Shown: piece by piece, positions 1-64,000 of the stretch
Numbering within the stretch: the stretch's first letter is position 1
How the letters are laid out: each line of letters begins with the position of its first letter
Origin: an uncultured Actinomycetes bacterium
Lineage (GTDB): Bacteria; Actinomycetota; Thermoleophilia; Gaiellales; Gaiellaceae
DNA: 64,000 nucleotides
Assembly (NCBI GenBank): GCA_963792245.1
Contig: CAWBVO010000028.1
Location: 3,103-67,102 of the forward strand
Reading direction: 5' to 3'
Notes under the pieces: model-generated
The model's database searches: none
What the model saw: only the letters and a program-made list of their open reading frames with translations
What the model was told of the DNA's origin: nothing
Program-made: the position numbers and the translations under genes

Positions 1-110
1 CGGGTCGCAAATCGAGATTTTCCGTGCGCGAGCCGTTCGCACCTCTGCGCAGGCGCTTTTCCCTGCACAGCGCGAATTATCGCAGCTCCTTCGCTCTCGT
101 ACCTACCGAG

Positions 111-473
111 TGGAGGCGGCGGGAATCGAACCCGCGTCCGCGGCCGTACCGACCGAACGTCTACGAGCGTAGTCCGCGCTTTGGTCTCGCCCGACGGCCG
201 GTTCGCAGACGACCTACCGGCGGGCCAGCCCTCCTGGAATGTCGCGCCTCGGGCGAGTGGCTCTCCCTCGGTGCCTGAGCCCGATCGTTGGCGCCCCGTT
301 CCCGGCCTCGGGCCGAACCGGGTGGGACGTCGCCTTACCTAGTGTTGACTAGGCGGCGAGTGCGAGATCGTTCTTCGCACTTGCGTTTGTGCCGGTTGTT
401 TTACGAGGCCGACCGGCGACCTCGGCTCGCTGCTCGACCGGAGAACCGACCACGTCGAGACCTGGTCGCCCCC
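111..473 (-). ncRNA. ssrA: tmRNA (transfer-messenger RNA)
   Basis: Minus strand starts GGGGGCGACCAGGTCTCGAC and ends with the tRNA-like T-arm/acceptor GGACGCGGGTTCGATTCCCGCCGCCTCCA. A PK1-like pseudoknot (GAGG/CCTC, GCCGGT/ACCGGC) precedes an internal tag ORF. smpB lies 7.4 kb away. Confidence 0.96.
349..378 (-). other. tmRNA tag ORF, (A)AKNDLALAA*
   Basis: GCG AAG AAC GAT CTC GCA CTC GCC GCC TAG follows a CAAGU resume context 12 nt after PK1 and ends in a typical LALAA degron. The resume codon could instead be the GCA two codons upstream. Confidence 0.7.
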
Positions 474-502
474 GTATGTTGTCCTCGAAGGATAGCGGCA
501 CG

Positions 503-1006
503 CTACGCGGCAGGCCCACCGCCCGACGGCGACTCGACCCCGGGCGCCGCCGGCGGAGGATGCGTCGCCGGGCCCGGCTTGTGGCGCGTCTCCCAGCGGA
601 AGCGGACGCGGATCAGGGCCGTGAGCATGATCGCGAGGGCGATCGCGAAGCCGATCCACGCCCAGATCGTCTGGAACTCGTTGTCCTCGATGAGCTTCAC
701 GAGCGTGCAGAGCGCCAGCGCCACGGACAGGATCGCGGTGACGACGGCGGTCATCCACCCGCGCATCGAGAGTCGCGGGATGATGACCGGCAGGAGCTCC
801 CACACGAGGATCACCGCCGCGAGGATCGCCGCGTACGTCCCGAACGCGGAGCCCGAGTAGGCCGTCCGCCAGCCGCAGATCCGTGGCTCGCTTCCGCTCG
901 TCACGGCGCAGATCCGCTGCCAGGGCGCGAGCATCTCGAGCAGGAGGCCCGCGCTCAGCAGGATGATGAGCTTCGAGCCGAGGGGGCGATTCCAGTAGTT
1001 GCGCAA
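503..1006 (-). CDS. hypothetical membrane protein (about 4 TM)
   Basis: 167-aa ORF with several hydrophobic segments; TTG start 6 nt after a TAGACT -10-like hexamer. Confidence 0.7.
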   Translation of the reverse strand: MRNYWNRPLGSKLIILLSAGLLLEMLAPWQRICAVTSGSEPRICGWRTAYSGSAFGTYAAILAAVILVWELLPVIIPRLSMRGWMTAVVTAILSVALALCTLVKLIEDNEFQTIWAWIGFAIALAIMLTALIRVRFRWETRHKPGPATHPPPAAPGVESPSGGGPAA

Positions 1007-1032
1007 GGGCCGAGTCTATGCCGGTCGCCCGG

Positions 1033-1884
1033 TCAGGTCGCGAGGCCGATCGCCACGAGGATCGGGACGAGGATCCAGCAGCCGAGGGTGAGGCCGACGG
1101 AGACGATGACGAAGGTGCGCGCCGAGTCCTTCGGCGGGTTGCCGCACCAGCCGATCGTCCGCCACAGCGCGTTCAACGGGCCCCGGGTGGCGAGGCGGAT
1201 GCGCCGTGAGGCGAGCGCCGCGCCGCGCAGGATGACCCACGATGCGGCGAGCGCGATGAGCATCCCGGCGATGCCGATCGCCGCCGCGACCCAGGTGCGC
1301 GAGAGGATCCCGGTGATCCGCCCGAGCGACGCGACGAGCGGGATCGCGGCGCCGCCGAGGAGGAACGCCGGTAGGGCCAATTCCTTCGTCTCGAGCGCCG
1401 CGACCATGCGGTCGGCGTCCATCCGCGCCCGGCGAAGCTCCCGGCGCTCCTGGGTGCCGGGGGTCGCCTGGATCTCCCGCAGACCGTAGAGGTTCCGAAG
1501 CCGGGTCGAGACGTTCCTGATGTGCGACACGACGAGGTAGCGGGCCACGAGCTGGACGCCCCAGGCGATCCCGGCCCGCAGTGGGCCGGTGCCCCTCCCC
1601 GCCGTCGTCCCGTAGTACCCGTGGCGGGCGAGGGACTCGAGCGCCTCCGCCATGTTGCGGTGCGCGACCGGGAACCGGTCGGGCTCGGCGAGCGGCCGCG
1701 TCCGAGCAATCTCGCGCATCATCTCGCGCTCGCGCGGGCTTGTGACCTCGATCGCGTCGAGGAACTTCGCGAGGTCCTCGTCGTTCTCCGAGAGCAGCTT
1801 CAGCCGCTCGATCGGGTTGTCGCCCTCCTCGAGTATCCCGTCTTCGGCGTCGACGGAGCCGGGGTCGGACGGCTTGGCTGCCAT
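1033..1884 (-). CDS. hypothetical protein: charged N-terminal domain plus C-terminal TM helices
   Basis: Protein-like from MAAKPSDPG (ATG 1884); helical acidic N-terminal part and about 3 hydrophobic segments at the C-terminus. Confidence 0.72.
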   Translation of the reverse strand: MAAKPSDPGSVDAEDGILEEGDNPIERLKLLSENDEDLAKFLDAIEVTSPREREMMREIARTRPLAEPDRFPVAHRNMAEALESLARHGYYGTTAGRGTGPLRAGIAWGVQLVARYLVVSHIRNVSTRLRNLYGLREIQATPGTQERRELRRARMDADRMVAALETKELALPAFLLGGAAIPLVASLGRITGILSRTWVAAAIGIAGMLIALAASWVILRGAALASRRIRLATRGPLNALWRTIGWCGNPPKDSARTFVIVSVGLTLGCWILVPILVAIGLAT

Positions 1885-1952
1885 CTTCGCGCCCACGATA
1901 CGACATCGTCGCGGCGGCGTCGAAATCAGTCGTCGAGGCACGAGCGCGGCCA

Positions 1953-2115
1953 TCAGCCGGCGGAAGGCGCGGCGCGGGTCGACGTCCAGAAGGCGACGAC
2001 CAGCGTCACCGAAAGGATCGCGTCCCTGATCAGGCGCGCCCAGGTCGTCTCCGACACGACGATCGCGACGACGAGCCACGCGAACAGCAGCCCGCCAGCC
2101 GTCGAGCAGGAGCAC
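1953..2115 (-). CDS. possible small membrane protein (start uncertain, possibly frameshifted)
   Basis: The frame ending at 1953 encodes GGLLFAWLVVAIVV...LIRDAILSVTLVVAFW (two hydrophobic stretches). The only nearby start (GTG 2115) is one base out of frame. Confidence 0.3.
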
Positions 2116-2235
2116 CGGTCGCCGTTACGGGCCTTGCCGGTCGATACCGGGACGGCGGCGAGCGGTTCAGGACTCCCGCCGATCTGCCGACTATCGTCTG
2201 GGAGACCACGGGAACGACTCAGGAGGACCGCCGGC

Positions 2236-3180
2236 GTGCCAATCACGTACCAGTACGAGACCCTGGCAACGCTCAGGGAGCGCGCGAAGGCCGAGGTCGG
2301 CAAGGTTGTCGTCGGTCAGGGCCGCGCGGTCGAGCTGCTGCTCATCGCCGCGATGGCACGGGGCCACGTCCTGCTGGAAGGCCCTCCGGGCACCGCCAAG
2401 ACGCTCCTCGGCCGCGCGACGGCATACGTCCTCGGCGCGGACTTCAACCGTGTCCAGTTCACCCCGGACACGACGCCGAGCGAGCTCGTCGGCGTGACGA
2501 TCACGCGCGCGGGCGAGACGAAGTTCATCGAGGGGACGATCTTCACCAACGTCCTGCTCGCGGACGAGATCAACCGCACGCCGCCGCGCACCCAGGCCGC
2601 GCTGCTCGAGGCGATGGCCGAGCGGAGCGTCACGGTCGAGGGTCGCGTGCACCGCCTCCCCGACCCGTTCCTCGTGATCGCCACGCAGAACCCGTTCGAG
2701 CAGGAGGGCGTCTTCCCGCTCCCGGAGTCGAACCTCGACCGGTTCCTGTTCAAGATCTTCATCGACTACACGGACCTGGAGCACGAGGTCGACATGCTCC
2801 GGCTGCCGCACACCGGCGTGACGCCGGACATGCTCGGCGAGATCATGCCGCTGCTCGGGATCGTCGGCCTCGACAAGGCCCGGGTCGAGCTCGACGCGAC
2901 GATCGTGCCCGAGGAGGTCGCACGGTACGTCGTGGGCGTCGTGCGGAAGACGCGCGTGCTCGAGGGCGTCATGCTCGGCGCCAGCTCGCGCGCCGCGATC
3001 CACCTCATGAGCGCCACGAAGGCGAACGCCCGGCTCGAGGGGCGCGACACGGTGATGATCGAGGACGTGCGGACGATGGCGCAGTACGTGCTGCCGCACC
3101 GGCTGATCTGCGAGGAGGACGTCACGCCGGCCGAGGCGCTCCAGATCGCGCTCGACCACCCGATCCTGTCCGAGCCGTAG
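2236..3180 (+). CDS. MoxR-family AAA+ ATPase
   Basis: GHVLLEGPPGTAKT Walker A, RVQFTPD, LLADEINRTPPRTQAALLEAM Walker B, ATQNP..EG.FPLPE..LDRF; AGGAGG RBS before GTG 2236. Confidence 0.93.
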   Translation: MPITYQYETLATLRERAKAEVGKVVVGQGRAVELLLIAAMARGHVLLEGPPGTAKTLLGRATAYVLGADFNRVQFTPDTTPSELVGVTITRAGETKFIEGTIFTNVLLADEINRTPPRTQAALLEAMAERSVTVEGRVHRLPDPFLVIATQNPFEQEGVFPLPESNLDRFLFKIFIDYTDLEHEVDMLRLPHTGVTPDMLGEIMPLLGIVGLDKARVELDATIVPEEVARYVVGVVRKTRVLEGVMLGASSRAAIHLMSATKANARLEGRDTVMIEDVRTMAQYVLPHRLICEEDVTPAEALQIALDHPILSEP

Positions 3181-3217
3181 GCCGGACGGCGGAGCGCGGG
3201 TCCGCCCCGTCGCTCCG

Positions 3218-4063
3218 TCAGCCCGCGAGCGCCTGCTCGAGTGCGCGCCTGGCGATCACCTGGGCGAGGTGGGCGCGGTACTCGGACGAGCCCGCCTGGT
3301 CGCTCGGCGGCTCGGCGCCCTCGGCCACGAGCGCGGCGGCGTCCGCTGCCGACGACCCGCTCGCGAGGGCATCCTCGACGGCCTTCGCCCGAAGCGGGGT
3401 GCCGCCCATGTTGACGAGGCCGACGGACGCGCCGGCGACCGAGCCGTTGTCGCGGTGGACGAGCGCTGCGACGCCGACGGTAGCCCAGTCCTGCGCCCTG
3501 CGGTTCGCCTTCAGGTAGGCCCAGCCGGTCGACGCTCCGAGCTTCGGGACGCGGGCCTCGACGAGCACCTCGTCCGGCGCGAGCGCCGTCTCGAAGACGC
3601 CGGTGAAGAAGTCGGTCGCGAGGATGACCCGCTCCCCGCCCTTTCCCTGGGCCACGAGCTCGGCCCCGAGCGCGAGCATCACCGCCGGCATGTCCGAGGC
3701 GGGATCGCCGTGGGAGAGCGTTCCGCCGAGCGTCCCGCGGTGGCGTACCTGCGGATCGCCGATCTGACCGGCGGTGAACGAGACGATCGGGCAGTGCTCG
3801 GCGAGGAGGGGATCCGCGGCGACGGCTGCATGACGCGTCAGCGCCCCGATCGCGATGTGGGTGCCGCCGTCCCGCACGTAGGCGAGATCGGAGAGACGGC
3901 CGATGTCGACGACCTTCTCCGGGCGGGCGATCCGGAGCTTCATCGCAGGGATCAGCGAATGGCCACCGGCGAGCAGCTTCGCGTCGCCGCCGCCGGTGCC
4001 GAGAAGCTCGATCGCATGGTCGAGGCTCTCGGCGACGTCGTAGTCGAACGGTGCTGGGATCAC
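3218..4063 (-). CDS. coxM: CoxM/CutM-like FAD-binding subunit of a molybdenum hydroxylase
   Basis: MIPAPFDY..., AKLLAGGHSLIPAMKLR, QVRHRGTLGG motifs; GTGA overlap with the large subunit. Confidence 0.9.
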   Translation of the reverse strand: MIPAPFDYDVAESLDHAIELLGTGGGDAKLLAGGHSLIPAMKLRIARPEKVVDIGRLSDLAYVRDGGTHIAIGALTRHAAVAADPLLAEHCPIVSFTAGQIGDPQVRHRGTLGGTLSHGDPASDMPAVMLALGAELVAQGKGGERVILATDFFTGVFETALAPDEVLVEARVPKLGASTGWAYLKANRRAQDWATVGVAALVHRDNGSVAGASVGLVNMGGTPLRAKAVEDALASGSSAADAAALVAEGAEPPSDQAGSSEYRAHLAQVIARRALEQALAG

Positions 4064-6414
4064 GCCTTCGCCTCCTGGATCGCGCGCCAGACACGCTCCG
4101 GCGTGGCCGGCATCTGGATGTCCTTCACGCCGAGGTGCGAGACCGCGTCCAGCACCGCGTTGATCACCGCCGGGGCGGCTGCGATCGTGCCCGTCTCCCC
4201 GACGCCCTTCACGCCGAGCGGGTTCGTCGGGCTCGGGCTCTCCGTTCGGTCGAGCTCGAAGGACGGAAGCTCGGCCGCCGACGGGACGAGGTAGGTGAGG
4301 AGGTTTGCCGTCTGGAGGTTGCCCTCCTCGTCGTACGAGCCCTCCTCGTAGAGCGCCGTCGAGATGCCCTGGGTGATCCCGCCGTGCACCTGGCCGTCGA
4401 CGATGAGCGGGTTGACGACCTTGCCGACGTCGTCGATCGCGATGTAGCGGACGAGCCGTGCGTCGCCGGTCTCGGTGTCGACCTCGACGACCGCAGCGTG
4501 GGCACCGCCGGGCCAGGAGAAGTTCGGCGGGTCGTACGTCGCGGTCGCCTCGAGCCCCGGCTCCATCCCGTCGGGCAGGTCGTGCGCCGCGAACGCGGCC
4601 CACGCTGCCGCCGCGACCGTCATCTCCTTGTCCGGGGAGCCCTTGACGGCAAACGTCCCGTTCGCGTACTCGAGGTCGTCGCCAGAGACCTCGAGCTGGT
4701 GCGCGACGATCTGGCGGGCCTTGTCGATCACCTTCTCGGCGGCGTAGCAGAGCGCGACGCCTCCGACCGGCAGGCTCCGGCTGCCGTACGTGTCCAGACC
4801 CGCGTGCGAGACGGAGGTGTCACCGTGGAGGACCTCGACGGCGTCGAGCTCGCAGCCGAGCTGATCGGCGACGATCTGCGCCCACGCGGTCTCGTGACCC
4901 TGGCCGTGGGGAGAGGTACCGGTGACCACCTGGACGGATCCGGTCGGCAGGTAGCGGATCGTCGCCTGCTCCCAGCCCCCGGCGGCGTAGCGGATCGCAC
5001 CGAGGATCCGCGACGGTGCGAGGCCACACATCTCGTTGTAGGTCGAGAAACCGATTCCCAGCTGCTTGACGGCACCGCTGTCCCGCCGCCTCGCCTGCTC
5101 GGCGAGGAGCGCGTCGTGATCGAGATGCTCGAGCAGCCGGTCGAGCGAGGCGACGTAGTCACCGGAGTCGATCGTGAGACCCGATCCCATCGTGGCCGGG
5201 AACTCCTTGTGGAAGTTCTTGCGGCGCAGCTCGAGCCGGTCGATCCCGAGCTCGTCGGCGAGCGCGTCCATCGTGCGCTCGATGACGTACGTCGCCTCCG
5301 GGCGACCGGCGCCGCGGTAGGCGTCGGTCGGCGTCGTGTTCGTGAAGACTCCGGTGAACTCGACGCTGTAGTTCGGGATGGCATACGGCCCGGCGTAGAT
5401 CCAGGCGCCGAGCAGCGGAATCCCCGGGGTCACGAGCTGCAGGTAGGCGCCCATCGCCGCGTGCACGCGCGCCCGGCAGTGCGTGATCGTGCCGTCCTTC
5501 TTCGCGGCGAGCGTGTACTCGGTCACGAAGTCGCGGCCGTGGATCGTCGCCAGGTAGTTCTCGGAGCGCTCCTCCGTCCACTTGACGGGGCGCCCGAGGC
5601 GTCGCGCGAGCGCGATCGCGAGGAGGTCCTCGGCGTAGACGTCGAGCTTCGAGCCGAAGCCGCCCCCGACGTCGGGCGCGACGACTCTGACCTTCGTCTC
5701 GCTCATCCCGAGGGTCGCCGCGGCGAGGAGCCGCAGGATGTGCGGGATCTGCGTCGCGGCGTAGAGCGTCACGTCGCCCGCTGCCCCGGGCACAGCGAGG
5801 ACGGCGCGTGGCTCGATCGCGTTCGGGATCAGGCGCGGCTGGTGGTAGCGGCGGGTGACGACGACCTCGGCGTCGTCGATCGCCTCTCCGGTGGCATCCG
5901 TGTCCAGCCGCCAGACGTAGCACTCGTTCGTGCCGAGGTCGGGATGCGCGAGCGGCGCGCCGTCCTCGAGCGCCGTCGCCAGGTCGACGACGGCGTCGAG
6001 CGGCTCGTACTCGACCTCGACGAGCTCGGCCGCGTCCTTCGCCTGCGCGCGCGACTCGGCAAGGACGACCGCAACGCCGTCGCCCTGGTACCGGGCGACG
6101 TCCGTCAGCGGGTAGTGGGGTGGGTTTCGCATGTCCTCCGTGACCGGCCAGGCGCAGGGCATGGCCGCCTTCCAGTCCTCCGCGAGGTCGGCCGCCGAGA
6201 GGACGGCGACGACGCCTTCCGCCTCGCGGGCGGCGGCGACGTCCACGCTGGTGACTTTCGCGTGGGCGTAGGGGCTGCGGACGACGATCATGTGGACCGT
6301 GCCAACCGGCGCCATGTTGTCGACGAACGTCCCGCGGCCGGTGAGGAGATGCTCGTCCTCGCGGCGCTTGACCGGGGAGCCGACGTACGCCGTCCGCTCC
6401 TCCGTCGCGCTCAT
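4060..6414 (-). CDS. coxL: CoxL-like molybdopterin large subunit, form II (AYRGAGR)
   Basis: Starts MSATEERTAYVGSPVKRREDEHLLTGRG; has GGGFGSK, active-site loop AYRGAGR (5302-5322), HGQGHET and GVKGVGE. Confidence 0.92.
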   Translation of the reverse strand: MSATEERTAYVGSPVKRREDEHLLTGRGTFVDNMAPVGTVHMIVVRSPYAHAKVTSVDVAAAREAEGVVAVLSAADLAEDWKAAMPCAWPVTEDMRNPPHYPLTDVARYQGDGVAVVLAESRAQAKDAAELVEVEYEPLDAVVDLATALEDGAPLAHPDLGTNECYVWRLDTDATGEAIDDAEVVVTRRYHQPRLIPNAIEPRAVLAVPGAAGDVTLYAATQIPHILRLLAAATLGMSETKVRVVAPDVGGGFGSKLDVYAEDLLAIALARRLGRPVKWTEERSENYLATIHGRDFVTEYTLAAKKDGTITHCRARVHAAMGAYLQLVTPGIPLLGAWIYAGPYAIPNYSVEFTGVFTNTTPTDAYRGAGRPEATYVIERTMDALADELGIDRLELRRKNFHKEFPATMGSGLTIDSGDYVASLDRLLEHLDHDALLAEQARRRDSGAVKQLGIGFSTYNEMCGLAPSRILGAIRYAAGGWEQATIRYLPTGSVQVVTGTSPHGQGHETAWAQIVADQLGCELDAVEVLHGDTSVSHAGLDTYGSRSLPVGGVALCYAAEKVIDKARQIVAHQLEVSGDDLEYANGTFAVKGSPDKEMTVAAAAWAAFAAHDLPDGMEPGLEATATYDPPNFSWPGGAHAAVVEVDTETGDARLVRYIAIDDVGKVVNPLIVDGQVHGGITQGISTALYEEGSYDEEGNLQTANLLTYLVPSAAELPSFELDRTESPSPTNPLGVKGVGETGTIAAAPAVINAVLDAVSHLGVKDIQMPATPERVWRAIQEAKA

Positions 6415-6872
6415 GACGCGCTCGCCGCGGCCTGGACGGCGACGACGATGTTGTGGTACCCGGTGCAGCGGCAGAGGTTGCCCTCGAGCCCTTCGCGGAT
6501 CGCGGCCTCGCTCGTCGCCTGGCCGTGGTCGATCAACGACACGGCCGCCATGACCATCCCCGGCGTGCAGTACCCGCACTGGAGCGCGTGGTGGTCGTGG
6601 AAGGCCTGTTGCACGGGGTGCAGCTCCCCGTCCGTCGCGAGGCCCTCGATGGTCGTGATCTCGGTGCCGTCCGCCTGGACGCCGAGCATCGTGCAGGACT
6701 TCACCGACTCGCCGTCGACGAGCACGGTGCAGGCTCCACACGATGATGTGTCGCAGCCGACGTTCGTCCCGGTCAGGCGCAGCCGGTCGCGTAGGACATA
6801 GACGAGCAACTCACGCGGCTCGAGCTCGAGCTCGTGCCCAACGCCGTTGACAGTCAGCGCCACGTGTCGCAT
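6411..6872 (-). CDS. coxS: CoxS-like 2Fe-2S small subunit
   Basis: GCDTSSCGACTV, QCGYCTPGM and GNLCRCTGY cysteine motifs. Confidence 0.92.
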   Translation of the reverse strand: MRHVALTVNGVGHELELEPRELLVYVLRDRLRLTGTNVGCDTSSCGACTVLVDGESVKSCTMLGVQADGTEITTIEGLATDGELHPVQQAFHDHHALQCGYCTPGMVMAAVSLIDHGQATSEAAIREGLEGNLCRCTGYHNIVVAVQAAASAS

Positions 6873-6961
6873 CGCGACGGCCTCCCTTCGTCGAGTCAGC
6901 CTCCCGTCCAGCCTACTACGAGCCTGTCCCGGATCCGGCGGAGAGCGTACGCTCCGCGATC

Positions 6962-7900
6962 GTGACGGAGATCCGGGAGATCGACGAGCGCGAGCTCGAG
7001 CGCTGGGTCGCGACGACGAAGGCCGCCGTCGACGAGGCGGACACCGTCGAGGGCTACCTCGACTGGAAGCGGCAGGCGCGCGAGACCACCTGGCTGCTCG
7101 CGTCGTCCGACGACGCGGACGTGGGCACGGCCATCGGCATCGGCGGCTGGCACTCGCCCGACGGCGTCGCGCGCGGCGAGGTTCGGGTGATCGACGAGGC
7201 GCGCGGGCGCGGTATCGGGACGGCGCTCGCCGCCGAGCTCGCCGCCTGGGCGCGTGCGCTCGGGTACCGCGAGCTGATGGGACCTGTCCGCGAGGACGAC
7301 GCCGTGTCGCTCGGGTGGGCCGCTCGGCGCGGATTCGTCGAGGTCGGGCGAAACTCGCGGCTCGTGCTCGATCTGTCGACGATCGAGGCGCCGGCCGTCG
7401 ACCCGCCCGCGGGGATCGAGATCGCGACCTGGGCGGAGCGTCCGGACGTCGAGCGCGGCATGTACGCCGTCGCCTGCGAGGCCTACCCCGACGTCCCCGG
7501 AGAAGGCGATGCCGAGATGCCGTCGTTCGGCGAGTGGCTCTCGATGGACATGCAGGGCGCGGGCGACCGTCCCGAGGCGACGTTCGTCGCGCTCGCGGAC
7601 GGGGTGGTCGTCGCCTACGCCAAGCTCGCGCTGTCGCGGGCCCGGCCGACCGTCGCGATGCACGACATGACCGGTGTCAGCCGCGCGTGGCGTGGCCGCG
7701 GAATTGCACGCACGCTCAAGGCCGCCGAGATCGCCTGGGCGAAGGCAAACGGCTACGAGCGTCTCGAGACCCAGAACGAGGAGCGGAACGAGCCGATCCG
7801 CCGGCTGAACGAGCGGTTCGGCTACGTCGTGACGCCGGGCTCGATCACCGTCCGCGGCCCGGTTCGAGCCGCGGAGAGCATGCTCAGCGGCGGGCCTTGA
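6962..7900 (+). CDS. tandem GNAT acetyltransferase
   Basis: Two acetyl-CoA-binding motifs, RGRGIGTAL and WRGRGIARTLK; C-terminal N..IRRLNERFGY. Confidence 0.85.
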   Translation: MTEIREIDERELERWVATTKAAVDEADTVEGYLDWKRQARETTWLLASSDDADVGTAIGIGGWHSPDGVARGEVRVIDEARGRGIGTALAAELAAWARALGYRELMGPVREDDAVSLGWAARRGFVEVGRNSRLVLDLSTIEAPAVDPPAGIEIATWAERPDVERGMYAVACEAYPDVPGEGDAEMPSFGEWLSMDMQGAGDRPEATFVALADGVVVAYAKLALSRARPTVAMHDMTGVSRAWRGRGIARTLKAAEIAWAKANGYERLETQNEERNEPIRRLNERFGYVVTPGSITVRGPVRAAESMLSGGP

Positions 7901-8339
7901 GCGCCCGCTCCATCTGGCGTTTGGCGTCGCGATCGGCGAGATCGCGCCGCTTGTCGATCCGCTCCTTGCCGCGCGCCAGCGCGAGCTCGACCTTCACCCT
8001 GCCGTCCTTGAAGTAGAGCCTCGTCGGGACGAGCGTGAGACCCTTCTCGCGCACCTTTCCGTAGAGCGAGTCGATCTCGCGCCGGTGGAGCAGCAGCTTG
8101 CGGTCACGCTCGGGCCGGTGGTTCGCGATGTTGCCGCCCGCGTACTCCGAGATCGACGCGCCGACGAGCCAGGCCTCCCCGTCGCGGATCTCCGCGTAGG
8201 CCTGCCCAAGCTGCGCACCGCCGTCGCGAAGCGACTTGACCTCGGTCCCCGTCAGCTGGACGCCCGCCTCGATGCGGTCGAGGAGGTGGTAGTCGTAGCG
8301 CGCACGGCGGTTCTCGGTGATGAGCTTCGTCCCAGGCAC
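7884..8339 (-). CDS. smpB: SsrA-binding protein
   Basis: NRRARYDY, EAGVQLTGTEVKSLR, RKLLLHRREI, ALARGK..DKR. Confidence 0.97.
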   Translation of the reverse strand: MPGTKLITENRRARYDYHLLDRIEAGVQLTGTEVKSLRDGGAQLGQAYAEIRDGEAWLVGASISEYAGGNIANHRPERDRKLLLHRREIDSLYGKVREKGLTLVPTRLYFKDGRVKVELALARGKERIDKRRDLADRDAKRQMERALKARR

Positions 8340-8368
8340 GGGGCGGATTGTAGGGGCGACCCCGTCGC

Positions 8369-8770
8369 TCAGACGGCACGCGCCTCGGCGAGCCGGCGTG
8401 CCAGCTCCCGGAGCATGTGGAGCGCGAAGCTCGGCTCCGTCTCGACCAGCGCGAGGAAATCGTCGCGTGGGATCGAGATGCAGCGGACGTCGGTCGTCGC
8501 ACGCACGCGCGCGACGCGCGCCCCGTCGTCGACGAGCAACGCGAGCTCGCCGAAGAAGTCGCCCTGGCCCAGCTCGAGCTTGCCGCTGCGCAGCTCCACC
8601 TCGACGCTGCCGTCGCAGAGGATGAACATCCCCGCACCCGCATCGCCCTCGAGCGCCAGCACCCTGCCTGCAGAGGCCTGTAACTCGGCCGCGCGCAGCG
8701 AGAGGCGTTGCAGGCCGACCTCGCTCAGCCCTGCGAGCGGTGGGAGGCGGCGAAGCTCGTCGACGTCCAT
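8369..8770 (-). CDS. stand-alone cyclic-nucleotide-binding domain protein
   Basis: EGDAGAGMFILCDGSVEV, GDFFGELALL...RVARVRA phosphate-binding cassette; no HTH. Confidence 0.85.
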   Translation of the reverse strand: MDVDELRRLPPLAGLSEVGLQRLSLRAAELQASAGRVLALEGDAGAGMFILCDGSVEVELRSGKLELGQGDFFGELALLVDDGARVARVRATTDVRCISIPRDDFLALVETEPSFALHMLRELARRLAEARAV

Positions 8771-8848
8771 GACCGTGTGTCTATACCAAGCGGGCGCCGA
8801 GGATGCAGGCGGGCGGAATGCCGCCCGACCCGGAGGGAGCGACGAGCG

Positions 8849-10504
8849 TCATCGGCGACTCGTCCGCGCGCACCGCTCACAGAGCGGGAACCAGGGCGGG
8901 CAGCTTCGGCCGCACGACCGACAGCGACCGATCTTCCCGTCCCGAACCTCGACGGCGAGCCGCTTGACCACGCGTTCGGCGGCCACTCGCTCGAGCTCCG
9001 CGGCACGCTCGATCGTCACGCCGCCGACGCCCGGATACTGGAGAGCGAACCAGCGGAGCATCGCCGCCACACGGCCGGCCTCCTCAGCCTCCTCGAGAGT
9101 CGCATCGCGGAGGCGGGACGAATCGAGCAGGAACTGAAGGAGCGGCCGTTGTGCGCGGTCGCCCGAGACGGCGAGCGCCAGGAGGCCGAGCAGCTCGGCA
9201 CCGTCCGGATCGATGGGGGCGTTCGCAAGCCGCCACGTGTCGTCGAGCTGGAGCTGCCGTCCACGCTCGCGCAGGTGCCGCTGGACGACCGCCAGGCGGC
9301 CTCTGAGCGGCTGCAGGGACTCGACGGCGAGCCAGCTCTCGTGCGCCCACTGGCGCGTCGCAACGCGATGCCACGCGCCGAGGGCGGCATCGAGATCGCG
9401 CGGATCGTCGACGCCGAGATCGCCGAGCCGCGGCCCGATCCGCGCCTCGTCGACGATGCGATAGCCCCGATGCCCGTCGGGGAGCGCGACGTGCGGTTCG
9501 AGCGCGGACTCGACGAGCGAGGGGTCGGCGCTCGCCCAGGAGATCCCGACGAGGACGCCCACGTGACCGCGCTCGACGAGCCCGAACCTCCCCGCCCGGC
9601 CGGCGATCTGGGCGATCTCCCACGGCAGCAGGTCGCGCCGCTGGACCCCGTCGAACTTCGTCGTCTCCGCGAAGAGCAGGGTCTCGCACGGCAGGTTGAC
9701 GCCGTGTCCGAGCACGTCGGTTGCGACGCAGGCATCCGCCGCCCCGGAGAGGAAGCGGTCGATCTCCTCGCGTCGCGATGCGAGCGGCATCGCCCCGTAC
9801 AGCACCGCGACGCGACCGGGGTGAAGCCGGTCGAGCTCGCCCGCGAGCGCGAGCACGGCCTTGCGACTGAAGGCGACGACCACCGTGCCCGCCGTGAGAG
9901 CGCGCAGCTGGCGCGCCCCGACGAACTCGAGCGGCAGCTTGCGCTCGTGCACGCGGAGCTCCGCGTCGGGGAACGCCCGGCGGACGAGCGGGAGCGCGTC
10001 GAGCGCCCCGAGCAGCCGCACGTGCCGGTAGTCCCCGGCGAGGAGCAGCTCCGTCCATGCCGCTCCGCGTTCCTCGTCGTCGGCCCACTGGACCTCGTCG
10101 AGCACGAGCGCCTCGCCCGATCCGGGCGCCATCTCGACCGTGCAGCAGAGGATCGGGGCCGTGTCGTTCAGGCGCTCCTCCCCGGTCACGAGCCCGACCC
10201 GATCCTCCCCGAGAAGCGCCGAAAGCCTCCGGTGCGCCTCCTGCGCGAGCATCCGCAGGGGTCCGGCGTAGACGCCTCGGCCGTGCTCGGCGAGGAACGC
10301 GAGCGCATCGTGCGTCTTGCCGGAGTTCGTCGGGCCCAGGTGGGCGACGACCGTTTCCGGCGGACGCCGTCGCTCGGGCAGCCGGATCTCGATCTGGCCC
10401 TCCGCGCGCTTCACCGCCGCGCGCTTGTACGCCCCCGTGGCGCGGGCATGGCGGGCCGCGCGCGACGGCCGCCGCGGCGGTCGTGAGCGACGGGAGCGGG
10501 CCAT
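8849..10504 (-). CDS. SUV3-like SF2 helicase with C-terminal Zn ribbon
   Basis: HLGPTNSGKT, VYAGPLRMLAQE, GLVTGEE, CCTVEM, DEVQ, VVAFSRK, ATDVLGHGVNL, QIAGRAGRFG; C-terminal CRSC...CERC. Confidence 0.85.
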   Translation of the reverse strand: MARSRRSRPPRRPSRAARHARATGAYKRAAVKRAEGQIEIRLPERRRPPETVVAHLGPTNSGKTHDALAFLAEHGRGVYAGPLRMLAQEAHRRLSALLGEDRVGLVTGEERLNDTAPILCCTVEMAPGSGEALVLDEVQWADDEERGAAWTELLLAGDYRHVRLLGALDALPLVRRAFPDAELRVHERKLPLEFVGARQLRALTAGTVVVAFSRKAVLALAGELDRLHPGRVAVLYGAMPLASRREEIDRFLSGAADACVATDVLGHGVNLPCETLLFAETTKFDGVQRRDLLPWEIAQIAGRAGRFGLVERGHVGVLVGISWASADPSLVESALEPHVALPDGHRGYRIVDEARIGPRLGDLGVDDPRDLDAALGAWHRVATRQWAHESWLAVESLQPLRGRLAVVQRHLRERGRQLQLDDTWRLANAPIDPDGAELLGLLALAVSGDRAQRPLLQFLLDSSRLRDATLEEAEEAGRVAAMLRWFALQYPGVGGVTIERAAELERVAAERVVKRLAVEVRDGKIGRCRSCGRSCPPWFPLCERCARTSRR

Positions 10505-10538
10505 CTCGACGGGACGAGCGGCGCGGGTCGCGAAGCCG

Positions 10539-11423
10539 CTAGACCTTGAGGTAGCGGCGCAGCGTCATGCCGGAGCCGACGGCGCCGACCACGAGGCCGA
10601 CAGCGAGAAGGATCAGCGCGATCATCGTGAAGCCGAGCGCCTGGACGTCGTTCGACGAGTCGATGTGACCGAGGATCGCGGGCAGCGCGGCCTCCTTGCC
10701 GATCAGCAGGAGGACGACCGCCGCGAACGCGCCCGCCACCCCGCACAGGAGCCCTTCGACCATGAACGGCCCGCGCACGAACCAGTTCGTCGCACCGACG
10801 AGCTTCATCACCTCGATCTCGCGTCGGCGCGAGAAGATCGACAGGCGGATCGTGTTCGCGATCAGCAGCACGGAGGCCGCGAGCAGGACGACGACGGCGA
10901 CGAGGAAGACGATCTCGATCACGCGGGCGACCTGGAGGATCCGCTTCGACGTCTGCTGGCCGTCCTTCACCCGATCGACCCCGGCGAAGGTCCGGCCCCG
11001 GATCGATGCCGACAGCTCCTTCACCTGCTCGGCGTGGGTGGGCGTGACCTCGTAGGAGTCGGGCAGCGGGTTCGACGGGAGGTTCGCGGTCAGCTCGGGG
11101 TACTTCTGCTGCATGCGGTGGAGCGCCTCGGCGCGAGAGATGAACTGGTAGTCCTTGATCTTCCCGTCGGTCTCGAGGCGGCGGAGGTACGTGCCGACGG
11201 CGTTGACCTGCGTCGGCTTGACGCTCTCGACGAAGAAGACCTTCACCTCGAGCTGGTCCTTGACGTGATCCGACCAGGAGACGACCCACGAGCCGAGCGC
11301 GATCAGAAGTCCGAGAAGGAACATCCCGATCAGGACGGTCATCGTCGCGGCGAAGGAGGTCGACAGGTTCGACCCGATCGACCGGAACGCCTCGGAGACG
11401 ACGAGCTTCAGGCGGCTGGTCAC
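10539..11423 (-). CDS. ftsX: cell division permease FtsX
   Basis: NPLPDSY, NTIRLSIFSRRREIEVMKLVGATNWFVRGPF; directly after ftsE. Confidence 0.94.
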   Translation of the reverse strand: MTSRLKLVVSEAFRSIGSNLSTSFAATMTVLIGMFLLGLLIALGSWVVSWSDHVKDQLEVKVFFVESVKPTQVNAVGTYLRRLETDGKIKDYQFISRAEALHRMQQKYPELTANLPSNPLPDSYEVTPTHAEQVKELSASIRGRTFAGVDRVKDGQQTSKRILQVARVIEIVFLVAVVVLLAASVLLIANTIRLSIFSRRREIEVMKLVGATNWFVRGPFMVEGLLCGVAGAFAAVVLLLIGKEAALPAILGHIDSSNDVQALGFTMIALILLAVGLVVGAVGSGMTLRRYLKV

Positions 11424-11427
11424 GCGC

Positions 11428-12213
11428 TCACTCGGTCTCGTAGCCGCCGCGGCGCTCGTCGCGCACGACCTTGCCGCTGTCGAGCGCGATCACGCGCTTG
11501 CGCATCTTGTCGACCATCTCGCGGTCGTGCGTGACCATGAGGATCGTGGTGCCGGCGGTGTTGATCCGGTGGAGCAGCTGCATGATCCCGACCGACGTGT
11601 CGGGATCGAGGTTCCCGGTGGGCTCGTCACAGATCAGGAGCGCTGGGTGGTTGACGACGGCGCGCGCGATCGAGACGCGCTGCTGCTCCCCGCCCGAGAG
11701 CTCGTCCGGGCGAGACCCGGCCTTGTGCGCGAGCCCGACGAGCGCGAGCACCTCCGGCACCTTCCGCCGGATCGACGTCGTCGACTCGCCCTGGACCCGA
11801 AGCGCGTACGCGACGTTCTCGAACGCCGACCGGTCGCGGAGGAGCTTGAAGTCCTGGAAGACGCAGCCGACGTTGCGGCGCAGCATCGGCACCTTCGACC
11901 GCTTGAGGCGGGTCAGGTCGCGCCCTCCGACGAGGATGCGCCCGCTCGTCGGCTCGAGCTCCTTGAGCAGCAGTCGGATGATGGTCGACTTCCCCGAGCC
12001 GGAGGGGCCGACGACGAAGACGAACTCGCCTTTCTCGATCACGAAGGACGCCCGCTGGAGCGCAACGACGTCCGGGTCGTAGACCTTGCGGACGTCCTCG
12101 AACACGATCATCGCCGACGAGGACGGCGGACGTTGGCCGTTCGTCGTCGCGACGTCCGGCCCCTCGAGGAGCGCGGCCGACGCGTCTGAGGTGGATGTGA
12201 GGAGATCGTCCAT
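11428..12213 (-). CDS. ftsE: cell division ATP-binding protein FtsE (alternative start 12111)
   Basis: [47 protein letters not shown]. Confidence 0.95.
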   Translation of the reverse strand: MDDLLTSTSDASAALLEGPDVATTNGQRPPSSSAMIVFEDVRKVYDPDVVALQRASFVIEKGEFVFVVGPSGSGKSTIIRLLLKELEPTSGRILVGGRDLTRLKRSKVPMLRRNVGCVFQDFKLLRDRSAFENVAYALRVQGESTTSIRRKVPEVLALVGLAHKAGSRPDELSGGEQQRVSIARAVVNHPALLICDEPTGNLDPDTSVGIMQLLHRINTAGTTILMVTHDREMVDKMRKRVIALDSGKVVRDERRGGYETE

Positions 12214-12302
12214 AACCGGGCGAGAGAGCGTTCGACGCGACCTCCCTCCCGAGGCCGCTCCGGTTCAGGTTCGCCCCAGTGTAGCCGAGTCCTGTCGCCG
12301 AC

Positions 12303-13407
12303 CTAGGCCTTTCCGGCGGCCCGGGCGAGCAGGTAGGCCTGGACGAGACCGTCGAGGTCGCCGTCGAGCACGCCCTGGGCGTTGCCGACCTCGAAGTCCG
12401 TCCGGTGGTCCTTCACCATCTGGTACGGCTGCAGGACGTAGCTGCGGATCTGGCTTCCGAAGCCGACGTCGACCTTGCTCCCCCGCTCCTTCGCAAGCTC
12501 CTTTTCCCGCTCTTCCTCCGCGAGCTCGGCGAGCCTCGAGCGGAGCATCCGCATCGCCGTCTGCTTGTTCGACGCCTGCGAGCGCTCGTTCTGGCACTGC
12601 ACGACGATCCCGGTCGGGAGGTGGGTGATCCGCACGGCGGAGTCCGTCTTGTTGACGTGCTGGCCGCCTGCGCCACTCGCCCGGTACGTGTCGATCCGCA
12701 GGTCGCCCTCGTCGATCTCGACGTCTTCCGTGTCCGGCAGGAGCGGCGCGACCACGACCTGCGCGAACGCCGTGTGGCGCCGGTGCGCCGAGTCGAACGG
12801 CGAGAGCCGCACGAGCCGGTGGACCCCGCGCTCGGCCTTGAACAATCCGTAGGCGTTCTCGCCGCGGACGAACAGCGTTGCCGACTTCAGGCCGGCCTCC
12901 TCGCCGGGGCTCGCCTCGATGAGCTCGGTCCGGAGGCCGCGGTCGGCGGTCCAGCGGAGATACATCCGAAGGAGTATCTCCGCCCAGTCCTGCGCGTCGG
13001 TGCCGCCCGTGCCCGCGGCGATCGTCACGACCGCGTCGCCGACGTCGTACTCGCCGTTGAACAAGGCCTCCTCCTGGAGTCGTGCGAGCTCGTCGCGGAC
13101 GGGCACGACCTGCTCGGCCACCTCGGCCTCCAGCCCCGGCTCGAGCGACAGGAGCTCGGACGCGTCGTCGATCTCGCGACGGAGGGCCTCGTAGCGCTCG
13201 AGGCGCCGCGACACGCGGGAATGCTCCGTCGACACGCGGGCCGCTTCCGACTGGTCGTCCCAGAAGTCGGGAGCCCTCATCCGCTCCTCGAGCTCGACGC
13301 GTCTGCGCGTCAACCCATCCGGGTCAAAGGTAGTCACGGACCCAGGCGAGCTGGGCCCCGAGCTCCGCGAGCTGGTCGGCGACGGGTCTGTCGTCGGTGA
13401 CTGCCAC
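12303..13407 (-). CDS. prfB: peptide chain release factor 2, +1 programmed frameshift
   Basis: ORF1 MAVTDD...AWVRDYL (GTG 13407) ends CTT TGA C. The +1 frame continues DPDGL...FWDD and carries SPF and GGQ motifs. Confidence 0.95.
13323..13329 (-). other. prfB +1 ribosomal frameshift site CTT TGA C
   Basis: TAC CTT TGA CCC at codon 27, matching the canonical RF2 slippery site and position. Confidence 0.9.
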
Positions 13408-13417
13408 GAGCGCGATC

Positions 13418-14140
13418 CTACCGGCTGGTCGACGGGCGCTCATGTCCCCCGTGGGCGGGTGACGCCTCGCGGGCGGGCGGAGGTGCGCCGCCACGGCGAC
13501 GACGAAGTTGCCTATCCACGAGAAGGCAGACGGCGAGCCAGGCCAGTCCGAGTGCCGCACCGGCAAGGACGTCCGAGACGTAGTGGACGTTGAGCACGAC
13601 GCGGCTCGCGCCGATCAGGGCGCCGATCACGAACCCCACACCGATCGCCGCGACGCGCCGCCGTCGCGTGTGCGAGGCGGTCGCGGCGAGAAGGCCGAGC
13701 AGGCCGAAGACCGCGATGCCGGTCGCCGCGTGACCGCTCGGGAACGAGTAGGACGAGGGCAGCCGGATCGCGCTGCCCACGTCCGGCCGCGGTCTTGCGT
13801 ACGCGTGCTTCGCCGTGAAGACGAGCACCTGGATGCCGAGAGCGACGACGACGAGGAGCGCGGCCTCGACGCGCGCGTGCCGCCTGAACAGCCAGATGGC
13901 CGCGGCCGCGACGACGACCGTGACGCCGACCGCGCCACCGAGCCAGGTGAACGGGCGCGCGAGCCACTCCGCCCAGGAGGGCATGGAACGCGCAACCCAG
14001 TCGGCCACGTCGGCGTCCAGCTCGCTCAGTCGTCCGGCGTCGACAACGTCGGCGGCGACGGCCGCGAACGCGAGAAGCGCGGGGATCAGGACGAGGAGCA
14101 GCAGCTGGGTCGAGACGCCGAGCCGCTCCAGACTCGGCAC
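13418..14140 (-). CDS. PAP2-family membrane phosphatase
   Basis: K...RPRP, SFPSGHA and SRVVLNVHYVSDV catalytic motifs; GTG 14140 is the likely start. Confidence 0.87.
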   Translation of the reverse strand: MPSLERLGVSTQLLLLVLIPALLAFAAVAADVVDAGRLSELDADVADWVARSMPSWAEWLARPFTWLGGAVGVTVVVAAAAIWLFRRHARVEAALLVVVALGIQVLVFTAKHAYARPRPDVGSAIRLPSSYSFPSGHAATGIAVFGLLGLLAATASHTRRRRVAAIGVGFVIGALIGASRVVLNVHYVSDVLAGAALGLAWLAVCLLVDRQLRRRRGGAPPPAREASPAHGGHERPSTSR

Positions 14141-14455
14141 GTTCCCGCCGGCGAGCCCTGGTACATCCGACTCCCCGCGCGCCCCCAGGGGGGCGGGATG
14201 GCCCCCTGGAGTCACGGTATCGAGAGAGTCGTCACGTATCTGTGCCGACACTGTGCCCCGTTCGTGACCGCATCACGGGCACCGTCTGTGCGGCTGCATC
14301 GCGGGTCGACGCATGGCCACCGATTCCGTGGGGCGGCTCGCGACGACGAGGAACTCATCTGAGGACATGAGGCAAAGCCGAAGCCATACGCCTCCCCGTG
14401 CACTCCGCCCCCTGTACGCGGTGCTCCTCTCGCTCGCCCGGAGCGCCGACGGGGC

Positions 14456-17116
14456 CTACGCACCGTGGCAGCGCTTGTACTTCTTGCCCGAGCCGCACCA
14501 GCACGGGTCGTTGCGCCCGATGTCGCGATGCTCGTTCACCGCCGGCCTGGGCGACCCCATCGACGTGGTCTCGGGTGGCGGCGCGACTGCGGTCGCGAGC
14601 CCGCCGCCTGCGGCGGCGATCGCGTCCGCGCCCTGCAGCTGCTCGTGCTCGTACGCGAGCCCCTGGGGTGCGGCGGCCGGCTGGAGCTGCTCGGCGTCGT
14701 CCGGCTCGACCTCGACGTGGAAGAGCGTCAGCACGACCTCCTCGCGGATGGCGCGCCCCAGCTCCTCGAACATCGCGTGCCCCTCGCCGCGGTACTCGAC
14801 CAGCGGATCCTTCTGCGCCATCGCCCGCAGGTGGACGCCCTCCCGGAGGTAGTCCATCGATTCGAGGTGCTCGCGCCAGCGGGTGTCGACGATCCGGAGG
14901 ATCACGTAGCGCTCGATCTCGCGCGTCATCTCCGGCGTGAACGCCTCCTCGCGCTCCGCGTACGTGTCGAGTGCATCGCCCACGAACTCCTCGATCAACG
15001 CCTCACGGCTCTCGACGTCGATCTCCTCGCCGAGCTCCTCGACCGTGATGTCGGTGCCGTAGAGCGCGTGCATCTGGGCGACGAGGCCCGTGAGGTCCCA
15101 TTCGTCGGAGGTCTCCGCGTCCGTGAACTGGGTGACGTTCGCCGCCACGACGTCCTCGATCCACTGACGGATCTCGTCCGAGAGGTCGTCGCCCGCGAGC
15201 ACGTGGCTCCGCTGCTCGTAGATGACCATGCGCTGCGTGTTCATCACGTCGTCGTACTTGAGGACGTTCTTGCGCGAGACGAAGTTCTGCTCCTCGACCT
15301 TCTTCTGCGCGTTTTCGATCTGACGCGAGAGGATCGAGGCCTCCATGGGCTGGTCGTCCGGGATCTTGAAGCGCTCCATGATCCCGTGGATCCGGTCGCC
15401 GGCGAACAGGCGGACGAGGTCGTCCTGCGCGGAGAGGTAGAAGCGGGTCTCCCCGGGATCTCCCTGGCGGCCGGAGCGGCCGCGCAGCTGGTTGTCGATC
15501 CGGCGCGACTCGTGGCGCTCCGTCCCGAGGACGTAGAGCCCGCCGCGCTCGCGCACACCCTCGCCGAGCTTGATGTCGACGCCGCGGCCGGCCATGTTCG
15601 TCGCGATGGTGACCGCGCCCGGCTGGCCGGCGTCCGTGATGATCTCGCCCTCCCGCTCGTGCTCTTTCGCGTTCAGGACGTTGTGAGGGATCCCGCGGCG
15701 CGTGAGGAGCTCGGAGAGGTACTCGGAGGTCTCGACGGCGATCGTGCCGACCAGCACGGGCTGGCCGTCCTCGTGGCGCTCGACGATGTCCTCGAGCACC
15801 GCGTTCCACTTGGCCTCCTTCGACTTGAAGATGTAGTCGTTCTCGTCGGCGCGCGCGACGGCGACGTTGGTCGGGATCTCGATGACGTGGAGGTTGTAGA
15901 TCTCGACGAACTCCTTCTCCTCCGTCTTCGCGGTGCCGGTCATGCCGGCGAGCTTCTCGTAGAGGCGGAAGTAGTTCTGGAGCGTGATCGTCGCGAGCGT
16001 GACGTTCTCCTCGCGGATCGGCACGCCCTCCTTCGCCTCGATCGCCTGGTGCAGGCCCTCGCTCCAGCGGCGCCCCTCCATGATGCGGCCGGTGAACTCG
16101 TCGACGATCTTGACCTCGCCGTCCTGCACGACGTAGTCGACGTCTCGCTTGTACAGGGACTCGGCCTTCAGCGCCTGCGTCAGGTGGTTGACGAGCTGCA
16201 CGTTGCGCGTGTCGTAGAGATTGTCGATCCGCAGCGCACGCTCGACCTTGTCGAGCGCCGACTGCGCCGGCGACACGGTCTTGAACTTCTCGTCGAAGAG
16301 GTAATCGGCGCCCGACAGCTCGGTCTCGTCCTCGCCCTTCATGACCTTCCGGGTGAGGGGCGCCCCCTCCAGCTCGCGGACGACGCGCGCGAAGTCGTAG
16401 TACGTCTTGGCCGCGGTCTCGGGCTCGCCGGAGATGATCAGCGGCGTGCGCGCCTCGTCGATCAGAATCGAGTCGACCTCGTCCACGATCGCGTACACGT
16501 GGCCGCGCTGCACCGTCCCCTCGAGCGACACCGCCATGTTGTCGCGCAGGTAGTCGAACCCGAACTCGGAGTTCGTCCCGTACGTGATGTCGGACGCGTA
16601 CGCGTCCCTACGGCTCGCGAACGGCATCATGTTCTCGATCCAGGCGACGGTCACGCCGAGACGGTCGTAGACGGGCTTGTTCCACTCGGCGTCGCGCTTC
16701 GCGAGGTAGTCGTTGACCGTCACGAGGTGGACGTTGTTGCCGGTCAGGGCGTTCAGGTAGAGCGGCGCACTCGCGACGAACGTCTTCCCCTCGCCGGTCT
16801 TCATCTCGGCGATGTCGCCCTCGTGGAGCGCGATCCCGCCCATCAGCTGGACGTCGAAGAGCCGCTGCCCCGACTCGCGCTTGCGCGCCTCACGGACGGC
16901 GGCAAATGCCTCGTACAGCACGTCGTCGAGCGACTCGCCGTTTGCGACCCGCTCCTTGAGCTCGACGGTCTTCGCGAGCAGCTCGGCGTCGGTGAGCACC
17001 TCGAAGTCGGGCTCGAGCGAGGTGATGTATGCCGCCTGCTCGGCGAGGCGCTTGAGGCGCCTCCCCTCACCGAGGCGCAGGACCTTCTCGAAGCGACCGA
17101 AGCCTTCCGGGGGCAT
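14456..17116 (-). CDS. secA: preprotein translocase ATPase SecA
   Basis: [39 protein letters not shown]-terminal [23 protein letters not shown]. Confidence 0.98.
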
Positions 17117-17215
17117 GGTCGAAGGGTACCGGGTTCGCGGGGCTCCACCCGGCGGCCCACGATTCCAAACCGTCTCATCATGCGGTCTTCACGGAACCGC
17201 ACGCATGATGCGGGC

Positions 17216-18203
17216 GTGCGCCGACTCCTTCTTGCCTCCACGATCGCCGCTGCGCTCGTCGGGACGGGCACGGTCGCCGCTGCGCCGGCATCCGCACCCG
17301 CGCGCACCGTCCAGAACGCCGCGCCCGTCACCGCGCTGTCGGTCACGGGTCGCTCGGTCGGGTATGCGATCGGACAGACGAAGACGAGCTGCGGCGCGGT
17401 AAGGCTCTGGGACACGGGCTCCCGCGGGCTCTGGACATTCGGCAACCGGACCATCGTCGGCTGCGAAGAGAACCCGAGCGGCGGCTTCGGGATCTCCTCT
17501 GTCGCCGCCACGGGCCATCGAGTGCTCTGGCTCACGCACATCGGCGGCAACACCACGGACTACCAGCTCTGGACGGCGACGCCCACGCGCCCGGCGCCAC
17601 GACGGCTGGCCTTCGCATCCTCGGACACCGACGGCCCGGCGGCGATCGTCCTCGGCAGCGGCACGGCGGAGGGTGTGCCCTACGCCGTGGGCGAGACGGT
17701 CACGTACGTCGGCAGCAGCCGGCGCGCGGCTGTTCCAGGTCCAGCTCGACTCGCCGGTGCGCCTGCTGACGGCGGGTACGGCACTCGGAGGGCCGGACAG
17801 CGGCAGCGTGCTCGCGGCGCTCGCGAACGGGAAGGTGGTGGAACTCTCCCGGTCGGGGGCGCAGCTTCGCGCCGACACCTTCTCCGCCCCGGTCCGCGCG
17901 ATTGCTCTCGCGACCCTCGGTCCCGTCGTGCAGGCGGGGAACGTCGTCACGGTCGAGGTCTCCTCGACGGTGACTCGCGTCACGCTTCCCCCGAATGCGC
18001 TGATGCTCGACTACCGGCAGCGCGCGATCGCCTACCGGCTCGGAGCCCAGCTCCGACTCCGCCGCGTCGGCACGGGCGAGGACACGTTGCTCGGGACGTT
18101 CCCGGTGAAGCCCTGGCAGCCGCTCCTCTTCTCGACCGACACGGCGGGAAGCGCCTCGGCGATGGGCGCCACCGTCAGCTGGCGCTCCGGGCCGCTCGGC
18201 TGA
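17216..18203 (+). CDS. secreted beta-rich hypothetical protein, split by a +1 frameshift near 17720
   Basis: Signal peptide MRRLLLASTIAAALVG...AAAPA; protein-like sequence continues in the next frame (GARLFQVQLDSP...SGPLG). Confidence 0.68.
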
Positions 18204-18230
18204 CGTCCCCGGGGACGCTGCGCCGCGCGA

Positions 18231-18716
18231 CTACAACGGCGCCACCGACACCTCCCAGACCGACCCCACGAGACGCCACGCCGTGACGACGTAGGCCGGG
18301 CTTCTCGAGGCACCGAGGCGCTCGAGGTCGGGCACGCCGGCGAGGGTCGGTGTCCCGTCGATCCTCACGCTCCGCTCCGTCCCGTCCCACGCGATCTCGA
18401 CCCGGTCGCCGCCGGGATCGTCCGCAAGAACCGCCGTCCGGATCCGCGTCGCCCCGACGACCCAGATCCCGCCGTCGCGACGGACGGCCTCGGCCCGAAA
18501 CGGCGGCGCGAGTGCGACGGACGACTCGAGCGCCGCGGGGTCTCCCACCCCGTCCTCCGATACGACGGCGCCGCCCTCGAGCACGACGAACGTCATCTCG
18601 TCACCCTCGACCAGGGGCGCGTCGACGGTCGCGACTGCGTCCCACCGGCGGTGTCGATGGAGGCCGTGGATCCCGACCTCTCCCCAGTACGGCCCCGGAT
18701 CGTGTGGAAGCCGCAC
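18231..18716 (-). CDS. hypothetical protein
   Basis: GTG start 2 nt after the hpf stop; 161 aa with GC3-rich codons. Confidence 0.68.
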   Translation of the reverse strand: MRLPHDPGPYWGEVGIHGLHRHRRWDAVATVDAPLVEGDEMTFVVLEGGAVVSEDGVGDPAALESSVALAPPFRAEAVRRDGGIWVVGATRIRTAVLADDPGGDRVEIAWDGTERSVRIDGTPTLAGVPDLERLGASRSPAYVVTAWRLVGSVWEVSVAPL

Positions 18717-18717
18717 C

Positions 18718-19101
18718 TCAGTCAGGGCCGCGGAGCGCCTGCTCGATCTCCTCGACGGTGACCGGCTCGGGAGGCTGCGCCTCGTGCGCCCGCCGACGGG
18801 GCTCCTGCACCTTCTTGTCGCGCTCGCGCTCGATGATGCGCTCCAGCCGGTCGATGAGCAGGTCGGTCGCCGCCTCGTAGGACGGCGCGGCCTCCCGGCC
18901 ATGGAGATTCGGGCCCTTGACGTGGATCTCGACCTCGACGACGTGGTCGTCGGCGATCCGCGGATTGCGCTCGCGGTCGAGGACGACCTCGACGAGAGTC
19001 GATTCGTGGACGCGCTTCCCGAGCTTGGTGAACTTCGACTCGATGTAGCTCCGAACGTCGTCGTTCACGTGTCCACGCCGCACCGTGACAACCAGTCGCA
19101 T
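18718..19101 (-). CDS. hpf: ribosome hibernation factor HPF/RaiA (short form)
   Basis: Sits in the comF-hpf-secA context; VRSYIESKFTKL...EVEIHVKG..LHGRE..YEAATDLLIDRLER pattern; GAGGAGG RBS. Confidence 0.82.
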   Translation of the reverse strand: MRLVVTVRRGHVNDDVRSYIESKFTKLGKRVHESTLVEVVLDRERNPRIADDHVVEVEIHVKGPNLHGREAAPSYEAATDLLIDRLERIIERERDKKVQEPRRRAHEAQPPEPVTVEEIEQALRGPD

Positions 19102-19135
19102 GGCGCCTCCTCGTCGGCAGTCCCTCGCTCAAACG

Positions 19136-19798
19136 CTACCGCACCGCCCGCGCGAGGCAAACGACCTCGACCGCTCCGGCGCCCGCTTTCCGCAGCGCCG
19201 TCGCGCAGGCCGCGGCCGTGGCCCCCGTCGTGTAGACGTCGTCGACGAGCACGACACGCCCTCGTGCCTGACCGCGTGCGCGGAAGAGGCCGCGGACGTT
19301 CGTCCTCCGCTCTGCTTGGGCGAGGCCGGCCTGGCGACGCCCGCTCCCGCTCCGCTCGAGCAGCGGCGCGACGGGGATGCCCCAGACGGCGCCGAGCTCC
19401 CGCGCAAGGCGGGCGGCGGGCACGTGACCGCGGTTCCTGCCCCGTTCCCGGTCACCGGGGACAAACGTGAGGATGTCGGCCTGCGGACGCGGCACGGCGC
19501 GTTCGACGATCGTCGCAAACGGCCCCGCGAGGTCGCGGCGACCGCGCTCCTTCCATGCCGAGACGAGCGGCCGGGCTCGTGCGTCGTAGACGATCGCGGC
19601 CCGCGCCGTCGCGAAGCCCAGCCTGCGGCCGGTGCACTCCACGCAGCGCCGCACCGGCCACGCGCCGGGACAGCCGCACCGCTCGCAGACGGGCGGCGCG
19701 ATGCGAACGAGCGCGGCGGCGCACGCGGCGCACAGCGCGTCCCCCGGGACGCCGCATCCCGCGCAGCGGATCGGGAGCACCAGCCCGAGCAGGCCCAC
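19136..19798 (-). CDS. comF: ComF family phosphoribosyltransferase-like protein
   Basis: N-terminal CxxC zinc-ribbon motifs and VLVDDVYTTGAT PRPP-binding loop. Confidence 0.9.
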   Translation of the reverse strand: MGLLGLVLPIRCAGCGVPGDALCAACAAALVRIAPPVCERCGCPGAWPVRRCVECTGRRLGFATARAAIVYDARARPLVSAWKERGRRDLAGPFATIVERAVPRPQADILTFVPGDRERGRNRGHVPAARLARELGAVWGIPVAPLLERSGSGRRQAGLAQAERRTNVRGLFRARGQARGRVVLVDDVYTTGATAAACATALRKAGAGAVEVVCLARAVR

Positions 19799-19858
19799 GT
19801 CTCGACGCTATGCGGCGAGAGGTGACGTCTTCGCGCCGGCTACGTGACGATTTCCTGC

Positions 19859-20965
19859 CTACTCGAGGACGGAGGCGTCGAGCATCCCGCGGAGGTCCGA
19901 CTCGACGCGCGCGCGATCCTCGGGCTCCTTGATCGGGAAGAACCGCCCGCGCGCGCCGGTGCGAGGCACCTCGAGGAACGTCGTGTCGAGCTCCCACGAC
20001 GCATGGTGGTACAGCCGCTCGAGCTGCACGGCGGTCCGGTCTGCGACCGTCTTCCGCACGTAGAGCCAGCGCAGGTCGAACGCGCGGTCGAGTGCCTCGA
20101 GACGCAGCATCGCGGTGTTCGTGTTGAAGACCGGGAACTGGCCCTGGTCGACGTCCGGCGGGAACTCGGGGCCCTCGAGGAGGCCGAGACGGCCGTCGAC
20201 ACGGGCCGGCGCTCCACCCAGGTCGCCCTCCTTCGCGGCCACCTCGACCGTCATCGCGCGGCCGGCAACCAGATGGGCCCCGACGACCACGGGATCGAGG
20301 CGAGCTCCGAGGTTGTCGACGTTCGACACCGCGACATGCTCCACTCCCTGTCCGCGCAGGCCGGCAAGGATGCCCGAGCGCCGAAGCGCGCCGAGCACGT
20401 CGCCGTGGCCGGGCGCGTACAGCGACGGCGCGCCGTCCTCGAGAAACAGGTCGCCACCCTCCGTCAGCCGCAGCGACACGCTCTGCGAGAACCAGAGAGG
20501 CTCGGGGACGTCGAGGCCCGCGACGTGGAGGCGCGTCTCGTCCTCGGTCTGGAAGCTCGTCATCAGCGCCACCGGGATCTGCGTCTCGAGGGCGCGCCCG
20601 AGCTTCGCCGTCTCACCGAGCTTCCAGGAGAGGAAGCTCCGCCCGTCCAGCGCCTCGACGGCGCCCTTGACGACGCCTCCGAAGCGTGTCGCCATCCCAC
20701 CTGCGAGCACGATCTGCGCGACCCGCCCGGACGCAAGCGCGTCGAGACCCGCCTTGCGCGCGGCGCCCCAGCCCGGTGTGCCCGGCTCCGGGAGACTGGT
20801 GACGTCCTCCTCCCGCGGCGGCTCCACCGAGCCGCGGACGACGTTCGACGCGGGCGCGAGCTCGCCGGACGCGACCGCGTGCCGCAGCCGCTCGAAGGTC
20901 TCCGCGTCGAATCCGAACCGCTCGAGCACGGCACGGGTTCGTGCGTCGACCTCGTCGAGGATCAT
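19859..20965 (-). CDS. UTP--glucose-1-phosphate uridylyltransferase, eukaryote-type (UDPGP) family
   Basis: VLAGGMATRF..VK, LMTS, APGHGD, VSNVDNLGA and FNTN motifs. Confidence 0.8.
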   Translation of the reverse strand: MILDEVDARTRAVLERFGFDAETFERLRHAVASGELAPASNVVRGSVEPPREEDVTSLPEPGTPGWGAARKAGLDALASGRVAQIVLAGGMATRFGGVVKGAVEALDGRSFLSWKLGETAKLGRALETQIPVALMTSFQTEDETRLHVAGLDVPEPLWFSQSVSLRLTEGGDLFLEDGAPSLYAPGHGDVLGALRRSGILAGLRGQGVEHVAVSNVDNLGARLDPVVVGAHLVAGRAMTVEVAAKEGDLGGAPARVDGRLGLLEGPEFPPDVDQGQFPVFNTNTAMLRLEALDRAFDLRWLYVRKTVADRTAVQLERLYHHASWELDTTFLEVPRTGARGRFFPIKEPEDRARVESDLRGMLDASVLE

Positions 20966-21924
20966 CGTGCCGCCGCGACCGCACGCGGGAGCGACGCGTC
21001 GTACGGCGCCCGATGGACCCCCTCCTCCGTGACGATCGCCGAGACGAGCTCCCCGGGCGTGACGTCGAACGCGGGATTCCGCGCCGCGAAGCGAGACGTC
21101 ACCTCGGATGGGTCGCGCTCCTCGATCGGGATCGCGGTGCCGGTCGCTGCCGCCGGATCGAGCGTCGACGTGGGCGCGACGACGACGAGCGGCAGCCCGT
21201 GGTGCCGCGCGGCGACGGCGAGGGCGTACGTACCGATCTTGTTCGCGGTGTCACCGTTCGCCGCGATCCGGTCGGCCCCCGTCACGACCAGGTCGACCTC
21301 GCCGCGCGCCATGAGCGAGGCGGCGGCGCCGTCGACGACCACCGCATACGGGATGCCGAGCTGCTCCAGCTCCCATGCGGTGAGCCGAGCGCCCTGGAGG
21401 AGCGGCCGCGTCTCGTCCACCCAGACGTGCGCGACGAGACCCGCCTCGTACGCGGCCCGCACGGCGCCGAGCGCGGTGCCGTAGCCGCCGGTCGCGAGCG
21501 CGCCGGCGTTGCAGTGCGTCAGGACGCGCGCAGCGGGCGGGAACAGCTCGACCGCGTGCGCGCCCATCTGCCGGCAGCGATCGACCTCGTCCGCGTGGAT
21601 CCGCTCGGCGCGCTCGCGTGTCGGCTCGTCGCGCATCGCCTCGAGCGCCCAGCGGAGATTCACCGCTGTCGGACGCGACGACGCGAGCACCGCGAACGCG
21701 GCATCGAGGTCCTCGCCGCGCTCGGCAGCGAGCGCCATCGCATACGCGGCCGCCACACCGATCGCGGGTGCGCCCCGCACCGCGAGCACCCGGATCGCCT
21801 CGGCGACCTCGGGCGTCGACCCGCAGCGCAGGTCGACCTCCTCGTCCGGAAGCCGCCGCTGGTCGAGCAGGACGACGGCGTCGTCCTCGAGCCGGACGAT
21901 CCGGTGCGGTTCGAGTTCGCCCAT
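20962..21924 (-). CDS. mtnA: S-methyl-5-thioribose-1-phosphate isomerase
   Basis: LDQRRLP, VRGAPAIG, SRPTAVNL, THCNAGALAT, DETRPLLQGARLT, GADRIAANGDTANKIGTY. Confidence 0.92.
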   Translation of the reverse strand: MGELEPHRIVRLEDDAVVLLDQRRLPDEEVDLRCGSTPEVAEAIRVLAVRGAPAIGVAAAYAMALAAERGEDLDAAFAVLASSRPTAVNLRWALEAMRDEPTRERAERIHADEVDRCRQMGAHAVELFPPAARVLTHCNAGALATGGYGTALGAVRAAYEAGLVAHVWVDETRPLLQGARLTAWELEQLGIPYAVVVDGAAASLMARGEVDLVVTGADRIAANGDTANKIGTYALAVAARHHGLPLVVVAPTSTLDPAAATGTAIPIEERDPSEVTSRFAARNPAFDVTPGELVSAIVTEEGVHRAPYDASLPRAVAAAR

Positions 21925-21975
21925 CCGCCGCGAGACTAGACGAGCCTCACCCGAGCCCACACCGGGGAGACAGCA

Positions 21976-22014
21976 GCGGACAACGCTTGTGTCGAATCAA
22001 CAAGCGTTGTCCGC
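21976..22014. terminator. perfect 15-bp inverted repeat downstream of ahcY
   Basis: GCGGACAACGCTTGT-(9 nt)-ACAAGCGTTGTCCGC; no U-tract. Confidence 0.55.
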
Positions 22015-22027
22015 CCGGGAGTGCCTC

Positions 22028-23663
<1,636 letters not shown>

Positions 23664-23686
23664 GGGCGCGACCTTACCACAACCGT

Positions 23687-23698
23687 GTCAACCTTGAC
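23687..23698. promoter_or_regulatory. palindrome GTCAA-CC-TTGAC in the merR-ahcY promoter
   Basis: Lies just upstream of a TAAGGT -10 that is 7 nt before the MerR GTG. Confidence 0.4.
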
Positions 23699-23705
23699 CT
23701 GCGGC

Positions 23706-24101
23706 CTACGGGGTGCTCGTGCCCTCGCGTCCATAGCTGTCCTCGAGGCGCACGACGTCGTCCAGCTCTGGCGTCGAGACCTCGAGGATCAGCGTGTCCT
23801 CGATCGCCGTCACGCGGTGGACGGTCCCGGGCGGGTAGCGGAATGCGTCGTCCGCACCGATCTCGAGGGTCTCGCGCCCGCCGCCCAGCGCGCCGAGCTC
23901 GAGCGAGGCGCGGCCCCGCTGGACGAGCCAGGACTCGTCCTTGACCTCGTGGTACTGGAGGCTCAACGACTGTCCCGCGCGGACGAACAGCAGCTTGCCG
24001 ACGTACGCCTCGGCCTCCGCCCAGACGAGCTCCCAGCCCCAGGGCTTCTCGACCCGGCGCGGCGTCACCCCGTACCTGCTCCGCGCGGTGCCGTCACTCA
24101 T
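23706..24101 (-). CDS. cupin domain protein (mannose-6-phosphate isomerase type II C-terminal-like)
   Basis: VEKPWG, LSLQYH..KDESW, PGTVHR. Confidence 0.8.
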   Translation of the reverse strand: MSDGTARSRYGVTPRRVEKPWGWELVWAEAEAYVGKLLFVRAGQSLSLQYHEVKDESWLVQRGRASLELGALGGGRETLEIGADDAFRYPPGTVHRVTAIEDTLILEVSTPELDDVVRLEDSYGREGTSTP

Positions 24102-24790
24102 GCGAGCCAGTCCCGGTGCTCGGCGACGTACTCGTCCGCATGCCTGAGCTCCTTCGGCGTGTTCACCGTCAGCCACAGACCGGTGTGCCGGAACGCGCGC
24201 AGCCGTCCCTCCGCCGCCAGCTCGGGAAACGTCGTCGACTCGTGGTCGCCCTTCTCGGGGAACCGCGACAGCGCTTCCTCGGAGAGGGCGTAGATCCCGC
24301 AGTTGACCCAGTACGGCACCCGGGACGCCTCGTGGAATCCCGTGACGACGTCGTCGTCGGTGAGGTCGACCTGGCCGAACTGCGACGGCGGCCGGGCCAC
24401 GGTCACGGTCGCCGCGGCCCCGCTCGTCCGATGACGGTCGAGCAACGCTTCGAAGTCGACGTCGATCAGCTCGTCCCCGTTCATCGCGAGGACGTCGCCC
24501 CCGTCACGGCGGAACCCCGCTGCGTAGCGGATCCCGCCGCCGCGACCGAGCCGCTCGGGCTCACCGGCACACACGAGCTCGACCCCGGCGTCCCCTAGAC
24601 CGTCGACGAACGCTTCTTCCTGCCCGCCGAGGCAGCTGACGATGACGCGATCCACGCCGGCGCGGGCGAGTCGGGCGACCTGCCAGGCGAGCAGAGGCCG
24701 CCCTCCGACCGGGACGAGCGACTTCGGGCCACCGCCCGCCGCGTCGCCGAGCCGCTCAGCCTTCCCGCCCGCGAGAACGATGGCCTCCAT
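24098..24790 (-). CDS. sugar-phosphate nucleotidyltransferase
   Basis: MEAIVLAGGKAERL...PKSLVPVGGRP, EPERLGRGG, MNGD. Confidence 0.86.
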   Translation of the reverse strand: MEAIVLAGGKAERLGDAAGGGPKSLVPVGGRPLLAWQVARLARAGVDRVIVSCLGGQEEAFVDGLGDAGVELVCAGEPERLGRGGGIRYAAGFRRDGGDVLAMNGDELIDVDFEALLDRHRTSGAAATVTVARPPSQFGQVDLTDDDVVTGFHEASRVPYWVNCGIYALSEEALSRFPEKGDHESTTFPELAAEGRLRAFRHTGLWLTVNTPKELRHADEYVAEHRDWLA

Positions 24791-26091
24791 CAGCGTGGGC
24801 CGTTGGTCGCGGCGCGTCCGATCGCGTCGTACTGGAAGCCGGCTGCGCGCATCGAGTCGGGGTCGAGCATGTTGCGGCCGTCGACGATCACCGGGCGGCG
24901 CATCGCCGCGGCGATCGCGGGCCAGTCGACGTCGGCGAGCTCCGGCCACTCGGTGACGAGGACGACCGCGTCGGCCCCGCGGGTGGCCGCCTCGACGGTC
25001 GCGACCTGCTCGACGCCCGCCAGGCCGTCGATCCGTGCGACCGGGTCCCAGGCGACGACGTCGGCGCCCTCGGAGAGCAGCCGCCCGGCGAGGACGAACG
25101 CCGGCGCCTCGCGCGTGTCGTCGGTGTGCGGCTTGAACGCGAGCCCGAGCAGCGCGATGCGCTTGCCGCGCAACGACCCGAGCCGGTCTGCGAGCTTCCC
25201 GATCACCCGCCGCTTTTGCAGCTCGTTGACCTCGATCACGGCGTTCAGCACCTGGAAGTGGTATCCGGAGTTCGCCGCGAGCTGCTTGAGCGCGAGCGAG
25301 TCCTTCGGGAAGCAGCTGCCGCCGAAGCCGACGCCGGCACGGAGGAAGCTCTTGCCGATGCGGCGGTCGTGGCCGATCCCCTCCGCGACCTTCACGACGT
25401 CGGCGCCCGTCGCCTCGCAGACGTTCGCGATCTCGTTGATGAAGGAGATCCGCGTCATGAGCGCCGCGTTCGCCGCGAGCTTGATCATCTCGGCGGACGC
25501 GACGTCGGCCTTGACGACGGGCGCGTCGATACCGCGATGGAGCTCCTCCACCGCCTCGCCGTCGGCGGCGTCGAAGGCCCCGATCACGATCCGGTCGGGC
25601 TCCATGAAGTCCTTCACCGCCGTCCCCTCGGCCGTGAACTCCGGGTTCGAGGCGTAGCCGACGTGACCGAGCCCGCGCTCGTCGAGGCGGTGGCGCACCT
25701 TCTCGCCCGTGCCGACCGGGACGGTGGACTTCATGACCACGATGACCTTCTGGTCGACCGGCGGCAGCTCGTCGACGACCGTCCAGACGGCCGAGAGGTC
25801 GGCGTCGCCGGAAAAGGTCGGCGGCGTCCCGACGGCGACGTAGACGAACTCGGCGCCGTCGATCGCCTCCGCCACGTCGAGCGTGAAGGCCAGCCGCTCG
25901 CGGTTGCGGAGCAGGAGTGCGTCGAGCCCCGGCTCGTAGATCGGCACCTCGCCGCGACGGAGCCCGTCGATCCGCTCGGGGAGGACGTCGCGCACCGTGA
26001 CCTCGTGGCCGAGCTCGGCGAAGCAGGCCCCCGTCACGAGCCCGACGTAGCCGGCGCCGAAGACGGCGATGCGCTTGCTCGGTACGGCCAT
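24790..26091 (-). CDS. ugd: UDP-glucose/GDP-mannose 6-dehydrogenase
   Basis: GAGYVG, KSTVPVGT, SNPEF, KLAANA, GFGGSCFPKD, GLAFKP.TDD.RE; ATG 26091. Confidence 0.92.
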   Translation of the reverse strand: MAVPSKRIAVFGAGYVGLVTGACFAELGHEVTVRDVLPERIDGLRRGEVPIYEPGLDALLLRNRERLAFTLDVAEAIDGAEFVYVAVGTPPTFSGDADLSAVWTVVDELPPVDQKVIVVMKSTVPVGTGEKVRHRLDERGLGHVGYASNPEFTAEGTAVKDFMEPDRIVIGAFDAADGEAVEELHRGIDAPVVKADVASAEMIKLAANAALMTRISFINEIANVCEATGADVVKVAEGIGHDRRIGKSFLRAGVGFGGSCFPKDSLALKQLAANSGYHFQVLNAVIEVNELQKRRVIGKLADRLGSLRGKRIALLGLAFKPHTDDTREAPAFVLAGRLLSEGADVVAWDPVARIDGLAGVEQVATVEAATRGADAVVLVTEWPELADVDWPAIAAAMRRPVIVDGRNMLDPDSMRAAGFQYDAIGRAATNGPR

Positions 26092-26126
26092 ATCGGGCCG
26101 CACGATAGTCGCGGGAAGGGGTGGCG

Positions 26127-28067
26127 CTACGAGGTGGTGACCTGCGCGAGCGGCTTGAGGCCCTTCGCGATCGCGATCATCGTCTCGTTCGAGAGGCGGT
26201 CGAGCAGAGTGTTGACGACCCAGTAGGTCGCGCCGTCGGTGCGCAGCACGACCATGTGGAGGTTGGGGCCGTTGTAGTACAGCTCGTAGCGCCGACCGCC
26301 GATCTTCCGGACGAAGTTGCGGCCGCTCAGTACCGGCGCCGCGTCCCAGTCGGTCATCTCGACGCCCCAGTACTGGTTCCCTCCGACCCGGTACGTCAGC
26401 CGGACGGCCGAGTGCTCCTTGTCGGGGTCGATCTTGTAGACGCGGATCGGCATCTCGGAGTCGATCCAGGACGAGCGCTCGATCCTCGTCGGCACCATCA
26501 ACGGGAAGTCGATCTGGCGGCGGTAGCGTCGGAGCTGGTCGACGGCGGCGCTCGCGCCCGAGACGACGTTCGCGGGCTTGCGGTCGGGCGTCTGGTCGAT
26601 GGGCGCAGCGGCGAGGCGCCCGTGGAAGGTCTGCCCGAGCACCACGGTCAGCATCGCGCCGTTCGACAGCCGCCGGATCTTCGGGATGACCTTCACGATG
26701 TCGGCGGAGCCGAAGAGGGCCGCGAGCTTCGAGGCGGCGGGCTTCGCACCCGTCACCCTCGGGTCGAAGTAGACCTGCGTGCGGAAGTAGTCGTAGCTCG
26801 GCGCGTCCGCGCGAAGGCCGTTCGCGGGGACGATCGTCCGGTAGCCGCGCTGGCCCACGAGGTACGTCGCGCTCGACGCTGCACCCTCCACCCCGTTCCC
26901 GTTGAGGACGAGGACGCTCGTCTCGCGCGGGCTCGGCGCTTTCTCCTTCGGCTTCTCGCCGAGCGCTACGGCGGTCGCCTTCTCGGGCGAGTCGATGTCG
27001 GGATTCCGGAACTCGCGCACCGCCTTCTGGATGTTGTCGGTCGCGGTCGTCAGGTCCGCGTACCCCTCGAGGCCGTCGATGCGGGACTGGAAGACGTGAC
27101 CCGGCGGAAGCGAGTAGGCAAGTGCCGCGTAGCGCAGCACGGTCTTCGCACTGACGTCCTTGCCGCCGCCCTGACCGACCTCGACGTTCGAGGTGACCAC
27201 CTTGATCACCTGCGGCAGCTTCGTGAGCGATACCGAGTGCTCGATCTGGTCCTTGAACGACCTGACGAACAGCTGCTGGCGTGCGTTCCGGTAGATGTCG
27301 GAGTCCGTGTGGCGGAACCGTACGAAGTCGAGGGCGTGCGTCCCGTTCAGCCGCTGATAGCCCGGCTGGAGGTTGATCTTGGCGTAGCCGCTCGGGCCCC
27401 CGTGGTCGTTGTAGTAGCGCCGATCCACGTCGAGCCAGACACCGCCGAGCTTGTCGACGAGCTGGCGGAAGCCGCGGAAGTTGATCGTGACGATGTAGTT
27501 GATCGGCAGCCCCGTGAGGGCGCGGACGGTCCGGAGCGAGCCCACCGCGCCGCAGGTGGCGTAGGCGGCGTTGATCTTCGCGACGAACGGCGCCTGGCCC
27601 GGGCAGTCGATGGGGACGTTGAGGTCGCGCGGGAACGAGAGCAGCGAGATCGTCTTCTCGCCGGGATCCGCGCGGACGAGCATCAGCGTGTCCGAGCGTG
27701 ACGGCGTGTTCTTCCCCTCGTCCGCCCGGTGGTCGTAGCCGAGCACGAGGGCGGTCGCGGGCTCGCCGGGAAGCGCGATCTGGAGCGACTTGAGCGCCTT
27801 CTTCACCTCGGCCGAGCGCGGCGCCACGGCGGCGACGGTCTCGTGGAGGTAGAGGTAGGCGCCGCCGGCGGTGCCGCCGACGAGGACGGCGAGGACGAGC
27901 GCCGACCACCCGAGGATCGCGAGCGCGAGCGAGCGGCCGTTCCGGGTCGGGGGCGGCGGCTGGCGGTAGACCGTGACCGCCCCGAGCGGCGCCGGCGGGA
28001 TCGCAGCGCGGCCGTTGCCGTTCAGCGTCGCGCCGCGGCCGACTCCTCTCTTCAGTGTCGTTCGCAT
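26127..28067 (-). CDS. LCP (LytR-CpsA-Psr) family glycopolymer transferase with LytR_C domain
   Basis: One TM; RSDTLML, SFPRD, KINAAY, FVRFRH..SD..R..RQQ; VLVLNGNG..GAA LytR_C domain. Confidence 0.9.
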   Translation of the reverse strand: MRTTLKRGVGRGATLNGNGRAAIPPAPLGAVTVYRQPPPPTRNGRSLALAILGWSALVLAVLVGGTAGGAYLYLHETVAAVAPRSAEVKKALKSLQIALPGEPATALVLGYDHRADEGKNTPSRSDTLMLVRADPGEKTISLLSFPRDLNVPIDCPGQAPFVAKINAAYATCGAVGSLRTVRALTGLPINYIVTINFRGFRQLVDKLGGVWLDVDRRYYNDHGGPSGYAKINLQPGYQRLNGTHALDFVRFRHTDSDIYRNARQQLFVRSFKDQIEHSVSLTKLPQVIKVVTSNVEVGQGGGKDVSAKTVLRYAALAYSLPPGHVFQSRIDGLEGYADLTTATDNIQKAVREFRNPDIDSPEKATAVALGEKPKEKAPSPRETSVLVLNGNGVEGAASSATYLVGQRGYRTIVPANGLRADAPSYDYFRTQVYFDPRVTGAKPAASKLAALFGSADIVKVIPKIRRLSNGAMLTVVLGQTFHGRLAAAPIDQTPDRKPANVVSGASAAVDQLRRYRRQIDFPLMVPTRIERSSWIDSEMPIRVYKIDPDKEHSAVRLTYRVGGNQYWGVEMTDWDAAPVLSGRNFVRKIGGRRYELYYNGPNLHMVVLRTDGATYWVVNTLLDRLSNETMIAIAKGLKPLAQVTTS

Positions 28068-28128
28068 GAGAAGAAGGGCGACGTGCGCCCGAGGGACTGA
28101 ACGGTAGCCAACGGCCCGGAGGGGCCTG

Positions 28129-29250
28129 TTAGGCCTTGGAGAAGACGGCCGCGAGCTGCTCGCCGAGGAAGGCGATCTCCTCGGGCGTCCCGGCCGTGAT
28201 GCGAAGGGCAGTCGGGGCGCCGAACGCGCCCATCGGCCGGACGATCACGCCGCGGCGCAGAAGCGCGTCGTACAGCGCCTCCGCGTCCTCGCCGACGTCG
28301 ACGAAGAGGAAGTTGCCGACAGCCGGGCCGACCGGGTCGAAGCCGTGCACGCGCAGCACCGTCTCGAGGGCCGCCATCGCCTCCCGGTTCACCGCGCGCC
28401 GCCGCGCGAGCTCCGCGCTCCCGTCGAGGCTCGCGAGCGCGGCTTCCTGCGCCGGGGTCGTGACGTCGAACGCGCGCTGGACCTTCCGCATCGCCGTGAT
28501 CACATCCGCGGGCCCGACGCCGTAGCCGATCCGGAGCCCCGCGAGCCCGTAGATCTTCGAGAAGGTGCGGAGGGCGAGGACGCGGCGCCCCTGCTTGGCC
28601 GCCTCCTCGATCGCGTCGGGGAAGCCCGGGTCGTCGACGTACTGGAGGTACGCCTCGTCCACGACCGTGAGGACGTGTCCCGGCACCGCGTCGAGGAAGC
28701 GCATCACGTCCGCGCGAGGCGTCATCGTCCCGCTCGGGTTGTTCACCGTCGGGAGGAACGCGAGCTTCGTCCGTCCGGTCACCGCGGCGAGCATCGCGTC
28801 GACGTCGACGCGGCCGTCGGCGAGCTCGATCCGCGCCGTCACGGCACCCAGCTTGAGCGGGTCGAGCACGTAGCTCGGGAAGGACGGCCAGGGCGTCACG
28901 ATCTCGTCGCCCGGGTCGAGCGTCGCCTGACAGGCGTAGCCGATGACGGCGTCCGCGCCGGCGGCAACGATCAGCTCCCCGAACGCAACGCCGTGACGGC
29001 CGGAGAGCTGCTCGCGGAGGCGGTAGCAGCCGCCGTCCGGATACCGGTTCGAGTCGCCGAGCGCCCGCTCGATCGCCTCGATCGCCTCCGGGAACGGCCC
29101 GAACGGGCCCTCGTTCGACGCGAGCTTGACGACGCGGTCCAGGCCGAGCTCCCGCTGGACGGTCTCGACCGGCTTTCCCGGCTCGTAGGGGACGAGGTCG
29201 CCGAGCGCCGGGCGAACGATCGCCGGCCCGGGCCCTGCGATCGGGGTCAC
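28129..29250 (-). CDS. hisC: histidinol-phosphate aminotransferase-like PLP enzyme
   Basis: KLASNE, RYPD, NNPSG, VDEAY, RTFSKIYGLAGLRIGY; GTG 29250. Confidence 0.85.
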   Translation of the reverse strand: MTPIAGPGPAIVRPALGDLVPYEPGKPVETVQRELGLDRVVKLASNEGPFGPFPEAIEAIERALGDSNRYPDGGCYRLREQLSGRHGVAFGELIVAAGADAVIGYACQATLDPGDEIVTPWPSFPSYVLDPLKLGAVTARIELADGRVDVDAMLAAVTGRTKLAFLPTVNNPSGTMTPRADVMRFLDAVPGHVLTVVDEAYLQYVDDPGFPDAIEEAAKQGRRVLALRTFSKIYGLAGLRIGYGVGPADVITAMRKVQRAFDVTTPAQEAALASLDGSAELARRRAVNREAMAALETVLRVHGFDPVGPAVGNFLFVDVGEDAEALYDALLRRGVIVRPMGAFGAPTALRITAGTPEEIAFLGEQLAAVFSKA

Positions 29251-29570
29251 GCCGCGGAGGCGTCGGCGGACGGGCCCGCGGGAGCGGGCGGCGCCGCGGA
29301 GGCGTCGGCGGACGGGCCCGCAGGAGCGGGCGGCGCCGACGGCAGCGGCTCGGGCTCGTCGGATCCGGCAGCCAGCCTGCGCCACGTCACGAGCCCACCG
29401 GCGATGACGCCGACGAGGAGCAACGCGCCGAAGACCGCACGGAGCCGGCCGCGCCGGGCCGCCGCGCCCGAGGCGACGTTCGACGCCGCGTGCGACGCCC
29501 GCCGTCTGACCTCCCGCCGGACGATCCACCAGCCGATCGCCCACAGCATCGCGTTGCGCCTGCTCTTCAC
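29247..29570 (-). CDS. small single-TM protein with Pro/Ala-rich tail
   Basis: 107 aa, hydrophobic segment VFGALLLVGVIAGGLVTW, GTGA overlap with hisC. Confidence 0.68.
   Translation of the reverse strand: MKSRRNAMLWAIGWWIVRREVRRRASHAASNVASGAAARRGRLRAVFGALLLVGVIAGGLVTWRRLAAGSDEPEPLPSAPPAPAGPSADASAAPPAPAGPSADASAA
29251..29334. repeat. 42-bp tandem repeat x2 (encodes PPAPAGPSADASAA)
   Basis: 29251-29292 and 29293-29334 differ at one base. Confidence 0.9.
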
Positions 29571-29579
29571 GACTCGAGC

Positions 29580-30968
29580 CTACCTCCGTCGGGGTGGGAG
29601 GTGAATCGCACGGCCGAGCGCGACGAGTGCCGCCTCCTTGATGCCCTCGGCGAGGGTGGGATGCGGCGCGACCCCGTCGGCGACGGTCTCGATCGTCGAC
29701 TCCGCGTCCAGGGCGACGACCGCCTCGCCGATCAGGTCGGTCGCATGCGGACCGACGATCACGACACCGAGCAGCTCGCCGTAGGTCGACTCGTGGATCG
29801 TCTTCACCCACCCGGTCGTATCGCCCGACATCACCGCGCGCGCGATGGCGACCCACGGAGCGCGGCCGACGACGACGGCGTCGCCGTGCACCTCGCGGGC
29901 CTGGGCCTCGGTGAGCCCGACGCCCGCAACCTCGGGGTCGGTGTAGATGGGACGCGGGACCGCCGGCTCGCCCATCGTCGCCTCGTGGCCCATGGCGTTC
30001 TCCGCCGCGACCTCTCCCTCGCGGAAGCCCGTGTGCGCGAGCTGCCAGTAGCCCGCGACGTCGCCGACGGCGTAGATGTGCGGCACGTTCGTCCTGCGGT
30101 GCTCGTCCGTGCCGATTCCCTTGCGGTCGAACGCGACGCCGGCGGCCTCGAGACCGACGCCGTCGACAAGGGCGGCACGGCCGACGGAGACGAGCATCAG
30201 GTCGCAGTCGACCGTCTCGCCGTCCCCGAAGTGCACGGTGAGATGCGAGCCGTGGTCGTCGACCTGCGTGCACTGCTTCGAAAGATGCTGGGTGATCCCC
30301 CGCTTGCGGAACGCCTTCTCGAGCTCCTTTGCGGCGTCCTCGTCCTCGGTCGGGATCAGGTGCGGCAGCATCTCGACGATCGTCACCTCGGAGCCGAAGC
30401 GGTTGAAGATCGAGGCGAACTCGCAGCCGATGATCCCGCCGCCGAGGATCACGAGTCGCGCGGGCACCTCGGAGGCCGCGAGGAGCCCCGTCGAGTCGAC
30501 GCAGCGGGGTGAGTCGAGCCCCGGGATCGGCGGGCGGATCGGGAACGAGCCCGTCGCGACGATCGCGCTCTTGAAGACGACCTCCTCCGCGCCCTCGACC
30601 GCGATCGTGTTCGGCCCCGTGAACGTGCCGCGGCCGTTGACCCACGCGACGCCGTTCGCCTTGAAGAGCGATGCGACGCCGCCCGTCATCTGGTCGACGA
30701 CGGCGTCCTTCCAGGCCGCGACCGTCGCGAAGTCGAGCTCCGGCTCCGCCGTCCGGACGCCGAGCCTCGAGAAGGTCTCGCGCGCGTCGTGGTAGGCGTG
30801 CGCGCTCTGCACCCAGGCCTTCGTCGGGATGCACCCGACGCGGAGGCACGTGCCTCCGAGCCTCGGCTCGGCCTCGATGCAGGCGACGCTCCCGCCGAGC
30901 TGCGCCGCGCGGATCGCGGCCGTGTAGCCGGCGGGTCCGCCCCCGAGCACTGCGACGTCGACGTCCAT
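29580..30968 (-). CDS. lpdA: dihydrolipoamide dehydrogenase (E3)
   Basis: GGGPAGY, GGTCLRVGCIPTK redox disulfide, GGGIIGCE, HPTLAE. Confidence 0.95.
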   Translation of the reverse strand: MDVDVAVLGGGPAGYTAAIRAAQLGGSVACIEAEPRLGGTCLRVGCIPTKAWVQSAHAYHDARETFSRLGVRTAEPELDFATVAAWKDAVVDQMTGGVASLFKANGVAWVNGRGTFTGPNTIAVEGAEEVVFKSAIVATGSFPIRPPIPGLDSPRCVDSTGLLAASEVPARLVILGGGIIGCEFASIFNRFGSEVTIVEMLPHLIPTEDEDAAKELEKAFRKRGITQHLSKQCTQVDDHGSHLTVHFGDGETVDCDLMLVSVGRAALVDGVGLEAAGVAFDRKGIGTDEHRRTNVPHIYAVGDVAGYWQLAHTGFREGEVAAENAMGHEATMGEPAVPRPIYTDPEVAGVGLTEAQAREVHGDAVVVGRAPWVAIARAVMSGDTTGWVKTIHESTYGELLGVVIVGPHATDLIGEAVVALDAESTIETVADGVAPHPTLAEGIKEAALVALGRAIHLPPRRR

Positions 30969-30983
30969 GAGCGGAACCCTAGA

Positions 30984-31472
30984 TCAGTCGAGGGGCGCCA
31001 GCATCGTCACCGAGTCGGCGTCCTCGGCCACGCGCCGGAAGCCGTGGCGCTCGTAGAGCTCCATCGCGCCCGCGTTCGCCCGGTCGACGCTGAGCGAGAT
31101 GCCCGCATAGCCGTCGCCCCGGGCGCGCTCGAGCAGTGCATCGAGGAGCGCCGTCCCGACGCCCTTGCCGCGGGCGTTCGGAACCACGGCGATCGCGAGC
31201 TCGGGCGTTCCCTCGTCGACGAAGCCGTACCCCGGTCGCTGGCCCTCGAAGAGCCGGTACCAGGCTGCCCCGACCGGGAAGCCCTTGTCGAGGGCGATCA
31301 CGGCGGTGTCGCCGCGGCGCCCCCAGGCCTTCACGTAGAGCGCGACGGGGCCGGGCCCCGTGTCCGGCGCCCGCTCCTTCCAGTAGTAGGCGTGATGGAG
31401 CATGTCGCGAAGGAAGCGCACGTCCTGCGCCCCGCCCCGCCGTACGACGACGCCCGGCGAGTCCTCGCTCAC
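30984..31472 (-). CDS. GNAT acetyltransferase
   Basis: RGKGVGTALL, LSVDRAN.A..LYERHGF; GTGA overlap with the E2 stop. Confidence 0.85.
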   Translation of the reverse strand: MSEDSPGVVVRRGGAQDVRFLRDMLHHAYYWKERAPDTGPGPVALYVKAWGRRGDTAVIALDKGFPVGAAWYRLFEGQRPGYGFVDEGTPELAIAVVPNARGKGVGTALLDALLERARGDGYAGISLSVDRANAGAMELYERHGFRRVAEDADSVTMLAPLD

Positions 31473-32722
31473 AGCGCGAGCGAGGGCTGCTCGATCAGCG
31501 CGACCAGCGTCTGCAGGAACTGCGCCCCGTCCGCCCCGTCGATCGCTCGGTGGTCGCACGTCAGGACCAGCCGGAGGATCGGCGCGATGTCGAGGTCGCC
31601 GTCGCGAACGACCGGCTCCTCCTTCACGGCCCCGACCGCGAGAATCGCGACCTGCGGTGGGTTGAGGACGGCGGTGAACTGCTCGACGCCGAACATCCCG
31701 AGATTCGAGATGGTGAACGTGCCGCCCTCCATGTCCTGCAGGGTCAGCTTGTTGTCACGGGCGCGGGACACGAGGTCGGCGCGGGCGCGGGCGACCTCCT
31801 GCACGGTCCTCCTGCCGGCATCGCGGATGACGGGGACGACGAGCCCCTGCGGCGCAGCGACGGCGATCCCGACGTCGGCCCTCGGGTGCCGGTGGATCTC
31901 CTCGCCGGTGAAGGTCGCGTTGACCGGGGTGTGTCGCGCGAGCGCGACCCCCGCGAGCTTCACCAGGACGTCGTTCACGGTCGGCTTGGCGTCGCCCTCG
32001 GCGAGCCGCGCGACGAGCTGCTCGCGGAGCGCGAGGGCCTCGGTCATGTCGGCGGAGACCGCGAGCTGGAACACCGGCGCCGCCCACGCCTCCGTGAGAC
32101 GCCGGGCGATCGTCTTCCGGATCGAGGTGAGCTGGAGCACCTCGACCTCTGCGGGCGCAGCCGGCTCGCTCGAGGGCGCGGGGACGTCGGCGGCCGCCTT
32201 CTCGACGTCCTCGGCGAGGATCCGCCCCTCCGGGCCCGTCCCGTGGAGCGAGGCCAGGTCGACGCCGCGCTCGCGCGCGATGCGCCGCGCGAGGGGCGAG
32301 GCCTTGACCCGGCCGTGGCGCTCCGGGGCCTCGGCGGGTGCGCTCGCAGCGGGAGCGGGTGCGGCGGCGTCCGCCGAGTCGCCGTTCCCGGACGCCGAAG
32401 GCGGCTCGCCAGGAGCTGCGGACGAGGTCTCCGGCTCGGGCTCGGAGGCCTCCTCGCTCCGCCGGCCGGCGGCTCCGCCGGCGCCATCCGCAGCGTCGAT
32501 CGTCGCCACCGTGGCCCCGACCTCGACGTCGCCCTCGGCGACGACGATCTTCGTCAGGACGCCGTCGATCTCGGACTCGACCTCCTGCGTCACCTTGTCG
32601 GTGTCGAGCTCGTAGAGCGGCTCTCCCTTCGAGACCGTGTCGCCCTCGGACTTCAGCCAGCGGACGATCACGCCCGACTCCATGCCCTGGCCGAGCCGGG
32701 GGAGCTTGACGTCGGTCACCAT
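31469..32722 (-). CDS. dihydrolipoamide acyltransferase (E2) of a 2-oxoacid dehydrogenase
   Basis: Lipoyl domain ELDTDKV, E3-binding ASPLARRIARERGVDL, catalytic DHRAIDGA; ATG 32722. Confidence 0.92.
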   Translation of the reverse strand: MVTDVKLPRLGQGMESGVIVRWLKSEGDTVSKGEPLYELDTDKVTQEVESEIDGVLTKIVVAEGDVEVGATVATIDAADGAGGAAGRRSEEASEPEPETSSAAPGEPPSASGNGDSADAAAPAPAASAPAEAPERHGRVKASPLARRIARERGVDLASLHGTGPEGRILAEDVEKAAADVPAPSSEPAAPAEVEVLQLTSIRKTIARRLTEAWAAPVFQLAVSADMTEALALREQLVARLAEGDAKPTVNDVLVKLAGVALARHTPVNATFTGEEIHRHPRADVGIAVAAPQGLVVPVIRDAGRRTVQEVARARADLVSRARDNKLTLQDMEGGTFTISNLGMFGVEQFTAVLNPPQVAILAVGAVKEEPVVRDGDLDIAPILRLVLTCDHRAIDGADGAQFLQTLVALIEQPSLAL

Positions 32723-32812
32723 CAGCTGCCGCGACAGCCGTCGCCGATGGTGTTCGACCGTGCCTGCGGCTCTCCGGAGACCCAGCTCACGGGCGTCATT
32801 ATGCTGACCGCC

Positions 32813-33472
32813 GTGAAGCTCGTCGATCAGTGGGCGGCGCTCGAGCGGCGCCTCCCGGGCGACTGGGAGACGGTCGCCCTCCGGCTTCGCACCGAACAGC
32901 CCGACGAGCTCGCCGAGGCGGCCCGCATCCTGGGGCCGATGAACGTGGGCCACGCAGGCGAGCAGCTCGCGTTCGTCGTCCGGCGCGCGGGGGGTCCGTC
33001 AGGGCCCGAGGGCGCGCGGCGGCTCTTCGGCCGGCTCGACCAGGCGCGGATCTGGTGCCTGCTCGAGCAGGCCGATCTCGAAGTCCGGGAGCCGGTGTCC
33101 GAGTCGACGTCCGCGGCGCGGCGGACGGCGACCCCCGTCGCCGAGGCATGGGACGCGGCGCTCGGCGAGCTCCCGTCCGGGTGGAGCGACCTCCTCTGCC
33201 TGCTCGAGATCCACTCGAGCTCGCTCCTCCCGCGCGCCGCGCTCCTCTGCGCCCCGATCAACCCCACGCGGGACCGCGAGCTCGTCGGATTCACGTTCCG
33301 CTGCGCGCGCCGCAAGGGCTACGGCGTCTCCCCGGAGATGGCGCGCCGCTGCTTCGAGCGGCTCGACGGCGAGGCGATCACGGGCGCCGTCTCGGTGCTC
33401 CGCGTCGTCTCCGACACCGACAACGTCGCGACGCAGGGCACCGTCTGGTACGTCGGCGGAAAGGTCCTCTAG
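32813..33472 (+). CDS. hypothetical protein with an internal duplication
   Basis: GTG 7 nt after TATGCT; both halves share W..LP.(D/G)W...L...AA.L..P.N...F..R...G..PE.ARR.F.RLD. Confidence 0.75.
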   Translation: MKLVDQWAALERRLPGDWETVALRLRTEQPDELAEAARILGPMNVGHAGEQLAFVVRRAGGPSGPEGARRLFGRLDQARIWCLLEQADLEVREPVSESTSAARRTATPVAEAWDAALGELPSGWSDLLCLLEIHSSSLLPRAALLCAPINPTRDRELVGFTFRCARRKGYGVSPEMARRCFERLDGEAITGAVSVLRVVSDTDNVATQGTVWYVGGKVL

Positions 33473-33478
33473 GACCCG

Positions 33479-35774
33479 CTAGCCGCGCAGTTCCCCGCCC
33501 ACCCGCTCGGCGAGCGCGTCGACGATCCTGCTCCGGGCCGCATCCGCCTCCTCGTCGGTGAGCGTCCGGTCGGGCGCCTGGAAGACGAGGTGCACGGCGA
33601 CGGACTTCCGGCCCTCGCCGACCTGCTCGCCGCGGTAGACGTCGAAGACGCGGGCGTCGCGGAGTTCGTCCCCTCCGGCCTCGCGGGCAACGGTGACGAT
33701 CGAGCCCGCCTCGACGTCCTCCCCCACCACGACGGCGATGTCCTGGCGGACGGCGGGGTACGTGATCACGTCCTCGTAGAGGATCCGCTCCGGCAGCGGC
33801 GCCATCAGGGCGGCGACATCCAGCTCGAAGACGCCCCAGGCGCCCTCGAGCTGCGCGGGATGGAGCTCGCCGAACCACCCGGAGTCGGTCTCGGCCCCCT
33901 TGCCCGGGTGGAGGTGCGCGAGCGTCGCGCGGCGTGCCTCGAGCGGGACGTGGAACGCCTCGTAGAGCGCCTCGACGGCACCGCGTGCGACACCGAACCC
34001 GCCCGCCGCGATCCCGCCGACGCGCCACCGCTCGTCGGGCAGCGGCTCGCCCGACGGCAGGTAGACCCGGGCGAGTCTCGAAGAGGCGCACGTCCTCGTT
34101 GCCGGCGTCGACGTTCACCCGCGCGGCCTCGACGAGGCCGTGGAGGAGGGTCGTCCGGAGCACGGCGTGCTCGCCGCTCATCGGGTCGGGAAGCCTCAGG
34201 GCGTCGGGATCGGGATCGGAGGGTGCGAGGCTCCAGGTGTACGCCTCGGAGAACCCCGCGCCGACGAGCACGTCCTCGAGCGCCCGACGGAACCGCTGCT
34301 CGGCCGTGAGGTGCCCCGCGACCGAGCGCCGCAGCGGCATCGTCAACGGCACGCGGTCGAGGACCACGCGCGCGACCTCCTCGACGAGGTCGATCTCGCG
34401 CGTGACGTCGCGGCCGCGATGGGTCGGCACGGTCACCCGCCACGCGTCGTCGACCTCGAACTCGAGGCGGCCGAGCATCGACCGCTGCTCCTCTTCGGCC
34501 ACGTCCAGCCCGATCAGGGCGGTGGCGCGGGCAGGACGGAACGTCACCACCGGACGGTCGGGCAGTCCGTCGTTCACGTCGATCGACCCGGTCGGCTCGG
34601 CGCCCGCGAGGTCGACGAGGAGCCGGCTCGCGAGGACCGCAGCGGGCTCGGCCGCGTACGGGTCGACGCCTTTCTCCCACTTGTTCGACCCCTCGGTGCG
34701 GAGGGCGAGCCGCTCGGACGTGCGCAGGACGCCGATCGGCTCGAAGTTTGCCGCCTCGAGCAACACCTCGGTCGTGCCCTCCGAGACCTCGGAGTCGAGC
34801 CCGCCCATGATCGCCGCGAGCGCTATCGCGCGCTCCCCGTCCGTGATCAGGAGGTCACTCGCGATCAGCGTCCGCTCGGTGCCGTCGAGCGTCCGGAGGC
34901 GCTCCCCCTGCTGCGCCCGCCGGACCAGGATCCGGCCGCCGGCGAGCTTCGAGCGGTCGAAGGCGTGGAGCGGGCTGCCCCACACGTGCATGACGTAGTT
35001 CGTCACGTCGACGACGTTGGAGATCGAGCGCATGCCCGCGAGGTGGAGGCGCGCACGGAGCCACTGGGGCGACGGCCCGACCGCAACGCCGCGGAACCCG
35101 CGGGCGATGTACCGCGGGCAGCCGCCGAAGTCGTCGACCCCGACCTCGAGGGGCTCAGGATCGGTCACCGGGGGATCGTCCGGTTCGGGCGGGCGCAGCG
35201 TCCCGTCGCAGAGCGCCGCGACCTCGCGGGCGATCCCGACCAGCGAGAGGAGGTCGGGCCGGTTCATGGTCGGCGTCACGTCGAGCACCTGGTCGGCGAG
35301 CGGCAGGACCTCCGCCAGGGGCGTCCCCGGCTCGACCGAGGCGGGGAGCAGCATGATGCCGGAGTGGTCGGGGCCGAGGCCGACCTCGTCCTCGGCGAGG
35401 ATCATCCCCCGCGACACCTCGCCCCGCAGCTTCCGCTCCTCGAGCGGTCCCGGGAAGCCGGGGAGCAGCGCGCCCGGCATCCCGACGGCGACGGTCGCCC
35501 CGACTCCGAAGTTCCACGCGCCGCAGACGATCTGCTGCGGATCGGGGTTGCCGACGTCGACCTGGCAGAGCTGGAGCCGATCGGCGTTCGGATGCGGATC
35601 GGCGGCGAGCACCCGCCCCACGACGAAGCGCCCGAGGTTGCCGTCGACATCGGCGACGCCGGCGTCGTCGACGCGGTCGACCTCGAGCGCCGAGATCGAG
35701 AGGCGGCGCGCCAGGTCGCGAGCGGAGGCGGACGTCTCGACGTACTCCCGCAGCCACGAGAGCGGAACCCGCAT
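33479..35774 (-). CDS. pheT: phenylalanine--tRNA ligase beta subunit (+1 frameshift near 34077)
   Basis: MRVPLSWLREY, HPNADRL, TMNRPD, NVVDVTNY, RFE-type EKGVD; the C-terminal FDX-ACB domain (YPAVRQDIA, FDVYRG) is in the next frame. Confidence 0.95.
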
Positions 35775-36769
35775 CAGAACTGCCTCGCGAAGCGGAGGTC
35801 GTTCCGCCAGAGCTCGCGGAGGTCAGGGAACTCGTGACGGAGCATCGCGATCCGCTCGAGCCCGAGGCCGAAGGCGAAGCCGGAGTACCGGTCGGGGTCG
35901 TAGCCCACGAACTCGAACAGCTTCGGGTCGACCATGCCGGAACCGCCGAGCTCGATCCAGCCCGAGTGGCGGCACACGGGACAGCCCGCGCCGTCGCAGA
36001 CGTGGCAGGAGACGTACGGCTCGACGGACGGCTCGGTGAACGGGAAGTAGTGCGTCCGGAACTCCGTCCGGCGCTCCTGACCGAACAGCGCCTTCATCAG
36101 TGCGTCGAGCGTCCCGAGCAGATCGGCGAGCGTGATGCCCTCGTCCACCGCGAGGCCCTCGACCTGGTGGAAGACCGGCACGTGCGTCGCGTCCGGCGTG
36201 TCCCGGCGGTACACCCGGCCGAGCGAGACGATGTAGATCGGCGGCTGCTGCGCCTCCATCGTCCGGATCTGCGACGGGGACGTCTCCGTCCGCAGCAACG
36301 TGTCCTCGTCGAGGAAGAGCGACGCAAGCGGCGAGCGCGCGGGATGACCGGGCGGGAAGTTGAGCCCGTCGAAGTTGTAGTGCGTCGTCTCGACCTCCCT
36401 GCCGTCCACGACGCCGTACCCGAGGCCGAGAAACACGTCCTCCACCTCGCGTCTGATCTGCGTGATCAGGTGGAGATGGCCCCGCTCGTACGCGTGGACG
36501 GGCAGCGTGACATCGGCCCGCTCGTCGGCCAGCCGGCGGTCGAGCTCCGCGCGCGCGAGCTCGGCGTCGCGCTCGTCGACCGCCGCCTCGATCCGCACCC
36601 GCGCGGCGTTGAGGCTCATCCCCGTCTCCCGGTCGCGGACCTCGCGCAGCGCGAGTTTGAGGTCGCTCTTGCGGCCGAGGTACTCGACGCGCACCGCCTC
36701 GATCTCGTCCGTCGACGTCGCCGCGGCGACCGCCGCGAGGGCCGCCTGCTCGAGCGCCTCGACGTCCAT
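35774..36769 (-). CDS. pheS: phenylalanine--tRNA ligase alpha subunit
   Basis: HPAR, LLRTETSP, VYRRD, FHQVEGL, FPFTEPS, GFAFGLGLERIAML. Confidence 0.96.
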   Translation of the reverse strand: MDVEALEQAALAAVAAATSTDEIEAVRVEYLGRKSDLKLALREVRDRETGMSLNAARVRIEAAVDERDAELARAELDRRLADERADVTLPVHAYERGHLHLITQIRREVEDVFLGLGYGVVDGREVETTHYNFDGLNFPPGHPARSPLASLFLDEDTLLRTETSPSQIRTMEAQQPPIYIVSLGRVYRRDTPDATHVPVFHQVEGLAVDEGITLADLLGTLDALMKALFGQERRTEFRTHYFPFTEPSVEPYVSCHVCDGAGCPVCRHSGWIELGGSGMVDPKLFEFVGYDPDRYSGFAFGLGLERIAMLRHEFPDLRELWRNDLRFARQF

Positions 36770-36789
36770 GGGACGATCGAGGCTACCAA

Positions 36790-36804
36790 GTGACACCGTG
36801 TCAC
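36790..36804. promoter_or_regulatory. perfect palindrome GTGACAC-C-GTGTCAC between divergent pheS and methyltransferase
   Basis: Seen directly in a 63-bp divergent intergenic gap. Confidence 0.35.
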
Positions 36805-36832
36805 AAGGCCCCCGGCTGCTTGAATCGCGGGC

Positions 36833-37558
36833 GTGGACGACGACGCGCCCGGCTCGGCGCTCTACGACGGCATCGCGCCGATCTACGACCCGTGGTCGCG
36901 GTCGGTCGTCGAGGACGTCGACTTCTACGTCGAGGAGGCGCTCGCCTCCGGCGGGCCCGTCGTCGAGCTGGCGGTCGGGACCGGCCGGATCGCCGTTCCG
37001 ATCGCGAAGGCGGGCGTGCGCGTGATCGGCGTCGACGAGTCCCCTGCGATGCTCGAGGGCGCCCGGGCGTACGCGGAGCGGGAGAACGTCTCCCCCCTCG
37101 TCGACCTGCGCCTCGGCGACCTCCGGGACCCTCCGGTCGACGAGCGCGTGCCGCTCGCGACTGTCCCGTTCCGCTCGCTCCTCCACATGCCCGACGAGCA
37201 CGAGAAGCTGCGGGCGCTGACGGCCGCGGCGTCGGTGCTCGAGCCCGGGGGGCGATTCGTCTTCGACGTCTTCGCACCGAGCCCCGAGGACATCGAGGAG
37301 ACGGACGGCCGCTGGCTCGAGCGCGAGCCGGGGATCTTCGAGCGAGCCGACTGGGATCTGGAGGCCCGCCGCCTCGTCCTCTCGGTCCGAGGCGGGGAGC
37401 AGTCGGCCAGGTTCGCGCTGCACTGGCTCTCGGCGCCGGAGTGGAACGCGCTGATCGAGGACGCCGGCCTTGTGGCCGAGGCGATCTTCGGGTGGTTCGA
37501 CCGCCGTCCCTACGACGGCGGCGAAGACCAGATCTGGATCTGCCGACGGCCGGGCTGA
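36833..37558 (+). CDS. class I SAM-dependent methyltransferase
   Basis: VVELAVGTGRIA, GVDES..ML, GDLRD, LEPGGRFVFD. Confidence 0.86.
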   Translation: MDDDAPGSALYDGIAPIYDPWSRSVVEDVDFYVEEALASGGPVVELAVGTGRIAVPIAKAGVRVIGVDESPAMLEGARAYAERENVSPLVDLRLGDLRDPPVDERVPLATVPFRSLLHMPDEHEKLRALTAAASVLEPGGRFVFDVFAPSPEDIEETDGRWLEREPGIFERADWDLEARRLVLSVRGGEQSARFALHWLSAPEWNALIEDAGLVAEAIFGWFDRRPYDGGEDQIWICRRPG

Positions 37559-37592
37559 CGCCGCGCGGTCACGAGACCCTCCGGGCCGGCCC

Positions 37593-38342
37593 TCAGCCCT
37601 CCAGCACCATCACCTCGTCGCCGACTCCGACGACACCGGGCTCGACGACCTCGGCGTAGACGCCCAGGCACACGTCGCCGTTCTCCGAGCCGCGCGCCTC
37701 GATCAGCTCCCGGAGGACGTCCCGGTCGCGCCGCCCCGTGTCGGGGCTCGCGGAGGGGACGGCGCACCGCGGTGTCGATTCCCCGACGAGCAGCGTCGCC
37801 TCACCGATCCGCACGCGCCGGCCCCGCCAGTCCTCCTCGGCGAGTGCCTCGAGCCCGTCGAGCTCGAACAGCATGCGGAACCGGCGGCCGTCGCCGTCGA
37901 CGAGGCGCGTCGACGCCTGTGAGACGAGTGTCGCGGGGCGCGAGTCCGTCGCCCACGCACCGTCGTCTCGCTCGACCAGGGCAAGAGAGCGCCCCACGAT
38001 GTCCGACAGCGCGTCGGCCCACGGCCCCTCGACCACGTGGCCCCGGACCTCCCGGCCGTACACCTCGACGGCCTCGGGACCCGCCCGGACGGCCTCGGCT
38101 TCGAGCGTCTCTCCCGACGGCAGCGTCAACGCGAGCACCCGGGTCGCCGGGTCCCATGCGGCGGACGTTCGCACGAGCGACGTGTCGCGCTTGCCGTTGT
38201 AGAGGCGCAGCCCGTCGTCCACGAGGAGGAACCGCCGGTCGTCGCGCGCGCCGTCTCGACCGACCTCGACCGACGAGGGGTGGTGCAGCCGCGTGCTCTT
38301 CACGGGAGTGACGTTGATCCGTGCGACGCGGGGTGTCGGCAT
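37593..38342 (-). CDS. MOSC domain protein
   Basis: [26 protein letters not shown] (conserved Cys), [15 protein letters not shown]. Confidence 0.85.
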
Positions 38343-38406
38343 CCGCCGGGCGATGGTAACGGGCCGGGTGGACGAGGCCGTTCCCGGGCGCGTAGGATCG
38401 GCCGCG

Positions 38407-39051
38407 ATGGTCTGGCTGATCGTGATTCTCGTCGTCGCAGCGGTGATCGTCCTGGCGCTGATCGCGCTCTACAACCGCTTCGTCCGGTACCGCAACCGCG
38501 TCGACAACTCGTGGGCGCAGATCGAGGTCCAGCTGAAGCGGCGGTGGGACCTGATCCCGAACCTCGTCGAGACGGTGAAGGGCTACGCGCAGCACGAGCG
38601 CGGCACGTTCGAGGCGGTGACCGAGGCGCGCGCCGCCGCACAGCGCGCAGAGGGCCCGGCGGCGACCGCGGCGGCCGAAGGGATCCTGGGTCAGGCGCTC
38701 GGGCGCCTCTTCGCAGTCGCCGAGGCCTACCCGGAGCTGCAGGCGGACGAGAACTTCCGGCAGCTGCAGTCCGAGCTGGCCGAGACGGAGAACCGCATCG
38801 CCGTCTCCCGGCAGGTCTACAACGACACCGTCCTCACGTACAACAACGCGATCCAGACGTTCCCGGGTGTCGTGATCGCGGGACCGTTCGGGTTCGCACG
38901 GCGCGAGTTCTTCGAGACCGACGAGACGCAGCGCGAGGCGCCGCACGTCGACTTCTCGCCCGGGGCCGGCCCGTCCGCGCCCTCCGTGCCCGCCACCGTG
39001 GCACCGACGGCGCCTCCCGTGGACGCGCCGAGTGACCCGCCCGCCTCGTAG
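38407..39051 (+). CDS. lemA: LemA family protein
   Basis: N-terminal TM; [46 protein letters not shown]. Confidence 0.93.
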
Positions 39052-40913
39052 AGCGACGCTCCTCGCCGCCGCCGTCGCAGCGCTCGCGCTGGCCGGCGGC
39101 GCCCAGGCGAAGTCGTTCGACCTCCCCCAGGCCAACGTCACGGTCGTGGTGGGGACGGACGGCAGCCTCCGGGTCACGGAGCAGCTGACGTACGCCTTCA
39201 GCGGAGCGTTCAGCGGCGCCAACCGCGACATCCCTCTCCGCTCGGGCGAGTCGATCGACCAGGTGAGCGTCTCGGAGAACGGGCGCTCCTTTGCCGCCGG
39301 CGGCTGCGTCGAGCTGGGATGCTCGAGCCCGGCCGGCACGTTCGGCGTCGTGCGCACCGGCGACACCGAGCGCGTCGTCTGGCACTTCAGCGCCAGCGAC
39401 GCCGTGCGGACGTTCGAGATCCACTACCGGATGCAGGGGCTCGCGGTGGCCTACGACGACGTCGTCGACGTGAACCTCAAGGTGTGGGGCGATCAATGGG
39501 ATTCCTCGCTCGGCAGGCTCACGGCGACGACGACCGGCCCCGGAGACGTCGTCAGGGCCTGGGGTCACCCGGTCTGGGTGCGCGGTGACGTGACGCTCGA
39601 CGGGGCGAGCGCGCACCTGCGGGCGCTCGACGTCCCGGCACACCAGTTCGTCGAGCTCCGCACGCTGTTCCCGCGCAGCGCCTTCACCTCGACCGGTGGG
39701 ATGCGCGTCGCCGACGGGCCCGGGCTTCAGAAGATCGTCGCCGAGGAGCTCGACGACGCGGCAGCGTACGAGCGCGACAAGAAGCGCATCGACGACGCGA
39801 TCCGGCATCCCTGGCGGACGGCGCTGATCCTGCTCGCGCTCGGCGTCCTGCCGGCGCTGGCCATCACGAGCTTCGTCTTCTGGCGCTTCGGCCGGGAGCT
39901 CGAGACCCGGTACGACCGGGAGTACGAGCAGGAGCCGCCGACCGAGACCCAGGCGGCGCTCGTCCCCACGCTCCTTCGTCAGGGTGGGGAAGCCGGGTCG
40001 TTCGAGTTCACCGCGACGCTCTTCGACCTGATCCGTCGCGGCCACTACAGGGCCGACCACGTCACGACGGAGCGGAGCGTCTGGGGCGGGATCCGCCACG
40101 AGAGCATCTCCGACCTCGAGCTCTCGCACGGGACACCGGTCGAGCTCACGACCTGGGAGCGCTCGGTCGCCGAGGTCGTCGACGACGTCCTCGGCGAAGG
40201 CGCCGAGCGGCTGTCGGCGTTCCGCTCGAAGATCGAGGACGACCGCGCGACGATGGCGCCCCGGTTCGGCGGGCTTCAAGGAGGCGGTCTCGGGCGAGGT
40301 GGCGAACCGCGGCTGGTTCCGCTCCATGGGCATCGTCCCTCTCGTCGCCGGGATCGCCGTGTTCGCCGCGCTCGGCGCCGTCTTGGCCTGGATCGCGATC
40401 GACGGCTGGCGGAACGTCTACCCGCGCTGGAGCGACGTCGTCCTGCTCGCGCTCGCCTTCTGCGCGTTCGTGAACGCCGCGATGCTGCTCGGCGCGACGA
40501 CGCGGCGCAAGCTCTGGCGGAGGAGGACGGCCGACGCCGCACTCGAGGCGGAGCGGTGGGACGCCTTCCGCCGCTACCTCCAGGACTTCCCGCGCCTCCA
40601 GGAGGCGCCGCCCGCGACGCTCGCGCTGTGGGAGCGGCTGCTCGTCTATGGGATCGCGTTCGGGATCGCCGAACGGGTCCTCCAGGCCGCGCATCTCGCG
40701 ATGCCCGAGGCGATGGCGGAGACGAGCTCGCTCTACTGGATCTCCGGGTACGGCAATCTCGGAAGCGGCGCCAGCGCGATGTCGATCGGTGACCTCGCCT
40801 CCGGCTTCGGCTCGGCGCTCGCCCCGCCCTCCTCCGGCTCCGGCGGATTCGGCGGCGGCTTCTCGGGTGGAGGCGGCGGCGGGGGTGGAGGCGGCGGCGG
40901 GGGCGCCTGGTAG
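39032..40913 (+). CDS. DUF2207 membrane protein (+1 frameshift near 40268)
   Basis: Signal peptide, extracellular domain, TM pairs, [19 protein letters not shown] and Gly-rich C-terminus [17 protein letters not shown]; typical lemA partner. Confidence 0.85.
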
Positions 40914-40925
40914 CGCCGCCGGCGG

Positions 40926-41468
40926 TCAGACGTCGAGGGCGCGGAGCGCCAGCGCGACGACCGTCACCCAGGACAGCACCTCGATCTCGCCGGCCGCCAG
41001 CGCCGCCTCGACCTCGTCGCGGGTGAGGAGCAGGAGCACCTGCTCCTCGAGGTCGTCGGCATCGGGCTCGGCGACCTTCCTCGCCCCTTGCGCGAGGAAG
41101 AGGTGCCCGACGCCGCAGCCGCGGTTCCCGTCCACGACGTAGCTCCCGAGCGTCGTCCAGTCGCGTGCCTCGTAGCCCGTCTCCTCGAGCAGCTCGCGCC
41201 GGGCGGCGGCGAGCGGCTCCTCGCCCTCGTCGATGTACCCGCCGACGGGGCCGAGGGTGGTGCCTCGCACCGCGTACTTCGTCTGGCGGAAGAGGAGGAA
41301 CGACCCGTCCTCGGTCACCGCCACGACGTTGACGAACGCGCGCGACTCGACCCACGGCCAGTCGTCGATCACCCGGCCGTCGGGCAGCTCGACCACGTGG
41401 CTCTCGACCGAGAGCCACGGACGCCGGTCGAGGATCGTCCGGCGCGAGAGCGTCTCCCACGGCCGCAT
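40926..41468 (-). CDS. NUDIX hydrolase (ADP-ribose pyrophosphatase-like)
   Basis: Nudix box GYIDEGEEPLAAARRELLEETG; ATG 41468. Confidence 0.88.
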   Translation of the reverse strand: MRPWETLSRRTILDRRPWLSVESHVVELPDGRVIDDWPWVESRAFVNVVAVTEDGSFLLFRQTKYAVRGTTLGPVGGYIDEGEEPLAAARRELLEETGYEARDWTTLGSYVVDGNRGCGVGHLFLAQGARKVAEPDADDLEEQVLLLLTRDEVEAALAAGEIEVLSWVTVVALALRALDV

Positions 41469-41473
41469 CCGGG

Positions 41474-42160
41474 TCAACCCTTCGCACGGCGCCGCGCGTG
41501 GGCGGCATGGAGGGCGATGGCGCCGGCCGCGGCCACGTTCAGCGACTCGGCGCCACCCGGCAGCTCGATCGTGACCCTGGGGCAGTCTGCTGCGAGCTCG
41601 TCCGGCAGGCCCTCGCGCTCTGCACCCAGGAGGAAGGTCAGCGGCACCGCGAGATCGACGTGTTCGAGCGGCTCGCCGCCGTGGGCGACGAGGGCCAGTC
41701 GCCGCCCGGGGAGGGCGTCCCAGTCGACCAGCGGGACGCGGAAGACGGCGCCCGCGGACGCGCGAAGCGCCTTCGGAGCGGTCGGGTCGGCGCCGCCCGC
41801 GGAGACGGCGACGCTCGCACCGAATGCGTCGGCCGTGCGCAGCAAGGTCCCGACGTTGCCCGGATCGGAGAGGCGCCAGAGCGCAAGGCACAGGTCCCGG
41901 GCTCCAGTCGGGAGATCAGCGCGACGGTAGACGGCGATCGAGCGCGCAGGATGCGGCAGCGTCGAGACGCGCGCGAGCAGCGCCTCGTCCACCGTCTCGC
42001 CCGCGACGAGCAGGTGGACGGGCTCGATCCCCGCCTCCCGGGCGGCCCCCACGAGATCCTCGCCCTCCGCGGCGAAGAGCCCCGTCGCCTCCCGGTGCTT
42101 GCGTTGCCCGAGCAGCTTGCCGACGAGCTTGAGCGTCTCGTTGTCACGTGACGTGATCAC
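41474..42160 (-). CDS. TrmH/SpoU RNA methyltransferase
   Basis: ITSRDN, DPGNVGTLLRTA, LLGAEREGL, ESLNVAAA. Confidence 0.88.
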   Translation of the reverse strand: MITSRDNETLKLVGKLLGQRKHREATGLFAAEGEDLVGAAREAGIEPVHLLVAGETVDEALLARVSTLPHPARSIAVYRRADLPTGARDLCLALWRLSDPGNVGTLLRTADAFGASVAVSAGGADPTAPKALRASAGAVFRVPLVDWDALPGRRLALVAHGGEPLEHVDLAVPLTFLLGAEREGLPDELAADCPRVTIELPGGAESLNVAAAGAIALHAAHARRRAKG

Positions 42161-43185
42161 GGCGGCAGGCACCAGTCGAGCCAGTTGCCGTGGAAGTCGA
42201 GCCGCGCCGCGAGGCGCGCCGATCCGGGCCAGACGCGGAGCTCGAGCTCGTAGTGCTCGAGCAGCAACTCGTGGGCGTCCGGCGCCCCCTCGCGCTCGTC
42301 GCGGCGCCGGGTCGAGACCCAGGCAAGCGGTCGTCCGTCTGCGCCGGCCTCGTCCAGCGTCCGGCGCAGCCGCGCGGCCGCCTCGGGCGGGAGGTAGCCC
42401 GTCGAGGCGGTCTGGAAGACGAGGGTCACCGCGTCCTCCGGCCGCGCGGCGAGCACGGCCGGGAGCAGCTCGACGTAGTCGCCGGCGATCAGCTCGGGCC
42501 GGTCGGGCGCCTCGCGCAGCGTCTCGACCGCGGCGTCGAGCCGGCGCACGCGATCCTCGCGCCCGGGCCAGACGAAGCTCCGCAAGACGAGGTAGCCGTC
42601 TTCCGTCGTCGCGTCGATCGGCGCGAGGTCGATCCCGCGCCGGCGACGGATGTCGAGCGGTCGCTCGAGGAGCGCCGCCGGGACCCTCCCGTCGCGCTCG
42701 ACGCCCGCCAACTCGAGCCTCGCCGCGTCCGGGCCCCACGTGCCGTCTGCGTATCGGTAGCGGTAGCGGTCGGCGAGGAGATTGAGCCCGGCGCTCGGTC
42801 CGAGCTCGACGAGCTCGATCGGCAGGGCTGTCTCCGCGGCGACCGTGAGGAACGCCGGCAGCAGCGCGACGCAGCGCTGCACCTCGTTCGTCTGGACGCC
42901 GTGCTCGCGGGCGCGGGCCCGGAGCGCGTCGGCGTGGGCCGCGAGGGCGCCCGCGAACGTGTCCCACTCGCCGGTCAGCGCGTCAGGCGCGACCCCCGAC
43001 AGGACGAGGTAGTGCACCGCGCCGAACAGCCGGAGCGCCGCGTCCCAGCCCTCGTCGTCACCGAGGATCGTGTCGGCCGGGGACGGGTCCTGCGCGAGGC
43101 GCTCGGCCAGCCGGGCGTAGATCGGCGAGCCGAGCTCCTCGAAGTCCTCCGCCTGCCGGCGGAACGTGTCCGCGAGGCCGTTCAG
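42157..43185 (-). CDS. DUF2332 family protein (likely CTG start overlapping the rplT stop)
   Basis: TFRRQA...[42 protein letters not shown]; the frame is open from CTG 43185. Confidence 0.8.
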
Positions 43186-43562
43186 GCCGCCTTGGCGTCG
43201 CCGTCGGTGGCGAGCGCGGCCTTGGCCTTCTCGGCGACCGCCGTGAACGCGGCCGGATCGACGACGGCGAGGTCGGCGAGCGACTTCCGGTCGAGCTCGA
43301 TCCCCGCCTTGTGGACGCCGTTCATGAACTGGTTGTACGACAGGCCGTTCGCGCGGGCCGCCGCGTTGATGCGGACGATCCAGAGCGAGCGGAAGTTCCG
43401 CTTCTTGTTACGCCGGTCGCGGTAGGCGTAGACGAGCGAATGCTCGACCTGCTCCTTCGCGTACCGGTAGTGCGTGCTCTTGCGACCGTAGTAGCCCTTG
43501 GCCTGCTCGAGCACCTTGCGGCGCTTCTTGCGGGCGTGGACGGAGCGCTTGACTCGGGCCAT
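43182..43562 (-). CDS. rplT: 50S ribosomal protein L20
   Basis: [38 protein letters not shown]. Confidence 0.98.
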
Positions 43563-43564
43563 CG

Positions 43565-43762
43565 CTACTTCATCCCCAGGAGCTTCTTCACGCGCTTGAC
43601 GTCCACGCCGGCGACGGGCTGCGCCTTGCCGAAGTCGCGCTTACGCTTCGACGACTTCTTCGTGAGGTTGTGGCTCTGCATCGCGTGACGGCGCTGCAGC
43701 TTCCCCGTCGCGCTCACCTTGAAGCGCTTCTTCGCTCCGCTCCCTGTCTTCACCTTCGGCAT
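43565..43762 (-). CDS. rpmI: 50S ribosomal protein L35
   Basis: [20 protein letters not shown]. Confidence 0.96.
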
Positions 43763-44327
43763 GTCGTGTCACTCCTGCGTTCTTCGTGGGCCCGAGCACC
43801 ATCACCATGTTCCGGCCGTCGATCGTGGGTTGCTGCTCGACCTGCCCGAGCTCCTTGACGTCCTCGGCGAGGCGGTCGAGGAGCATCCGACCCCGCTCCG
43901 GATGGAGGTTCTCCCGCCCCCGGAACATGATCGTGACCTTGACCTTCGCCCGCTGGTTCAGGAACCGGACGACATGGCCCTTCTTGGTCTCGTAGTCGTG
44001 GTCGCCGATCTTCGGTCGGAGCTTGATCTCCTTGATGTTGATCGTCGACTGGTGCTTCCGCGCCTGCTTTGCGCGCTGCTCCTGCTCGTAGCGCCACTTG
44101 CCGTAGTCCATGACGCGCGCCACGGGCGGGTCGGCCTCTTTCGCCACCTCGACGAGATCGAGATTCTTCGAGTACGCGTACTCGAGCGCCTCTTTCGTGT
44201 CCTTGATCCCGATCTGCTCCCCGTCCTCGCCGACGAGCCGCACCCGCGGTACGCGGATCTGCTCGTTGATCCGATCCTGCTGGACGACGGGACGCGTCCG
44301 GTCCTCGGGACGACGCCGTGGTCTCAA
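43641..44327 (-). CDS. infC: translation initiation factor IF-3 (probably ends at TGA 43769; start non-canonical)
   Basis: [51 protein letters not shown]. Confidence 0.95.
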
Positions 44328-44344
44328 AGGCAGTTCACCAAGTC

Positions 44345-44478
44345 GAGTCGATCCTCCTCATTCCGTGGAAACGCCGTTGCATGCAGCGGCGGCATTCCCT
44401 CGTCGGTTTCGACTCGGTTGAACCCCGCGCGGCCCGTGGCCGGCGAGGTGAGGGGCGATGCCGCTCCTGCTTGCAGGT
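44345..44478 (-). promoter_or_regulatory. L20-leader-like structured 5' UTR of infC-rpmI-rplT
   Basis: GCAGGAGCGGCATCGCCCCTCACC (44470-44447) can pair with GAGGGAATGCCGCCGCTGC (44401-44383); promoter TTGCGA-16-TACCCT lies just upstream. Confidence 0.6.
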
Positions 44479-44514
44479 CTCGGAGGGTAGCAGCAGTGCT
44501 CTCGTTCGCAAGGG

Positions 44515-46420
44515 CTACCACGCCGGCGCTTGGTCTCGAATCTCCTCGACGAGCCCGTCGATCGACAGCGTCTCGATGCCCTCGCCACCCCTTCGTCTGA
44601 CGGCCATCGCCTCGCGGGTCTCGCGGTCGCCCCACACGACGACGTACGGGATCTTCTGCAGCTCCGCCTCGCGGATCCGCTTGCCGAGCGTCTCGTCGCG
44701 CTCGTCCGCGTCCGCTCGGACGCCCGCGGCGCCGAACGCGGCGACGAGTTCCTCGACCGCGCTCGCGGTGGACCTCCGCGACGGGGAGGACGCGCGCCTG
44801 GACCGGCGCGAGCCACGCCGGGAACGCTCCGCCGTAGTGCTCGATCAGGATCCCCATGAACCGCTCGAGCGAGCCGAGCAGCGCACGATGGACGACGTAC
44901 GGCGTGTGCTCGTGGTTGTCCGCGCCCATGTAGGTCAGCGCGAACTGCTTCGGCATCTGCGCATCGAGCTGGATCGTCCCCATCTGCCACGAGCGGCCCA
45001 GCACGTCGAGCATGTGGAGGTCGATCTTCGGCCCGTAGAACGCCCCGTCGCCCTCGTTCACCGTGTACGCGATCTCGCGCCGCTCGAGGGCGGAGCGCAG
45101 CGCGCCCTCGGTGAAGTCCCACTCCTCGTCAGTCCCGAGCTTGTCGTCGGGCCGCGTGGACAGCTCGAACCGCGCCTCCATCCCGAACAGGTCGTAGAGG
45201 AACGCCGCGAAGTCGAGGCATCCGAAGATCTCGTCCTCGATCTGCTCGCGCGCGCAGAAGATGTGGGCGTCGTCCTGGGTGACGTGCCGAACGCGGAGAA
45301 GCCCGTGGAGCGTCCCGGTGGGCTCGTTGCGGTGGAGTGTCGAAGACTCGGCGTAGCGAAGCGGCAGGTCACGGTAGCTCCGCAGCTGGTTGCCGAACAA
45401 CAGCATGTGCCCCGGGCAGTTCATCGGCTTGAGGCCGGCATGCGGCTCCTCGCCCTCTCCGGCAACGAGGAACATCTCGCCGCGGAACTTCGCCCAGTGA
45501 CCGGACGTCTCCCACACCGACTTGTCGTAGATCAACGGCGTCTTCACCTCGAGATAGCCGCGGCGGGCGTTCTCGCTGCGGCGCAGATCCTCGAGGACGT
45601 TCCACAGGGTCATCCCTTTCGGGTGCCAGAACGGCGAGCCGGGCGAGGCGTCCTGGAGATGGAACAGGTCGAGCTGCGGGCCGATGCGGCGATGATCCCG
45701 CGCGCGCGCCTGCTCGAGCCGCTCGAGGTACGCGTCCAGATCGGCCTTCGAGTAGAAGGCGGTGCCGTAGATCCGCGTCAGCTGCGTGTTCTTCTCGTCG
45801 CCGCGCCAGTAGGCGCCGGCGAGGCCGGTGAGCTTGAAGGCCTTGATCGGCGACGAGTCCTGCAGGTGCGGGCCGCGGCAGAGGTCGGTGAAGTCGCCCT
45901 GCGTGTAGAGCGTGATATCGCCCTCGGCCGTGTCCACGAGCTCGACCTTGTATGGCTCGCCCTCGGCCGCGAAGCGGGCGCGCGCCTCGTCGCGGGTCGT
46001 CTCCGTGCGCTCCCACGAGCGGCCCTCGTCCAGCTCGCGCTGCACCTCTGCCTCGATCGCCGCGAGGTCCTCCTCGCGGATCGGCTCGGGAAACTCGAAG
46101 TCGTAGTAGAACCCGTTCTCGATCGGCGGGCCGATCGCGACCTTCACGCCCGGGTGAAGCCGGCGGACGGCCTCGGCGAGAAGATGCGCGGCGGAGTGGC
46201 GCAGGACGGAGAGCGCGTCCTGGTCGTCGTGGTCGCGCGTCGTGAGGAGCTCGAGCGAGGCGCCGTCGGGCAGCGGCTGCCGGAGATCGCGCGCCTCGCC
46301 GTCGACCCGCGCGAGCACCGCCTGCTCGGCGAGCCTCGGCCCGATCGCGCGGGCCGCATCGAGCGCGCTCGCGCCCTCCGGGAGCTCGAGCGCGCTCCCG
46401 TCGGGGAGCGTCACGTTCAC
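44515..46420 (-). CDS. thrS: threonine--tRNA ligase (+1 frameshift near 44755)
   Basis: TGS domain, RHSAAHLLAEA, DLCRGPH, RDHRRIG, LKPMNCPGH, AFYGPKID; the anticodon-binding domain (LGKRIREAELQKIPY) is in the next frame and ends at TAG 44515. Confidence 0.96.
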
Positions 46421-46451
46421 GTCACGCGAGGATAGTCGCGGGACGAAGGCC

Positions 46452-47054
46452 CTACTCGTCCTCCCGTTCGTGCTCCGCGTGCTCGAGCGGGCCGTGGTCG
46501 CGCTCGAAGGCGTTCATCAGGCGGCGCAGGAGCTCGTCGAGCTGGCGCCGCTCCTTCTCGCCGAGGGCGGTCGCGACGATCGACTCCTTCTCGGCCTGCG
46601 CGGCGACCGCCTTGTCCCAGACCCGCTTCCCTTCCTCGGTCAGCTCGACGATCACCCCGCGGCGGTCGTCGGGGTCGTCGAGCCGACGGATCAGCCCCCG
46701 CCGCTCCATGGTGTCCAGGCGGTTCGTCACGGCACCGGTCGAGAGATCGAGCCACTTGGCGAGCTTGCCCGGCTTGCCGCGGTACGGCGGGCCGCCGTAC
46801 CGGAGCGACATCATCAGCTTGTAGTCGCCGGTGCTCAGCTCGTAGTCGTCGAGCGTCTCGCGCATCGTCGCGTTGAGGTGATGGTCGAGCTTGGCAATCC
46901 GCTGGACGATCCCCTCGGTGACGAGGTCGAGGTCGGGAAGCTCGCGTGCCCACACCTCGAGGTTGGCATCGACCCGGTCGGGCTCGCTCGCGGTCGGCTC
47001 CCGGGTCACGGCCGGATTCTCCATATCGAGATTCTTGACGTCAAGGTTCTTCAT
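46452..47054 (-). CDS. MarR-family regulator, UrtR/TamR/PecS-like (alternative start 47024)
   Basis: N-terminal helix VDANLEVWARELPDLD, LR..GPPY, TGAVTNRLD..E.RGLIRR..DP.DRRG..VELT. Confidence 0.9.
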   Translation of the reverse strand: MKNLDVKNLDMENPAVTREPTASEPDRVDANLEVWARELPDLDLVTEGIVQRIAKLDHHLNATMRETLDDYELSTGDYKLMMSLRYGGPPYRGKPGKLAKWLDLSTGAVTNRLDTMERRGLIRRLDDPDDRRGVIVELTEEGKRVWDKAVAAQAEKESIVATALGEKERRQLDELLRRLMNAFERDHGPLEHAEHEREDE

Positions 47055-47091
47055 GGTGTAGCTTCAGTCGAAGTAGTTCGATGTAAAGATA
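47016..47091. promoter_or_regulatory. four 18-bp MarR-type operator-like palindromes in two overlapping pairs
   Basis: 47016 ATTCTCCATATCGAGATT, 47031 ATTCTTGACGTCAAGGTT, 47059 TAGCTTCAGTCGAAGTAG, 47074 TAGTTCGATGTAAAGATA; each pair is offset by 15 bp. Confidence 0.6.
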
Positions 47092-47114
47092 CTCCACGGA
47101 GAGGAGAACGCGCG

Positions 47115-47543
47115 ATGCTCGAGCCACATGCACCCGAGATCCACCGGGAGCTGGCAGCCGACCGCGTCGCCGCGCTCCGCGAAGCGGCGCGGGGGTCAAG
47201 CCCCGGCCCGGTTCGTCGGGCGATCGGGAACGTCGTCGTCCGGCTCGGTGTGCTCCTGGGAGGCGATCGCACCGTCTCCCCGGCCGCACGGCGCGAGTCG
47301 TATCCGGAGGCCCTCGCGTCCGCGGGGGTCTCCAGCCTCCCCTCCCCCTGGGCCCCGGCCGGCCCTCCCGCGGGCACCGCGTTCGTCACCGAAGAGGATC
47401 TTGCGTGGGAGCGAGCGGCCCCGTACGGCCCCCGCGTCGCCACGGAGCTCAGCCGAAGGCGATCACGCTCCGGATTCCGTCCTGCTGCTCCATCAGCTCG
47501 AACCCGCGGTTCACGTCGTCGAGACCGATTCGATGCGAGATGA
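47115..47543 (+). CDS. hypothetical protein divergent from the MarR gene (3' end uncertain)
   Basis: GAGGAG RBS plus ATG; N-terminus MLEPHAPEIHRELAADRVAALREAA...RRAIGNVVVRLG is protein-like; the tail overlaps the adh 3' end. Confidence 0.5.
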   Translation: MLEPHAPEIHRELAADRVAALREAARGSSPGPVRRAIGNVVVRLGVLLGGDRTVSPAARRESYPEALASAGVSSLPSPWAPAGPPAGTAFVTEEDLAWERAAPYGPRVATELSRRRSRSGFRPAAPSARTRGSRRRDRFDAR

Positions 47544-48555
47544 GCGCCTCGACGTCGAACTCGCCTGCAAGCCAGCGGTCGACGAGCTGCGGTACCTGCG
47601 TCCGCCCTTTTACGCCCCCGAAGGACGAGCCCGCGACCCGCCGGCCCGTGATGAGGAACCGCGGGACGATGTCGAGCGTCTCGCCCCTGCCCGCGACGCC
47701 GCACATCGTCGCCAGCCCCCAGGCCTCACGCGCCGCCTCGACCGCCTGGCGCATGACCCGCACGTTGCCGGTCGCCTCGAACGTGTAGTCGGCGCCGAAG
47801 CCGCCGGTCTCCTCCCTGACCCAGTCGACGGTGTCGTCCCCGGCGAGACGCGTGTCGGTCGCCCCGTGGCGCAGGGCCTCCGCGAGGCGCTCCTCCGACA
47901 GGTCGACGGCCACGATCCGCTCGGCCCCCGCGAGACGCGAACCGATCACGGCGCCGAGGCCGACGAGCCCGCAGCCGAAGACGACGCACGTCGATCCGGG
48001 CTCGACGTGCGCGGTGTACAACGCGGCGCCGATCCCGGTGGAGAGCCCGCAGGCGAACGGCGCGCATCCCTCGAGCGGCGCCTCCGGGCTCACCTTCGCC
48101 AGCGCGATCTCGGGCATGACGGTGAACTCGGCGAAGGTCGACGTCCCCATGAAGTGACGCAGCTCCGCGCCGTCCCGCGAGAGACGCGTCGTGCCGTCGG
48201 GCAGGTAGCCCAGGTTCTGCTGATCGCGGATCGCGACGCATCGATTCGTCCGCCCGCTCCGGCAGTGGACGCAGACGCCGCACTCGGGCGCGAACAAGGT
48301 GATCACATGGTCGCCGGGTCGGACGAGCGTGACCCCCTCCCCCACGCGCTCGACCACACCGGCCCCCTCGTGGCCGAGGACGCACGGGGCATACCCGCTC
48401 GGGTCCGCGCCGGATGCGGTGTAGAGGTCGGTGTGGCAGACGCCGCAGGCTGCGAGCCGGACGAGCACCTCGCCGGCCCTCGGCTCCGCCAGCTCGATCT
48501 CCTGGACGGCGAGCGGCTGCCCGAACTCCTCGAGCACGGCGGCACGGATCCTCAC
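47449..48555 (-). CDS. Zn-dependent alcohol dehydrogenase, class III/formaldehyde dehydrogenase-like
   Basis: CHTDLYTASGADP, GHEGAG, CGVCVHC..GRTNRC, HFMGTSTF, GCGLVG. Confidence 0.88.
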   Translation of the reverse strand: MRIRAAVLEEFGQPLAVQEIELAEPRAGEVLVRLAACGVCHTDLYTASGADPSGYAPCVLGHEGAGVVERVGEGVTLVRPGDHVITLFAPECGVCVHCRSGRTNRCVAIRDQQNLGYLPDGTTRLSRDGAELRHFMGTSTFAEFTVMPEIALAKVSPEAPLEGCAPFACGLSTGIGAALYTAHVEPGSTCVVFGCGLVGLGAVIGSRLAGAERIVAVDLSEERLAEALRHGATDTRLAGDDTVDWVREETGGFGADYTFEATGNVRVMRQAVEAAREAWGLATMCGVAGRGETLDIVPRFLITGRRVAGSSFGGVKGRTQVPQLVDRWLAGEFDVEALISHRIGLDDVNRGFELMEQQDGIRSVIAFG

Positions 48556-48644
48556 GATGGGACGATCCTATGCCGCTCCCTTGACGGGCGGCACGTGGTG
48601 CTGTCCAATCGCATTCGAGTGACGATTGCCCGACCCCGCCTCGC

Positions 48645-49477
<833 letters not shown>

Positions 49478-49481
<4 letters not shown>

Positions 49482-50401
49482 GAAGGATCATCCTGGCAAC
49501 GGCGGGGGTCGCCGTTCTTGCGTTCGTCGCTGCGACACTCGGGTCGGCCCAGACCACGGCCCCGAGCGGACCGACGGCGAGCGTGGCAAAGGCGCCCGTG
49601 CTACCGAAGCTGCCCGCGGACATTGCGAGCCGCAAGCGGCTCATCGTGGGCGTCAAGTGCGACACGCCGCCGTTCGGCTACCTCGACGTTCGCGGCAAGA
49701 ACGCAGGCGTGGACGTCGAGATCGCGAAGCAGTTCGCCCGCTACGCCTTCGGAACCGCCCAGCGGCTCACGTTCGTCTGTGCGCCGACCGCGGTGCGCGA
49801 GCCACTCCTGACGAGCGGCCGCGTCGATCTCGTGATCTCGACGTTCACGTACACCGCCGACCGCGACACGAGGATCGACTTCTCGCGGCCGTACTACAAC
49901 GCGACCGGCCGGCTGCTCGTGAAGAACGACTCGCCGATCAAGTCGCTCGCGGACATCCGCGGCAAGAAGGTGGCCACGACCAGCGGCTCGATCTACGACC
50001 GGTGGATGAAGAGGTGCTTCACCGGGACCGAGGTCGTGGTGGTGGACAGCGTCACGAACGCCGTCCTCGCGTTCAACCAGGGTCGCGCCGACGCGGTCAT
50101 GTTCGACGACACGTCGCTCGCACTCATCGCGGCCACGAACCCGGCCGCAAAGCTCACGGACGACCTGTTCCTGGAACTGCCGTACGGGATCGGGATCAAG
50201 CAGGGCAACGTCGAGCTCAAGCGCTGGGTCGACGCCCGCCTCAACCTGATGAAGAAGAAGGACCTCTTCGTCCCGATCATCAGGAACAACATCGCGCCGC
50301 GTTTCGTGCCGGCGTTCTCGAAGAACGTCCTGCGACCGAACAACGACTTCCAGTACGCGTCGCCGACGGCTCCGAGCGTCGACACGGTGTGCCCGTCGTA
50401 G
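49478..50401 (+). CDS. polar amino-acid ABC substrate-binding protein
   Basis: [53 protein letters not shown]. Confidence 0.92.
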
Positions 50402-50417
50402 CCTGACCGCGGTTCCG

Positions 50418-50448
50418 AGGAGGGCGGTCGCATGCCGACCGCCCTCCT
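50418..50448 (+). promoter_or_regulatory. perfect 13-bp intercistronic hairpin after the SBP gene
   Basis: AGGAGGGCGGTCG-CATGC-CGACCGCCCTCCT. Confidence 0.7.
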
Positions 50449-50458
50449 TCGTCTCTCC

Positions 50459-51136
50459 ATGGATCTCGTCGCCGCATACGACCTCTGGGCCTTCGTGTCG
50501 GAGAACTGGCGCGAGCTCCTCGACGCGCTCCTCAACACGCTCAAGGTCTCCCTCATCGCGATCGCGGGCGCATTCGCGATCGGGCTCGTGCTGGGCGCCG
50601 CGCGCGCGCATCGCATTCCGGTCGTCAGCCAGGTGACCGCCGTCTACGTCGAGATCATCCGCAACACCCCGATCCTGGTGCAGATCTTCATGCTCTTCTT
50701 CGCGCTGCCGCAGGTGGGGATCCGCCTCGACGCGTTCACCACCGCCTGGCTCTCCGTGATGCTGTGGGGCGGCGCGTTCAACAGCGAGAACTTCCGCGCG
50801 GGGTTCGAGGCGGTGCCCGAGCGCTACCGCGAGGCAGGCCTGGCGCTCGGCTTCGGCCGTTTCGCCACGTTTCTCAACGTGACGCTTCCGATCGGCGGAC
50901 GCATCTCGCTGCCGTCGTCGATCAACACGTACATCTCCGTCGTGAAGAACACGTCGCTCATGTACGTGATCGGCTACCCGGAGCTGACGACGACGGCGAT
51001 CAACATCGCCAACCTGACGCTCGAGACGCTCGAGGCGCTCACCGTCCTCGGCATCGTCTACCTGACGCTCGTCTGGGGACTCTCGGCCTCGATCCGACTG
51101 CTCGAGTCCCGGCTCGCGCTACCGGAGGAGCGCTAG
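50459..51136 (+). CDS. amino-acid ABC permease (alternative start 50432)
   Basis: YVEIIRNTPILVQ, EAA-like loop SENFRAGFEAV...REAGLALG, KNTSL. Confidence 0.92.
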   Translation: MDLVAAYDLWAFVSENWRELLDALLNTLKVSLIAIAGAFAIGLVLGAARAHRIPVVSQVTAVYVEIIRNTPILVQIFMLFFALPQVGIRLDAFTTAWLSVMLWGGAFNSENFRAGFEAVPERYREAGLALGFGRFATFLNVTLPIGGRISLPSSINTYISVVKNTSLMYVIGYPELTTTAINIANLTLETLEALTVLGIVYLTLVWGLSASIRLLESRLALPEER

Positions 51137-51138
51137 AG

Positions 51139-51816
51139 GTGCCCGCCTGGGCAGAGCCCGTCGTCCGCTACATCCTCGAGGTGGGGCTGCCCGCGACCCT
51201 CCGCGTCTCCGCGATCGCGGTCGTCGGGAGCACCGCCATCGGGATCGTGCTCGGAACGCTGTTGACGGTGCACAGCACGCTGCTGCGGGCGCCCATCCGC
51301 GCCTACCTCGAGGTGTTCCGCGGGCTGCCGATCCTCGTCACGGTCTTCATGGTGTACTTCGGCCTCCCGGCGATCAACAGCTCGCTCGAGTTCGGTCCTC
51401 TCACGGCGACGGCGATCGCGCTCATCCTCTGGGGCAGCGCGCAGGTCGCCGAGGCGACGCGGGGGGCTGTCCAGTCGATCCCGAGGGAGCAGCACGAGGC
51501 AGCCGCCGCGCTCGGCTTCGGGTGGGTCGGGCGTCACCGCTCGGTGATCCTCCCGCAGGCGCTGCGGAGGCTGCTTCCGCCGCTCGTCAATCTCCTCGTG
51601 AACATCATCCAGAACTCCACGCTGGCGGCGGTGATCGGCGGCATCGAGCTCCTCCAGGCAGGCAAGTCGCAGAGCGAGCGGCTGACGTTCTACCCGCCAG
51701 CCGGGATCGGCGAGATCCACGCGTTCGAGATCTTCGCCTTCATCGCGCTCGTGTTCTTCCTCATCTCCTTCCCGCTGACACGGCTCGCCGCGTACCTCGA
51801 GAAGCGGCTGGTCTGA
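51139..51816 (+). CDS. amino-acid ABC permease
   Basis: YLEVFRGLPILV, AEATRGAVQSIPREQHEAAAALG, QNSTL; GTG 51139. Confidence 0.92.
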   Translation: MPAWAEPVVRYILEVGLPATLRVSAIAVVGSTAIGIVLGTLLTVHSTLLRAPIRAYLEVFRGLPILVTVFMVYFGLPAINSSLEFGPLTATAIALILWGSAQVAEATRGAVQSIPREQHEAAAALGFGWVGRHRSVILPQALRRLLPPLVNLLVNIIQNSTLAAVIGGIELLQAGKSQSERLTFYPPAGIGEIHAFEIFAFIALVFFLISFPLTRLAAYLEKRLV

Positions 51817-51834
51817 GCGCCGCGGCGCTCGGCG

Positions 51835-52656
51835 TCACGCTCCGGCGCGGCGCAGCAGGATCGAGCGCGAGATGCCGTCCGCCCAGCCCTTCGTGCCCTT
51901 GACGACGACCCGTACCCGGTCGAGGCCCGGGGGCAGCGCGAAGCGCACGCGCGAGCGGCCGTCGAGACGGCCGCGGGCGATCGCCCGCCAGACGAAGTGG
52001 TCGCGGTCGTAGGTCTGGAGCACCGCAGTCGCGCCCGGGCGCCCGGGCGCCGCGCGGGCGCCCACGCTGCTCGCCGCGTGGACGACGGCGACCGCAGGGC
52101 GCACCTGCACGCGCACCGCGGGGCTGACGAGGCTCCCCGCGGCGGCTCTGAACGTCTCCGGTACCGGGACACCGACCCCGACGGCGAAGCTCCCGTCCGC
52201 ACGGGGATGCACGGTCTGCGAGGCGCTCCCGCCGCGGAGCGTCACGGTCTCGGTGCCGGGCGGCGCGAGGCCGGCGAAGACCACGCGATCGCCGGTGGCG
52301 ACGGGTCCCTCGGGGCCGGACAGGACGAGCCCGAAGACGTCGATCTCGCCCTTCATGAACTTGTGGATCGTGCAGTGGAATGCATAGCGGCCCTGCTTGG
52401 TGAAGGTGAACGTGAACGACCCGCCGGGCGGCAGGTAGCCGGAGGCGAACGCGTCACCGTCCGCCGTGGCGGTGTGGTTGATCGAGTCGTCGTTCTTCCA
52501 CGTCACCGCGGTGCCCACGAGGACCGAGATCTGTGTCGGGTCGTAGAACTTCCCGGGCATCGTGATCGTGCGTGTGGGCGCGTCCGCCGACGCGGCGCCC
52601 GTCGCGAGCACGAGCCCCGCCAGGACCGGGAGCACCGGCAGCAAGCGCCTGCTCAC
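51835..52656 (-). CDS. secreted cupredoxin (amicyanin/plastocyanin-like) fused to a beta-rich C-terminal domain
   Basis: Signal MSRRLLPVL...AASA; type-1 Cu ligands NHT ... FHCTIHKFM; GTGA overlap with the oxidase stop. Confidence 0.85.
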   Translation of the reverse strand: MSRRLLPVLPVLAGLVLATGAASADAPTRTITMPGKFYDPTQISVLVGTAVTWKNDDSINHTATADGDAFASGYLPPGGSFTFTFTKQGRYAFHCTIHKFMKGEIDVFGLVLSGPEGPVATGDRVVFAGLAPPGTETVTLRGGSASQTVHPRADGSFAVGVGVPVPETFRAAAGSLVSPAVRVQVRPAVAVVHAASSVGARAAPGRPGATAVLQTYDRDHFVWRAIARGRLDGRSRVRFALPPGLDRVRVVVKGTKGWADGISRSILLRRAGA

Positions 52657-53612
52657 CGCGTCACCCGGTAGATGCCGATCATCCCGTTCATCATGTGGCT
52701 CTCGACGTGGCAGTGGTAGAGCCACGTCCCCGGTATGTCCTCGCGCCAGCGGATCTTGTAGCTCTCGGCCGGCCCGATCACCTGCGTGTCGCGCGGGCCG
52801 TCGGCCGTCATCCAGCGGTGACCGTGCACGTGGAAGGTGTGGAAGTCGTCGCCGATCGCAAGCACGTCCCACTGGACAAGGTCGCCGACCTTGGCCCGGA
52901 ACACCGGTGTGTTCCCGACGAACGCCCTCCCGTTGATCGTCATGAAGCCGAGATGCGACGACAGGTAGACGACGAACTCGTGGTCGGGCGCCTGCTCGTT
53001 CGGGCCGAGGATCGAGAGCGCCCCGTAGAGACCCCCTTCGATCGACGCGGTCATCGAGGGCGAGTGGTCGTGGTACGGCCAGACTCCCACGGACTGCGGC
53101 TCGGCGACCAGGCGGTAGGTGAAGGATTCTCCCGGCTTCACGTTGGCGCCTGGTCCCGAGAACCCGGGGATGTACGCCCCGTCGGAGCCGAACCGGTATC
53201 GCACGCCGTGGAAGTGCATCGAGTGCGGCAGGTTGTTCAGCGTGTCGAGGTTCTGGAAGTGGACGAGGATGGTGTCGCCGACCCGAGCGTGCAGGAGCGG
53301 GCCCTGGATGCCCTCGTCGCCCGGCTGCTTGCCGACCGGCTTCGCGAAATCCTTCGTGTACTGGCGGTAGACGACCGTCTTGAACACGGTCTTGTCCGGT
53401 GTGAAGCTCTCGCCCTCGATCGCGTTGCGCCCGTTCGGGACGACGTTCCACGTCACCGGAACGGCGGCCACCCAGTACTCGCGGACGTGTCCGGTCGGCG
53501 CCGACTCGCCCGCGGCGATCGACGTGAGCGCACCGGTGCCGGCGACGACGAGCGCGGCGCCGGCAAGGGCCGCGAGCGCGAGCGCCCGCGGCCCTGACCG
53601 ACGGAGCCTCAC
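52653..53612 (-). CDS. two-domain multicopper oxidase (small laccase / type B 2dMCO-like)
   Basis: Domain 1 SMHFHG and YHDH (no T1 Cys); domain 2 HTFHVHGH and YHCHVESHMMNGM; N-terminal export signal with RR. Confidence 0.9.
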   Translation of the reverse strand: MRLRRSGPRALALAALAGAALVVAGTGALTSIAAGESAPTGHVREYWVAAVPVTWNVVPNGRNAIEGESFTPDKTVFKTVVYRQYTKDFAKPVGKQPGDEGIQGPLLHARVGDTILVHFQNLDTLNNLPHSMHFHGVRYRFGSDGAYIPGFSGPGANVKPGESFTYRLVAEPQSVGVWPYHDHSPSMTASIEGGLYGALSILGPNEQAPDHEFVVYLSSHLGFMTINGRAFVGNTPVFRAKVGDLVQWDVLAIGDDFHTFHVHGHRWMTADGPRDTQVIGPAESYKIRWREDIPGTWLYHCHVESHMMNGMIGIYRVTR

Positions 53613-54703
53613 GGCGTGACGACGATCGTCCCGTTCATGTCGGGACCGTGGATCCAGCAGAAGTACTTATAGGTCCCGGGCGTCGTGAACGTCACGCGGG
53701 ACTGGCGCGAGAGCCCGGGGATCGGGGCGCCCGCGGAGATCGGCGTCGCGAAGAAGCCGTTGCCGTGCGTGGTCGCGCCGGCGTACGTGAGCGGCTTTGC
53801 ATCGGTCCCGTAGGGGACGATCGGCGTGACCTGGTTCGGCGCAGTGGGGCCCGCCGGGAGCAGGTCTGTCTTCTTCCCCCACTGCTCGAGGTACTTCTTC
53901 GGCCCGAAGGTGATGTTGTGGACCTCGCTCGACGACTTGGTCACGAACGTCACCGTGGTCCCGGCCTTGACCTTGAGCACCTTCGGGTAGTAGGCGATCA
54001 TGGCGACCCCGCCACCGACGCCCATCGCGACGGTGTTGGGGGCTGCGATCTTGGTGTTGTTCAACGCGATCGCCTTCGGGTACGCCGCCGTCTGCAGTTG
54101 CAGCGCCTGCGCCTTCACCTGGTCGGGCGTCTTCGGCACGGCCGAACCGGCGGGCTTGACGACGACCGTCGCCTTCATGCCGGGATGCAGCGTGCAGAAG
54201 AGGCGGTACGTGCCCGGTTTCGGGAACGCATAGGTCGCCGTCGCGGCGGGCGACTTCGGCCCCTGCGGGCCCATGGCGCCGCTCGAGACGGGTGTCGCAC
54301 CGGAGATCGTCTTCGGCCCGAACGGCCCGAACGCCTGCGGGTTGTAGATCAGCTTCGGGAGGTCGTCGAAGTAGAACGGCTGTCCGGCGGCGTCCATCAA
54401 CCCGGCGTACGTGCCCTTCTCCGGATCCGGGACGAGCAGCGGGATCGGCCTCGGGTTGTACGTCACCGAGTGGAAGGAGTTGCTCGCGAAGGTGACGCTG
54501 TCCCCGGCCGCGATGACGAGCCTCGACGGCAGGAATTGGTTGATCGTGCCTGGGATCTTCCGGAGGTTCGCTGGTGGTTTGGCGAACTCGCCGAGATAGA
54601 CCGTGTACGTGGTGGTCGCCGCCTGCGCGTGATGGGCCGACAGCGCGACACCCGGTACCGCGAACGCAACCACAGCGACGCACGCGATGAGAACCTGCTT
54701 CAT
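53609..54703 (-). CDS. secreted protein with two cupredoxin (type-1 Cu) domains
   Basis: Sec signal MKQVLIACVAVVAFA...AQA; site 1 FHSV...FCTLHPGM, site 2 VHNI...FCWIHGPDM; GGGGGG RBS; ATG 54703. Confidence 0.87.
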   Translation of the reverse strand: MKQVLIACVAVVAFAVPGVALSAHHAQAATTTYTVYLGEFAKPPANLRKIPGTINQFLPSRLVIAAGDSVTFASNSFHSVTYNPRPIPLLVPDPEKGTYAGLMDAAGQPFYFDDLPKLIYNPQAFGPFGPKTISGATPVSSGAMGPQGPKSPAATATYAFPKPGTYRLFCTLHPGMKATVVVKPAGSAVPKTPDQVKAQALQLQTAAYPKAIALNNTKIAAPNTVAMGVGGGVAMIAYYPKVLKVKAGTTVTFVTKSSSEVHNITFGPKKYLEQWGKKTDLLPAGPTAPNQVTPIVPYGTDAKPLTYAGATTHGNGFFATPISAGAPIPGLSRQSRVTFTTPGTYKYFCWIHGPDMNGTIVVTP

Positions 54704-54773
54704 TCGATTCGCCCCCCTTGGGCTCGACGATCTTTCGTCTGGTCCACGCGCTGCCTGCCGCCGCGCACGGGCG

Positions 54774-54802
54774 ACTATGGACCTCCCGTCGGACGGATGC
54801 AA
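54774..54802 (-). promoter_or_regulatory. sigma70-type promoter of the copper operon
   Basis: TTGCAT-17 bp-CATAGT, about 70 nt upstream of ATG 54703. Confidence 0.5.
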
Positions 54803-54849
54803 GCGGGAAGTCGCGCGAACGGCGCGAGGAGACGCGGCCGGCTTCCGGC

Positions 54850-55038
54850 TCAGCCGGTCGTCCGCGGCGAACCGGTGGGCCGGATCGGGGTCACCGTCGC
54901 CACGGATCCCCGCTCGGCCTCCGCGGCCGCTGCGGTCTGCGGGCCGCAGGGGACGCTCATGAGGTGGCGCATCTGCTTCGGCACGCCGCGGCCGCGCGGA
55001 CGACGCGCGACCATGTGCCAACCGGAGGAAGCACCCAT
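54850..55038 (-). CDS. putative 62-aa small protein
   Basis: MGASSGWHMVARRPRG...ATVTPIRPTG; GC3-rich codons; no clear RBS. Confidence 0.35.
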   Translation of the reverse strand: MGASSGWHMVARRPRGRGVPKQMRHLMSVPCGPQTAAAAEAERGSVATVTPIRPTGSPRTTG

Positions 55039-55097
55039 GCACTCACCGTCCGGACGCACGACTCCCTCCGCATCCCTCGGGTGGGGGATCGTTACGG

Positions 55098-55304
55098 TCA
55101 GGCGCGAGCCGGGACCCGAACGGCGACGGCCGGGGCGAAGGGGCGCCCGCGCTGGAACTCGACCGTGATCGGTTGATCGTGCGCGACGCACGTCCCCCCC
55201 ATCGTGAGGGTCATGCATCCGGCCGCGGGACAGACGGTGAGCATCGACCCGTGGGGGAGGAGCCCTGGCGCAAGCATCTCGGTTCGCGTGTGACGTTCGA
55301 GCAC
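55098..55304 (-). CDS. small Cys/His protein (C-x4-C-x8-C-x2-H)
   Basis: TAGACT -10, GGAGG RBS and GTG; CPAAGCMTLTMGGTCVAH. Confidence 0.6.
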   Translation of the reverse strand: MLERHTRTEMLAPGLLPHGSMLTVCPAAGCMTLTMGGTCVAHDQPITVEFQRGRPFAPAVAVRVPARA

Positions 55305-55599
55305 GGCGGCACCTCCAGACGGCGGGAAACGAGTCTACCCGACCGTCCGCGACAGGCAACCTCCGCCGAAGACGGTCGAAGCGCTTCCCGGGCCCGGGGC
55401 AGCCTCCTCGTCGGTCCCACACGGCCCGATCGACGGACGCAGGGAGCAATCGATGTCCGGGACGAACGGTCCGTCCAACGAGCACCCGCACCTCGGCGCG
55501 CGTCCCTCGATCGAGGGAACCCGATAGCGCGAGCGCGAACCTCCGGCTCTCGGTCCATCATTGGGGCCTACGCGCGTCGTCGACGAGAGGGGATTCACG

Positions 55600-56052
55600 A
55601 TGAAGCTCAAGGTGTTGGCGGTTGGTCTCTGTGTTGTCGGCCTCGCCGGCTCCAGCGCGGTCGCCGCTCCACCGCCCGGGAAGGGGAAGCCCGAGACGAC
55701 GGGCAAGCCGGCCGCGACCGGTTCCAAGCCGTCGCCGACCGGGCCCAGCTGCAAGCCGAAGGTCACGGTGGTGCTGAAAGGCAAGCTCACGAGCGCCTCC
55801 GCGGCGTCCCTCGCCATGAGCGTGACGGGGTCGAACCGGTGGGGCCAGGCGTGGAAGACCCTCGGCACCGCGACCGTCGTGGTCGACACCGAGACGAAGG
55901 TTCGCCGGAACGGTCAGAAGCTGGTCTCCGATCTCGTTGCGGGCGACTGGGTGCTGGTGCAGGCACGCGCATGCAAGGCAGACCTCACCGCGGCAAGCGC
56001 GCCAACGCTGACCGGCGTGCACGTGGTGGCACACCCCGCCAAGGCCGCCTAG
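55600..56052 (+). CDS. secreted hypothetical protein (OB-fold/DUF5666-like)
   Basis: GAGAGGGG RBS; signal MKLKVLAVGLCVVGLAGSSAVA; V.VDTETKVRR....L..GDWVLV pattern. Confidence 0.78.
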   Translation: MKLKVLAVGLCVVGLAGSSAVAAPPPGKGKPETTGKPAATGSKPSPTGPSCKPKVTVVLKGKLTSASAASLAMSVTGSNRWGQAWKTLGTATVVVDTETKVRRNGQKLVSDLVAGDWVLVQARACKADLTAASAPTLTGVHVVAHPAKAA

Positions 56053-56120
56053 GCCGGCGGATCGGAGGGAAGCGACCGAGCGCCCCTGGCAGGGGCGCTC
56101 GGTCTGTCGACAACGCTCGT

Positions 56121-56759
56121 CTAGGCCGCGGCGGACGAGACCGCGCGCACCACCGCGTCGACACCCGTACCGGCCGCGTCCCGCTGCCGCTCCTCGGCGA
56201 CCTCGATCCGCCAGCGGCGAGGGTCGAGAGCATCGACGGCGGCGTCGACGGAGACCTGCACCTGTCCGCCGGCCGCGGTCGGAGCACCGGTTGCGGGATC
56301 GATGGGGCGATGGCCAACCAGGAGCAATGTCCCGCCGGGCGCGACACCGGCTGCGAGCCGTCCGACCATCTCACCGACGGATCCGGCCACATGGACGTAC
56401 AGGCTGATCACGAGCTGGTAGGAGCCCCGCGGCGGCGCCCACGTCGTGAGGTCGCCCTCGGTCCATTCGATGCGCCCGGCAACGTCCGCGCCGACGGCCC
56501 CGGCTCTCGATCGAGCGATGGCCAGGGCGGCCACCGAGTAGTCGACCGCCGTGACCCGCCAGCCGCGCGACGCGAGCCACAACGCTTCGGCCCCGTGCCC
56601 GCAACCCGCGTCGAGGGCCCGCCCCGGATGCAGATGCGCCGTCTCGGTCAGCAGATGCGCGCTCGCCCGGCGCTTCGCGAGCTTGTCCGGATGCTCGCGC
56701 GAGACCTGCGTCCAGCGCCGGTCCCACGAGGCCCGATCGAGTTCGTCGTCGCCCGTCAT
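56121..56759 (-). CDS. class I SAM-dependent methyltransferase
   Basis: RALDAGCGHGAEALWLASRGWRVTAVD; APGGTLLLVGH. Confidence 0.86.
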   Translation of the reverse strand: MTGDDELDRASWDRRWTQVSREHPDKLAKRRASAHLLTETAHLHPGRALDAGCGHGAEALWLASRGWRVTAVDYSVAALAIARSRAGAVGADVAGRIEWTEGDLTTWAPPRGSYQLVISLYVHVAGSVGEMVGRLAAGVAPGGTLLLVGHRPIDPATGAPTAAGGQVQVSVDAAVDALDPRRWRIEVAEERQRDAAGTGVDAVVRAVSSAAA

Positions 56760-56912
56760 GCCCACCACCTGCTCGGCCGTTCGGTTTGGGACGTCGTGCC
56801 GGTCCGTTCGCGCGTGCGTTGCCCAATCTTGCGCAACGCGTGTTTGCCCGCGGTCGGGTTCGGATAAGAGAGTCACCGGAGAGCGGCCCACGGCACACAG
56901 AGGAGCGAGGAC

Positions 56913-57077
56913 ATGGCGGACGGCAGAAGCACGAGCGGTGCGGGACTGGGGCTGGGCGGGATCCTCGTGATCGTCGGCCTCGTCGTGGCGATCGCCTGGA
57001 GCCTGTGGCTCGGCATCCTGATTGCGATCGTCGGGCTCGTCGCCTTCGGCGGCTTCGCACGCGGCCGCTGGTACTGA
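56913..57077 (+). CDS. 54-aa two-TM membrane protein (below ORF-track cutoff)
   Basis: AGGAG/GAGG RBS; MADGRSTSGAGLGLGGILVIVGLVVAIAWSLWLGILIAIVGLVAFGGFARGRWY. Confidence 0.75.
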   Translation: MADGRSTSGAGLGLGGILVIVGLVVAIAWSLWLGILIAIVGLVAFGGFARGRWY

Positions 57078-57093
57078 GAGTCGAAGCACGACG

Positions 57094-57381
57094 ATGAACC
57101 GATGGCTCTCGGGCGAGTGGATCGTCGACCGGACGGATGCGAAGCACCGGCGAGTGATCCACTACTGGCTGACGATCGTCTGGCTCACGCTCGGCTCGGT
57201 CGTCTGGATCGTCGAGCGCGACGCCCTGTGGTTCGTCGGATTCATGTCGCTCTATGCGATCTGGATCTCCCACCTCGCCGGCTGGGCGGCCGAGACCCCT
57301 GTCGAAGGGGAGGACAGTGCCACCGGGGATACGGGGCGAGCGGCAGAAGCTGCCCCAGCTCCGGCCGAGGCGACGACCTAG
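57094..57381 (+). CDS. small Trp-rich membrane protein
   Basis: ATG 16 nt after the previous stop; YWLTIVWLTLGSVVW...WFVGFMSLYAIWISHL. Confidence 0.68.
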   Translation: MNRWLSGEWIVDRTDAKHRRVIHYWLTIVWLTLGSVVWIVERDALWFVGFMSLYAIWISHLAGWAAETPVEGEDSATGDTGRAAEAAPAPAEATT

Positions 57382-57819
57382 CAGGGCGCCCCGGATGATC
57401 TCTGGGCAAGGCCAAGAGAACGGGCCCCGACGAGAGGCCCGTGCCCACAACCCCTGTGTTCATCGAGTGGCCGCTACTGACCGAGAACGTCGCTCGAATG
57501 CCTCGTTCAACACCCCGGCTCACGACTAGCCTCGGGGAAGGGGGTTGGGTGATGCAGACCGACCCGCCGAGTCGTGGGTCGCCCGGCATGTCTGACGACT
57601 GCACGCTTGTCACCGGTCCGTCAGATACGTGTCGGATCACGAGGGATCGAGCGGTGGCCGACCAACGATCCTCGCGTGCGCGTTTGTACGAGAGGAGGAG
57701 AGTGACGGCCGCGGCCGCGGCGGTGGCCTCACCGGGGGCGCGATGTCCAGGCAGTGGTAGCCGGGCTGGGCTCCGTCCGCCGTGGATTGCGGGCGGCGCG
57801 ATGCACGTTCAGGTTTGTT

Positions 57820-59118
57820 GTGACCCCACGGCCACCTACGCCCCGCTCGATCCAGGCCCGGTACATGGTGCTGCTCTTCGGGAACACACTGGCCGCGTCC
57901 TTGATCTGGGGGATCAACACGATCTTCCTCCTCGATGCGGGGCTGTCGAATCTCGAGGCCTTTGCGGCGAACGCGTTCTTTACGGCGGGGATGGTGCTCT
58001 TCGAGATCCCGACGGGAGTCGTCGCCGACACCGCCGGTCGCCGGTTGTCCTACCTGCTCGGAACCGTCACGCTTTCCGCGTCGACGTTGCTGTACGTGCT
58101 TCTGTGGCAGATCGAGGCGCCGTTCTGGGCGTGGGCGGTCGTCTCGATGCTGATCGGCCTCGGCTACACGTTCTTCTCGGGTGCCGTCGAGGCATGGCTC
58201 GTCGACGCGTTGACGGCCACCGGCTTCACGGGCTCGGTCGACTCCGTCTTCGGTCGGGGGCAGGTGGTGTCCGGAGCGGCGATGCTCGGCGGCTCGGTAG
58301 CCGGTGGCTTCATCGCGGAGCAGTCGAGCCTGGCCGTGCCGTTCCTGCTGCGCGGGCTGATCCTCCTCGTGATGTTCGTCGCGGCGTTCGCGCTCATGCA
58401 CGACCTCGGGTTCGCACCCGTCAAGGGCGGCCGGATCACGACCGAGGTGCGGAACGTCGCCGCGGCCTCGATCGAGCATGGCTGGCGCGCGCCGGCCGTC
58501 AAGTGGCTGATGCTCGAGTCGTTGGCGGCCGGAGGTGTCGGCATCTACGCGTTCTACGCGCTGCAGCCCTATCTGCTCGAGCTGTACGGCGACCCGGGCG
58601 CCTACCAGATCGCCGGACTGGTGGCCGCGATCGTCGCCGGGGCGCAGATCGTCGGCGGGCTCGTGGCGCCCTGGATCCGCCGGCGGCTCGCCCGCCGCAC
58701 CTCGGCGCTCCTTCTTCTGGCCGTACTCAACGTTGCAACGCTTGCGCTGATCGGCCTCGCCGACAGCTTCTGGGCGGTGCTCGCAATCATCGTCGTCTGG
58801 GGGCTGCTCTTCTCCGCCTCGATGCCGATCCGAAAGGCCTACCTCAACGGGCTCATCCCTTCCCGCCAGCGTGCCACGATCCTGTCCTTCGACTCGCTGA
58901 TGAGCTCCAGCGGCGGCGTCTGGACACAACCGCTGCTCGGCCGCGCAGCAGACCTCTGGGGATACGCACCCTCCTACCTGTTCGGAGCCGGAATCTCCGC
59001 ACTCGCGATCCCATTCCTCGCCCTCTCCCGACGTGAGAACGCCCCCGCGGACAGACTCGACCTGTCGGAGCTACAGCCCGCCCCACACCACACGATCCAG
59101 CCGGCCGCGACGAAATAG
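57820..59118 (+). CDS. MFS transporter
   Basis: About 12 TM; FEIPTGVVADTAGRRLS motif A; RQRATILSF. Confidence 0.88.
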   Translation: MTPRPPTPRSIQARYMVLLFGNTLAASLIWGINTIFLLDAGLSNLEAFAANAFFTAGMVLFEIPTGVVADTAGRRLSYLLGTVTLSASTLLYVLLWQIEAPFWAWAVVSMLIGLGYTFFSGAVEAWLVDALTATGFTGSVDSVFGRGQVVSGAAMLGGSVAGGFIAEQSSLAVPFLLRGLILLVMFVAAFALMHDLGFAPVKGGRITTEVRNVAAASIEHGWRAPAVKWLMLESLAAGGVGIYAFYALQPYLLELYGDPGAYQIAGLVAAIVAGAQIVGGLVAPWIRRRLARRTSALLLLAVLNVATLALIGLADSFWAVLAIIVVWGLLFSASMPIRKAYLNGLIPSRQRATILSFDSLMSSSGGVWTQPLLGRAADLWGYAPSYLFGAGISALAIPFLALSRRENAPADRLDLSELQPAPHHTIQPAATK

Positions 59119-59949
59119 CGGTTGGCCACGACCAGACTCCATCACGATCGCTCATCGAGCACGATGACGTGGGCGCGAGTTACTCCCCTCGCGCGTGCGA
59201 GCCCGCCGCAGGCGTCGCCCGCGGGCCGGCCGATGGTGGGAAGCACGTCACGGCCGAGACGAGTCGAACCCGCCACCGGCCCAGTCCGAGTCTTGACGTC
59301 CCTCGCAGGTCTCCGGGTCGCCGTCCTCCGACTCGCCCCAGTCTCCGGCGCATCCGCGGCACGCGCGCGCAGGCGACCCGTGACGCACCCGGCTGGAGTC
59401 GGCTTTGTCACAACGCGGCGGAGGCGCGACCTCCGAGAAATCTGAACGTCCCGGAAGGGGAGACAACCGAGACGGCCGCAGGGCGGCCGCGCCCCGTAAC
59501 CATCGTGCGCCTCGGCGGGCGAAGACACAAGCCGGCCCGAACGCGACGCCATGATCTGGGAGCTCGATGCGGAGATCGGGATCGGCTCCTCACGCGACGC
59601 GCGCGGACATGACCGTCCGCATGCTCGTCGAGAGCACCAGGGCCTCGAGATCCACCTCATCCCTAGAGATGGATGTGGACCCGGCAGCCCGTAGCCGTCG
59701 AGGCGAACGGCCCTCGGAACGGTCGAGCGACGCTCGTCCTCGATCCAGGCGTTCATCGGATGGCGCAACTGGGCTCGGTCCAGAGAGCCTGTCGCGGCAA
59801 GCGTCTGCCGTTCGCTCCAGTTCACCGAAACCGCCTGTTTGCAGGGACTTCCGGAGACAGCTCGGTCAGCGACGACGGCGATCGTTTCCTCGTTGCCATT
59901 CCGCACCCGACACCCGCGCACGCAAACGGACGACCCATCGTCATCGCCG

Positions 59950-60303
59950 TCAGCGGCGTAGCGCACGCCAGCCGACGAACGCCGCCACCGCGAGCCACAC
60001 GAACGTGCTTGGACCGGCGTCGCCGAAGGCGACACCGACGAGCGGAACGAGTGCGATAACGGCGGCTTCGGCGAGGACGAGCGGCCGCAGCTTCCTCGTA
60101 ATAGCGCTCCACGTTGCGCCGGCGAGCAGAAGGATCGCCGCCATCACAGGCGTTGCGATGACCGCAGCGCGCCACGCATCGGAGCGCGGGCAGTCCGCGC
60201 CGTTGCACTCCGCATTCAGCCCAATCAGAGCGCCGATGGTCAGCACGGCCAGAATGAACAGAGCGGCCGCGACGGCGAGGAGCACGTGAGCCCACCGACG
60301 CAT
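59950..60303 (-). CDS. hypothetical membrane protein
   Basis: 117 aa, 3-4 hydrophobic segments, loop ECNGADC. Confidence 0.6.
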   Translation of the reverse strand: MRRWAHVLLAVAAALFILAVLTIGALIGLNAECNGADCPRSDAWRAAVIATPVMAAILLLAGATWSAITRKLRPLVLAEAAVIALVPLVGVAFGDAGPSTFVWLAVAAFVGWRALRR

Positions 60304-60405
60304 CGCACTCGACTATCGGTTCCTGACCGGACGAGGCGAAAGTGGCACCGATAGTCCGTTGCGGCTACCGGGCTGTGCTTCGGCTTGCGAGCTGCATGCT
60401 CTCCG

Positions 60406-60609
60406 TCAGGAGTTCGCTCGCGTCGAGTGTCGCAGCGACACGGTGAGGACGAGCGCGACTGTCGTGGGGAGCACCCACCAGGCGGCGAGATCGCGATGGG
60501 CGAGGAAGGCGGTGATTGCGAGGCCGACGGCGACGCCGGCTGCGACGCGCCAGTCGTCGCCGACGATGAAGTCCCACCAGAACGCGCCGAACGCGCGGAT
60601 GTACTTCAT
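60406..60609 (-). CDS. small membrane protein coupled to the COG4280 gene
   Basis: MKYIRAFGAFWWDFIVGDDW...; ATGA overlap with the upstream stop. Confidence 0.75.
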   Translation of the reverse strand: MKYIRAFGAFWWDFIVGDDWRVAAGVAVGLAITAFLAHRDLAAWWVLPTTVALVLTVSLRHSTRANS

Positions 60610-61361
60610 GCTCCGGCACCAACGGGGAGTGCCGCGAGTCGCTGCCGACGGAGCTGGCGGACGAGCACGACCGACACGAGGCCGAGGAAGGCGAGGATGG
60701 CCAGGATCGCGGCCTCCGAGCCGGGCCAGTTGACGCCCGCGCCCTCGCCGCCCCAGAAGACGCCGAAGCTCGTGAGGAGCAGCCCGACCGCGAACTTGAT
60801 GGTGTTCTCCGGGACACGCTCCAGCGGCGACCGCACCGCGACCCCGGCGATGACGACGAGCACGACCGCACTGACTGCGGCCGCCGCAGCGAAGGGGAGC
60901 CGGCCCTGGGCTGCTCCAAAGGTGACGACGATGAACACGATCTCGAGCCCTTCGAGCAACACGCCCTTGAACGCGACCGTGAACGAGTACCAATCCATCC
61001 CGGTCGGTGCCCCACGACCCACCAGGGTCGCCTGCTCGCGCTCGGCAGCGAACGCGGCACCCTCGTCGTGCAACGCCTTGTAGCCACTCGAACGCAGGAT
61101 CGCCTTGCGCAACCACTGCAGACCGAACACCAACAGCAGCGCACCGACGACGAGCCGGAGCGTGTCGATCGGAAGCAGACGAAGCGCAGGACCGAGCACC
61201 GCCACGATCACAGCGAGAACCAGTGCCGCCGCCCCCACGCCGATCAGCGGCGAGCGCCAACCACGCACCACCCCCACAGCAAGAACGATCGTCAACGCCT
61301 CCACCGCCTCCACCCCACTCGCCAGAAACGTCGCGAGAAACAGAAGGAGGTCGTGCGTCAC
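60606..61361 (-). CDS. COG4280-type membrane protein (FTR1/ILT-superfamily-like metal transporter)
   Basis: Duplicated E-x2-E TM motifs FLASGVEAVEALTIV and FKGVLLEGLEIVFIV; WLRKAILR. Confidence 0.8.
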   Translation of the reverse strand: MTHDLLLFLATFLASGVEAVEALTIVLAVGVVRGWRSPLIGVGAAALVLAVIVAVLGPALRLLPIDTLRLVVGALLLVFGLQWLRKAILRSSGYKALHDEGAAFAAEREQATLVGRGAPTGMDWYSFTVAFKGVLLEGLEIVFIVVTFGAAQGRLPFAAAAAVSAVVLVVIAGVAVRSPLERVPENTIKFAVGLLLTSFGVFWGGEGAGVNWPGSEAAILAILAFLGLVSVVLVRQLRRQRLAALPVGAGA

Positions 61362-61430
61362 GAACGCCGATCGTAAGGGTCGCCTGCTGTCACGCCCGCA
61401 CTACCGGGTGCAGCGGCCCTGCACCGACTG

Positions 61431-61449
61431 TAAGGTTCTCCTTACATGA
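61431..61449 (+). promoter_or_regulatory. DtxR/IdeR-like iron box overlapping the ZIP -10 and ATG
   Basis: TAAGGTTCTCCTTACATGA matches 15/19 of TWAGGTWAGSCTWACCTWA. Confidence 0.55.
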
Positions 61450-62279
61450 GCTCGGTGCAGATCGTCTTTCTGGGCGCCGTTGCGGGCCTGACCATCTTCC
61501 TCGGCCTTCCGGTCGGCCGCATGCAGTCGGTCAGCCCCGCGACGAAGTCGTTCCTGAGTGCCATGGCCACCGGAATCCTGATCTTCCTCCTGTGGGACGT
61601 GCTCACGGCGGCGGTCGAGCCGGTAGAGGAAGCGCTCACAGCCGGGAACGACGGACGATTTCTCTGGCTCGCAATACTCCTGACCTCCGGCTTCGCCGTC
61701 GGTCTGATGTCCCTCGCGCTGTACGACGGCTGGCTCCGACGGCGGCGCGCAAAGGCAATGCTCGGTCCCGGCGCAGCGTCGATCGCCGAGTACCAGGCCG
61801 AGCAGCACATCGTCACGATGTCCCCCTCGAGTTGGCTCGCGGTCTTCATCGCCACCGGGATCGGACTCCACAACTTCTCGGAAGGCCTGGCAATCGGGCA
61901 ATCCGCGGCGGCGGACGAGCTCAGTCTTGCCCTTGCCCTCGTCATCGGCTTCGGCCTCCACAACGCAACCGAGGGCTTCGGCATCGTCGCGCCCCTCGCA
62001 GGGGACAAGGACCGCCCGAGCTGGGCGTTCCTCGCCACGTTGGGCGTCATCGGCGGCGCCCCGACGTTCGTCGGCACGCTCATCGGCCAGGCATGGGTGA
62101 GCACCGCTCTCTCGGTCGCCTTCCTCGCGCTCGCGGCCGGCTCGATTCTCTACGTCGTCATCGAGCTGATCATGATCTGCGGACGGGCCGTCAGGAAGGA
62201 AGTCATGCTCGCCGGAATCCTGTTGGGACTCGTCCTCGGATTCGGCACAGACTTCGTCCTGGTCGCCGTCGGCGCCTGA
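61446..62279 (+). CDS. ZIP-family (ZupT-like) divalent metal transporter
   Basis: IGLHNFSEGLAIG and GLHNATEGFGI metal-binding TM motifs. Confidence 0.9.
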   Translation: MSSVQIVFLGAVAGLTIFLGLPVGRMQSVSPATKSFLSAMATGILIFLLWDVLTAAVEPVEEALTAGNDGRFLWLAILLTSGFAVGLMSLALYDGWLRRRRAKAMLGPGAASIAEYQAEQHIVTMSPSSWLAVFIATGIGLHNFSEGLAIGQSAAADELSLALALVIGFGLHNATEGFGIVAPLAGDKDRPSWAFLATLGVIGGAPTFVGTLIGQAWVSTALSVAFLALAAGSILYVVIELIMICGRAVRKEVMLAGILLGLVLGFGTDFVLVAVGA

Positions 62280-62694
62280 CGTCAAAAACCCAGCGCCACG
62301 GCCTTTCGCGGTGAGGAACTGAACGCTGGCGCACCTGGGTGTCGCGGCGTCCGACGTTGGTCGACAACTTCGTGCGAGCCGAGACGAATCGGACGGCGAG
62401 CCAGCTTCGCAAGTGGGATCGCCCGCGTGTCTGATGACCCGCGCTCCACGAATCTTGCCCGGTAGTCCAGACATGCCCGCGTTCTAACACTCCATCCCTG
62501 GCGTTTACGCCACGGATCTGACACCGCCCACGTCACACGAGAGTTTGAGGTGGGCTCAACGGCGCCCCCGCCACCCATCGTGGACGGCAGTAACGACTGA
62601 TGCCGGGTGGCGCTGTAATGCGAGATTCCACAACTTCGGGCGCGGCGGCGGTCTCGCACCGAGCGTGTCTGCGCTATCGACGGATAATCATCGA

Positions 62695-63059
62695 ATGACG
62701 GTCGATCCTTCGAGGCTGACGCTTCATCTGGAAAGGGTTCTGCAGGCGCCGAGGGCGCGCGTGTTTGCGTTTCGCGAGGGAGGGCGGTATCGCATCACGA
62801 CGTAGCCACGGGACGGGGATGCGTTCCACTTGAACGGGCAGTACTCGGAGGTCGATCCTCCGCGGCGCCTCGTCTATACGTTCGTTTGGGAAGAGCCCGA
62901 TCCTGACGGCCAGGAGACACTCGTGACGCTTTCGTTCTCTGACCATGGTGGCGGAACGAGGCTCGTTCTCGATCATGTATCGTTCGCGACCCGGGCTCGA
63001 TACGAGCTGCACCAAGCTGGACGGAGACACTGGACCGGCTCGCGCAGTATCTGGCGTAA
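62695..63059 (+). pseudogene. SRPBCC/AHSA1-domain pseudogene
   Basis: LHLERVLQAPRARVF, GGRYRI, GQYSEVDPPRRLVYTFVWE, GGTRL. In-frame TAG at 62803, the WWGP segment is missing, and a frameshift precedes LDRLAQYLA*. Confidence 0.8.
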
Positions 63060-63398
63060 GCAATCAATCCCGCACGCTTGGAACGGCGAGGATTTCCGCC
63101 TCGAAGCTGCGCGCCGCGTAGCGCAGCTGTGACGCGTTTTGCAACGCCCGAATCCCGAACGGACAGGCGTCATGAGTAGAGAATCGGGGCAGTAACCATG
63201 CGGCCTCTGGAGCCGACAGCTCCGGCGACCGGCTGGATGTGCGCGTCATGTGCGTTCGTGGGCGAGTGCCGCCGCCCTGGAGGTTGAGGACGAGGAGGTC
63301 CCGAATGCGAATCTCGCGGCACTCGGCACGGCGCGTCCTACGTGGGATCGCGTTCGCGGATCCGAACTGAAAGCCGCGCTTCGAGCGCAGGGTCTCCC

Positions 63399-64000
63399 CT
63401 AGGAGTCGCGGCCTCTCCTGCCCCAACAGGCGTGTAATAGCTCCCTCTGGAGCCAGAGAGTTGGGTCGGCGAGCGCCGTGGTCATCACCTCGACCTCACG
63501 CCGGGACGCCTCGTCGCCACCGCCGAGCTCGTTGATGACCTCCAGGGTCGGGATCCACCATCTCGCCCAGGGCGAGCCTCCGCGCACCACCTCGGTGGAC
63601 GCCTCATTGCGTATGTCCTGGAGCCCGCAGCGCTCGAACAGTGCCGGCAGCTTTTGACCAAACGCCTTGTCGTATCCACGAGGCACCCACCAGTCTCCGT
63701 CTCGCCAGACCCGCTGGTAGTCGTCGTACAGCGGGTGCGCAGGATCGACGGGAGCGGCTGTCCCCCAATCGGCGTCCTCGTCGAGGAGCCAGCCACCCGG
63801 GCGCAGGCACTCGGCCATCTGCCTGATCGCCTGTTCCTGGCGTCCCTTGAGATGGAACAGCATCAATCGCGAGCAGACGAGATCGAACGAACCAGGCCGG
63901 AGCACGTCGAGCGGGTCCTCGAGGATGTTGTGCTCGATCACCTCGAGATTCGGGAACTCGAGCCTCGACAGGTAGCGGGTGTCGACGTCGGTCGCGACCA
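63399..64000 (-). CDS. class I SAM-dependent methyltransferase (5' end outside window)
   Basis: VATDVDTRYL, FDLVCSRLMLFHL, LRPGGWLLDED. Confidence 0.8.
   Translation of the reverse strand, partial: VATDVDTRYLSRLEFPNLEVIEHNILEDPLDVLRPGSFDLVCSRLMLFHLKGRQEQAIRQMAECLRPGGWLLDEDADWGTAAPVDPAHPLYDDYQRVWRDGDWWVPRGYDKAFGQKLPALFERCGLQDIRNEASTEVVRGGSPWARWWIPTLEVINELGGGDEASRREVEVMTTALADPTLWLQRELLHACWGRRGRDS

Follow-up and report, generated by a model that had tools for sequence, protein, structure and literature searches.

Three adjacent genes, here termed A, B, and C, lie on the minus strand at positions 54703 to 51835 of the window, by which we mean the whole 64,000-nucleotide stretch of DNA analyzed, in the genome of a Gaiella-like soil actinobacterium. 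Gene A (53609 to 54703, minus strand; ATG start) encodes a predicted secreted di-cupredoxin of 364 amino acids, assigned from its open reading frame, Pfam matches, and an AF2 model. Gene B (52653 to 53612, minus strand; GTG start) encodes a type-B two-domain multicopper oxidase (2dMCO) of 319 amino acids, assigned from Pfam, PDB matches, and ligand conservation. Gene C (51835 to 52656, minus strand; GTG start) encodes a predicted secreted protein of 273 amino acids, described from Pfam, an AF2 model, and Foldseek, in which a cupredoxin precedes an Ig-like tail. An earlier note on this DNA had described the genes as linked by GTGA overlaps, and this is borne out at both the A/B and the B/C junction, at each of which the stop codon of one gene and the start codon of the next share 4 nt. 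B closes at its own stop codon, and C is a separate open reading frame in another frame. A single transcript probably spans all three genes, and the view that these copper proteins are cotranscribed, translationally coupled, and intact in their T1 sites is supported.

The promoter that the earlier note had placed upstream of A, TTGCAT-17 nt-CATAGT (54774 to 54802, minus strand), is a weak candidate. In the upstream alignment, its -10-like element, (C/T)ATAGT, is kept in 8 close relatives, whereas the -35 element is not kept; the candidate matches 7 of 12 consensus positions and is not among the promoters reported by a promoter scan. Directly 3' of the -10-like element lies a conserved leader block, GCGCGGCGGCAGGCAGCGCGTGGA (54743 to 54766, minus strand), near-invariant in 8 of 9 aligned upstream regions; an operator and a hairpin in the 5' UTR are both conceivable readings of it. 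An Rfam search of this block and of the 860-nt gap upstream of A for a riboswitch or other known RNA returned no match, and no intrinsic terminator was found in the gap. A Shine-Dalgarno-like sequence, AAGGGGGG (54712 to 54719, minus strand), lies 8 nt upstream of the ATG of A, with GGGG invariant in the upstream alignment.

The product of gene A consists of two paralogous extended T1 cupredoxin domains (amino acids ~30 to 185 and ~220 to 364) with a long helix between them (amino acids 193 to 215), as seen in an AF2 model with a pLDDT of 87 and a pTM of 0.81. Pfam Copper-bind matches A over two stretches, and the halves are 29% identical to each other (E = 2e-8). The motifs CTLHPGM and CWIHGPDM are both present in the translation, and the ligand residues H78/C170/H173 of domain 1 and H262/C349/H352 of domain 2 are invariant in 32 homologues, with the axial residues M176 and M356 conserved in at least 90% of them. 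A PDB search for a di-cupredoxin with an A-like arrangement found none (TM ~0.2). A Sec-type signal peptide is predicted over amino acids 1 to 28 (54620 to 54703, minus strand), with likely cleavage between AQA and A; it was read from the sequence, and pLDDT is below 50 over amino acids 1 to 26. A lipoprotein assignment based on "LIAC" (amino acids 5 to 8) was rejected, the motif being too near the N terminus and kept in close relatives only.

For gene B, Pfam identifies Cu-oxidase_3 (amino acids 102 to 204) and Cu-oxidase_2 (amino acids 224 to 317), and the motifs HCHVESHMMNGM and YHDH are present in the translation. Four HxH pairs, HFH, HDH, HVH, and HCH (H133/H135, H181/H183, H261/H263, and H300/H302), supply the eight histidines of a trinuclear center, and the T1 site, H258, C301, H306, and M311, lies in domain 2. 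None of these 12 Cu ligands varies among 75 homologues. The absence of Cys from domain 1 places the protein in type B, and full-length PDB matches are to the two-domain laccases 9ix9 (2.9e-34) and SLAC 3cg8 (1.7e-27). The assignment of B as a SLAC-type (type-B) 2dMCO, as the earlier note had claimed, is thus supported, and B is predicted to be homotrimeric and O2 reducing, with interfacial trinuclear centers.

Other assignments of B were considered and set aside. Ceruloplasmin gives the top E value (1.6e-51), which is a sum over three repeats, and it was rejected as the closest relative; per unit, bacterial two-domain laccases outscore it (122 bits versus at most 79). The N-terminal strand motif HVREYWVAAVPVTWN of B aligns to A-domains of ceruloplasmin and factor V. 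Tat export of B is unsupported, with the classical TRRxLL in just one of ~60 readable N termini, and the signal peptides of B homologues are mostly not twin-arginine. The name "manganese oxidase" carried by some B homologues at JGI is an automatic label and was not counted as evidence.

Gene C encodes a signal peptide, an amicyanin-like T1 cupredoxin (amino acids ~27 to 110), and two Ig/FN3-like beta-sandwich domains (amino acids ~111 to 265). Pfam recognizes Cupredoxin_1 and Copper-bind at the N terminus only. The motif CTIHKFM is present in the translation, and the ligands H61/C95/H98 are invariant in 60 homologues; the axial residue is M101, replaced by Ile or Val in some homologues, a swap that in T1 sites is known to tune the potential and not to destroy the site. 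In Foldseek comparisons with the AF2 model (pLDDT 92), the cupredoxin matches 9cck, 5fc9 (TM 0.78), and amicyanin (TM ~0.7 on the target); C as a whole matches tandem Ig/FN3 proteins. Among solved structures, the closest to this cupredoxin is the pendant cupredoxin of Nmar_1354 (MCO4; PDB 9CCK) of Nitrosopumilus maritimus (phmmer, 1.1e-15; Foldseek, 34% identity and an rmsd of 2.9 Å).

The C-terminal tail of C (51838 to 52326, minus strand) is assigned as two tandem Ig-like sandwiches from the all-beta DSSP strand pattern of the model and from Foldseek, which matches it to the Ig-Fn domains of PTP-delta, to SiiE, and to MG domains of C3; no Pfam family matches the tail at threshold. The earlier note had taken this tail for a surface tether, a view that did not hold up, as a check for a transmembrane segment, a lipobox, or a sorting motif found none, and the model shows two soluble Ig-like sandwiches. 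Two C homologues carry weak precomputed CarboxypepD_reg matches. Some C homologues end in His-rich tails.

Taken over the three genes, all four T1 Cu ligand sets and all eight trinuclear-center histidines are present, in agreement with the earlier claim of four intact T1 sites and a trinuclear His set; every motif occurs in the translations. As the ligands are invariant across the homologues of A (32), B (75), and C (60), these sites are more than chance. Blue T1 copper binding and redox activity are predicted for both domains of A and the N-terminal domain of C from models and from the ligand pattern His ... Cys-x2-His-x2-3-Met, which all three domains show. Export of the three proteins is suggested by N-terminal hydrophobic signal-like sequences and by low pLDDT over the first ~26 residues.

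Relatives of B are encoded at at least 575 genome loci, and gene neighborhoods were surveyed for the best 80 of these, 72 of which have enough flank on both sides. The order cupredoxin, MCO, cupredoxin/Ig on one strand occurs in 59 of those 72 loci, and tblastn adds further cases missed by the gene caller. The upstream T1 cupredoxin gene is A-type in 34 loci and of a single-domain "c2" type in 31. Overlaps of 4 nt recur between A and B (22 of 36 loci) and between B and C (44 of 67). A distant subfamily, with B 40 to 48% identical, retains the order small cupredoxin, MCO, cupredoxin/Ig and adds a gene for a NosD-like beta-helix protein. Flanking genes differ between lineages across the 80 loci, and the three genes therefore travel as a unit. 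No true A-B or B-C fusion occurs in the 80 loci; apparent fusions at three loci proved to be gene-caller or frameshift artifacts. Among genomes of Thermoleophilia (class taken from MAG titles), the triad is patchily distributed in 62 of 401 (~15%), and it is present in 0 of 371 other Actinomycetota sampled. A, B, and C thus form a conserved module, and the co-occurrence elsewhere that the operon proposed in the earlier note would call for is strongly in evidence.

When these results are placed in a functional context, we would give about an even chance to the triad being a secreted O2-reducing oxidase with dedicated blue-copper redox partners. B, as a homotrimeric type-B 2dMCO, would reduce O2 to water at its trinuclear center, and A, with two T1 sites, and C, with one, would act as dedicated one-electron carriers to T1 of B. 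The cupredoxin of C would probably be held at or close to the oxidase trimer by the Ig-like tail, and the triad could be viewed as a split equivalent of the pendant cupredoxin fused in Nmar_1354. Candidates for the primary reductant are small inorganic species such as Fe(II), Mn(II), Cu(I), or NH2OH, phenolics, and cytochromes.

By analogy, an electron relay through A and C to B is plausible, and it gains indirect support because the cupredoxin of C is homologous to the pendant T1 cupredoxin of Nmar_1354, which in the crystal structure is metallated as T1 and lies 13.5 Å from the oxidase T1, within electron-transfer distance (PMC11761707). It is favored further because none of the three accessory cupredoxin domains varies in its His, Cys, and His T1 ligands, with the axial Met giving way only to Ile or Val, and because the arrangement is conserved while the flanks vary. 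On the other side, the T1 sites of type-B 2dMCOs face the central tunnel of the trimer (PMC13151041), which could hinder docking of a protein partner, and the absence of the upstream cupredoxin gene from ~10 of 76 loci also disfavors a relay.

A possible but rather doubtful alternative is copper homeostasis or acquisition, with B as an extracytoplasmic cuprous oxidase converting Cu(I) to Cu(II), A and C binding or shuttling copper or buffering its redox state, and the operon responding to copper in excess or limitation. Many bacterial MCOs, CueO, CopA/PcoA, and MmcO among them, are established cuprous oxidases; SCO1/SenC copper chaperone genes adjoin the triad in 5 of 80 loci, and the His-rich tails of some C homologues would suit such a role. 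The mostly non-twin-arginine signal peptides of B also fit, as copper would then have to enter outside the cell. The genes for the archaeal, cupredoxin-bearing MCO4 are, moreover, the most induced genes of Nitrososphaera viennensis under Cu limitation (PMC7785015), a response suggestive of copper handling and not of a catabolic flow of electrons. However, none of the genes for Cu-ATPase, CopZ, CsoR, or CopC/D is conserved beside the triad in the 80 loci, no linkage to copB/C/D, cueR, or cus occurs in them, and the CsoR of the genome sits on another contig, in agreement with the earlier observation that genes for a Cu efflux ATPase, CsoR, and CopZ are not adjacent. In addition, B lacks a Met-rich insert of the CueO kind, and its NCBIfam scores for CopA, CueO, and CopI fall far below the cutoffs (copper_res_A, 64 bits versus 479; CueO, 32 versus 525). 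The canonical His2Cys(Met) T1 site is, furthermore, an electron-transfer site and not an exchangeable Cu-trafficking site.

It seems unlikely that A and C are instead structural or maturation subunits, assembling, metallating, or stabilizing the oxidase or forming a fixed hetero-oligomer with it in the manner of MnxE/MnxF with MnxG or CutF/CutG with CutO, and not mobile carriers. The tight translational coupling suggests stoichiometric coproduction, the Ig-like tail of C resembles a protein-protein interaction module, and B, if exported by Sec as is probable, would be metallated outside the cytoplasm. The NosD-like beta-helix protein of the distant subfamily is a further point in its favor, the NosD family being involved in cofactor assembly in N2O reductase systems. 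An MCO operon that includes maturation factors has been reported before, in the case of cutFOG (PMC8456105). Yet the known factors CutF, Sco, PCuAC, and NosL are not T1 cupredoxins, and it is hard to see why a pure chaperone should strictly keep complete T1 sets in three domains; if fixed subunits also carried electrons, the idea would overlap with that of an oxidase with dedicated redox partners. Finally, it is quite improbable that the cupredoxins serve a respiratory complex or a NirK-like enzyme and are merely cotranscribed with an ordinary phenolic-oxidizing small laccase, for although the genome contains a NirK-like gene and about a dozen matches to c-type cytochromes, which might work with cupredoxin partners, and SLAC-type enzymes oxidize phenolics without protein partners (PMC13151041), the triad and its overlaps are kept across deep divergence with changing flanks, and a patchy presence in ~15% of class genomes is unlike that of a core respiratory carrier.

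Returning to the oxidase with dedicated redox partners, a bolder version may be entertained, although we regard it as something of a long shot. The triad would then correspond, in bacteria and in split form, to the cupredoxin-assisted 2dMCO of archaea, and it would form an extracellular copper-only wire that lets abundant soil Thermoleophilia oxidize a specific inorganic reductant with O2. Electrons would pass from the two T1 sites in A to the one in C and then to the T1 site and trinuclear center of B, and candidate reductants would be Fe(II)/Mn(II), in mineral or dissolved form, or hydroxylamine, which would be turned into HNO and N2O as in the case of Nmar_1354. If true, this would reveal an unrecognized role of these heterotrophs in soil nitrogen or metal cycling.

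MCOs are usually regarded as enzymes that work alone and draw electrons straight from small substrates, and protein redox partners are rare. A triad giving a type-B 2dMCO three extra T1 sites would show that the cupredoxin-assisted principle is more widespread, and it is found in ~15% of the genomes sampled from a class that ranks among the most abundant uncultured actinobacterial classes of soil. The triad could also point to a physiological role for type-B 2dMCOs, which has been called poorly understood (PMC13151041); if its substrate turned out to be hydroxylamine or a metal ion, the triad would matter for the cycling of N2O or metals in soil. As three small soluble proteins, A, B, and C are also tractable for the study of inter-protein T1-to-T1 electron transfer.

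A literature search found no description of a cupredoxin-MCO-cupredoxin/Ig triad, and the earlier statement that no such operon has been described therefore survives, with the MCO4 fusion, ncgABC-nirK, MnxEFG, and cutFOG as partial precedents. SLAC and other small laccases of Streptomyces and further type-B 2dMCOs, such as CjMCO of Cellvibrio, share domain order and ligand pattern with B (E values of 1e-27 to 3e-34), including T1 in domain 2 and an interfacial trinuclear center. These enzymes stand alone and act on small substrates, whereas B has cupredoxin genes as neighbors; SLAC is also Tat exported, unlike most B homologues as judged by their signal peptides, and B differs further in its N-terminal strand motif HVREYWVAAVPVTWN.

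In Nitrosomonas europaea, NcgA of the ncgABC-nirK operon is reportedly cotranscribed with two c-type cytochromes and NirK, as attributed to Beaumont et al. in 2005 and Lawton et al. in 2009. This resembles the triad in that a bacterial 2dMCO is cotranscribed with small soluble redox proteins, but the partners are cytochromes c, the MCO is type C, and the context is nitrite tolerance. The Mnx complex of Bacillus sp. PL-12 (MnxE3F3G) and the cutFOG system of Rhodobacter capsulatus are likewise reported to pair an MCO with small copper-binding or maturation proteins in one operon; these accessory proteins are not T1 cupredoxins, and MnxG has six domains and CutO three. The Slit_1812-1818 cluster of Sideroxydans lithotrophicus, induced on solid Fe(II) mineral, encodes several proteins with cupredoxin domains, two of which have MCO motifs, together with SCO1/SenC and an adhesin/lyase-like protein of the beta-helix type. 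At the level of gene content, it echoes the SCO1 and beta-helix neighbors of some triad loci, and it differs in including a cytochrome and in its proteobacterial host.

To our knowledge, MCO4, reported in 2025, is the only structurally documented cupredoxin-assisted 2dMCO. Like the triad, Nmar_1354 combines a 2dMCO with an extra T1 cupredoxin. Nmar_1354 itself has NH2OH-to-HNO activity. Its core, however, is type C, with T1 in domain 1, where by alignment the HCH motif of 9cck falls in the N-terminal domain, and belongs to another lineage: it groups not with B but with the other MCO of the window's genome, which matches 9cck at 2e-55, and 9cck is not among the best 60 PDB matches of B. The fusion precedent therefore covers the cupredoxin only. 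MCO4 has been described as unique to ammonia-oxidizing archaea (PMC11761707). Its cupredoxin is fused at the C terminus and it has no counterpart of the di-cupredoxin A, whereas in the triad the corresponding domain is encoded by the separate, coupled gene C and is followed by two extra Ig-like domains.

The locus encodes a type-B two-domain multicopper oxidase (2dMCO) with separately encoded cupredoxins as putative partners, an arrangement that is widespread in Thermoleophilia and uncharacterised. Three consecutive, co-oriented open reading frames are found on the minus strand of the window (G+C ~70%): A, a di-cupredoxin (54703..53609, ATG start, 364 aa), B, the oxidase (53612..52653, GTG start, 319 aa), and C, a cupredoxin followed by two Ig-like domains (52656..51835, GTG start, 273 aa). 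GTGA occurs at both the A/B and B/C junctions, and each start codon therefore shares 4 nt with the preceding stop, while a Shine-Dalgarno-like run, AAGGGGGG, stands 5' of the ATG of A. Downstream, an amino-acid ABC transporter is convergent with the cluster, its last gene ending at 51816; the 860 nt 5' of A are without a confident gene. Two small reading frames were noted on this side. One, of 68 aa (55098-55304, minus strand), carries a Cys/His pattern (CPAAGC...GGTC.AH) and gave zero matches in a Pfam search, and its homologues (family c18, 66-98 aa) lie 5' of the cluster in six Gaiellales loci (L003, L004, L005, L008, L010, and L012). The other, of 163 aa (55561-56052, plus strand), is divergently oriented and has a signal-like N-terminus, a Pro/Lys/Gly-rich linker, and a weak DUF5666 match (0.0089); beside the cluster in other loci it is not conserved.

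The assignment of B follows from Pfam (Cu-oxidase_3 and Cu-oxidase_2) and from full-length matches among solved structures to the two-domain laccases 9ix9 (2.9e-34), 8aip, Ssl1, and the Streptomyces small laccase SLAC (3cg8, 1.7e-27); matches to CopA, laccase, NirK, and CueO models all fell below the NCBIfam thresholds. B has four HxH pairs and a type-1 (T1) set of H258/C301/H306/M311, and all twelve copper ligands are invariant across 75 homologues. Domain 1 contains zero Cys, which places B in type B, like SLAC. Ceruloplasmin heads the structure list (1.6e-51) solely through the summing of three repeats, and the mature N-terminus of B (HVREYWVAAVPVTWN...) shows a specific alignment to the beginning of the ceruloplasmin and factor V A-domains.

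In A, Pfam places Copper-bind in two stretches, and plastocyanin and amicyanin matches to both A and C are all below the NCBIfam thresholds. Neither set of T1 ligands in A (H78/C170/H173 and H262/C349/H352) varies among 32 homologues, and the axial M176 and M356 are at least 90% conserved in the same set. Single-chain structure prediction, as used for all models here, gives two extended cupredoxins with a helix (193-215) between them (pLDDT 87, pTM 0.81); the two halves are paralogues of each other, sharing 29% identity (E 2e-8), and no PDB entry with this domain arrangement was found in a search. A further invariant histidine, H313 (window ~53765-53767, minus strand), lies in a conserved T-H-G-N-G-F motif of the second domain, outside the four T1 ligands, and may either bind an additional metal or belong to a surface for electron transfer or docking.

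The cupredoxin of C is confined to its N-terminal ~110 residues (Cupredoxin_1 and Copper-bind), and H61/C95/H98 are invariant in 60 homologues. The predicted structure is of high confidence (pLDDT 92) and shows a cupredoxin, then two all-beta sandwiches; Foldseek matches the cupredoxin to 9cck, the Nitrosopumilus maritimus purple cupredoxin 5fc9, and amicyanins, and the whole chain to tandem Ig/FN3 proteins. The earlier note had inferred that this tail would be a surface tether, which is unsupported: the tail has neither a transmembrane segment nor a lipobox nor a sorting signal. One subclade (L029, L035, L038, and L062) has Ile in place of the axial Met of C-type cupredoxins (CTIHPGITGE), and C-like proteins of a distant subfamily (L085-L097) have Val (CKIHSLVRG). 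Where the axial residue does not coordinate copper, T1 potential is typically higher, as in fungal laccases and ceruloplasmin, and the aligned residues suggest lineage-specific tuning of redox potential. A C homologue of 369 aa, P0147, whose gene lies on a contig of 1.25 Mb, has Cu-oxidase_2 in its precomputed Pfam list; it has arisen either by natural joining of C to the last part of B or through a frameshift or faulty gene call.

Scanning one genome per species returned at least 575 loci with B relatives; the best 80 were analysed, with genes called by a simple purpose-made GC3-based caller. Taking taxonomy labels as given, nearly all of these are metagenome-assembled genomes assigned to Gaiella, Gaiellales, Solirubrobacterales, Thermoleophilaceae, or Thermoleophilia, and a few unexpected assignments (Streptomyces, Burkholderiales, Nocardioidaceae) are probably binning errors; the closest relatives are 91-93% identical to B. 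By tblastn and clustering of reading frames, a C-type gene lies immediately 3' of B in nearly all of the 80. Two kinds of gene occur 5' of B: in 34 loci it encodes an A-type di-cupredoxin (in tandem duplicate in L045 and L059), in 31 loci c2, a ~185-aa single-domain relative of the domains of A with a conserved H...C-x2-H-x2-M set. By strict gene-caller count the full triad is present in 59 of the 72 loci with sufficient flank, with 4-nt overlaps at 22/36 A-B and 44/67 B-C junctions. Flanking genes vary by lineage, which indicates that A, B, and C move as one block. The order is kept in a second subfamily (B 40-48% identical), which consists of a small T1 cupredoxin (~130 aa), the MCO, and a cupredoxin with one Ig-like domain, and which usually adds a NosD-like right-handed beta-helix protein of ~450-480 aa with NosD, Beta_helix, and pectinesterase-like Pfam matches (L084-L092 and L095-L097; e.g., L087:5538-6893, minus strand, and L085:2025-3470, plus strand). 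Of the 401 genomes sampled from the window's class, 62 carry a B relative at E <= 1e-60 (2/12 in its genus), with a patchy spread across families; of the 371 sampled from other Actinomycetota classes, none does. Homologues of B and C are abundant in soil metagenomes under generic names only ('FtsP/CotA-like multicopper oxidase', 'manganese oxidase', 'plastocyanin'). The observation of the earlier note is confirmed: the operon, its copper sites, and the co-occurrence of its genes elsewhere hold.

The promoter proposed for the cluster, TTGCAT-17-CATAGT, fares less well, matching 7/12 consensus positions and not being called by a promoter scan. Its -10-like element, (C/T)ATAGT, is kept in eight close relatives at equal distance from the ATG and is followed by a near-invariant 24-nt block, GCGCGGCGGCAGGCAGCGCGTGGA (54766..54743, minus strand), and then by the Shine-Dalgarno sequence of A; the -35 varies among the eight. 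From this pattern, a promoter shared by A, B, and C is plausible. The block may act as an operator or fold into a small leader hairpin (UGCGCG...CGCGUG); an Rfam search of the 5' region including it matched no family, and no intrinsic terminator was found.

The most economical reading, and a plausible one, is that B would be a secreted oxidase served by A and C as dedicated T1 carriers. It draws on the strict retention of redox-type ligand sets, the deep conservation of order and coupling, and an archaeal fusion. The electron relay of the earlier note is plausible, and the interpretation given in that note is partly supported, standing for operon, copper sites, and co-occurrence, with the tether unsupported and the promoter weak. 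In type-B trimers the T1 sites point into the central tunnel (PMC13151041), which may count against such carriers. Some weight goes to A and C acting instead in assembly or maturation: signal peptides of B homologues are mostly non-twin-arginine, with which copper would be inserted outside the cytoplasm, SCO1/SenC copper chaperone genes (Pfam 2.2e-23; e.g., L032:3918-4490, minus strand) directly adjoin the triad in 5 of the 80 loci (L015, L025, L032, L037, and L063), in L025 in the position of the upstream cupredoxin, and the NosD-like protein joins the distant cluster. A classical twin-arginine signal (TRRQLLTGAGAAG) was seen in one B homologue alone (L043, 5848-6846), which lacks both cupredoxin neighbours, a single case from which no conclusion is drawn. 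A copper-handling role is kept alive by the Nitrososphaera MCO4 genes, the genes most induced by copper limitation (PMC7785015); as the earlier note had observed for the window, no copper-resistance genes are conserved near the cluster, and the CsoR of the genome is on another contig. A cytochrome may also be the electron donor, the genome having about a dozen c-type cytochrome matches.

Partial precedents are found in ncgABC-nirK, a 2dMCO with cytochromes, in MnxEFG and cutFOG, where the MCO is accompanied by maturation factors or accessory subunits, and in an uncharacterised cluster of Sideroxydans, induced on magnetite, that encodes proteins with cupredoxin/MCO motifs together with SCO1 and one adhesin/lyase-like protein; a full-text literature search found no description of the triad. 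Among solved structures, the cupredoxin of C comes closest to the pendant domain at the C-terminus of Nmar_1354 (9CCK). This 2dMCO belongs to the archaeal MCO4 lineage, which is said to be confined to ammonia-oxidising archaea; a 15-residue linker joins it to an additional T1 cupredoxin, which is metallated and lies 13.5 A from the oxidase T1. The protein oxidises NH2OH with coupled reduction of O2 and release of HNO (PMC11761707). At the window locus the homologous cupredoxin is instead a protein in its own right, with translational coupling, and the oxidase core is of another lineage, Nmar_1354 grouping with type-C enzymes (3GDC) and the genome's second MCO; the fusion argument therefore covers the functional pairing of cupredoxin and 2dMCO, not orthology. 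That second MCO, also a 2dMCO, belongs to type C, with a 3GDC-like sequence (2e-100) and a match to the core of Nmar_1354 at 2e-55. The two reading frames at L082 (G000:C6:28695-32348; 1489-2478 and 305-1492, both minus strand) are its gene and, overlapping it, one for a ZupT-like permease of the ZIP family, which mirrors the pairing of MCO1 with a ZIP permease in ammonia-oxidising archaea (PMC7785015). A NirK-like protein of 391 aa is encoded at L083 (G000:C8:23101-26415, reading frame 1063-2238, plus strand) and scores 176 bits against Cu_nitrite_red, under the 296-bit cut-off. Together with B, these give the genome three putatively trimeric cupredoxin-type enzymes, which echo the copper toolkit of archaeal nitrifiers.
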